Assembly (NCBI RefSeq): GCF_035084215.1
Contig: NC_090329.1
Span: 41,354,001 to 41,418,000, forward strand
Direction of reading: 5' to 3'
DNA from: Heptranchias perlo
Taxonomy: Eukaryota
DNA: 64,000 nt
Shown: positions 1 through 64,000 of the stretch, piece by piece
Numbering within the stretch: position 1 is the first letter of the stretch
Layout: each line of letters opens with the position of its first letter
Translations under genes and position numbers: made by a program
The notes under the pieces: model-generated
Database searches by the model: none
What the model was told of the DNA's origin: nothing
Seen by the model: the letters and a program-made list of their open reading frames with translations, nothing else

Positions 1-1049
1 CAGCACGGCCATATACATTAAAGTTGCAATGCTCTATAAAACTTAAGAAAGAATGAGACTAATTAACTTACGAGAAATTGTGTGTGTGATTTTTATTTCA
101 AAGATATTTACGTTTTTCTGCCAGACTAAGGTGTCTCTTGCATTGAATTTGCCAGTTGCTCTGATTTTACTCCTGTGATGCTGGTTCTTGGCCCTTTGAT
201 TTAGAGGAATGAGTTCTACAGAATGAAGATTCTTTAAACAAAATGAGATCTTAAGCTTACATACAAAAATTCAAATATCTCCTGAAGTGGGTTACATTTA
301 TAAATGTGATTTTTGATGAGGGAAGTATTTTAAAACAAGATATTAGAATAGTAATAGATCCAAGTTTGTTTTATACCATGCATGATATAAACCCTTTCTG
401 TGAGATATAAATGGGGAATGTATGGCATAAAATAAACAGAAAGAAAACAAAGTTGAGTAGGTGATTGATGATAAATAAGCTGAGTATGTGACACTGCGTG
501 TTATCACCTGCTCATCTCCTCTGGATTTTTTTCTGCCCACCTCACTTCCCTCAGCCTCATCCTCCATATAATATCCCGTTCACACAGCCACCTCCTTCAC
601 TCACCACTTCAGAATGTTTTTTCTTATGTTCCCCCCCCCCCCCCATCTCTAACCCTCCACTCTCCTATGAGTTCTGTTTATGGTTTGGTCATAATCAAAA
701 AGGTGAAGAGGTGTTCCAAGCATAATGTTTTATTAAGAGAAACAGTACAAGGTAAGTAGTAAAAGTTGTTAAAGTACAATCATACAGTTATAAGATTTTG
801 GGATACAAACTGGCAAAAAGTTACACCGACAAGGTCCCAAGCTGATCAAACTCGACCCTGTGATAAGATATTGAGCTGTCCAGTCACTCCGAGAATATTC
901 TAACTGTGTGTCTGTGTATGTCTCTCTCTCACCTATTAGTTCATACAGGACCTTGAGTGCCTTCCTCCAATTTCCACAACAATATAGAAACGGGCAACTA
1001 ATGGTTTCCCATGCCATGATGCACTATAAACATTAGATAATAATGGAGC

Positions 1050-1449
1050 CAGAGGGCTAATTTTAACCCCCATGAACAGGTGAGCTGGGGCGGGTGGATA
1101 GTAAAAAAATTGTTCAGCGGGACCGCATCCCGGCTCCAACACACCCGCCTCCAGGTTTAACCCAGGCAGCTTAGCATGCTCGCGCGCAACAGAAACCTGG
1201 AAGTCCTGTCCCTGCTTAAAACTGGCAGGGGGCAATGCACCTCATTGCGATAGTTGAGGCACTTCATTTTTTGTGTATTGGAAATGTGAAATGAATTTAA
1301 CCGTAGCTGTGTGGCTTTCCCATCGCTTATGATTCACTTGAAAGGAGGTGAGTCCATTATTGCACTGCTTGTGGGCCAGGATGAGCAGGAGTGGTTCATC
1401 CAGGCCCGACAAGCTCACCTGGTGCAATTGGACCCCCGCGATTGGCCGG

Positions 1450-1480
<31 letters not shown>

Positions 1481-1500
1481 ACCGACATGGTTTTGTTGAT
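1050..1500. mobile_element. GC-rich non-autonomous DNA-transposon (MITE-like) remnant
   Basis: Starts gggctaattttaacccc, and its first ~120 nt resemble the reverse complement of 21400-21545. CpG-rich against an AT-rich background. Confidence 0.4.
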
Positions 1501-2674
1501 GCTTTTCTCACACCTTCCATCACAAAAAAAAAATTATCCTAAACTCCCTCTGAAATATCTCATTTGCTCCACAATTCTCCTCACACCTTCTTCAATGGTC
1601 AATACCAGGTAGTTTCCTACTCCCACTGTTTCTCCGGTACAAAAGCTACCATAATGGACTCAAATCAGGGTTGAATAATGTGTGATTCATATCCTGGAGT
1701 TTGTCCTAATTACCTTGGTGCTCAAGAAGTAATTTAATAAAATTACATATACAACAAAAGTTACTTAGAAGAGTAAATAAATTGGTGAGAGTAAACAAGT
1801 ATGCAATTTATAGATAGTACAATGAAAGTAGCCTATTTGATGGGCTGAATGGCATTTTCTCATCCTATTTTTGAAGCTTCTTTTGCAAGTTTAAAAACAG
1901 ATTTAGCATTTGTTAACGATGTATAAAATTAGCTATTTCAAACATTTTTTTTTTTGCAGCACCCTTTAGGAATCCCACCATCTAAAAATACGCAGTTGCA
2001 GTTTTCTTTCTAAATACTTAAGATGTGAGAATGATGGGTGAGATTGCTGACTGTTAGAAGTGTTGTTTGCCCTTTTTTTTTCTATACGTGTGGCTGATGC
2101 AGGGCTGTAGATAGAAGTATGTGTGCAATGTGTGTCTGAAACGACTTGTCACTATCAGCCTTGGCTTCCTCTCTGAGCACAAGCGTCACAGCAGGAACAC
2201 AGGAGAGCTCCAGTTAGAGTCAGAACAGCTGGCACTGCAAGCAGTTGGGTGCTTTCTCAACCTGTCACTCATACCCGAAAAACCCCGCCGTGCCTATTTA
2301 CACTCAGTTGTAAGGAGATCCCCTCAATGCATCCAGTTTTGTTGAAAATTTAATAAAAAATATGTAATTTGTTCAGGGCTGTTTTAATATATTTTTCTGG
2401 TGTTCATCAAGCCTTGGTGCCTTTTTATTTAAAGTATTTAAACACTCCAGTTTTTTTTTTAATGACCATTTAATTATCTTTATTTCCTCCATTTGCATTA
2501 TAATTTTCCTCAAACTCTGTTCTGAATGAATAAATTTCCACGGCGGATACAAATCACCAGAAACATTTCATCTGCAGCCTTAGAATTGGATTACAGAGGT
2601 GTAAGTAAATAGCATAAAAAATGACCCAAGATTATAAATACTTGATGCAATTTTATTTTAAAATTTCTCTACAG

Positions 2675-2778
2675 GATGTTTACTCCTATAAACAAGTGGG
2701 TGTCCCAATAAATAGAATTTTTACAGTCAATCCTAAAGGTGAACTAATACAGGAGCATGCAAAGACCAATGTATCATC
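2675..2778 (+). CDS. LPIN1: Lipin-1 (phosphatidate phosphatase) penultimate coding exon, end of C-LIP/LNS2 domain
   Basis: Pyrimidine-rich acceptor (tttctctacAG at 2673-2674) and GTGAGT donor at 2779. The 104 nt encode [34 protein letters not shown](S), which I recognise as the lipin C-terminal region, closest to LPIN1. Confidence 0.95.
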
Positions 2779-2939
2779 GTGAGTAGACACTAATTTCTTT
2801 AATTTATTAGAGGTGTGTGTTTTTTTGCAAATTGTGTTTTAAATAAATTGTTCATTGCTTCAAATATTTTGCGTATAGCATGCACATCCTAGAACATATT
2901 TCCTGGTGCTTGAACATATTTTCCCTACCTTTTCTTAAG

Positions 2940-4570
2940 TTGTCTCCCACACTCCCTCCTACGTAGCTCACTGGTCCCACTCCCACTGAGCGGCTATGTC
3001 TGTCTCCAATCTCTCCTACTCTGTTTTCCTGTCTCCAACCCACCCACACCAAGCACTTAATGCCATCCAATTCACTCCTCCTGCCTCTTGCCACCCTGAG
3101 TGACCTTGCCTTTCCCTGCTCCCTTGTGCCATCTGTCACTACCCCGTGCCGACTGGCATCAGTTTTCCCTGCTTGCCACTTCACGGTGACTACTGCCACA
3201 TGTTGCTGCTCCCACTCCAAGCACTAGTACCTTCCCTCCTCCACTTCCTCCTGCTGTGTTTTACTGCCCCTGCCCTTTACTCCTCACCAAGTACCCAATC
3301 CCAACAGTCTTTCTCAAAAACCTCCAATTGTTATGCCATTTCCCCCACCCCCAGAACCCCACGTACCTTTTGATACTCCCTTCTGAAGTATTGCCTGTTA
3401 CGACAGTTCTCCTAATTGACTCAGACCATCACATTCAAGCCAATGCTGCCAGATCACATGACCCCTGCTCCCAATACTTCCAGATCTCAACCTCCCCAGT
3501 GCTACCACATCCCAGGACACTTCCCCAGTAGTCCCAGATTGGAATATCTCACACCAGCACCACCTTCCCATCACAGCCATACCCCATCACACAACTCCCA
3601 AACTTTAGAATCCTGTACCACTGCATCCACACACCACCGCCCAATTTCAACCTTCCCATACCCCAAGACCCCTCTTCTGATGCTTCGCCCATACCTGACA
3701 CATCCCAATAAACCTTTCCCACTTCCATCACACCCTGACATCCCATTCCCAATACTCCCTAATGCCAGGATCCCTTCCCACTTCTCTGACGTTCCAGGAC
3801 TTCCCTCCCAGTTCTAACATCTTGAAACCTGCCTCCTATACTCCTACATCCCATGCACCCCTCCCCATTCTCTGCAAACTCCCACACCTCCAATACTTCA
3901 ACAGCCAACGCCTGTAGTACTACAACATCGCATAACCTCCCCATGGTATTCCCATATCATGAAACCACCTCCACTATTACTAAATCCCTCAATGCTGGTT
4001 CCACTTCTCCCACATCCCAGCAGCATCGTCCCATCACTGCCACGTGCTGTAAATCCCACTCCGACTACATCCCCACACACAACTTACAAAACCTGGGACA
4101 TCCCCTCCTGCAAATCGAATATCCAGTGACCCGACACTGAATCCTTCCATAACCCAGAAACACCTTACTAACTCTTACCAAAACTTTAAACCCAAGGCTC
4201 CCCTCCCATTTGTACATAATTTAAAAACAAAACTTATCCTCCATTCCTTTTCTTTCACCATTCTCTTTCTTTAGCACCCTGACTCTCCTGTTCCCACTCA
4301 CACTTCATCCCACCAATTTCTCCATGTTCACCGCCAAACTCTGCAATTCTCTAACTCCCCTTCCCCTTTATCGCTAATCTTTTATCGTCCGTGTCACTCA
4401 ACCCAAACTCCCACTTTTCCACCCCCCTGTCACCACAAACCTCTTTCCTACTCACCACCACCAATCTCTCTGCACCTGTATTATTTTCTGCTCCTTCCTC
4501 TTCTAATGCTTCATTTGTTCCTACCACTCAACCCAAATTTGCCAACCCTGTCCCTCCTCCACTTGCAAAT
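2940..4570 (+). repeat. C-rich, G-poor low-complexity tract
   Basis: About 1.6 kb strongly depleted of G on +, with recurring ccca/ctcc/atcc words and no fixed period. The ORFs here are P/S/T/H-rich compositional artefacts. Confidence 0.6.
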
Positions 4571-5225
4571 TAAGCTTCACACTCACATAGCAAATTCCAA
4601 ATTAATCCATTCCTTATTGAAAAAACAAATCTTCCACCGGGTCATATTTCAAAATGCTGCACTCCTGGTGGTGAGCTTTGTGTAACAGGAGCGCTGATTG
4701 AAGTGTTGGGGCGAAGGTTAGATTCATGGTTCACCTGATTTTCCACCTATTGAAATTAATGGATGGAAAATCAGCAATCTAGGAAACAACTTTCATACCC
4801 GATATTCTGACTAGCACTGCTGTCACGTGAAGTTTGTAGGAACCTACATTGTAAAATATCCCCCTTTTTCCCTAATGCCTCATAATACTCCCACTGTTAG
4901 ACACTCACCAATATAAAAACAACCTTCTCCTCCCACCCCAGCACAAAATCTGATAATGGTACATAAATAAAAATCTATAATTTAATCTACATACAATCTA
5001 CTACATACACAATATATTGAATATACACATCATATTAAAAAGTTCTACACACCAGTTATGCTCGATCAGTACATAAATATATTAGTTCATAAACTTCACG
5101 TAGATTTAACTTCCATTCCTTTTATTCATATAAAAACCTTTCAATATAAAATTTCATCTTAATTTTCAATTAGTTCAATTCATTTCATTTGCTTTTTTTC
5201 TATATAGTTTCCATATTTATATGTC

Positions 5226-5387
5226 AGCTTTGGCCCAGTGGTGACTCTTGAGTCAGAAGATCATGGGTTCAAGCCCCACTCCAGACACTTGAGCACATAA
5301 TCCAGGCTGACACTTCAATGCAGTACTGAGGGAGTGCTGCACTGTCAGAGGTTCTGTCTTTCTTATGAGTTATTAAACTGAGGTCTG
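5226..5387 (+). mobile_element. tRNA-derived SINE with Deu-domain-like core (DeuSINE/SacSINE1-like), 3' truncated
   Basis: A-box-like tggcccagtgg and B-box GGTTCAAGCCC, then gcagtactgagggagtgctgcactgtcagagg...ttaaactgagg, which resembles the Deu core. Confidence 0.7.
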
Positions 5388-5844
5388 GCTTTCCTGGGTG
5401 CAACTTGGGCAGGCAGGGGCAGAAAATTGGATGGGAACATGCCCCGCTGTTTTCCTGCCTATTGGATTTCCTGATGCCGACCTTCAATACACCTACCCAT
5501 ACATTCCGATCGTTTGTGCCATGGAGATGCTGATCGCAAGAGGTGCCTGTTGGCCCCTGGAAACCAGCATTGCTATGGGCAACACCGGTGTGGGGGGGGG
5601 GGGGGGGACTCATGACCCTCTCCCCACCAATCATTTTGAGATCGGCCAAATTGGGATATCGTGACTCGATCAAAAAATGACCCATTTAACTTTTAAATTC
5701 CCAATCACATTGCTCTGTCAAGCCTGACGCAAATGGCAGTGTGGCATTGGAGGACATTGTTGTGGCTGTGCTATGCCAAATCTGAACTTTGACACACCCT
5801 CTTTCCCCCCCCCCCCCCTCCGCCCAACGCGCGCACGCAATTTT

Positions 5845-5937
5845 CAAGACTGAGATTGATTGACTTTTATTAGGTAAGGGTATCAAGGGATATGGAGCAA
5901 GGGTGGGGTAAATGGAGTCGAGGTACAGATCAGCCAT
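5845..5937 (+). mobile_element. CR1 LINE 3' fragment
   Basis: ttcaagactgagattgat...ggtatcaagggatatgg...cagatcagccat matches the CR1 3' ends at 33780-33880 and 52660-52760. Confidence 0.7.
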
Positions 5938-6654
5938 TTAAAATTTAAATGGCCCAAAAGCCTATGCTCTGGTACCAATTTTTTTTTTAAAAAGCCAAGT
6001 ATATAATCAAATTTGGACTTTCATCCTAAGGGCCCAAGTTCAAATTGCAGGCTCAACTGTATTCAAGCTCAAATATCCTTTATGGGTGAGCTTTGCTGAG
6101 CCCTTGGATATCATGCTTCTTAGTGAAAAGAGATCTAAAAAAAAATCAGAAGTGTGACTTATTTTACCTGACTGAACCTATCTCCTGTCTGTTGATATAG
6201 AGCAAGTCTATAGCCACAGCCCACTCAGCTGAAGGAGGAGGCATGGAGGTAGATAGACACTGAAAAAGGATAATACCTCAGTAAAATGACACCAAACAAA
6301 TTAAGTACAAGTAGCAACGTACTTAAGGCTTGTGCTTAAAATACAGCATTAAAAATTTTAAAATTGTGACCTCTGAAGTTACAATTTGTTCCACCTCATT
6401 GTGTCTCAAAACTAGGTCATTCTGACTAGTGAATATAAATTTGTATCTGAAGTAATTGCAACTAATCATTTAACAAAATGTGACAGCCAGTGCTTCCTGG
6501 AAAAGGAGGGGGAGGGGGGAAAATAGATTTTATGGCCTGAACAAGTGTATGGGAGTTGGATATAAAAAAAAATGAAATAAGACAAAGTATGGAATATGGG
6601 TACAGCTAGGATATTTTATAATGTAGTACTGTCAATATACATTGGTTGGTTGTT

Positions 6655-9470
6655 TTTGTTCATATGAACATATGAAATTGACGGGCAGGAAACGACCAGC
6701 TGGTCCATCAAGCCTGCCACACAATGATGGCCAGACCATCGTGGCTAAACACTTCTTGCCTCCCACCCTGCAGCCATGTAATCTCCTGGGAGAGGCAAAC
6801 AACAGAAAAAACCCAGGGCCAATAAGGGAAAATTCCTCTCCAACCTCCTCTGGTGATCGAAGCCTGTCCAGGAGATCACATGGACCAAGTGTTATCTATA
6901 AAACACTTGCCACCAATATGATGCGATCTCTGCTTTAGTCAGGAACCAGTCCAGCTCCCTCTTGAAGGCCTGCAGAGAGTCAGCACCCACCACACCAGCC
7001 AGCAATGTATTCCAGAGGCTCACTACTCTGGGAAAAGTAGAACTGCCTAACATTCAGTCTGTTTCTGCTCCTACATAGTTTAAACTCATGTCCCCATGTC
7101 CTCCCCAATCTGTTAAACTGAAATGATCCATCAATAGGAACACTATCCAGTCCTTTAATTATTTTATAGACCTCTATTGGGTCACCTCTATGTCTACGCT
7201 GCTCTAAAGTAAATAGACCAAGGACCTTGAGCCTATTTGAGTAGCTGAGGTTCTTTAAGCTAGGAATCATTTTTGTAGCTCTTCTTTGGACCTTTTCCAA
7301 CGCCGCTATATCACCCGCATGTAGGTGGACCAAAACTGGGCACAGTTGACCAGCGACCTGTATAGTGTCAAAATGGTGTCCTTTAATTTATAACTGGTTA
7401 TATTAATACAATCCAATACCTTGTTAACTTTAGCTACAGTTTCTCTACATTGGTGATGAACCTTTAGTGATCTGTGCACAATAACACCAAGATCTTTTTT
7501 GTCGCTCAACCTCTTTCAGTATTGTTCCCTGCAAATGATACGTGTATTCTGTGTTGGCCCTACCAACATGCATCACACTACATTTATCTAAATTAAACTC
7601 CATTTGCCAACGTGTGGCCCACTCCCCTAGCAAGTCTAAATCTAGCATGTCTCGAATTTGCCTCTGTACTTTCCTCATCAACCATAATGGTTTGTTTTAC
7701 CATGTGTCCTTTTAACCATTGGGACGTACATGGCTTCATTCTGTTTGAGTGGTTTTAAATAGAACCCATTTGTCCTCTGTGCTTGATTGCCAAACTAGTA
7801 GTGTTGCCCAGTCAATTTTTGCCAGATCTTCAGCCATTTTTGTAAAGTAAGTCCTCTTAAAATCTGAGACCAGCATTAGATTGGCTGCAGCTTTGGATTG
7901 GCCAATAAGATTAAACCTAATTGTTATGATCAGAGCAGGCCAGGTGTTCCCCCACATGGAAGGTTGATACAGCACTAGGGTCACTGCTAAAAACCAGATC
8001 TAGAATTTGTTTATCTCTAGTTGCCTCACCAACATGCTGTTTAAGGAAACAATCATTTATGGTGTCTATAAAAGTCTCAGGTACTCTCCCCATTTCACTA
8101 GATGATTCAGCATCTGACCATTTATAGAATCATAGAAAGGTTACAGCACGAAAGGAGGCCATTCGGCCCATCGAGTCCATGCCGGCTCTATGCAAAAGCA
8201 ATCCAGCTAGTCCCACTCCCCCGCCCTTTCCCTGTAGCCCTGCAAATTTTTTTCTTTCAAGTACTTATCCAGTTCCTTTTTGAAGGCTATGATTGAATCT
8301 GCCTCCACCAATCCCTTGGACAGTGCATTCCAGATCCTAACCATTCGCTGTGTAAAAAGGATTTTCCTCATGTCACCTTGGGTTCTTTTGCCAATCACCT
8401 TTAAATCTATGTTCTCTGATCCTTGACCCTTCTCTCTATCTACTCTGTCTAGACCCTTCATGATTTTGAATACTTCTATCAAATCTCCTTGCAACCGTCT
8501 CTGTTCCAAGGAAAACAACCCCAGCTTCTCCAGTCTATCCACGTAATTGAAGTCCCTCATCCCTGGAATCATTCTTCTGCACCCTCTCTAAGGCTGTCAC
8601 ATCTTTCCTGAAGTGCGGTACCCAGAACTGGGCACAATACTCCAGTTGTGGCCGAACCATTGTTTATAAAGTTTCATCATGACTTCCATACTTTTGAACT
8701 CTTTGCCTATATTTATAAAGCCCAGGATCCCGTATGCTTTTTTAACCACTTTCTCAACCTGCCCTGCCACCTTCAATGATATGTGCACGTATATCCCCAG
8801 ATCTCTGTTCCTGTGCCCCTTTTAGAGTTGTGCTCTCTCGTTTATATTGCCTCTCCTCGTTCTTCCGACCGAAATGTATCACTTTGCATTTTTCTGCGTT
8901 AAATTTCATCTGCCGCATGTCCACCCATGCCACCAGCCTGTCTATATCCTCTTGAAGTCTATCACTATCCTCCTCACTGTTTACTACCCTTCCAAGTTTT
9001 GTCATCTGCCCCCATAATGCACATTGGCCCCAGGCTAGAATCCGTGGTAATTTGTGAACAAAGTTTCTCATCAGCTAGGGATGCCTGTCCTGAAGGTCTG
9101 TAATGAGTGCCAATCACAATCTTGGGACCATTGGCTTGGACTAATTGAATCCAAACAGCTGCTACTGATGTGCTAATATCTCTTGCCACAGCAGGCAGAT
9201 TATTTCTGACAATTCAGGCGACACCACCTCCCTTCTGACCTATTCTGTCTTTCTTAAAACAGTTATACCCTGCGATATGGCATTCGGCACCATCATTTAA
9301 ATCTAGCCATGTCTCAGTAACACCTATAACATCTGGGTTTTCTAATGCTGCATATGATTGTAGTTCCAGCAGCTTATTTCTAAAACTTCTTGCATTAGCG
9401 TAGAAGCATTTCAATGGTTTGTCAGTTAGCTGACTCTGGGTATCATTCATTTTCTGCACCTTACCTTTAG
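6655..9470 (-). mobile_element. Degenerate, internally deleted CR1-clade LINE (endonuclease at 9010-9460, RT C-terminus at 6980-7680), interrupted by a younger CR1
   Basis: APE endonuclease motifs YANARS, GVTETW and DRIGQKGGGVA; RT/C-terminal peptides WATRWQMEFNLDKCSVMH and LEKVQRRATKMIP; (TTCATATG)n-like 3' tail near 6660. Confidence 0.85.
8124..9005 (-). mobile_element. CR1 LINE 3' fragment nested in the older CR1
   Basis: Peptides LQEDIDRLVAW..QMKFNAEKCKVIHFG and LEQRRLQGDLIEVFKIMKG; 3' tail ttctatgattcta. Confidence 0.9.
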
Positions 9471-10885
9471 AACATTTGGATAGTCTTTAAGTGCTGCCTA
9501 CCCCAGTAAAACTATTGGCTGGTTTATCTAATTTAGTCATGCCATTAGAGTCTGATCTTCCTGGTGCTTAGTCCTTTCACCAAACCTCATTTTGTTGTTA
9601 AACTTATGACTGGATAATAACTTTCATTTATAGATATTCATAAAGAAATATTCCTGTAAGAAATTTCTAAAAACTCAAAGCGAACGCACAAATTTCTAAT
9701 TCAAAAAGCATCAAAATATTCATCAGAATGAAATGACAGAACTCAAATAATGTTTTTAGCAAGTATTTAAACTAGTATTAAGTTAAAACTTTATATTTAA
9801 GTAAACACAGATCCCTCTTACATAGAATGTACAGCACAGAAACAGGCCATTTGGCCCAACAAGTACATGCCGATGTTTATGCTTCACATGAGCCTCCTTC
9901 CTCCCCACTTCATCGAACCCTATCGGCATATCCTTCTATTCCTTTCTCCTTCGTATTTATCCAGCTTCCCCTTAAATGCACCTATGCTAGTTGCTTCACC
10001 TATTCCTTGTGGTAGCAAGTTTCACATTCTAACTACTCTCTGGGTAAAGAAGTTTCTCCTGAATTCCCTATTGGATTTATTAATGACTATCTTATATTTA
10101 TGGTCCCTAGTTCTGGTCTCCCCCTTCAGTACGTCTAACCTATCAAACCCTTTTATAATCTTAAAGACCTGCATCTGGTCACCCTGCAGGCTTTTTTTTC
10201 TCGAGAAAAGAGCCCCAGCCTGTTCAATCTTTCCTGATAGGTATAACCTTTCAGTTCTAATATCATCCTAGTAAATCTGTTTGCACTTTCTCCAGTGCCT
10301 CTATATCCTTTTGATGATATGGAGACCAGAACTGTTCACAATACTCCAAATGTAGTCTAACCAAGGCACTATACAAGTTTAACATAACTTCTCTGCTTTC
10401 CAATTCTATCCCTCTAGAAATGAACACTACTGCTTGGTTTTCTTATTATGCCCTTATTAAACTATACCCCATTTAGACTCTTATTTTCCAAGGAGAATGT
10501 AGCCTCCTTGTTCTTCCTACCAAAATGTACCATCTCACACTTAATCTATATTGAAATCCATTTGCCAATTACATGCCCATTCTGCCGGTTTATTAATGTT
10601 TTCCTATGTTTTGTCAGTCCTCCTTGGTATTAATTATACCCCCCAATTTGGTGGTGTCTGCAAATTTTGAAATTGTATTTCAGATTCCCGAGTCCAAATC
10701 ATTTATGTAAATAGTGAACAGTGGTCCCAGCACCGATCCTTGCGGAACACCACTTCCCACCATTTGCCACTCTGAGTAACTACCTTTAAACCCTACTCTG
10801 TTTTCTGTTTTGTAGCCAGCTTGCTATCCATTCTGCTACTTGTCCCCTGACTCCATGTGCTCTGACCTTAGTCATGAGTCTACAT

Positions 10886-11315
10886 TGGTACCCCATCCAC
10901 CACCCTAAACATTCACTCCCATCACCAGCGCACCGTGGCTGCAGTGTGTACCATCTACAGGATGCACTGCAGCAACTCGCCAAGGCTTCTTCAACAGCAC
11001 CTCACAAACCCGTGCCCTCTACCACCTAGAAGGACAACGACAAGGGCAGTAGGCTCATGGGAACACCACCACCTGCACGTTCCCCTCCAAGTCACACACC
11101 ATTCCGACTTGGAAATATATCGCCGTTCCTTCTTCGTCGCTGGGTCAAAATCCTGGAACTCCCTACCTAACAGCACTGTGGGAGAACCTTCACCAACCGG
11201 ACTGCAGCGGTTCAAGAAGGCGGCTCACCACCACCTTCTCCAGGGCAATTAGGGATGAGCAATAAATGCTGGCCTTGCCAGCGACGCCCACATCCCATGA
11301 ACAAACTTTTAAAAA
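10886..11315 (+). mobile_element. LINE 3' fragment (second CR1/Jockey-group family, with GGGATG...CATCCC 3' stem-loop)
   Basis: Peptide AAVCTIYRMHCSNSPRLL...WNSLPNSTV...FKKAAHHHLLQGN*; 3' UTR hairpin and A-rich tail; interrupts the host RT. Confidence 0.85.
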
Positions 11316-12154
11316 AACTGAGGTACCTTATCAAACACCTTTTGAAAATCCAAATATATTACGCCTACTGCATTACTGTTGTCTACCCTTTCTGTTACTT
11401 CAAAGAATTCAATAAGGTTGGTCAAGCATGACCTTCCCTTTTGAAATCCGTGCTGACTATTCTTTATTATATTTTTGGTTTCTGGATGTTTTTCTATTAC
11501 ATTTTTGAGTAAGGATTCCATTACCTTTCCTACCACCGACGTTAAGCTAATTGGCCTATAGTTCCCTGAACTTGTTCAATCTGTCTCTTTTTAAATATAG
11601 GAATCACATAAGTTGCCTGCCAGTCCTCTGGCACTATTCCCTTTTCTGGTGAATTTTTATATAAATATATATATATGTAATAGTGCCTCTGCTATCTCCT
11701 CCCTAACTTCTTTTAATATTTGTGGATGCAATCCATCCGGACCAGGGGCCTTATCCCCTCTAAGTTTGATTAGTTTATCAATTATCTCTCCCCTTTCTAT
11801 CTTAAATGTCTTTATACCTTTTTTGATCTCTTCTTCTTATGTCCTGCCCACCATGTTAGTATCACTGGTAAATACTGAGGCAAATTAATTATTTAGTATT
11901 TCTGTCATTACCTGTGAGTTTATCATGTATATCCCTTAGTAGCCCTATCCCTATCCTGATTTTTCTTTTGTTATTTGTCTCTGTACAACACTTTACTATT
12001 TTTATATTCCTTGATAATTTAATCTTGTTTCTCTTTGCTTTCCTAATTGTTTTTTGACTTCTTTCCAACCTTTTTGAATTCTCCTTTGTTGTCTATGTAC
12101 TTATGTAAGGAATCTTACAACACCAGGTTATAGTCCAACAAATTTATTTTAAAA

Positions 12155-12191
12155 TCACAAGCTTTCGGAGATTATCTCCTTCGTTAGATGA
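12155..12191 (-). ncRNA. Hammerhead copy in the inverted arm with a core mutation (CUGA to CUAA)
   Basis: Reverse complement is identical to 13488-13524 except at 12185 (G5 to A). Confidence 0.75.
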
Positions 12192-12443
12192 ATGAATGAA
12201 AAGGTTCTCAAATCGCATATCTTATACTATGTTGGGACAGCATCACACCAATCAAAAGGTGTCGTCGTTATTCAAACAGGCCAGTCACGGAGAACAGCAC
12301 GTCCCAGTACTCTCGATATACATTGTGTCTTTTACACAGGCAGGCAGAAAGAAACTCAAAATGGCAGAGAGAGAGAGAGAGAATTTTAAAAAACATATAA
12401 ATTTTTTCCCCCTTTTTGCTGGTGGGGTTACGTGTAGCGTGAC

Positions 12444-25039: not shown

Positions 25040-25470
25040 TAGGCCATTTTGGCCTCCCAAGTGCCCTCCTGCATAAACGACAACTCATCCAAAACTTCAC
25101 TACCTGTATCCTATTCTAAGTTCTGCTCCTTTGTAAACCTCCCTTGGCTTCCTGTTCCTCTCCACAGCAAATTTCAAAATCTTTGTTGTCATCTTTCAGT
25201 TCTTCTGAGGCTACATCGTTCCCCACTTCTGCAACCTGCTGCAGCCCTACATACCAGTACACGCCCTTCACTCCTCCGACCGTGGCCTCCTTTGCACCCG
25301 CCTCGCTCTGCTCCATCTTTGGTTGTGGACCCATCAGCCATCTTGGCTCCATACTCTGGAACACTCACCCCAAATCCCTGTGGCTTGCTATTCTCTCCTG
25401 TCCATCAAAAGCCTCCTCAAAGCCTATCTCTTTGGCCTTGCCTTCAGTCACCTTCCCTAACTTTTCTCCC
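25040..25470 (+). mobile_element. Old L2-like LINE 3' fragment
   Basis: Degenerate QLIQN...PWLPV...FKI...LWNTHP...KSLLKAYLF, typical of the L2 ORF2 end. Confidence 0.6.
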
Positions 25471-25699
25471 AGTATTGTTCAATATCCAATATTACCAATG
25501 TGAAATTCTTCCGATGTTTTATCGTGTTGAAGTTGCAAGTTCTAATTTTCTGGCTTTATTTTCCTAAATTTGGGTGAAAAAAATCAGATGAAATCAGCAA
25601 ATACATGCTTTCAACGATCATGTTCAAAATGATCATGATCAGAAAACTTAAGGCTTAACCAGAAAAACAACTGGATAGAACAAGTAAAATATGTTTTTT

Positions 25700-26665
25700 G
25701 ATATATGTTAATGACTTGAACTTAGGTATGCAGGACATAATTTCAAAGTTTGCAGGTAACACGAAACTCGAAAATGTATTAAATAGTAAGGAGGATAGTA
25801 ACAGACTTCAGGAGGACATCGACAGACTGGTGAATTGAGCAGACACATGGCAGATGAAACTTAATGCAGAGAAATGTGAAGTGATACATTTTGGTAGGAA
25901 GAATGAGGAAAGCCGATATAAACTAAATGGTACAATTTTAAAGGGGGTGCAGGAACAGAGAGACCTGGGGCTGTACGTACACAAATCTTTGAAGGTGGCA
26001 GGACAAGGCGAGGATGCTCTTAAAAATGCATACAAGATCCGTGACTTTATAAACAGAGGCATAGAGCAAGGAAGTTACGCTAAACCTTTATCATTCACTG
26101 GTTAGGCCCCAGTTGGAGTATTGTGTCCAATTCTGAGCACCACACTTGAGGAAGGATGTCAAGACCTTAGACATAGTGCAGAGGAAATATACTAGAATGG
26201 TACTGGGGATGCGGAACTTGAGTTACGTGGAGAGACTAGAGAAGCTGGGGTTGTTCTCCTTGGAACAGAGAAGGTTAAGGGGAGATTTAATAGAGGTGTT
26301 CAAAATCATGAAGGCTTTTGATAGAGTAAATAAGGAGAAACTGTTTCCAATGGCAGATGGGCTGGTAACCAGAGGACACAGATTTAAGGTAATTGACAAA
26401 AGAACTAGAGGCAAAATTAGGAGAATTTTTTTTAACCCAGCAAGTTGTAATTATCTGGAATGCACTGTCTGAAAGGGTGGTGGAAGCAGTTTCAATAATA
26501 ATTTTCAAAAGGGAATTGAATAAATACTTGAAGGGCAAAAATTTTCAGGGCTGTGGGGAAAGGGTAGGGGAGTTGGACTAAGTGGATAGCTCTTTCATAG
26601 AGCCGGCACAGGCACAATGGGCACAGATCACCACCTTCTCTGTTGTATCATTCTATGATTCTATT
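25700..26665 (+). mobile_element. CR1 LINE 3' fragment
   Basis: MKLNAEKCEVIHFG and LEQRRLRGDLIEVFKIMK; tail cattctatgattcta. Confidence 0.9.
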
Positions 26666-27482
26666 TTAAGTAAGTAATGAATGCATCGAACCTTCTTCTC
26701 AATGTGTAATGTTAAAAGGAGTTAGCAAGCATCATTAGTTGTGTCCTTGGTGCCTTCTCCTGCTCCATGGAACTTTATTCTGCTGTCCATATGCAATGTA
26801 GCCAACTGAAGATATTGTCTACGTCGATACTGCCTGTTGCTAATGGAAGAAGATGAAGTGCGTCCTGTGTCAAATGGAGAAAGCCACTGCTTGCATCACA
26901 CCAGAATCGCAACATGCTGACTTTCCCATCTCTTGGGTTTCACCAGCTGTAACCCTAATTTTGGAATTCATGTTTCAGGGATAATTATTGGATTTAATTG
27001 GGCTTCACCCTAAAATCAAAAGGATTAATTACTATTATGGCTCGCTTGTTTTGGGCAGATATGTGTTCCTGATTTCATGTTCATAAAATGTGTGGCAAAG
27101 AACATAACAACATTTCAGCCTTGCCAGAGAAATAAAATTCCACTAAAATTAATGGAGGTCTGGTGAAAAATAGACGAGAAGCACAAAAGGTTAACAAGTC
27201 TGCTATACTTACATATTCATTAACTATACGTCAAAAGCTAACTTGATCTACTTTAGAACCCCTTCCTCCCACAAAGTTCTCTAATTATGTCACAGTACAA
27301 GATATGTTTTGGCCAGCTTTATATTTGTCTGTGGTAGAAATGATGAACTGCTTTAGATCTAAGGGTAAATTTTACAAATTTTATGCTCCACTATGGACAG
27401 AAAATGTACATGGTCCACCGAATTCCATGAATGAATTCCTGGATCTCCAACATATGCACCCATTGGGTGAAGCTCCATGCCA

Positions 27483-29170
27483 AGAGTGAAGAAGTTTCTC
27501 CTCATCTCAATTTTGAAAGAGCAGCCCCTTATTCAAAGATTATGCACCCTAGTTCTAGTTTCACCCATCCTTGGGAACGTCCTTACCGCATCCACCCGAT
27601 CAAGCCCCTTCACAATCTTATATGTTTCAATAAGATCGCCTCTCATTCTTCTGAACTCCAATGAGTAGAGTCCCAATCTACTCAACCTCTCCTCATAGGT
27701 ACGCCCCCTCATCCCTGGGATTAACCGAGTGAACCTTCTTTGCACTGCCTCAAGAGCAAGTATGTCTTTTCTTAAGTATGGAGACCAAAACTGTATGCAG
27801 TATTCCAGGTGCGGTCTCACCAATACCTTATATAACTGCAGCAATACCTCCCTGTTTTTATATTCTATCCCCCTAGCAATAAAAGCCAACATTCCGTTGG
27901 CCTTCTTGATCACCTGCTGCACCTGCATACTAACTTTTTGATTTTCTTGCACTAGGACCCCCAGATCCCCTTGTACTGCAGTACTTTCCAGTTTCTCGCC
28001 ATTAAAATAATAACTTGCTCTCTGATTTTTCCTGCCAAAGTGCATAACCTCACATTTTCCAATATTGTATTGCATCTGCCAAATCTCCGCCCACTCACCC
28101 AGCCTGTCTATATCCCCTTGTAGGTTTTTTATGTCCTCCTCACTCTCTACTTTCCCTCCCATCTTTGTATCATCTGCAAACTTTGATATGTTACACTCGG
28201 TCCCCTCCTCCAAATCGTTAATATAGATTGTAAAGAGTTGGGGACCCAGCACTGACCCCTGCGGAACACCACTGGCTACTGGTTGCCAGTCCGAGAATGA
28301 ACCATTTATCCCAACTCTCTGCTTCCTGTTAGATAACCAATCCTCCACCCATGCCAGAATATTACCCCCAATCCAGTGATTCTTTATCTTGAGCAATAAT
28401 CTTTTATGTGGCACCTTGTCGAATGCCTTCTGGAAGTCTAAATACACTACGTCCACTGGTTCCCCTTTATCCACCCTGTATGTTATGTCCTCAAAGAACT
28501 CAAGCAAATTTGTCAGACATGACTTCCCCTTCATAAAGCCATGCTGACTTTGTCCTATTAAATTATGTTTATCCAAATGTTCCGCTACTGTCTCCTTAAT
28601 AATAGACTCCAAAATTTTACCTAACTGGTCTATAATTTCCAGCCTTCTGCCTACTACCCTTTTTAAATAAGGGTGTTACATTAGCAGTTTTCCAATCTGC
28701 CGGGACCTTTGCTGAGTCCAGAGAATTTTGGAAAATTATTACCAAAGCATCCACAGTCCCTACTGTCACTTCCCTCTAGACCCTAGAATGTAAGCCATCA
28801 GGTCCAGGGGATTTATCCGTCTTGAGTCCCATTAATTTACTGAGTACCAATTCCTTAGTGATTTTAATCGTATTTAGCTCCTCCCCCCCCCTAGAGCCCC
28901 CTGTTTGTCCAGTGTTGGGATATTCTTAGTGTCCTCTACCGTAAAGACTAAAACAAAATATTTGTTCAGCATTTTTGCCATCTCCATGTTTCCCACCATT
29001 AATTTCCCGGTCTCATCCTCTAAGGGACCTACGTTTGCCTTAGCCACCCTTTTTCTTTTTATATAACTGTAGAAACTCTTGCTATCTGTTTTTATATTTT
29101 TTGCCAATTTATTTTCATAATCTATCTTCCCTTTCTTAATCAATCCTTTAGTTACTTTTTGCTGTCTTTT
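27483..29170 (-). mobile_element. Young CR1 LINE internal fragment with a long open RT frame; lacks its 3' end
   Basis: ORF 27533-28612 (359 aa) with QHGF, YLDFQKAFDKVPH, GVPQGSVLGP and FADD. Confidence 0.95.
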
Positions 29171-30065
29171 GAACTGGAAGATGTTAAAGAGATAAAGCTT
29201 TTAAGCAAGTACAGAGCCAGGGAAAGGAGGGGCGGGGAGGAAAGAACAAATGGGAAGGTCTGTGATAGGGTGGAGGGCACGAGTGATTAAATGACAAAAG
29301 GGATGATGATGCAAGGCAAGGAAGGTGGTAATGGGACAGGTTAAGAAACAAAAGATTGATCAGAAGTAGCTGTAAATGGCAGCAGCAAAACCATTACCAG
29401 CACAAGGTGACCGAAAAAATGGGAACAGTGGTTGTGATCTTAAGTTATTGAAATCAATGTTGAGTCCGGAAGGTTGTAAAGTGCCTAAATGAAACGTGAG
29501 GTGCTGTTCCTCGAGCTTACGTTGAGCTTCATTGGAACAGTGTAAGAGGCCAAGGACAGAGAGGTCAGAGTAGGATTGGGAAGGGGAATTAAAATGGCAA
29601 GCGACCAGCAGGTCAGGGTCACGCTTGTGGACAGAGCAGAGGTGTTGAGCAAAGTGATCACCCAGTCTGCGTTTGGTCTCCGCAATGTAGAGGAGACCTC
29701 ATTGTGAGCAGCGAATACAGTATACTAAATTGAAAGAAGTACAAATAAACCGCTGTTTCACCTGGATGGAGTGTTTGGAGCCCTGGATGGTGGGAAGGAA
29801 GGAGGGGAAGGGGCAGGTGTTGCATCTCCTGCACTGGCATGGGAAGGTGTTGTGGGGAGGAGAGCGAGAGTTGGGGGTGATAGAAGAGTGGACTAGGGTG
29901 TCGAGGAGGGAGCGGTCACTCCGGAATGCTGAAAGGGGAGGGGGATGATGTGTTTGGTGGTGGGATCGCGCTGTAGCTAGCGGAACTGGCGGAGGATGAT
30001 ACGTTGAATGCGGTGGAAGGTGAGGACAAGGGGGACCCTATCATGGTTCTGAAAGGGAAGGGAAG
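29171..30065 (-). mobile_element. Degenerate Penelope-like element (GIY-YIG region and 3' UTR)
   Basis: Reverse strand reads SFNLVYCIRCSQ*GLLYIAETKRRLGDHFAQH. The 3' part is homologous to 44000-44160 and 52960-53200. Confidence 0.8.
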
Positions 30066-30769
30066 GGGTGCTTTTATGTTGATTTTATGTTGATTTAAAT
30101 TCAATTGAATCTTATTTAAGAACATAACAATTTAGGAATGATGAAAATAATACTTTTGTTTGGTCTGATTTATATGTCTTGCATATGTATCATTTTAAAA
30201 TTGTTGTAGCCTTAAAATAGCACTACACTGAACACTTCAATGGCTAATAAGAGATGCTTTGTCTGGATCAGAGTCCCAGAAAGCTTTGATCCAGAATTAG
30301 TCGACAAAGGTTCTCTTTGAAGGAAAAAGGGTATTTTAAATGATAATTACATGATCGGCATCCCAGACAAGAATATTGTTTGTAACTAGTGTGCGAGTAA
30401 TGTTAGCAGGGATGGGTGGGTTAGCTGTTAGATGCATATGGCTCTTTGTTCCCATAACCGCTAAACAAACTGAGATCCATCGTACATTGTGGTTCAGGAT
30501 TAGTGTCATTGTCAGGAGCAAGACGTTATTGTTGCTTTGATGCTTAAAGCAATCAAGCTGATGAACAATACTATTTTCAAGAAACTTGTTTAACTTCAAA
30601 GGGGAAAACATGAAGAATGAAATTTTTATTTTACCGCCCTTTTAGCATATTTTTTAAGCAAACTGATTTTTTTTTAACTCACCAGTGGCTGGCCAGCCAA
30701 TCATGTCCATCAACCACACTGTACTTTCTGAAGCCAAGTGAGAACATATAACCAATGCAGCGGGGAGTC

Positions 30770-33700
30770 CCTGGGAGTCAAAGACAAGCATTGATCATGA
30801 TCAAACAAATCAGAGAGTTAAATGTGTGGCTCAACGAATGATATGGGAAACACGGGTTTCGATTCATGGGGCACAGGCACCAGTACCGGGGAAAGAGGGA
30901 GCTGTTCCGTTGGGATGGGTTCCACTTAAATCAGGCTAGGACTAGCGTCCTGGTGAATCGAATAACTAGGGCTGTAGATAGGGCTTTAAACTAAAAGGGG
31001 GGGGAGGGGTCAGGTGAGGGGAAAGTTAGAAATCTAATGAGAAAAGTCAAGGCAACAGAGCAGTGTAGTGACTTGGGTAAAGGTAAGCAGAGTGTGGCAG
31101 GAAGGGACAGAGAGTTTACCAATAATAGAGCATCAACAAGTAAGGTCAAAGCAGGAAAAAATGGTAAAAAGTCAAAATTAAAGACTTTATCTGAATGCAC
31201 AGAGCATTCATAATTACAGACACATGGTTGCAAAATGACCAAGACTGGGAATTAAATATTCCAGGGTACATGCCATTTAGAAAAGACAGGCAGAATGGAA
31301 AAGGTGTGGGAGTAGCCCTTTTAATAAAGGATGACATAAGGACAGTGGTGAGAAAGGATCTTGGCTCGGAAGATCCGGAAGCAGAATCAGTATGGGTGGA
31401 AATAAGAAATAACAAGGGCCCCCTAATAATAGCTATACTGTTGGACAAAGTATTAATCATGACATAATAGGAGCTTGTCTCAAAGGTAATGCAGTAATCA
31501 TGGGGGACCTTAATCTTCATATAGACTGGACAAATCAAATTAGTAAAGGTAGTTTGGAGGACAAGTTCATTGAATGCATTCACGATGGTTTCCTAGGGCA
31601 ATACATCATGGAACCAACCAGGGAACAGACTATTTTAGATCTTGTATTATGTAATGAGACAGGGTTAATTAGAAATCTCACAGTAAAAGATCCCCTGGGG
31701 AAGAGCGATCATGACATGATAGAATTTCACATGAGTTTGAGAGTGACATACTTAAGTTCGAAAACAGAGTCTTAAAATTAAATAAAGCCAATTATATAGG
31801 TATAAGGGGTGAGTTGGCTAAGGTAGATTGGGAAATTAAATTAAAGGGTATGACTGTTGAAAAGCAATGGCAAACATTTAAAGAAATATTTCAATATTCT
31901 CAACAAATACACATTCCATTGAGAAATAAAAACTCCATGGGAAAAGTGGTCCAACTGTGGCTAACTAAAGAAGCTGAGGCTAGTATTAGATTAAAAGAGG
32001 CCTATAATGTTGCCAAGAAGAGTAGAAAACCTAAGGGTTAGGAGAGTTTTAGAAACCAGCAAAGGACAACTAAAAAAATTGATGATAAGGGAGAAAATAG
32101 AATATGAAAGTAAACTAGCAAGAAATATAAAAATGGATTGTAAGGGCTTCTACAAGTATGTAAAAAAGAGAATAGCAAAAGTAAATGTTGGTCCCCTAGA
32201 GGCTGAGGCAGGATAAACTATAATGGGGAAACAGGAAATGGCAGATTTGTTAAACAAATATTTTGTATCTGTCTTCACAGTAGAAGACTCAAAAAGTATA
32301 CCAGAAATAGTGGGGAACAAAGGGGCTAATGAGAGGGAGAAACTTAAAATAATTATTACCAGTAGAGAAAAAGTACTTGAGAAACTAATGGGACTAAAAG
32401 CCAATAAATCCCCTGGACCTGATGGCTTACGTCCGAGGGTTCTAAAAGAGGTGGCTGCAGAGATAGTGGATGCATTGGTTGTGATTTTCCCAAATTCCCT
32501 AGATTCTAGGACAGGCCCAGCAGATTGAAAGGTAGCTAATGTAACCCCGCTATTCAAGAAGGGAGGGAGAGAGAAAACAGGGACCTACATGCCAGTTGGA
32601 CTGACATCGGTCGTTGGAAAAATGCTGGAATCCATTATTCAGGAAGAGGTAACGGAGCACTTAGGAAATCATAATATGATTAGGCAGAGTCAACATGGTT
32701 TTATGAAAGGGAAATTGTCTTTGACAAATTTATTAGAGTTTTTGAGAATGTAACTAGCAGGGTAGATAAAGGAGAACCAGTGGATGTATTATATTTGGAT
32801 TTTCAAAAGGCATTCAATAAGGTGCCATGGGGTTGGGGGTAACATATTAGCATGGATAGAGGATTGGGTAAAGGACAGAAAACAGAGAGTAGGGATAAAT
32901 GGTCATTTTCAGGTTGGCAGGCTGTAACTAGTGGGGTACCGCAAGGATCAGTGCTAGGGCGTCAGTTATTTACAATCTTTATTAATGACTTGGATGAAGG
33001 GACCGAATGTAGTGTATCCAAGTTTGCTGATGATACAAAGCTAGGTGGGAAAGCAAGCTGTGAGGAGGATACAAAGAGTCTGCAAAGGGATATAGACAAG
33101 TTAAGTGAGTGGGCAAAAAGGTGGCACATGGAGTATAATGTGGGGAAATGTGAGTTTATTCACTTTGGTAGGAAGAATAGAAAAACAGAATATTTTTTAA
33201 ATGGTGAGAAAGTATTAAATGTTGGTGTCCAGAGAAACTTGGGTGTCCTCGTACAAGAAACAGAAAATGTTAGCATGCAGGTATAGCAAGCAATTGGTAA
33301 GGCAAATGGCATGTTGGCATTTATTGCAAGGGGGTTGGAGTACAACAGTAAGGAAGTCTTACTACAATTGTACAGGGCTTTGGTCAGACCTCACCTGGAG
33401 TACTGGGTACAGTTTTGCTCTCCTTATCTAAGGAAGGATATACTTGCCTTAGAGGCGGTGCGACGAAGGTTCACTAGATTAATTCCTGGGATGAGAGGAT
33501 TGTCCTATGAGGAGAGGTTGAGTAGAATGGGCCTATACTCTCTGGAAGAAGAATGAGAGGTGATCTCATTGAAACATATAAGATTCTAAGGGGTCTTGAC
33601 AGGGTAGATGCTGAGAGGTTGTTTCTCCTGGCTTTGGAGTTTAGAACTAGGGGGCATAGTCTCAGGATAAGGGGTCGGCCATTTAAGACTGAGATGAGGA

Positions 33701-33950
33701 GGGATTTCGTCACACACAGATTGGTGAGTCCTTAGAATTCTCTACCCAAGAGGGCTGTGGATGCTAAGTCATTGAGTATATTCAAGGCTGAGATAGATAG
33801 ATTTTTGGACTCTAGGGGAATCAAGGGATATGGATATAGGGCAGGAAAGTGGAGTTGAGGTCAAAGATCAGCCATGATCTGATTGAATGGCAGAGCAGGC
33901 TCGAGGGACCGTATGGCCTACTTCTGCTCCTATTTCTTATTTCTTATGAT
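30770..33950 (+). mobile_element. Degenerate CR1 LINE (ORF1 C-terminus, ORF2, 3' UTR)
   Basis: ORF1 end DGFHLN...ITRAVDRALN*; endonuclease and RT fragments (TDTW, GDLN, SDH, KSPGPDG, GVPQGS, FADD); tail ttcttatttcttatg. Confidence 0.92.
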
Positions 33951-33974
33951 ATTTCTATCCCTTAGTCTCAGAAA

Positions 33975-34375
33975 TACTTATTGAAACATATAAAATTGTG
34001 AAGGGGCTTGATCGGGTGGATGCGGTAAGGATGTTCCCAAGGATGGGTGAAAATAGAACTAGGGGGCATAATCTTAGAATAAGGGGCTGCTCTTTCAAAA
34101 CTGAGATGAGGAGAAACTTCTTCACTCAGAGGGTAGTAGGTCTGTGGAATTTGCTGCCCCAGGAAGCTGTGGAAGCTACGTCATTAAATAAATTTAAAAC
34201 AGAAATCGACAGTTTCCTAGAAGTAAAGGGAATTAGGGGTTACGGGGAGCGGGCAGGAAATTGGACATGAATTTAGATTTGAGATTAGGATCAGATCAGC
34301 CATGATCTTATTGAATGGCGGAGCAGGCTCGAGAGGCCGATTGGCCTACTCTTGCTCCTAGTTCTTATGTTCTTA
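33975..34375 (+). mobile_element. CR1 3' fragment, same young subfamily as 27483-29170
   Basis: KGLDRVDAVRMFPRMGE matches the 27.5 kb copy; tail ttcttatgttctta. Confidence 0.9.
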
Positions 34376-36689
34376 TAAATGTTGCAAGAGTGGCAATGCT
34401 GATCAGGAAGCCACCCACCTTGTGGTAAGTTAAAAAAATTATGCAAACAATTGTTATCAAAATAAATTTAATTAAAATAAATACACTGTCATATTTCTCA
34501 AACAACTGCTCACAGATAAGGCCTCTGTAGGGCCTTATCCTTGAGCACTTACTTATTATTAAGCAGTGTCACTTTAGAGGTGATCACTACTTTCCTGGTG
34601 GTCCTTACATTATGATAAATGACTGATGATTTTTTTGGTTGCCTTCGCATCAGCCTGCAAATCTGTGCAAAATGCTGGTTTCCATTCCAATCAAGGGAGT
34701 CACTCTGCTAGGCACACAAGCCACCTCTGTAACCTATATTAGCAGAGTGGTTCGTAATGTGAGTGGAGACCCAAAATGCCTGGACTCGATTAGAACAAAA
34801 AGATGGACTTAAAACTTAAAGCATATGACCACAGTTCCCATCTGCAGGTACTAAGGCAATTTTGGGGAGTAGGCAGTAATTACGAATAGTTACCTCCGAA
34901 CCATTAAAATCTCATTTCCCTTTTTCCGTAATGTAATCTGATGCCGATATCATCCAGTGGAATATGGACAATAGTGTAAATTTAACAACCAAAAATTACT
35001 CCTTTGACCTTTGTTAACTATTTTGACATAGTTCCCACTGGTGGCAATGTAGAAAGCAGCATGGAAAACCATACATTTAAGCTGCAGGGAGTTAGAATTC
35101 GGGCAGGGTCCATGGTATAATAGTTTACTCATGATCTGTGGGAGGAATGGACTAGGTTGGCTGAATGGCTGTTTCTGTTCAATGTAATTTTTGCAGCCTA
35201 TCCATTCATATACATCAAATACTCAGGCAAAAGTACTGTTAGGAGGGATGCGGAGGACTGCAGAAGGCACCATCATGATCTCGAAAGGGTGACATAGGTG
35301 AATATGGGAAATAAAATAGGTCTACAAGATAAGGGCCAGAAGTGAGCTTATTCTTCTGAAAAAAATTACTGACCACTACAGACAGGAAATTCAATGCACT
35401 TTTAAACATCACGAGTATGGAATAAGTTCTTAGATTCTGAGAAACTTATCTGACATTATAAATTATATCATGTCATTTACTGTATAAAAATATTCAACTA
35501 GATATAATGTTATCCCAGTAAAACATTTCAGACAAATGCACAACATATGATACTGATTGTCCAGTTTGATATGCATTTTATAAAGTTTCTAAGCAACAAT
35601 TACTTCCATGTTTTAGCAGCAAACTTTAAAAAGAAAACTTCTTCTTCAGATGATGCAGAGTCTCAAATCACAATAATAAAATATGCCCTAATATTTACTG
35701 AATTGACTTATTTACATCCTAAACTATGGATGGAAGAACACACCATCTGAAGAGGAGAATGAAAATAATGAAGATGAAATGGAAAAAGAGGGAGTAAGCT
35801 GTACTGGCACTGCACATCTAACGTCTGAGAGGCAAAACACAATTGGGAAATGAAAAAATCAGGACGACTTCATCTCAGTTACAGGATCCTCCATCACCCC
35901 ACATTAAAAGATGATGAGATTGTGCCCAATTGCATCTAAAAGCACGAAGTGATACGTCAGCCAGCAGTTGTCCTTCACAACTCTATCCTTTCCATTAGAC
36001 AATATTGATGATATGGAATATCTTGAGGGCTGAGGGCCCGATCGTTCTTTGGTGCTGTGAAAATTTACCGAACATCAGCTCTCCAGGTCACACAATGTTA
36101 ATCAGTGCTCCTTGGCAGCTGATCGACAGTCTGAGATTGTTAAAGCACACTCAAGTACCATTAGGTAGTATTTTCCTCAGTGGTATTGGAAGGCCAGACG
36201 AGGAAAATTGGGGCAAGTCCTGTCCTCCCCCACCCCTACCTGCCACAAATGCACCAAGTTTGCAGCCCGATGCATTTTCCAGCAGCCAGGGCCATCAGTG
36301 ATAGAAGCACTCACCTCAAACAGGGGGGCACTTCATTTAAATATGTATTTGGGAGCATGTCCATCCTGCATGTCAACTTCCCATTGTTCTGGTTTGCAGG
36401 ATGCATAATGTAAAGAACATTCATTTGACATGGACATCCAGGGCTGCTAGAAAGCAGTAAACATTCAATATGTCATGGAAAGGACACAACATAAAAAGGT
36501 AAGTGTATTTTGGCCATTTTATTCCCCTTAGGCTTTCATCAACTTTTGTGCCAATTAATGAATATTATTTTTATTTCTCCCCAGCAGCATTACTGGCATC
36601 AATTGGTTTCCTGATGGGAAGCCCCTTATCTGCCATGTCTAGAAGAAGAGGAGGAATGCCAGACAGGTCAGTCTGTCTGAAAGCTTAAG

Positions 36690-37298
36690 TATCCACTCCC
36701 TCCACCGTGGCTGCAGTGTGTACTATCTACAGATGCACTGCAACAAGTCGCCAAGGTTTCTCCGGCAGCATCTCTCAATCCTGCAACCTCCGCCACCTAG
36801 AAGGACAAGGGCAGCAGATGCTTGGGAACAGCATCACCTCCAGGTCCCCTTCCAAGTCACACATCAATGCGACTTGGACATATATCGTCATTCCTTCATT
36901 GTCGTTGGGTCAAAATCCAGAAATTCCCTACGCAACAGCATTATAGAAGTTACTTCATTACAAGGACAAGTAACTTGAGACATGACCTATGGTTCCCAAA
37001 ACTCTCCATCACTGGAGTTTTCCTCATGTCATTTCTGGGTCTGTTGAAGATTAATTGATAGAGATTGATTGCTATGATTAGTCAATAGCTCCATTATCAT
37101 TGTATCATGCAACTACCAAGATAGCAGAAGGCAAATTAGATGGATTGTGGTCTTTTTCCATCTAGCAATTCCTATGTTCCTATGACCGCAGTGGTTCAAG
37201 AAGAAGGCCGCGCCACCTGAAGGGCAACTGGGGATGGGCCATAAATGCCGGCTTTACCAGTGATGTCCATATCCTGAGAATTAATTATTAAAAAAAAC
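36690..37298 (+). mobile_element. Older LINE 3' fragment (10886 family) interrupted at about 36968-37184 by a sequence ending in (TTCCTATG)2
   Basis: Homology to 10915-11300 stops after caaggac and resumes at gaccgcagtggttcaagaag. Confidence 0.75.
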
Positions 37299-37342
37299 TG
37301 GCCACTTTTTCTATTCTTTTTGATTGGCAAAAATAATTTTAA

Positions 37343-38119
37343 CAGAATCTCACCCACTGACAGAGAACCTCACCCACTGTTAGAGAACTTCACCCACTGT
37401 TAGAGAACTTCACCCACTGTTAGAGAACTTCACCCATTGGTGCACAACGTCACCAACTATTAGAGAACCTCACCCACTGGCAGAGAACTTCATACACTGG
37501 TGTAGAACCTCTCCCACTGGCAGAGAACTTCATACACTGGTGTAGAACCTCTCCCACTGGCAGAGAACTTCATACACTGGTGTAGAACCTCTCCCACTGG
37601 TGCAGAACCTCTCCCACTGGCAGAGAACTTCACCCACTGGTGTAGAACCTCACCCACTGGCAGAGAACCTCACCCACTGGCACAGAACCTCACCCTCTGG
37701 TAGAGAATCTCACCCACTGGCAAAGAACTTCACACACTGTTGTAGAACCTCACCCACTAACAGAGAACCTCATCTGCTGACAGAGAACCTCACCCACTGG
37801 CACAGAATTTCACCCATTGGTATAGAACTTCACCACTGGCAAAGAACCTCATTCACTGGCAGAGAACCTCACACACTGGCAGAGAACTTCACATACTGGC
37901 AAAGAACTTCACCCACTGGCACAGAATCTCACTCAGTAGCAGAGAACCTCACACACTGGCAGAGAAACTCATCCATTGGCAGAGAACCTCACTCACTTGA
38001 CAGAACCTCACCCACTGGCAAAGAACCTCACCCACTGGCAGAGAACCTCACTCACTTGACAGAACCTCACCCACTGGCACAGAACCTCACCCTCTGGCAG
38101 AGAACCTCACCCACTGGCA
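37343..38119 (+). repeat. Minisatellite, 20-bp unit CAGAGAACCTCACCCACTGG, about 39 copies
   Basis: Direct tandem periodicity visible in the sequence. Confidence 0.95.
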
Positions 38120-39686
38120 GCGAATACCGGACAATCATGGGCAACACATCTGCAATTTTCCAACATGTCCTGCTGATGGGTAAGGTTCCTGCTGCTGGAG
38201 GTGCAGCCTCAGAAAGTTACCAACATAATCTCAATATAATTGGTGACATTTATCCATTTTTATTGAAGTCTCCTTCAATAAAAATAAAATGTCATCCTTG
38301 ATCCAGGAAAACTGTAAAATATCAAGGAGCTTGTCCTGAGGGATGCTCTTGGGGCCAATAATGATGCTAATTAAGGGGCCTCCCTATAACGTGACTGGAA
38401 TGCTTGAGCAGTGCTTCAGTCGCTGAGCGCTGATCCATATGGCATGTAATGAGCAACACATTGGGAACACCACAGACATGTTTAAGTGAACTGAATGCAT
38501 ATTATTATGCAAGTTCGTTCACTTGGGTGCAGCTCTGCACAGCTCCAGTGCCAGTGGTGTGCTCCTTTGTGTCTTTCACTTTCTGCCAGGTTCTAGCCTG
38601 TATACTAAACCTTTATTTGAATCTTCATTTTATTTTTGAATGCACATCGATGATGCTTTGTCTAATTCACTATAATACTATGGAATCCTGTCTGTGGTGA
38701 TCAGTCACACAATGAAGAAATTCTGCTTTCAAAACTGCAATCAGGCTAGTGCTCTGTCATTGCAACTGTTTATAGTGATCAGTGCTATTTGGTTCTAATG
38801 GTCACTTTACTGGCAGTTCCCCATTGTTCACTGACAATTGCTTCAATTGTAACATTGCCCGTCTACCCAATTTGGCATACAAATAGCTAAAGATATTACT
38901 ATTTGGGCTGCTAATTGTCCTTAATTTGGCTAATGTTAGTTTGGCTCAGTTGATAGCACTCTTACCTGAGTCAGATATTAGCAAGCAGATTTGAGGACAG
39001 AATCTAGACCTGGGATATCGTGACATGTAATTTGCAGGCCCAGTGTCCATTTTACACCTGATAAACAGGTGAAGGTAACTTGAATTCCTCCCCCATTATT
39101 TGGCACATTTTCCACTATTTTGGGGAATCCAGAATGGACATATGCATTGCATTTTTATTTTATCTAAAAAAGTGACATTTCCTCAGTTTTATCGAAAACG
39201 AATCTGTTTGCCGTTTGGAATGAATTATTTTATTTTAGAATTTTTTTCTCTTTCAATATCAGCATATAATATACTACTGGGAGAAAATTAAAATTAATCT
39301 TCTTTTTAAAAAATAATCACCCAATAGCAAATGGGGATTGAAACCTGGTCGTATTGATCTTAAAATCATTCCAATCGGGGCCTTAGGCAAATTCAGAACT
39401 GCACAAAATTTTTCCAAATGCTGTACTCACCTCCCCTGAACCTGCGTGGGATACTTCACAAATTATAGATTATTAATCTAAAAAAGTTTTTAACAGACCA
39501 ACCAGACCAGCAATTCCCCAAAAGCTACCCCACCAGACACTTTCCCCCTTCACATAGGCAGTTGTCCCTCCAACCTTCATCCCCTCCCGCCGTTCAGACA
39601 GTTTACACCCATTAATACCCCAGTTCACGCTGGCACACTTTTTACCCCCTCAGTTCTCTTCTATCCCTCCTAAACTCCTGATCATG

Positions 39687-42600
39687 CTGACAATCTACCC
39701 CCTCCAACCAACAATTAATCCTGACGCTCTTCCCCCTCGAACCCACATTTAATCCTGACACTCTTCCCCCTCTAACCCACAATTAATCCTGACACTCTTC
39801 CCCCTCTAACCCACAATTAATCATGACCCTCTTCCCCCTCTAACCCACAATTAATCCTGACACTCTTCACCCTCTAACACACACTTAATCCTGATGCTCT
39901 TCCCCCTCCAATCCACAATTAATCCTGACACTCTTCCCCCTCTAACCCACAATTAATCCTGACCCTCTTCCCCCTCTAACCCACAATTAATCCTGACACT
40001 CTTCCCCCTCCAATCCACAATTAATCCTGACACTCTTCCCCCTCTAACCCACAATTAATCCTGACACTCTTCCCCCTCTAAACAACAATTAATCCTGACA
40101 CTCTTCCCCCTCTAACCCACAATTAATCCTGATACTCTTCCCCCTCTAAACAACAATTAATCCTGACACTCTTCCCCCATTAACCAACAATTAATCCTGA
40201 CGCTCTTCGCCCTCTAACCCACAATTAATCCTGACACTCTTCCCCCTCTAACCCACAATTAATCCTGACACTCTTCCCCCTCTAACCCACAATTAATCCT
40301 GACGCTCTTCCCCCATTAACCAACAATTAATCCTGACACTCTTCACCCTCTAACCAACAATTAATCCTGACGCTCTTCCCCCTCTAACCCACAATTAATC
40401 CTGACACTCTTCCCCCTCTAACTCACAATTAATCCTGACACTCTTCCCCCTCTAACCCACAATTAATCCTGACACTCTTCCCCCTCTAACCCACAATTAA
40501 TCCTGACACTCTTCCCCCTCTAACCCACAATTAATCCTGACACGCTTCCCCCTCTAACCCACAATTAATCCTGACACTCTTCACCCTCTAACCAACAATT
40601 AATCCTGACGCTCTTCCCCCTCTAACCCACAATTAATCCTGACACTCTTCCCCCTCTAACCCACAATTAATCCTGACACTCTTCCCCCTCTAACCCACAA
40701 TTAATCCTGACACTCTTCCCCCTCTAACCCACAATTAATCCTGACGCTCTTCCCCCATTAACCAACAATTAATCCTGATGCTCTTCCCCCTCCAATCCAC
40801 AATTAATCCTGACACTCTTCCCCCTCTAACCCACAATTAATCCTGACACTCTTCCCCCTCTAACCCACAATTAATCCTGACGCTCTTCCCCCTCTAACCC
40901 ACAATTAATCCTGACGCTCTTCCCCCTCTAACCAACAATTAATCCTGACGCTCTTCCCCCTCTAACCCACAATTAATCCTGACACTCTTCCCCCTCTAAC
41001 CAACAATTAATCCTGATACTCTTCACCCTCTAACCAACAATTAATCCTGACACTCGTCCCCCTCTAACCCACAATTAATCCTGACACTCTTCCCCCTCTA
41101 ACCCACAATTAATCCTGACGCTCTTCCCCCCTCCAAACAACAATTAATCCTGACGCTCTTCGCCCTCTAACCCACATTTAATCCTGACACTCTTCCCCCT
41201 CTAACCAACATTTAATCCTGACACTCTTCCCCCTCTAACCCACAATTTATCCTGACACTCTTCCCCCTCTAAACAACAATTAATCCTGACGCTCTTCGCC
41301 CTCTAACCCACATTTAATCCTGACACTCTTCCCCCTCCAACCCACAATTAATCCTGACACTCTTCCCCCTCTAACCAACAATTAATCCTGACACTCTTCC
41401 CCCTCCAACCCACAATTAATCCTGATACTCTTCCCCCTCTAACCAACAATTAATCCTGACACTCTTCCCCCTCCAACCCACAATTAATCCTGACACTCTT
41501 CCCCCTCTAACCAACAATTAATCCTGACACTCTTCGCCCTCTAACCCACAATTAATCCTGACACTCTTCCCCCTCTAACCAACAATTAATCCTGACAATC
41601 TTCCCCCTCCAACCCACAATTAATCCTGACAATCTTCCCCCTCCAACCCACAATTAATCCTGACAATCTTCCCCCTCTAAACAACAATTAATCCTGACAC
41701 TCTTCGCCCTCTAACCCACAATTAATCCTGACACTCTTCCCCCTCTAACCAACAATTAATCCTGACACTCTTCCCCCACCAACCCACAATTAATCCTGAC
41801 CCTCTTCCCCCATTAACCAACAATTAATCCTGACGCTCTTCGCCCTCTAACCCACAATTAATCCTGACACTCTTCCCCCTCTAACCCACAATTAATCCTG
41901 ACGCTCTTCCCCCTCTAACCCACAATTAATCCTGACAATCTTCCCCCCCCAAGCAGCAATTAATCCTGATACTCTTCACCCTTCAACCCACAATTAATCC
42001 TGATACTCTTCCCCCTCTAACCCACAATTAATCCTGACACTCTTCCCCCTCTAACCCACAATTAATCCTGACACTCTTCCCCCTCTAACCCACAATTTAT
42101 CCTGATACTCTTCACCCTTCAACCCACAATTAATCCTGACACTCTTCCCCCTCTAACCAACAATTAATCCTGACGTTGTTCCCTCTCTAACCCACAATTA
42201 ATCCTGACACTCTTCCCCCTCTAACCCACAATTAATCCTGACACTCTTCCCCCTCTAACCCACAATTAATCCTGACACTCTTCCCCCTCTAACCAACAAT
42301 TAATCCTGACGTTGTTCCCTCTCTAACCCACAATTAATCCTGATACTCTTCCCCCTCTAACCCACAATTAATCCTGATACTCTTCCCCCTCTAACCCACA
42401 ATTAATCCTGACGCTCTTCCCCTTCTAACCCACAATTAATCCTGATACTCTTCCCCCTCTAACCCACAATTAATCCTGATGCTCTTCGCCCTCTAACCGA
42501 CAATTAATCCTAACGCTCTTCCCCCTCTAACCCACAATTAATCTTGACGCTCTTCCCCCTCTAACCCACAATTAATCTTGACGCCCTTCTCCCTCTAACC

Positions 42601-42787
42601 GACAATTAATCCTAACGCTCTTCCCCCTCTAACCCACAATTAATCTTGACGCTCTTCCCCCTCTAACCCACAATTAATCTTGACGCCCTTCTCCCTCTAA
42701 CCAACAATTATTCCTGACACTCTTCCCCCCTAACCAAAAATTATTCCTGGCGCTCTTCCCCCTCTAACCCACAATTAATCCTGACAC
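39687..42787 (+). repeat. Minisatellite A, 34-bp unit CTGACACTCTTCCCCCTCTAACCCACAATTAATC, about 90 copies
   Basis: Period 34 (ctcttccccc at 40441 and 40475). Confidence 0.97.
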
Positions 42788-42915
42788 ATCTTCTTTCCCC
42801 TCCACCCAATGCAAACTGGCACTTTCCTTCTCCACCTTCCCCGTTGAACCTGGCATTCTATCTTACGACTCAGTTTATGCTGGCACTCTTCATACAACTT
42901 CCCCCTCAGTTCATG

Positions 42916-43724
42916 TTGGCACTGATCTCTCCCTCAGCTCCAGATGGGATTGGCACTGACCTCTGCCTCAGCTCCAGATAGGATTGGCACTGACTTGTCC
43001 CTCAGCTCCAGATGGGGTTGGCACTGACCTCTCCCTCAGCTCCAGATGGGATTGGCACTGACCTCTCCCTCAGCTCCAGGTGGGGTTGGCACTGACCTCT
43101 CCCTCAGCTCCAGATGGGGTTGGCACTGACCTCTCCCTCAGCTCCAGATGGGGTTGGCACTGACCTGTCCCTCAGCTCCAGATGGGGTTGGCACTGACCT
43201 GTCCCTCAGCTCCAGATGGGGTTGGCACTGACCTCTCCCTCAGCTCCAGATGGGATTGGCACTGACCTCTCCCTCAGCTCCTGATGGGATTGGCAATGAC
43301 CTCTCCCTCAGCTCCAGATGGGATTGGCAATGACCTCCCCCTCAGCTCCAGATGGCGTTGGCACTGACCTCTCCCTCAGCTCCAGATGGGGTTGGCACTG
43401 ACCTCTCCCTCAGCTCCTGATGGGATTGGCAATGACCTCTCCCTCAGCTCCAGATGGGATTGGCACTGACCTCTCCCTCAGCTCCAGATGGGGTTGGCAC
43501 TGACCTCTCCCTCAGCTCCTGATGGGATTGGCAATGACCTCTCCCTCAGCTCCAGGTGGGGTTGGCACTGACCTCTCCCTCAGCTCCAGATGGGGTTGGC
43601 ACTGACCTCTCCCTCAGCTCCAGATGGGGTTGGCACTGACCTCTCCCTCAGCTCCAGATGGGGTTGGCACTGACCTCTCCCTCAGCTCCAGATGGGGTTG
43701 GCACTGACCTCTCCCTCAGCTCCA
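42916..43724 (+). repeat. Minisatellite B, 34-bp unit TTGGCACTGACCTCTCCCTCAGCTCCAGATGGGG, about 24 copies
   Basis: Period 34 (gcactg at 43021 and 43055). Confidence 0.97.
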
Positions 43725-43963
43725 GTTGATGCCGCCACTCTTCTTTCCCTCCCTCTTCAGTTCATGCTGGCATTCTTCTTTCCATCCCCACTTTGGTAGT
43801 CTCTTCCTCCCTGCTCACAGTAACGCTGACCTCTCCCTTACCCACAGTTTAAGCTGACACTCAATCAAAAGCAAAATACTGCGGATGCTGAAAGTGTGAA
43901 ATATGAACAGAAAATGCTGGAAATACTCAGCAAGTTAGGCAGCATCTGTGGAGAAAGAAGCAG

Positions 43964-44000
43964 AGTTAATGTTTCAGGTTAATGACCCTTTGTCAGAACT
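43964..44000 (-). ncRNA. Degenerate hammerhead copy
   Basis: Reverse complement AGUU-CUGACAA-AGGGUCAUUAACCU-GAAACAUU-AACU: G8 to A and a broken palindrome, consistent with CpG decay. Confidence 0.6.
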
Positions 44001-45205
44001 GGAAAAAGTTGAAGATTAAACAAATTTTAAGCAAGTACAGAGCCAGGCAAAGAGGGGGAGGGGTGGAAAGAACATAAGGGAAGGTCTATGATAGGGTTGA
44101 GGGCAGGAGCGATCAAATGACAAAAGGGATGATGGCAAGGAAGGTGGTAATGGGACAGGTTTTAAAGAAATATTTCAATATTCTAAACAAATATACATTC
44201 CATTGAGAAATAAAAACTCTGTGGGAAAAGTGATCCATCCGTGGCTAACTAAAGAAGTTAAGGAGAGCATTAGATTGAAAGAAGAAGCCTATAATGTTGC
44301 CAAGAAGAGTAATAAGTCTGGGGATTGGGAGAATTTTAGAAACCAACAAAGGATGACCCAAAAAATTGATAAAAAGGGAGAAAATAGAATATGGAAGTAA
44401 ACTAGCAAGAAATATAAAAACAGATTGTAAGAGCTTCTACAAGTATGTAAAAAGGAAGAGAGTAGCAAAAGTAAACGTTGGTCCCTTAGAGGCTGAGGCA
44501 GGAGATTACACAGTGTGCTGAGAGTTCGGTAAGTGTGGGAGTTGAAGGGTTAATCTCTTTAAATCTAGTGCGTACTGCTTCAACTGTTTAAGGTCAATTT
44601 AAAAGTTTAAATTTCTAAGTTTCTGTCAGGCTTCAGCAGAGAGCTGCTGTAGCAAGTTAATTGGTTAGCTAGATTCAATTGGTACCTGAAGGTGGGGCAG
44701 GCCTGACTCATCTGAGTCTCAACTGTAGAAATACAGGGGCCTGTCAGTGTGGACTGCACGGTGTGCGGATATTACACAGTGTACTGAGAGTTTGGTAAGT
44801 GTGGGAGTTTGGTGAAGTGGGGGAAGGAGGTTCTGCTTTGCCTTGCTTTTCCAAACTTTTCCTGCAGAGCGGTAGTGGACCTGAGAGTAGAAGACTGAGA
44901 TTGTGGAATAAAAGCAGCAGCAGACCTGCACCAAGAGACAACTACTGTGCGACATCACAGGGACTCAACTCCTGGACCTAAGATAAATAAGAAGCAAAAA
45001 GTAATCCAAGTGGGACGTCACCAAGGAAGAGGTAAGTGATTGGCTGGTGAGTATTTTCCTGCTGAATTTGTCAAAGGTTAGAGTCTGTGGATTCTCGGGT
45101 CTCTGTTGTGTCGTGGGGGACTGCTGTTCAGCAAGGGCCCTTGAGTATACCTTTTTAATTGAAGTGAAATTGGTGTGATTCATTTAATTAGTTAAAGGGT
45201 AAGTC

Positions 45206-46156
45206 ATGTCAGGACAGCCCAGCCCTGTGTTATGCTCTTCCTGCTCTATGTGGGAAATCAGGGACCCTTCCGGTGTCCCTGACGACCATGTGTGCGGGAA
45301 ATGTATCCAGCTGCAGCTACTGACAAACCGCATTGCGGCACTGGAGCTGCGGATGGATTCATTAAGGAGCATTCGCGATGCTGAGAACGTCGTGGATAGC
45401 ACGTTTAGTGAGATGGTCACACCGCAGGTAAAGGTTGTACAGGCAGGAAGTAATTGGGTGACCACCAGGCAGAGTAAGAAGAGCAGGCAGGCAGTGCAGG
45501 GGTCCCCTGTGGCCGTCCCCCTCTCAAACAAATATACCGCTTTGGATATTGTTGAGGGGGATGACTTATCAGGGGAAGGCAGCAGCAGCCAACTTCCTGG
45601 CACCAGGGGTAGCTCTGCTGCACAGGCTGGGAGGAAAAAGAGTGGAAGAGCTATAGTGGTAGGGGATTCTATCGTAAGGGGAACAGACAGGCGTTTCTGT
45701 GGCCGTAAACGTGACTCCAGGATGGTTTGTTGCCTCCCTGATGCCAGGGTCATGGATGTCACTGAGCGGCTACAGGGCATTCTCAAGGGGGAGGGGGAGC
45801 AGGCAGAGGTCGTGGTCCACATTGGGACCAACGACATAGGTAGGAAGGGAGATGAGGTCCTGCATCAAGAATTTAGGGAGCTAGGTAGCAGATTAAAGAG
45901 CAGGACCTCAAAGGTTGTAATCTCTGGATTACTCCCAGTGCCACGGGCTAGTGAGTATAGAAATAGGAGGATAGAACAGATGAATGCGTGGCTAAAGAGT
46001 TGGTGCAGGAGGGAGGGTTTCAGTTTCCTGGATCACTGGGCCTGCTTCTGGGGAAGGTGGGACTTGTACAAGTCGGACGGGTTGCACCTGAACCAGAGTG
46101 GGACAAATATCCTTGCGGGGAGGTTTGCTAGCACTGTTGGGGGGGGTTTAAACTAA
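45206..46156 (+). CDS. CR1 ORF1p: CxxC-CxxC zinc finger, coiled coil, SGNH esterase domain
   Basis: CSSC...CGKC, LTNRIAALELRMDSL, VGDS, HIGTND and DGLH; 316 aa uninterrupted. Confidence 0.93.
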   Translation: MSGQPSPVLCSSCSMWEIRDPSGVPDDHVCGKCIQLQLLTNRIAALELRMDSLRSIRDAENVVDSTFSEMVTPQVKVVQAGSNWVTTRQSKKSRQAVQGSPVAVPLSNKYTALDIVEGDDLSGEGSSSQLPGTRGSSAAQAGRKKSGRAIVVGDSIVRGTDRRFCGRKRDSRMVCCLPDARVMDVTERLQGILKGEGEQAEVVVHIGTNDIGRKGDEVLHQEFRELGSRLKSRTSKVVISGLLPVPRASEYRNRRIEQMNAWLKSWCRREGFSFLDHWACFWGRWDLYKSDGLHLNQSGTNILAGRFASTVGGGLN

Positions 46157-49073
46157 CTTGGCAGGGGGATGGGATACAGAGTGGAGCTACAATAGTGGGT
46201 GATGTGCAGCCATATATAGAGAAAAAAACAAGTCAGCTTGGAAGACAGGGCAAATATGTGAGGGCAAGGTTGGATGGCATCTATTTTAATGCAAGGAGTC
46301 TTGCGAATAAGGTGGATGAACTGAAGGTGTTGTTAAACACATGGGAGTATGATATTGTTGCTGTCACAGAGACATGGTTGAGGGAGGGGCAAGACTGGCA
46401 GCTCAATATTCCGGGGTACAGAATCTTCAGGCGAGACAGAGGGGGAGGTATAAGAGGAGGGGGGGTCGCAATATTAATTAAAGAATCAATTACTGCCATA
46501 AGGAGGGATGATATATTAGCAGGTTCCTCTAATGAGGCCATATGGGTGGAGCTTAAAAACAAAAAGGGGGCAAGCACTTTGATGGGAGTGTACTATAGGC
46601 CCCCAAACAGTCAGGGGGAGATAGAGGAACAGATATGTAGGCAAATCTCAGAAAATTGTGCAAATAATAGGGTAATAATAGTGGGGGATTTCAACTTCCC
46701 CAATATTAACTGGGATACTCAGAGTGTAAAAGGCTTAGAGGGTACAAAATTCTTAACGTGCATCCAGGAGAGCTTTTTGAGCCAGCATGTAGAAAGTCCT
46801 ACAAGAGAGGGGGCGGTACTGGACCTAATTCTAGGGAATGTGGCCGGCCAAGTGGAAGAAGTGCTAGTAGGTGAACACTTTGGTGACAGTGACCATAATT
46901 CGGTGAGATTTAAGGTGGTCATGGAAAAGGACAGGGAGGGGCCGGAAATAAAGGTTCTAAATTGGGGGAAGGCCGATTTTAATAGGATAAGGCAGGATCT
47001 GGCCAAAATGGACTGGGATCAGCTGCTTGTAGGAAAATCCGCATCGGAGCAATGGGAGTCTTTCAGAAGGGAGATTGAGACCATACAATGGCAACATGTT
47101 CCCGTAAAGGTCAAGGGTGGTTCCAAGAACTCCAGGGAACCTTGGATGTCAGGGGATATACGAGAATGGATTAGGAAAAAAAGGAGGGCTTTTGGCAGAT
47201 ACAAAAGGCTAAAGACGGAGGAAACCCTAGAGGAGTACAAAAAGTGCAGGGGGATACTTAAAAAAGAAATTAGGAGATCAAGGAGGGGCCATGAAATAAC
47301 ACTGGCGAGCAAAATAAAGGAAAATCCTAAGATGTTTTATAAGTATATTAAGGGTAAGAGGATGACTAGGGGAAAAAATAGGGCCCATTAGGGACAAAAA
47401 TGGCAATCTGTGTGTGGAGCCGGCAGATGTAGGAGGGGTTCTAAATGAATTTTTTGCATCTGTTTTCACTATGGAGAAGGACGATGTAGATATAGAAATA
47501 CGGCAGGGGGACTGTGATATACTCTAACGTATTAACATCGAGCGGGAGGAGGTATTGGCGGTTTGAGCAGGCCTAAAAATGGATAAATCCCCAGGCCCGG
47601 ACGAAATGTATCCCAGGCTACTGTGTGAGGCAAAGGAGGAGATTGCAGGGGCTCTAACACATATATTCAGAACCTCTCTGGCCACAGGGGATGTGCCAGA
47701 GGACTGGAGAACCGCTAATGTAGTACCATTATTCAAGAAGGGGTAGGGAAAAACCGGGGAACTACAGGCCAGTGAGCCTAACATCAGTGGTAGGAAAATT
47801 ATTGGAAAAAATTCTGAAGGACAAAATTAGTTTCCACTTGGAGAAGCAAGGATTAATCAGGGATAATCAACATGGCTTTGTCAAGGGAAGATCATGTCTG
47901 ACTAATTTGATTGAATTTTTTGAGGGAGTGACTAGGCGTGTGGATGAGGGTAACGCAGTGGATGTGGTATACATGGATTTCAGTAAGGCCTTCGATAAAG
48001 TCCCCCACAGGAGACTGGTCAAGAAGGTACGAGCCCATGGAATCCAGGGTGCCTTGGCACTTTGGATACAAAACTGGCTTAGTGGCAGAAGGCAGAGGGT
48101 GATGGTCGAAGGTTGTTTTTGTGACTGGAAGCCTGTGGCCAGTGGGGTACCACAGGGATCGGTGCTGGGTCCCTTGCTGTTTGTGGTCTACATTAATGAC
48201 TTGGATATGAATGTCAAAGGTATGATCAGTAAGTTCGCTGATGATACAAAGATTGGTAGGGTGGTAAATAGCGAGGAGGATAGCCTCAGTCTGCAGGACG
48301 ATATAGATGGGTTGGTCAGATGGGCGGAACAGTGGCAAATGGAATTTAACCCGGAAAAGTGCGAGGTGATGCACTTTGGAGGGACTAACAAGGCAAGGGA
48401 ATACACAATGAATGGGAGGACCCTAGGCAAGACAGAGGGTCAGAGGGATCTTGGTGTGCAAGTTCACAGATCCCTGAAGGCGGCGGAATAGGTAGATAAG
48501 GTGGTAAAGAAGGCATATGGGATACTTGCCTTTATTAGCCGAGTCATAGAATATAAGAGCAAGGAGGTTATGATGGAGCTGTATAAAACACTGGTTAGGC
48601 CACAGCTGGAGTACTGTGTGCAGTTCTGGTCGCCACACTACAGGAAGGATGTGATCGCTTTGGAGAGGGTGCAGAGGAGATTCACCAGGATGTTACCAGG
48701 GCTGGAGCGCTTCAGCTATGAAGAGAGACTGGGAAGATTGGGTTTGTTTTCCTTGGAGCAGAGGAGGCTGAGGGGGGACATGATTGAGGTGTACAAAATT
48801 ATGAGGGGCACAGATAGGATGGATACTAAGGAGCTTTTTCCCTTCGTTAAGGGTTCTATAACAAGGGGACATAGATTCAAGGTAAAAGGCGGGAGGTTTA
48901 GAGGGGATTTGAGAAAGAACTTTTTCACCCAGAGGGTGGTTGGAGTCTGGAACTCACTGCCTGAAAGGGTTGTGGAGGCAGGAACCCTCACAACATTCAA
49001 GAAGCATTTGGATGAGCACTTGAAATGCCATAGCATACAAGGCTACGGACCAAATGCTGGAATATGGGATTAG
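46147..49073 (+). pseudogene. CR1 ORF2 (APE endonuclease plus reverse transcriptase), disrupted
   Basis: NARS, ETW, YYRPP, GDFN, SDH, QHGF, PQGS and FADD motifs; frameshifts near 47370 and 47740, stops near 47526, 47564 and 48489. Confidence 0.93.
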
Positions 49074-50019
49074 AGTAGACCGGGCTGATGGCCGGCGCGG
49101 ACACGATGGGCCGAAGGGCCTCTATCCGCGCTGTATAACTCTATGACTCTAAATTATAATGGGGTATCAGGAAATGACAGATGCGTTATTTTGTATCTGT
49201 CTTCACAGTGGAAGACACAAAAAGCTTCCCAAAAATAGTGGGGAACCAAGGGGTAAATGAGAGTGAGAAACTTAAAATAATTAATATCACCAGAGAAAAA
49301 GTACTGGACTAACTAATGGGACTAAAAGCCAACAAATCCCCTGGACCTGATGGCCTACATCCTAGGGTTCTAAAAGAGGTGGCTGCAGAGATAGTGGATG
49401 CATTGGTTGTGATCTTCCAAAATTCTCTAGATTCTAGAACGGTCCCAGTGGACTGGAAGGTAGCAAATGTTACCCCGCTATTCAAGAAGGGAGGGAGAGA
49501 GAAAACAGGGAAATACAGGCCAGTTTGCCTGACATCAGTCGTCAGGAAAATGTTGGAATCCATTATTAAGGAAGTGGTAACAGGGCACTTAGAAAATCAT
49601 GGTATGGTTCGGCAGAGTTAACATGGTTTTATGAAAGGGAAATCGTGTTTGACAAATTTATTAGAGTTTTTTGAGGATGTAACTAGCAGGGTAGATAAAG
49701 GGGAACCAGTGGATGTAGTATATTTGGATTTTCAAAAGGCATTCGATAATGTGCCACACAAGAGGTTGTTACACAAGATTAGGGCTCATGGGGTTGGGGG
49801 TAATATATTGGCATGAATAGAGGATTGGTTAACGGACAGAAAACAGAGAGTAGGGATAAACGTGTCATTCTCAGGTTGGCAGGCTGTAACTAGTGGGGAG
49901 CCGCAAGGATTGACGCTGGGGCCTCAGCTGTTTACAATCTATATCAATGACTTAGATGAAGGGACCGAGTGTAATGTATCCAAGTTTGCTGACGATACAA
50001 AGCTAGGTGGGAAAGTAAG

Positions 50020-50275
50020 ATACAAAAGGGTCCAGAGGGGCAATTTTTTCACTCAAAGGGTGGTGAGTGTCTGGAACGAGCTGCCAGAGGCAGTAGTAGA
50101 GGCGGGTACAATTTTGTCTTTTAAAAAGCATTTGGACAGTTACATGGGTAAGATGGGTATAGAGGGATATGGGCCAAGTGCAGGCAACTGGGACTAGCTT
50201 AGTGGTATAAACTGGGCGACATGGACATGTTGGGCCGAAGGGCCTGTTTCCATGTTGTAAACTTCTATGATTCTA
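50020..50275 (+). mobile_element. Short CR1 3' fragment with TAAG duplication
   Basis: TAAG at 50016-50019 and 50276-50279; [14 protein letters not shown]; tail ttctatgattcta. Confidence 0.88.
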
Positions 50276-50294
50276 TAAGCTGTGAGGAGGACAC

Positions 50295-51952
50295 TTGGGG
50301 CGCTAAATTGGGCCGCGTAGTGCCCGTTGTTTCGGCGCTACACGGCCTCTCCGACATCCAAGACACCATCTTGGTATAAGAGTTAGCGCAGGCGCAGATA
50401 ACGAACGCTGGAATCATGTAACGTAGGGAGAAAATGGCATCAATTAATGTGCAAAGCTGATTTAAAGTGATAGACACCATTTTGGGACTCAACGCTCAAC
50501 TCAATGCACAGTCTTAACCCCGACCATCTGAACATGTTTTAGAGTGCCTGGAGGACCCCCCATCAGTGCTATTTAAAGGGACCATGCAGGATTTACAGGT
50601 TAGTGGCTGGATTATTGCTTCTGGCTGCCGAGACATTTGTAACTGTTTTTGGAGGTCTCCTAGACTTGAATACTAAGACTAGGGGACATAGCCTAACATT
50701 TAGAGCAGGACATGCAGGAGTGAAGTTAGGAAATCCTTCTGCACGCAAATTGTGGGAGACATTTGGAACGCTCTTCTGCAGACAGCAGTTGATGCTAGCT
50801 CACTTGTGAATGTTAAATCTGAGATTGATAGATTTCTGTGAATCAAGAGCATTAAGGGATATGGGGCTAAGGCGGGTATATGGAGTGAGATCTCAGGTCC
50901 ACCATAATCTCATTGAATGGCGGAACAAGCTCGAGGGGCTAAATGCCACTGCCACTTGCTGCCTCTTGATGTGCGCCGCCTTCTCCTGCAAGAAAGCGAA
51001 ACGTGAGCCAGGGTGATGTGCCTCTCATGGTTGAATAGCTGCCAGTGTGTGTGGCCTGTGAATTGTGGGTGGGTGGGCTTGCAACAGTGGTAATGTGTGA
51101 GGGTGAGAGGAATCATCTGGTTGGAAGAGTTGAGTACTGATGGAAAGAGTTTATTGGTATGTAGAGGATAGGGGGGTGTAGTGCGTGGAGCAGTTGGTAG
51201 GAGACGCCACTTGACAGTTGACCTCACTCACCTTGACCACTCATGTCAAAGCATTGAACTTCTTCCCGCACTGCATCCATGTTCATGATGCTGTGCGCCT
51301 GGCATTGACTTCGTCCCCCGCTGCCTCCCACTGTCTTTTGGATATATGTTTGGAGGGCCTCTTGCCCACCACCCCCACCCACCCCCCCCCCCACCATTCT
51401 GCGAATATAGGATGTCCCTCTTTCTGTCCGCCTCTTGTACCAAGGTCTCTAGTGCTTCAGCAGAGAACCTTGGTGCATGCACTCTCGCAGGCCTGGTACC
51501 AACTCAGATCGGCAGATTGGTGAGGTCTGGCGTGCAGATTGGAGGATGTGGGATTTAGTAGTGTGCAACCTTTATTCAATGTTTTAACATAACTGATCAG
51601 TGTGTAAATATAGGGATGGGACCTGCATCTGTATTTTATGTGTGCGATGTCTGATCTCCGTTCAGACTCCGTGCAGACAGTAGACTGTTCTTTTCAGCAA
51701 ATAACAGGTACCAGCTCCCTTTAAGAGATTTCCAAGAAACACCCTTCCTTTAAGAGAGTGAGCTCCCTCTGGTGGTAGAAACTGAAAATTGCATTAATTC
51801 CACGTGCAGGGCCTGGAATGGAACACTGATTGCAGATAAGTCCTCGGGTGGGCCGAAACGTGCGTCCTGCCTGCGCAGGGGTCATTGGGCGCGGGGTAAT
51901 AGCACATCACGTGACCTACGCCCAAAAACAGACCCTATCAAATTTTACCCCC
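50295..51952 (-). mobile_element. PIF/Harbinger-type DNA transposon derivative with a spliced Myb/SANT ORF remnant; contains a CR1 3' fragment at about 50660-50942
   Basis: Imperfect terminal inverted repeats (ggggcgctaaatt versus reverse complement gggggtaaaattt). Minus-strand APRFSAEALETLVQE...QWEAAGDEVNA...TWMQCGKKFNAL. The host CR1 resumes precisely after it. Confidence 0.75.
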
Positions 51953-53198
51953 AAAGCGTCTGCAAAGGGATATAGACAGATTAAGTGAGTGGACAAGAAG
52001 GTGGCAGATGGAGTATAATGTGGGGAAATGTGAGGTTATTCACTTTGGTAGGAAGAATAGAAAAACAGAATATTTTTTAAATGGTGAGAAACTAATAAAT
52101 GTTGGTGTTCAGAGAGATTTGGGTGTCCTCGTACAAGAAACACAAAAAGTTAGTATGCAGGTACAGCAGGCAATTAGGAAAGCAAATGGCATGTTGGCCT
52201 TTATTGCAAGTTGGAGTACAAGAGTAAGGAAATCTTACTACAGTTGTACTGGGCTTTAGTGAGACCTCACCTGGAATACTGCATACAGTTTTGGTCTCCT
52301 TATCTAAGGAAGAATATACTTGCCTTGGAGGCAGTGCAATGAAGGTTCACTAGATTGATTCCTGGGATGAGAGCATTGTCCTATGAGGAGAGGTTCAGCA
52401 GAATGGGCCTATACTCTCTGGAGTTTAGAAGAATGAGAGGTGATCTCTTTGAAACATATAAGATTATTAGGGGGCTTGACAGGGTAGATACTGAGAGATT
52501 GTTTCCCCTGGTTAGAGTGTTTAGAACTAGGGGACATAGTCACAGGATAAGGGGTCGGCCATTCAAGATTGAGATGAGGAGGAATTTCTTCACGCAGAGG
52601 GTGTGAATCTTTAGAATTCTCTACCCCAGAGGGTTGTGGATTCTGAGTTGTTGAATATATTCAAGGCTGAGATCGATAGATTTTTGGACTCTAGGGGAAT
52701 CAAGGGTTATGGGGATCAGGCGGGAAAGTGGAGTTGAGGTTGAAGATCAGCCATGATCTGATTGAATGGCGGAGCAGACTCGAGGGGCCCTGTGGCCTAC
52801 TCCTGCTCCTGTTTCTTATGTTCTTAAGTAAAGAAACAAAAGATGGGCCTAGAGGAGCCGTTAATGGCAATATCAGAACCATTAGCAGCACCCCGCTGTC
52901 TGAAAAACAAAGGGAGCAGTGGTTATGTTCTGAAGTTATTGAAATCAATGTTGAAACATTGCTGCTAATGTTTCTGATGTTGCCATTTACAGCTCCTCTA
53001 GACCCATCTTTTGTTTCTTTACTTGTCCCATTACCACCCTCCTTGCCTTGCACCATCATCCCTTTTTGTCATTTAATCACTCCTGCCCTCCACCCTATCA
53101 GAGACCTTCCCTTTTGTTCTTTCCTCCCCTCCCCTTCCTCCCCCACCTTTGCCTGGCTCTGTACTTGCTTGAAAAGTGTTTAATCTTCAACTTTTTCC

Positions 53199-53235
53199 GG
53201 TTCTGACGAAGGGCCATCGACCTGAAACGTTAACT
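53199..53235 (+). ncRNA. Minimal hammerhead ribozyme motif (PLE-associated)
   Basis: GGUU-CUGACGA-AGGGCCAUCGACCU-GAAA-CGUU-AACU. Core intact, palindromic AACGUU, stem II weakened. Confidence 0.7.
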
Positions 53236-56200
53236 TTGTTTCTCTCTCCACAGATGCTGCCTGAGCATTTCCAGCATTTTCTCTTTTTATTTAAGCTGAC
53301 ACTCTCCTTCCCTGCTATTTATGTAGTCCCCTCCTCTTCTGTCTCCCCTCCTCATCAGTGGTGCTTCTGGCTCCAAACTCCTGCTGGTGCTGGTCTAAGG
53401 ATTGAATGCTGCTGAGTGCTAAGGGTGGGAATTCCTAATTCCAATGAGGAATTATGCCCACAGCATGCAATCGATTTGGAGAAGCAGCAACAAAGAAATA
53501 GGTGCCAGGAGCTTCATTGATATTTTTGGCCATAAATGTGAACACTGCCCAGGAAATGCTGACTGTCCATGTGACTTGTGGACTGTTGGCATGTATGAGT
53601 GTGGGTAGCATTAAACCTATTTCAAATGTGCCATGCATAACACAAAAAATACAAAAAAACCTACTATTTGGTTTACTTTAGTCAGATCTGTCCCTGATAA
53701 TTGGTTTAATCGATACTTCAGTCTTTTGTGTGTTATTGGCATAATGGCCCTGTTTAATTCGCTGCAGAAAATGCAGACTTGCAATAATTATGGTAGAAGT
53801 AGGATTACCATCAAAATAATGTCAGATAAGATGATTGTGGTTACAGTAATTAAGTAGAGATAAAAGGAAAGCAATGATTTCACTGCTGGGGCTCAGTGCC
53901 CTTTTAATGGACTTTTTTTTTTACTGTCCTGAAATTGAAACTTTCATCACAAAATATACCTGCTAGTTAATGATTTTTGTAGCACTATTGAAAATCCTGG
54001 AAGCTGTTCCCAGTGCCCACACTATGGAGGCATTGCTGGTGATGAGGACATCCTCTTCCTTTGATTAAGGCATACATCATAAAATGGATGTTCTGATTCT
54101 TCAGGCGAGGTAGCATATCTGATCCATTAGTTGAACTATTGGGCACTTCTTCTGTTGCACATTAAAAGTGTGTGCTCAGTTCAGAGACAATGTGCCAACA
54201 TTTTATTTTTCATCATTGTTACATTCTTCCTTCATATTGCAGAGAATCACCAAGCTTGGATCAGTTGACCTCTCCACTGACAGCAATCTATTTTTGATAC
54301 AGGAAATCCATTTTGTCTAACATTACTTTTAATGAGTTCTGCAACTGTATGGCCTCTTCCTGTGACTCATCCTGTGTTTCCCAGACCGGAGACTGTGGTT
54401 TTGTTTTAAATTTAAATCGAACTGCTCTGTCCGTGAATACGCTGGCAGCTTTAAAGGGTAAACAGCCTAGTTTTATTTTCATTCTTTTTGATTTAGATGC
54501 TCAGTATATGGTATTTATTTTAAAAAATGACAGAAGAAAGAAAATACATTACAATTATGGTTGATGTCAGTTAATTGGAGTATGGTTGAGAGGGACATCT
54601 TTTTATGGAGATAATTTTGGCACCCCTTTATTTCCAATGTACTTAAATCAGTACTCATGGGTGTTTCGTTATGTATATAACCTGGTAAAAGCAATTCTTA
54701 CATTTTCAGGCATCTCAATTAACAGGCTTTAGCCTGCACATAATTAAGAAGCAGTCCCTTTAATGGGTCATTGTATCTGTCTTTTTCTCCCCCCACTTTT
54801 ATTTCCATTTTGCAACTAAGCTCTCCAAAGGCTGTTTCCCTCCGACATTTCCTGCAGCTTGGGGGGTCTGCATATAAGCTGTGTATGTTCATTGAGTTGT
54901 AGTAGATATATAGGGCAGACTCTTCCAATTAAATTAAATTCCATTAAATTAAAGCAGTTAAGGCTGAGTCGATGAACTTCTCCAAAAAGAGTTGAGAAAA
55001 TAATGGTTGGAGATGAGACTGGAGGTTTTAGCAATAGATACAAACTTAGAAGATCAAATGCTCCACAGGGCATTATGATTGCTGTTTGCTGGGACATGCA
55101 GAAATGTTGTCTGAGCAAAGCAGCAAGCCAGAATTGAATAGTGATGTAAGGATAATTGAATACGTTTAGAATTTTACGTGTTAACTTTTGGAAATCAGGG
55201 AGTACTTTCTGGAACTTTCAGGAGATTAAATGGAATAAGAGTCCGTAATACGCTGACTTGCACATAGTCTGTAAATGGGGATGAGCTTGATGAGCCAAGT
55301 GACCATTTTCTTGTTCCATGCTCTTTTTTATATTAATTAGGAGCATGCAACAATGCTAGTCTATTTTTCTCATGAAAGCTGAACAACTGTCCTTTCTAAA
55401 GGGATGTTATTGTTTGACCTGTGAATTTTCAGGCAGGGTCAACTCCAGGTATAGTCCGGTCCAAAAAGTCACATGTCTTGCCACCATGTTTGCTGCTGGG
55501 GAAAGTTTAACCTGCAGCAGATGTTATAGCCTAAAGACTGTTAATCTGCAGTATGTAACCTTACTAAACTGAATGCTGCCTTTACACTATAGGTTCCTGC
55601 TCTGAGACTTGTGGCTTCAGTATCGGTTCCAGTCAGGCAATATCTTGTTTTGCACTGCCTGGCTGGAACTGTTATTCCACTGCCCAGGAGAGAACTTTGC
55701 CCTTGCATAATTACACACATGTGCTTCTTTCCCATAAATGTGTAGAGAGTTTGAGTAGGAGCATCGGCACTGTCTAAACATTTACATTTACTGCAGGTAG
55801 GTTTAAAAAGAATTGTGTGAGGGCTTGGCAAGGGCCAGCAGTAGCAGTTCCTCACCAACTGTATCACCGAGTTATCTTCAGTCTCTACAGTCAGCTGAAG
55901 AAACATAGAGTACTATAAAACACCCCAACTGATGACTCTCACTACCTCCTTCGCGTCTCTGGCCAGCTGACACTACTACCAGATCCTGCCCCGCCTCCTG
56001 TCCACTCCCTCTATGGTTCAGGCCCAACCTAGGGTCTGACCTATCTCCCATCTGCTCCTCCTCATCAACAGTAAATAAATGTTTAAAAATAATAACTTAA
56101 CATTAATTTAATCAGCAAATAGTCATTAAACTACCTCACATTGGGAGCCAGTACCCTCCAGGCTTGGTGCCAAGCCCTCAGGGTCTGTTGGGCTTTTTAA

Positions 56201-57834
56201 AAAATGTATTACTTTTTGTTTTAATGCAAATATATTTTATTTAATTAAAATTTTAGATTGCTGATTATTGTTCAAATATTACATTTTTCAACTAATTCCT
56301 GTTTCATAATCCATTATCATCTCTATTTGCAAGCAGGTGGACTTGTGTTATGTTTTATTTTAAAATAATTTTTTTTGTTGCTAATTGATTCCATTTATTT
56401 TCTTTTGGTATTCAGAAAACATCCTGGCCTACGCAAACCTGCGAGCAACACCGTAGTATTAAAAAAATAATAGATACTCTGGAGGGATTTCAAGGCTGCA
56501 ATCTTGTTTTGGGGTTCAGATGACAATTATAAGCCGTATCAATCTTGGTCTTGCGGTTTATGATGTCATCTAAGTCTCTCAATGCCTTGTAATTGTTCCC
56601 AGGTATCCATTATTCTGGATGTAATGAAGGCCCCACAGAGAACCTGGCACATATATAAGTATTTATTTCAAAATGGATAGCTTGACTTGGTTTGTCTGAA
56701 AGCCACAGACAGCCTTATGCAAGTAATTGCTTTCCACTGCTTGGCTCCACGATTCCAATGACGCACAATCAATTCTACTGCAGGCACGTTTAGTGTCCAT
56801 TTCAAAACTGTCATGGAATATTTTATAAAATGCTGCCAATACTACTTTGGGTTCCTCAGTGATTTATTGGATTTTTGGGGACTGGAATGGTCAGTAAGAT
56901 TATTATTTTGTATCCCTAGTTTATCAGTAATTTCTCAAATTAGAAAAATATCCAACACTAAAATATTCACAGAAAAAAAACTACCCCTTTCTAACTACTT
57001 ACTATAAATATCCTCTTGCATATAGTCAAACTTATGCAATATTTTTCAAAAACATACAGCTGTGTACTTATAAAACAAACATAAAATGTAGACTCCTTTA
57101 CGCTTAGTATGTTATTGTTAATCTGTCAACGAAGCATCAAAAAGGCAATCCATGTGCTTCCAGCATGCACCTAATTTGATGAAGTAAGATGTTAAAGCAA
57201 AGCACCATTGTTTTAATGCAGGCCTGAGGGCATGGTGACACTGTCTAGACAGCAATATCCTTGTTGCTAAATACTACAGGGTAGATGAGGTAAGACTGAG
57301 GTTAAGTTCATCTGAGCCTCATGTCTCATAGGTGGTAATGACACCCTTCTTCTCACTAACCACCAGGAGGCACTAAACCAAACTAGAGCGGACATCATCG
57401 ATACAAAAAATGTTTAAAATAAAGTCATTTATCCTGGTTTTATGGAGTTGCTCTCCTCATCTGCTTATGTTTTTAATGAATTTTACCAAGGGCCCATAAA
57501 AATAAACAGTTATAAGTGCACACTTCTCTCACTGATTCCTGTTCAAATCCTTCCCCACACAATAAAAAGGTCACCAATGACCACAACCACAGCTCGCAGG
57601 CTTTCCTTATCTTCCTCGATGTCTCTGCCTTCTTTGATGCTGTTTGTGATTCGATTCTTCTCCCCTGCCTCTTCTTCAGGGTTGAGAACCTTGGCACAGC
57701 ACTCTTGTAGTTTCACTCCTGCACAGTTGTTGCACACCTCCTCCAACAGTTTCTCTTCCTGTGCCTGAACAATCGCTTCCAATGAGTCTCAGGGCTCCTT
57801 CCTAGCTACCCTTATAATTATTATTTTCATGCTA

Positions 57835-58110
57835 CCCCTTGATGACAACATCTGCAAGCACAAGGTCAGCTTCCACATGTACATTTATGGTACCCAATTC
57901 TATCTCTCTGTTGCTACTAATGACCCCAGAGATGTTGCTGTTCTAGACAACTGACTGTCTTAAAACAAGTCCTGGAAGAACTTAAATTTGACAAGACTGA
58001 AGCCACCTTCCTCAGCTGTCACCAACACCTGGTTCTGACTCAATCATTCTCCCTGGCTGTCCATTCAGGCTGGTGCACAACCTTGGTGTTTTGTTTGCGC
58101 ATTTGTTAAA
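57835..58110 (+). mobile_element. Old L2-like RT fragment
   Basis: Degenerate SFHMY..TQFYLS, LKFDKTEA and HNLGVLF. Confidence 0.55.
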
Positions 58111-60349
58111 CCTATCCTCCTCCACTGTCTCTCCTCAGTGGTCTGCATTCACTGCTTCGACTACTCTGGTGGCTACGCATGTATGTCTCCAAGAAGATGG
58201 ACAAATAGTGACAATGTTACGCATGCTGTGCAACATTATTATTAACAGAGGCATCAGCATGCAGTTCACATGTGACCACCAAGCGCCAGTGATAAAGGAG
58301 GATGAGGAGGTGCTACAACATCTGTCCACTGAAGCTGGCAGCATGAGCACAATGACAGCATTGGATTGATGTCTTCTACCCCTGAGCTACTGCACTGGGG
58401 CATTTGTCTAGTGTTGGCTGCAGTGAGATCTGTCTAATCTCATACCCACTTTTGTCTTGTATCTCACCAGTAACTCATCAGCAACATGACCATCTGCTGA
58501 TATCCCTTGAGGTTCGCAGTGCAGGCATAGGCAGCCTGATGTTTTAATTAGTGGCAACATTTATTTAACACTAATGTGCATTACTACGTGGATCCCTGTC
58601 TGTCTCATTAAGCCTGGAGTTATACTGTACTAGTGGTCTGAGACTGATAGTTACAGAATCAATTTGTAGCTGGCAGCATGTCAGCCTTGCTGGAATTGTC
58701 CTCTTGTGTATGCAAAGAGGTCCAACTGGTACATTTGAAAAACATTAAGAAATTTCCTTAAGTTTATAAAGTAGAAGCACTTTTTAAACCTGGTTTGACA
58801 CCACACTGGAATTAAGTTCCATGTCATGTGGCAGCCAATCCGAGGGGGTCTCACACTGGAGAAAATGCTTTGCAGTGACACAAAAATGATAGTATAACTG
58901 CACCCTAACTTTATGCCTCTAATGAAGTGTTTGTGCAGAATTGAAACAAGTAAAAAAGTATCTTTATGTCAAAAGATATATGTGCGATGTACTGGAAATT
59001 GGTACCTTGAAGTGAATGGGTGAGCCAAATTTACTATGCTCTTGTTGTCTTAGTGCTCTTTCTCAAACCTGTGGGTCATAATCTACCTCTACATGCTGTG
59101 GTCTCCAAGGATGTACCAAGGGCTGGTGGCTGTGAAACATCCCTATCTACCAATGGTGAATCAGATGGACCTCTGCCTCCAGCTGTGAGCAACCCATTGG
59201 TCCCAGGAACTTCTTCCGATGTTGTCCCTATATCCAGGAGACGAGAAGGTGTTCTCCTGGCACCTGTGTTGGGCTTGGTGTTCACGCAGTGGGTCTATCT
59301 GGGTATCTTGCCTCACACTGTAAGCAGGCATGTTCTCATGAGGGGCACTGGTCCGCTGGAACACTGAATGGTAAACGCTTAGAGCTGCAGCATTCCCTCC
59401 CACAGGGTGGTCTGCAGTCTTATTCCTAATGGGTTGAAGCTCGATTTCACAGCTGCTTGCTTTCCGTTACCTAAGGCACCCATAGTTACATTGTGAGCAT
59501 CAGTGAAAGATGCACACGCTGGTCTCACTTACTGAGGCTGCCTCAGCACATGTCAAAGACGCTGGCATTACCTGCACTTCAGACCTCATACTGGCAAAGC
59601 CTTCCTTGATGGTGTTACCCATGTTGCTCGTACTGCTTGAAATAGACATAGACTCTTCCAGACCAGACAAACCCTGCCACGCAGTGATCCCAAATAAAGT
59701 TGGCCTGCACGGAAAAGTTCAACCGAATCTGCTCAGAGGCCTGATTTCAGATTCGTGCCTGGAGAGAATTCAGAGTAGCTGGGTCTCCGCTCAGCAGCTC
59801 TGAGCCTCTCTGAAGACTTTCCTGGTAACAGATCCTCACCAACAGTATTGTTGCCTTCTACGAATGAATTCTGTTATATCTCCTGACACTGTGAACTAGG
59901 TGATTCCATATTGCTAAAATATATGGATGGGAATTGCTCTTCCTCTTGCTCGTGGGAGGTGACAGTGATCAGACTTGAGGATTTTATATTTGTGAGGACA
60001 GCACATGGGACAATGGAGAACATGTTAACAGTACTGTGCAGTCATGGAAGTACATGGTGTGGAATTGTCTTTCTTTACTGCCTGGATACTCTGATATTGG
60101 CCAGAGAAGTACAATGCTCAGCACATGGCATGTACCTTTGTGGGACTGCAGGACTCCTGGGGAAGGAATTACTCCAAGAAGTGTCTCATGGTTGGTGAGC
60201 TGAAATAGGCAGGCCTCCCAGGGCAGCAGGATCTTTTCCCACAAACCTCCCTTGTTAGTGCCACTTCTGGCTGTGGTCTCATTGGCCAACTTGGTCTAGA
60301 AAAAACAATTTTATCCATGTAGGTCAACCAGAGGTAGTGCTTGTAATCA

Positions 60350-61550
60350 CAAGAACACAAGGTAGATACGGAAGAGGAAAGCCATTTGGCCCAACTTAGC
60401 TTATCCGTCCAGAAAAAACTTACCGGTCCCTCCATCACAACATCTACTTGTTTCTTAAAAAGAGTTCAGGGTTTTTGTCTGCAGTGCTCTATCAAGACAT
60501 TCACAAGGTAAGTAAAAATGAGAGATGCGATTCTGCCTTCTAACTCGTCATTCTATGGAATCCTAAAATTACCCCCCATAACAGCACCCTATTGTCTCTT
60601 GAAGGACTCCAGAGATTTTCTTCCACTATCCTACCCAGAACCATTTCACGTTTTAATCACTCTTCATGTAGAAGTGCTTCCTGATATCAGTCCTGAACTT
60701 GTCTTTTACCAATTTGTAGCTATGCCCTCTTATCCTACAGTCGTGGTTTAACTTGAAATATTGCTCATGATTGATCCTGTCTCTTCTACTTAGTATTTTA
60801 TATATCTCTATAAAGTCCCATTTCATACGCCTTCTTTCAAGGCTGAACAATCTAAGTTTTTCTAACCTTTTGTTATAACTGTTGGGTAAGGGTATCAAGG
60901 GGTATGAGTCAAAGGTGGGTAAATGGGATTGAAGTACAGATCAGCCATCATCTAATTGAATGGTGAAACAGGCTCGAGGGGCTGAATGCCCTACTCCTGT
61001 TCCTATGTTCCTGTGTAACTGAATCCTCTGACAGCAGGAATCAGCCTCATTGCCCCTCACTGCACTGCTTCCAGAGCTTGGATGTTTTCCTTGGCTTTGG
61101 TGATCAGAATTGAATGCAATATTCAAGATGCAGCCTGACAAGAGCAAAATAAAGTGTTAACATAATGTTTTCAGGCTTAAATTGGGACTAATTGGATAGC
61201 TCTTTCAAAGAGCCAGCACAAGCACAATGGGCCGAATGGCCTCCTCCTGTGCTGTACCTACTATGATACTATCAAATTGCACTGAGTTTGCCATATAGCT
61301 CAGCATTCTGATTTTATGCTTTGTTAATTGCAGCTTTGCAATGGTTGGACATAGTGAAAGTATAGCCCATTGTCACTTCCAGGTCTCTTTAAGCGTCCTC
61401 CAGCTAGTTCAACATCGTTAATTAAATATGCTTTCATCCAGTGTATAAGACTTTACAGTTATCCATACCACTCTTTGTGTGCGGAAGAATTTTCTCATTA
61501 TCAGTTCTAAATTTTCCTTTCACTAGTTTGAACCTCTACCCCTTTGTCCT
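60350..61550. mobile_element. Cluster of CR1 3' fragments in both orientations
   Basis: Minus strand LEKLRLFSLERRRMKWDFIEIYKIL; plus-strand 3' ends at about 60885-61012 and 61180-61272. Confidence 0.75.
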
Positions 61551-62059
61551 CCCAGGATGTGCCATTCATGCCCTGCTGTAGCAAATCATATATAGAGCAT
61601 ACCAGTTCATGTACGCATTTTCAAACACAGGACATAAATGACAGTGGGTGTACATAGTTCTTCCCTATATACCTTCCTTTCCATTTTTAGAGAGTTTATT
61701 GGACAGTCTACATCTTCCTTACAAATTTGAATTTACAATAACAGCAAGGATAAGTAGTCCTCATAAGTGCAGTCTGCAATATTTGTAGCCCCATTGTACA
61801 TTTATTTCAATGGCCACAACATATTTATTTCATGTAGTGATGGCAACAGTGCACTTGCATTACAAGCAGCATCTCATAGATCACCTTACAATACACATCT
61901 TTCCTTTGAGTCTTCCTTTATGAATGGTTTTCTTTAGGGTTGCCTTACCTTTGTATTTTTACTTTGTACTTCTTTCCAACCATAACTCAGAAACACAGAG
62001 TTCACCCTATCAGAAATTTCATGTCAAGGAAACTGGGAGGTGGAAATTGGTTCATGCCA

Positions 62060-62655
62060 GTAGGCCGGTGCAGGGAATGATCCCTGTGGATGGAACAGGT
62101 AGGCCCGGGGCCCGAGCCCTGATCGATATTGGGCCTCAGGCCCCTTTTTAATAAGACTGGTAAGATGAGGACGCCTACTGCGTGTCCCCAGGCAGCTTGC
62201 CGGCGAAGCGAGGATGAATGTTGGGCAACTGAGATGCTGACAATGGCCCTCAGGTAGGTCCTGCTCCTTCTTGCTCCATATTGGGGTAAGTTTAAAAAAA
62301 GTTTAAAGCCATAAAACTTATGGTCTCGAGCCGCCCCGTCCAGGTCCACTGGCTATGCCACTGTGGAACTGCAAATAATTAGTTGGAGCTTGAGTTGGAC
62401 AAGCGACGCCTATTTATTTGACCAATTTGGGAAAGGGGTCCTAAAACAGGCATTAGGGCCCTTCTTAGGATGTTCAAGGGGGCCTAAGGCCCACTTCAGG
62501 CTGACGCCAGGAACGTCTCTACAGCGCCTGAACCAATTTGGTGTCGGATGTGTTTCTGACGCTGTTTGGGTGCAGGAGGCCAGACCTCTAAAATAGACCT
62601 CTGTGCTCCTGCTTTCTGCCCGTAAAACGGGTGCAACAAGGTCCAATTTTACCTT
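62060..62655. mobile_element. GC-rich MITE-like DNA element
   Basis: CpG-rich block ending in ccaattttacc, similar to the 51940-51952 terminus. A similar end (aaatttaccccc) occurs near 63277-63288. Confidence 0.4.
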
Positions 62656-64000
62656 CCTGATGTCTGGCCTTGCTATAGTGTTGACTCCTACTCTCCCAAA
62701 AGGAGGCTCTCTCATTCCTGTTCCTTTACAAGTAGGGACAGAAACCTGCTCATGAAATGAACTTTCTTTGTGGCTGACATACAGGCCGGCAATTTCCTCC
62801 GAACTGCTCCCGCTGCTCCACTGCCATAATTTTACCAGAGGTGCGGCAGAAACCCCGTTTATACGAGCAGGAAATTTCCAGCCACTGTAGCCCTGATATA
62901 ACATCAGCAGGTGTTATAAATGTCAGTTAAGCTACTTCAGAAATCTGAGGTAAGTTAGGATTGGGTGGATTCCTACATTAACACCAAAGTGGTGAAAGAT
63001 TGGTCCCAGTCAAATATTGGAGGGCGGGGGTGGTGGGGGGAGGGGTGGCGTGGAGGTGCATAGGGGGACTTTGTAATGAAGAATGTCAGGGTTAATAGAC
63101 CAGAAAATAGTGATTTTAATACTCCTAAAACCAAAGCAGAAAACACTGGGGTAATTATAACTTTAGGCGGTGATGAAAAACAGGTGATAACCATTTCAAT
63201 AGAAACGAAAACCGGAAAAGGTGCGTAACAGCCGGCTGATTTGATGTCGCCCGTTTTACATCATCACCTAAAGTTAAATTTACCCCCCTATTGTGTTAAT
63301 GTATCTTGCACACAACCCTTCCGGGTCCTTTAATAGATGTTATTTTCAGCCCAGTGGACATCTCAAAGACTGACATCACTTATTTATAACATATCATAAT
63401 ATCATGACATATTTGGTACTATGATTCAATGACATTATTTGCTGGCTGAAAGTGACGTTTAAAAGATGTTTTGCACCCTTGTTAGCATATTCAAGATGAC
63501 ATGGGCTGGTTCTCAAATATGTTATGCATCAACATTAGGCCTTAGGCCTGCGAGTGCTGTACAGTATTCAGAACTGTTTTAAATCAAGGTTCAAATGAGT
63601 AACCATAGCTGTGGTGTTGCTGTGGGTGATGAGAAAACTATCTGTTAATAGCAGCAGCAGGGAAATCGGGTCATTTCTGGAGGAAGAAAGAAACATGAAG
63701 CAATCAACTGCTGCACCTCAGTGCTCACTTAATGATTCCGTAGTCTACGGAACCTCTCTGTTGCCAATTTTTAAGGATTAATCCTCAAAATTCCAGTGTC
63801 CTTTCTGTCACCTTGACAAAGGAAGACAGACTGGTGCCACAGAGACAAATTTGTATGCTAATGAGCTCACCCGAGAGTTAATGAGCCAGCCATTGAAACT
63901 GTCACCCATAATGATCTGGGATAATAGGTTTGTTATCTCATTTCACATGCTTCCAGTCGGCGTTCACACATGAGATGGTGGGAAAAACTGTATTTCTGTG

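What the first reader, a model, noticed from the sequence alone, without database searches (positions are those of the whole stretch)
46147..46197. Candidate programmed -1 ribosomal frameshift joining CR1 ORF1 and ORF2
Seen: ORF1 ends GGT TTA AAC TAA, giving a correctly phased U_UUA_AAC heptamer (46147-46153) directly before the stop. The -1 frame is open from there (TTT AAA CTA ACT TGG CAG GGG GAT...) into the endonuclease. The first in-frame AUG comes only at STLMGVYY, after the conserved NARS and ETW motifs, so AUG initiation would give a broken endonuclease. Established: U_UUA_AAC is the coronavirus X_XXY_YYZ slippery site, while mammalian L1 ORF2 uses termination-reinitiation. Inference: this CR1 makes an ORF1-ORF2 fusion, in the manner of Gag-Pol. 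I see no obvious pseudoknot, but G-runs follow the stop. I cannot tell whether this has already been described for CR1.
Basis: partly seen in the sequence, partly recalled or inferred. Interest (0 to 1): 0.82.

Follow-up and report, generated by a model that had tools for sequence, protein, structure and literature searches.

The report
Vertebrate CR1 LINE ribosomal frameshift
An abundant vertebrate jumping gene (a CR1 LINE) ends its first gene in a conserved, virus-type slippery sequence and continues its start-less second gene one base back, so it likely makes its copying enzyme as a fusion protein when ribosomes slip, as retroviruses do for Gag-Pol.

Summary
Confirmed. ORF1 (esterase type) ends T TTA AAC TAA at 46147-46156. 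ORF2 is open in the -1 frame, and its first ATG lies 98 codons inside the endonuclease. In this genome 180 of 189 copies keep TTTAAAC before the stop. In 10 of 11 linker classes (134-374 nt) the modal length puts ORF2 in the -1 frame. The motif also ends ORF1 in published CR1 consensi from 12 vertebrate species codes. In distant ORF1 relatives the same position switches among Leu-Asn, Gly-Asn and Lys-Asn, the dipeptides of the three classic slippery sites (60 of 109; shuffled mean 10.6). One relative with DNA shows G_GGA_AAC and a -1 ORF2. Other relatives have ORF2 in frame behind a single UGA. No hairpin or pseudoknot stem was found; a G-tract 5-9 nt downstream is a candidate G-quadruplex stimulator. 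Best reading: -1 programmed frameshift giving an ORF1-ORF2 fusion (about 0.8, untested). Main rival: AUG-independent reinitiation, as in L1. This copy's ORF2 is broken. Ten paper searches found no CR1 report, but the 1997 and 2003 CR1 papers were not seen. The scan noted the same motif before in another genome.

The parts
44501..49151 (+). Full-length CR1 LINE copy of a young family (about 1% mean divergence among copies); ORF2 inactivated
   Evidence: 5' limit where sister copies start to match; short-repeat 3' tail near 49134-49151; divergence
45206..46156 (+). ORF1, 316 aa: N-terminal Cys motif plus SGNH/GDSL esterase, ending ...GGLN-stop
46147..46153 (+). Slippery heptamer U_UUA_AAC (X_XXY_YYZ), phased in ORF1
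   Evidence: listed among the most shift-prone heptamers in PMC5009743 (passage)
46154..46156 (+). ORF1 stop codon directly after the heptamer (TAA here; TAG or TGA in other families)
46160..46173 (+). Conserved G-tract starting 6 nt after the heptamer; candidate G-quadruplex stimulator (predicted, untested)
   Evidence: contigs in three public runs diverge from this copy at 46174 (table 7)
46153..46287 (+). AUG-less linker read in the -1 frame (LTWQGDG...ARLDGIYF) joining the slip site to the endonuclease
46288..46896 (+). APE-type endonuclease of ORF2, from the Asn of NARS; first in-frame ATG only at 46582
   Evidence: Pfam PF03372 residues 52-255 of the 46132 frame
47724..49073 (+). Reverse transcriptase part of ORF2, interrupted in this copy
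   Evidence: Pfam RVT_1, E 6e-36; breaks
30985..30994 (+). Same heptamer plus stop at the ORF1 end of an older CR1 family copy
15073..15082 (-). Same heptamer plus stop (TAG) at the ORF1 end of a third CR1 family copy

Best explanation
Esterase-type CR1 LINEs likely make their endonuclease/reverse transcriptase as an ORF1-ORF2 fusion by programmed -1 ribosomal frameshifting at U_UUA_AAC, which lies directly before the ORF1 stop. Shown: the phased heptamer, the adjacent stop, the open AUG-less -1 linker and the conservation of all three. Inferred: most ribosomes stop at UAA/UAG and release ORF1p, while a minority slip back one base on UUA/AAC and read on (...GGLN then LTWQGDG...) into a protein of about 1,290 aa. 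Inferred with less support: the G-tract 5-9 nt downstream (a possible G-quadruplex or protein-binding site) and the stop codon itself cause the pause. This would fix a high ORF1p:ORF2p ratio and tether the polymerase to the ORF1p assembly, as in Gag-Pol.
For: (1) 180 of 189 copies with the stop at the expected codon keep TTTAAAC, across five lineage clusters 17-38% apart in ORF1 DNA. (2) Of 11 linker classes with 3 or more copies, 10 have a modal length in the -1 frame (134, 149, 164, 176, 197, 206, 206, 212, 275, 374 nt). Median stops in that frame are 0-1, against 1-13.5 in the other two frames; the shuffled chance of an open frame is 0.0005-0.03 per class. (3) In the two largest young families the first in-frame Met follows the endonuclease Asn in 50 of 52 and 34 of 36 copies scored. 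(4) 18 of 23 hits of TTTAAAC+stop in a published consensus library lie at ORF1 ends, from 12 species codes covering sharks, rays, chimaera, bowfin, a teleost, coelacanth, frog, lizard and crocodilians. None of 15 hits of synonymous variants does. (5) 60 of 109 distant ORF1 tails carry LN, GN or KN at this position (shuffled mean 10.6, maximum 22 of 2000). In 59 of the 60 the residue before allows the third X base. Only 1 of 72 LN-ending proteins has a residue at -3 that forbids the U, against 24% background. (6) These labels swap repeatedly on the tree: starred branches force at least 6, 6 and 3 changes for LN, GN and KN. In 12 of 16 KN proteins ORF1 runs 10-12 residues past the site, so the motif is not tied to the stop. 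(7) Locus L122 has G_GGA_AAC, a stop and an open -1 ORF2. (8) Other relatives keep ORF2 in frame behind a single stop: 27 frame-0 open loci (one, L185, misassigned), all TGA and 20 TGA-C. That is the layout expected of readthrough, a second route to the same fusion.
Against: No translation experiment was possible. No stable Watson-Crick structure follows the site (z -2.1 to +1.9 in 11 representatives), and in several families the predicted quadruplex has only two tiers, which is weak. The within-genome synonymous test is modest: 17 of 49 other invariant residues also keep one codon. One old family (24 copies) has a variable G-run after the stop, a modal +1 length and an in-frame ATG in its linker. 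A few small classes also carry a linker ATG (2 of 2, 2 of 3, 3 of 8). Overall 44 of 185 copies are not in the -1 frame. For LN/GN/KN relatives other than L122 and the vertebrate consensi there is no DNA, so their heptamers are inferred from protein. Many readthrough-type relatives have a Met in the linker (13 of 13 in the largest lineage). A search for longer relatives found no natural one-ORF fused family (3 hits, weak test). Many CR1 lineages lose ORF1 altogether (PMC13343379, passage).
Confidence: 0.8

Rival explanations
1. AUG-independent termination-reinitiation, as described for mammalian L1: ribosomes stop at the ORF1 stop and restart in the -1 frame at or near the overlapping CUA codon, giving a free ORF2p.
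For: The stop is adjacent in nearly all LN and GN cases (29 of 31 and 11 of 13). An open linker from the stop onward is predicted by this model too. L1 ORF2 initiation is described as independent of its AUG (PMC5009743, passage), and SART1 uses an overlapping UAAUG (PMC3894237, passage).
Against: It does not explain why the seven bases form X_XXY_YYZ, why they switch among LN, GN and KN, or why KN sites sit 10-12 codons before the stop in 12 of 16 proteins. No AUG overlaps the stop, and CUA differs from AUG at two positions.
Confidence: 0.12
2. ORF2 starts independently inside the linker at a near-cognate codon (GUG/UUG) or a family-specific AUG, and the Leu-Asn end is kept for ORF1 protein function.
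For: Some linker classes do carry an in-frame ATG, and the window's linker has in-frame GTG and TTG codons. Asn is the last residue in many ORF1 relatives.
Against: The whole linker is open and in frame from the heptamer on, over nine different lengths. No start codon is shared between families. Protein-level selection would not fix TTA, AAC and the wobble T under Gly, Ala, Asp or Thr codons.
Confidence: 0.05
3. The fusion or ORF2 is made at the RNA level, by polymerase slippage in the G-runs or T/A run, or by splicing that joins an upstream AUG to ORF2.
For: Genomic copies with one extra G in the run before the heptamer fuse ORF1 to ORF2 (L210, 1,290-aa open frame), so these runs are indel-prone. 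The 5' UTR holds several GGTAAGT donor-like sites.
Against: The upstream G8 run is specific to one family while the heptamer is shared by all. The heptamer has only 3-base runs. No pyrimidine tract or shared acceptor precedes the endonuclease.
Confidence: 0.03

Closest known systems
Retroviral Gag-Pol and coronavirus ORF1a/1b -1 frameshifting (IBV site U_UUA_AAC)
   Same: [quoted passage not shown] Structural ORF upstream, polymerase ORF in -1, conserved element 5-9 nt downstream.
   Different: A non-LTR retrotransposon, not a virus; no pseudoknot or hairpin predicted; a G-tract instead; no protease in the element, so a fusion would presumably stay joined (inference).
Dictyostelium TRE5-A and TRE3-A (APE-type non-LTR elements)
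   Same: Said to need a -1 frameshift to translate ORF2 (figure legend of review PMC5911963; the primary paper was not held).
   Different: Different clade and ORF1 type; I did not see their slip sites or any assay. The CR1 case spans vertebrates and has interchangeable heptamers.
Mammalian L1 and silkworm SART1 ORF2 translation
   Same: Two-ORF LINE that must express a downstream endonuclease/RT ORF from one RNA.
   Different: These reinitiate and give free ORF2p (L1: spacer and AUG-independent initiation; SART1: overlapping UAAUG). Here ORF2 has no AUG before the endonuclease and overlaps a slippery site.
Paramecium non-LTR elements (groups 1-3)
   Same: +1 frameshift, reinitiation or readthrough were proposed from sequence for ORF2 (PMC5405496, passage).
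   Different: Separate ciliate clade; +1 or in-frame, not -1.
Synthetic G-quadruplex-stimulated -1 frameshifting
   Same: UUUAAAC plus a G4 gave about 7% frameshifting at a 6-8 nt spacer (PMC3919603, passages); the spacer here is 6 nt.
   Different: The construct tested had four G3 tracts; the tract here is GG/GGGGG/GGG, and folding is only predicted.

Membership tests
CR1 LINE with esterase ORF1 | ORF1 with SGNH/GDSL esterase | tested here: met
   PF13472, E 3.8e-15
CR1 LINE with esterase ORF1 | ORF2 with APE endonuclease then reverse transcriptase | tested here: met
   PF03372 and PF00078; broken in this copy
CR1 LINE with esterase ORF1 | RT phylogeny places it in the CR1 clade rather than L2 | not tested
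   No RT tree was built; the junction resembles, by eye, published shark and ray consensi labelled CR1
Canonical -1 programmed ribosomal frameshift | X_XXY_YYZ heptamer phased in the zero frame | tested here: met
Canonical -1 programmed ribosomal frameshift | Downstream ORF open in -1 from the heptamer, without its own start | tested here: met
   10 of 11 linker classes in -1; no shared AUG
Canonical -1 programmed ribosomal frameshift | Heptamer conserved at nucleotide level beyond protein need | tested here: met
   the within-genome test alone is modest
Canonical -1 programmed ribosomal frameshift | Stimulatory pseudoknot or hairpin 5-9 nt downstream | tested here: not met
   No stable local hairpin in 11 representatives; the region is purine-rich. 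Pseudoknots were not modelled directly and long-range pairing was not tested
Canonical -1 programmed ribosomal frameshift | Some other conserved stimulator at the right spacing | tested here: inconclusive
   Compact 4xGG motif starts 5-9 nt downstream in 10 of 12 representatives, background 2%; the representatives are related and function is untested
Canonical -1 programmed ribosomal frameshift | Measured transframe product | not testable with these tools
   needs a reporter assay or proteomics
Stop-start (AUGA/UAAUG) termination-reinitiation | AUG overlapping or close to the upstream stop | tested here: not met
   first in-frame ATG is 428 nt downstream of the stop

The most novel reading that the evidence does not exclude
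Esterase-ORF1 LINEs as a whole make a Gag-Pol-like ORF1-ORF2 fusion by translational recoding. [quoted passage not shown] This would be one of the oldest and most repeated frameshift signals in vertebrate genomes, and the annotated ORF2 start of CR1 would be wrong.
Probability: 0.35. Interest if true: 0.92.

Novelty: new variant of a known kind. Interest (0 to 1): 0.78.

Why it matters
How LINEs translate ORF2 is called an open question in the reviews read, and CR1-group elements are the dominant retrotransposons of most vertebrates (22-34% of shark and ray genomes; PMC13343379). A -1 frameshift would mean that their polymerase is a fusion with the esterase ORF1p, a type shown to bind membrane lipids in a zebrafish LINE (PMC3905857). 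That strengthens the Gag analogy and changes how CR1 ORF2 should be annotated and expressed. It would also put these elements within reach of host factors that act on frameshifting. The signal is about 30 nt long and can be tested with one reporter assay. The G-tract is a candidate for a natural G-quadruplex stimulator, which a 2016 review called not yet known but anticipated; a 2026 paper reports G4s promoting repeat-associated frameshifting in human genes (PMC12809536, search listing only).

Tried and rejected
Local RNA hairpin stimulator: none above shuffles. DNA of distant relatives: three scans of viral contigs and two of genome contigs found nothing, so the KN and most GN relatives rest on protein alone. 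Longer or fused ORF1 relatives: 3 hits, none a clear single-ORF family; P0240 is a gene model through a frameshifted ray copy and reads GFKL at the junction. PDB sequence search: nothing at E 0.001, and only a weak exonuclease III match (E 0.56) aligning NARS and ETW with its first motifs; not counted as evidence. Expression: no RNA holder listed. Splicing: none of the 12 joints listed from contigs of four runs has GT..AG ends, but contigs cannot show absence. A branch-point/acceptor reading of CTAAC...CAG was dropped because it is not shared between families. A stricter motif-based classification of metagenome junctions caught only 6 loci and was replaced by the tblastn-based one. TTTAAAT in L133 lies in the HLN motif and is followed by -1 stops, so it was rejected. 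[quoted passage not shown] Literature: ten searches showed no paper reporting a CR1 frameshift; term searches in PMC13343379, PMC4120745, PMC4316615, PMC11835228 and PMC5009743 found none either. Not seen: Kapitonov and Jurka 2003, Marschalek 1992, Nakamura 2012 and a presumed L1 ORF2 translation paper (ids not held). Haas 1997 and Kajikawa 1997 were seen only as reference-list entries and were not looked up. Any of these, or Repbase notes, may already mention the overlap.
Full report
Observation. The window lies in a 3.25-Gb genome. The closest named ORF1 relatives are from sharks and rays, so the host is inferred to be a cartilaginous fish. Bases 44501 to about 49151 are a full-length CR1-type LINE. 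ORF1 (45206-46156) is a GDSL/SGNH esterase type; ORF2 holds an APE endonuclease and a reverse transcriptase. ORF1 ends T TTA AAC TAA at 46147-46156. The -1 frame is open from 46132 to 47391, and the only ATG in that frame between 46100 and 46600 is at 46582, 98 codons after the Asn of NARS. Starting there would drop about 100 of the 204 residues matched by Pfam PF03372. This copy's ORF2 is broken further down. Two older CR1 copies of other families in the same window end ORF1 with the same heptamer and a stop.

Conservation in this genome. I fetched 250 loci with three DNA queries, one Pfam family and five protein queries. The DNA queries contained the junction; the other six searches ranked by ORF1 protein similarity. 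216 loci gave a usable region; the rest lacked the anchor motif, were cut short or were identical duplicates. Of these, 189 have the ORF1 stop 26 codons after the DGxH motif, and 180 of the 189 have TTTAAAC before it. Five lineage clusters 17-38% apart in ORF1 DNA all have NNT TTA AAC, with Gly or Ala in the first codon. Only 17 of 49 other invariant residues keep one codon across them, so this test alone is modest.

The linker. Of 185 copies with a locatable endonuclease motif, 141 have it in the -1 frame, 22 in 0 and 22 in +1. Grouped by linker sequence, 10 of 11 classes with three or more copies have a modal length in the -1 frame, from 134 to 374 nt. That frame has a median of 0-1 stops against 1-13.5 in the others, and a shuffled linker is open with probability 0.0005-0.03. 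The exception is an old family with a variable G-run after the stop and an in-frame ATG in its linker; its query copy may have biased the run length, so I count it as unresolved. In the two largest young families the first in-frame Met follows the endonuclease Asn in 50 of 52 and 34 of 36 copies scored; in the second family it is only 8 codons after. Some small classes do carry a linker ATG.

Other vertebrates. The supplement of PMC13343379 holds consensus sequences, of which only the first 400 characters per cell could be read. Of 23 hits for TTTAAAC plus a stop, 18 lie at an ORF1 end by my reading of the context. They come from 12 species codes, which I read as alligator, crocodile, bearded dragon, bullfrog, coelacanth, bowfin, a teleost, elephant shark, two rays and two sharks. 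All 15 hits for five synonymous variants before TAG lie elsewhere. This search was motif-driven and has no full denominator. Most hits show a G-run after the stop; a few gappy consensi do not. Three frameshifted proteins from the database read FKL at this place, the -1 translation of the heptamer.

Distant relatives. Among word-search homologues with an intact end, 48 of 55 finish in Leu-Asn. Among the 150 best 50%-identity representatives, 109 gave a distinct tail after DGxH. Sixty of these have LN, GN or KN at the homologous position, against a shuffled mean of 10.6 and a maximum of 22. Where Asn occurs there, the residue before is L, K or G in 60 of 74 cases, against 17% elsewhere in these proteins. 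In 59 of the 60 the preceding residue allows the X base, though background compatibility is already 78-88%. Only 1 of 72 LN-ending proteins has a residue at -3 that forbids a U, against 24% just upstream. These are the dipeptides of U_UUA_AAC, G_GGA_AAC and A_AAA_AAC, which PMC5009743 names among the most shift-prone sites (passages). On a quick tree of 113 rows the labels interchange: starred branches force at least 6, 6 and 3 changes. One well-supported clade mixes GN, KN, LN, GF and FF, and 12 of 16 KN proteins continue 10-12 residues past the site. DNA is at hand for one such relative, L122, which has G GGA AAC TAG, G-runs and an open -1 ORF2 with a Met in its linker.

A second layout. Of 80 metagenome loci, 39 had an endonuclease match downstream and 31 an open linker. 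Of these, 27 are in frame 0 (one, L185, has a misassigned stop), 3 in -1 and 1 in +1. All 27 end ORF1 with TGA and 20 with TGA-C; they form about ten lineages. That UGA-C, and UGA-CUA above all, is a readthrough context is recalled knowledge. Many of these linkers contain a Met, so readthrough is a lead, not a result. It does suggest that an ORF1-ORF2 fusion is the conserved goal.

Stimulator. No stable hairpin follows the site (z -2.1 to +1.9 in 11 representatives). A G-tract does: aligned at the stop, positions +10 to +19 are G in 9-12 of 12 representatives except at +15 and +16, and agreement then falls away. Gly codons in the first eight -1 codons are GGG in 23 of 32 cases, against 61 of 186 later. 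A compact four-GG motif starts 5-9 nt after the heptamer in 10 of 12, against a 2% background. The representatives are related, so these are not independent counts. Contigs from three public runs follow this copy to 46174 and then diverge. ViennaRNA with G-quadruplexes allowed places one there in 9 of 11. In synthetic constructs UUUAAAC plus a G4 gave about 7% frameshifting at a 6-8 nt spacer (PMC3919603, passages), but with four G3 tracts; several families here offer only two tiers.

Mechanism. Shown: heptamer, phase, stop, open AUG-less linker, conservation and heptamer switching. Inferred: tandem slippage on UUA/AAC gives ...GGLN-LTWQGDG... and a fusion of about 1,290 aa; that length is taken from a natural copy with one extra G that has a single 1,290-aa open frame. 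More weakly inferred: the G-tract and the stop cause the pause. I put -1 frameshifting at 0.8, AUG-independent reinitiation at 0.12, internal initiation at 0.05 and RNA-level routes at 0.03. The open linker does not separate the first two; the X_XXY_YYZ switching and the KN sites away from the stop do.

What is known. A -1 frameshift is stated for Dictyostelium TRE5-A and TRE3-A (PMC5911963, figure legend). +1 frameshift or readthrough is proposed for Paramecium elements (PMC5405496, passages). Reviews describe LINE ORF2 translation by reinitiation and call it unresolved (PMC5009743 and PMC3894237, passages). A 2026 survey of vertebrate CR1-group elements has no occurrence of frameshift, slippery, overlap or start codon in its main text. 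Ten searches found no CR1 report. The 1997 and 2003 papers that first described CR1 ORFs were not seen, so prior mention is possible. All papers were seen as passages or listings only, plus one supplement in part.

Verdict. A real, deeply conserved feature, most likely a programmed -1 frameshift: a new variant of a known mechanism in a group where I found no report of it. Interest 0.78.

Noticed in passing
L123, L124, L125, L127, L137 group, L147 group, L176 (metagenome loci): Esterase-ORF1 LINE relatives with ORF2 in frame 0 behind a single UGA, mostly UGA-C and often UGA-CUA/CUU; candidate stop-codon readthrough giving an ORF1-ORF2 fusion.
   Followed up: partly
L122, ORF1 end: G GGA AAC TAG followed by G-runs and an open -1 ORF2: a different canonical heptamer at the homologous site.
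   Followed up: yes
P0090, P0128, P0146, P0176, P0192, P0197, P0202, P0204, P0205, P0219: ORF1 tails with FF, FL or GF at the homologous position, compatible with U_UUU_UUN and G_GGU_UUU sites; no DNA to check.
   Followed up: partly
L210 (G000:C1:116529579-116533481, minus strand): A copy with one extra G before the heptamer has ORF1 and ORF2 in one 1,290-aa open frame; probably a homopolymer indel or an assembly error.
   Followed up: partly
window 44501-45210: The 5' UTR has a repeated unit (about 44501-44543, again near 44770-44810) and several GGTAAGT splice-donor-like sites, one just before the ORF1 ATG.
   Followed up: no
window 44000-44500 and 49150-50300: The element sits among fragments of other CR1 copies; ORF2-like sequence flanks it on both sides, suggesting nested insertion.
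   Followed up: no
L093, L094 linker classes: The 374-nt linker contains a second WQGVG-like block resembling the start of another family's linker, suggesting recombination between CR1 families with the frame preserved.
   Followed up: no
P0008, P0021, P0079, P0240, P0241: Database proteins named as a Pseudomonas hydrolase or as host genes (RPS24, TMEM204, HAO2, VSIG10L2 isoforms) contain CR1 ORF1 sequence: likely contamination or gene models running through repeats.
   Followed up: no
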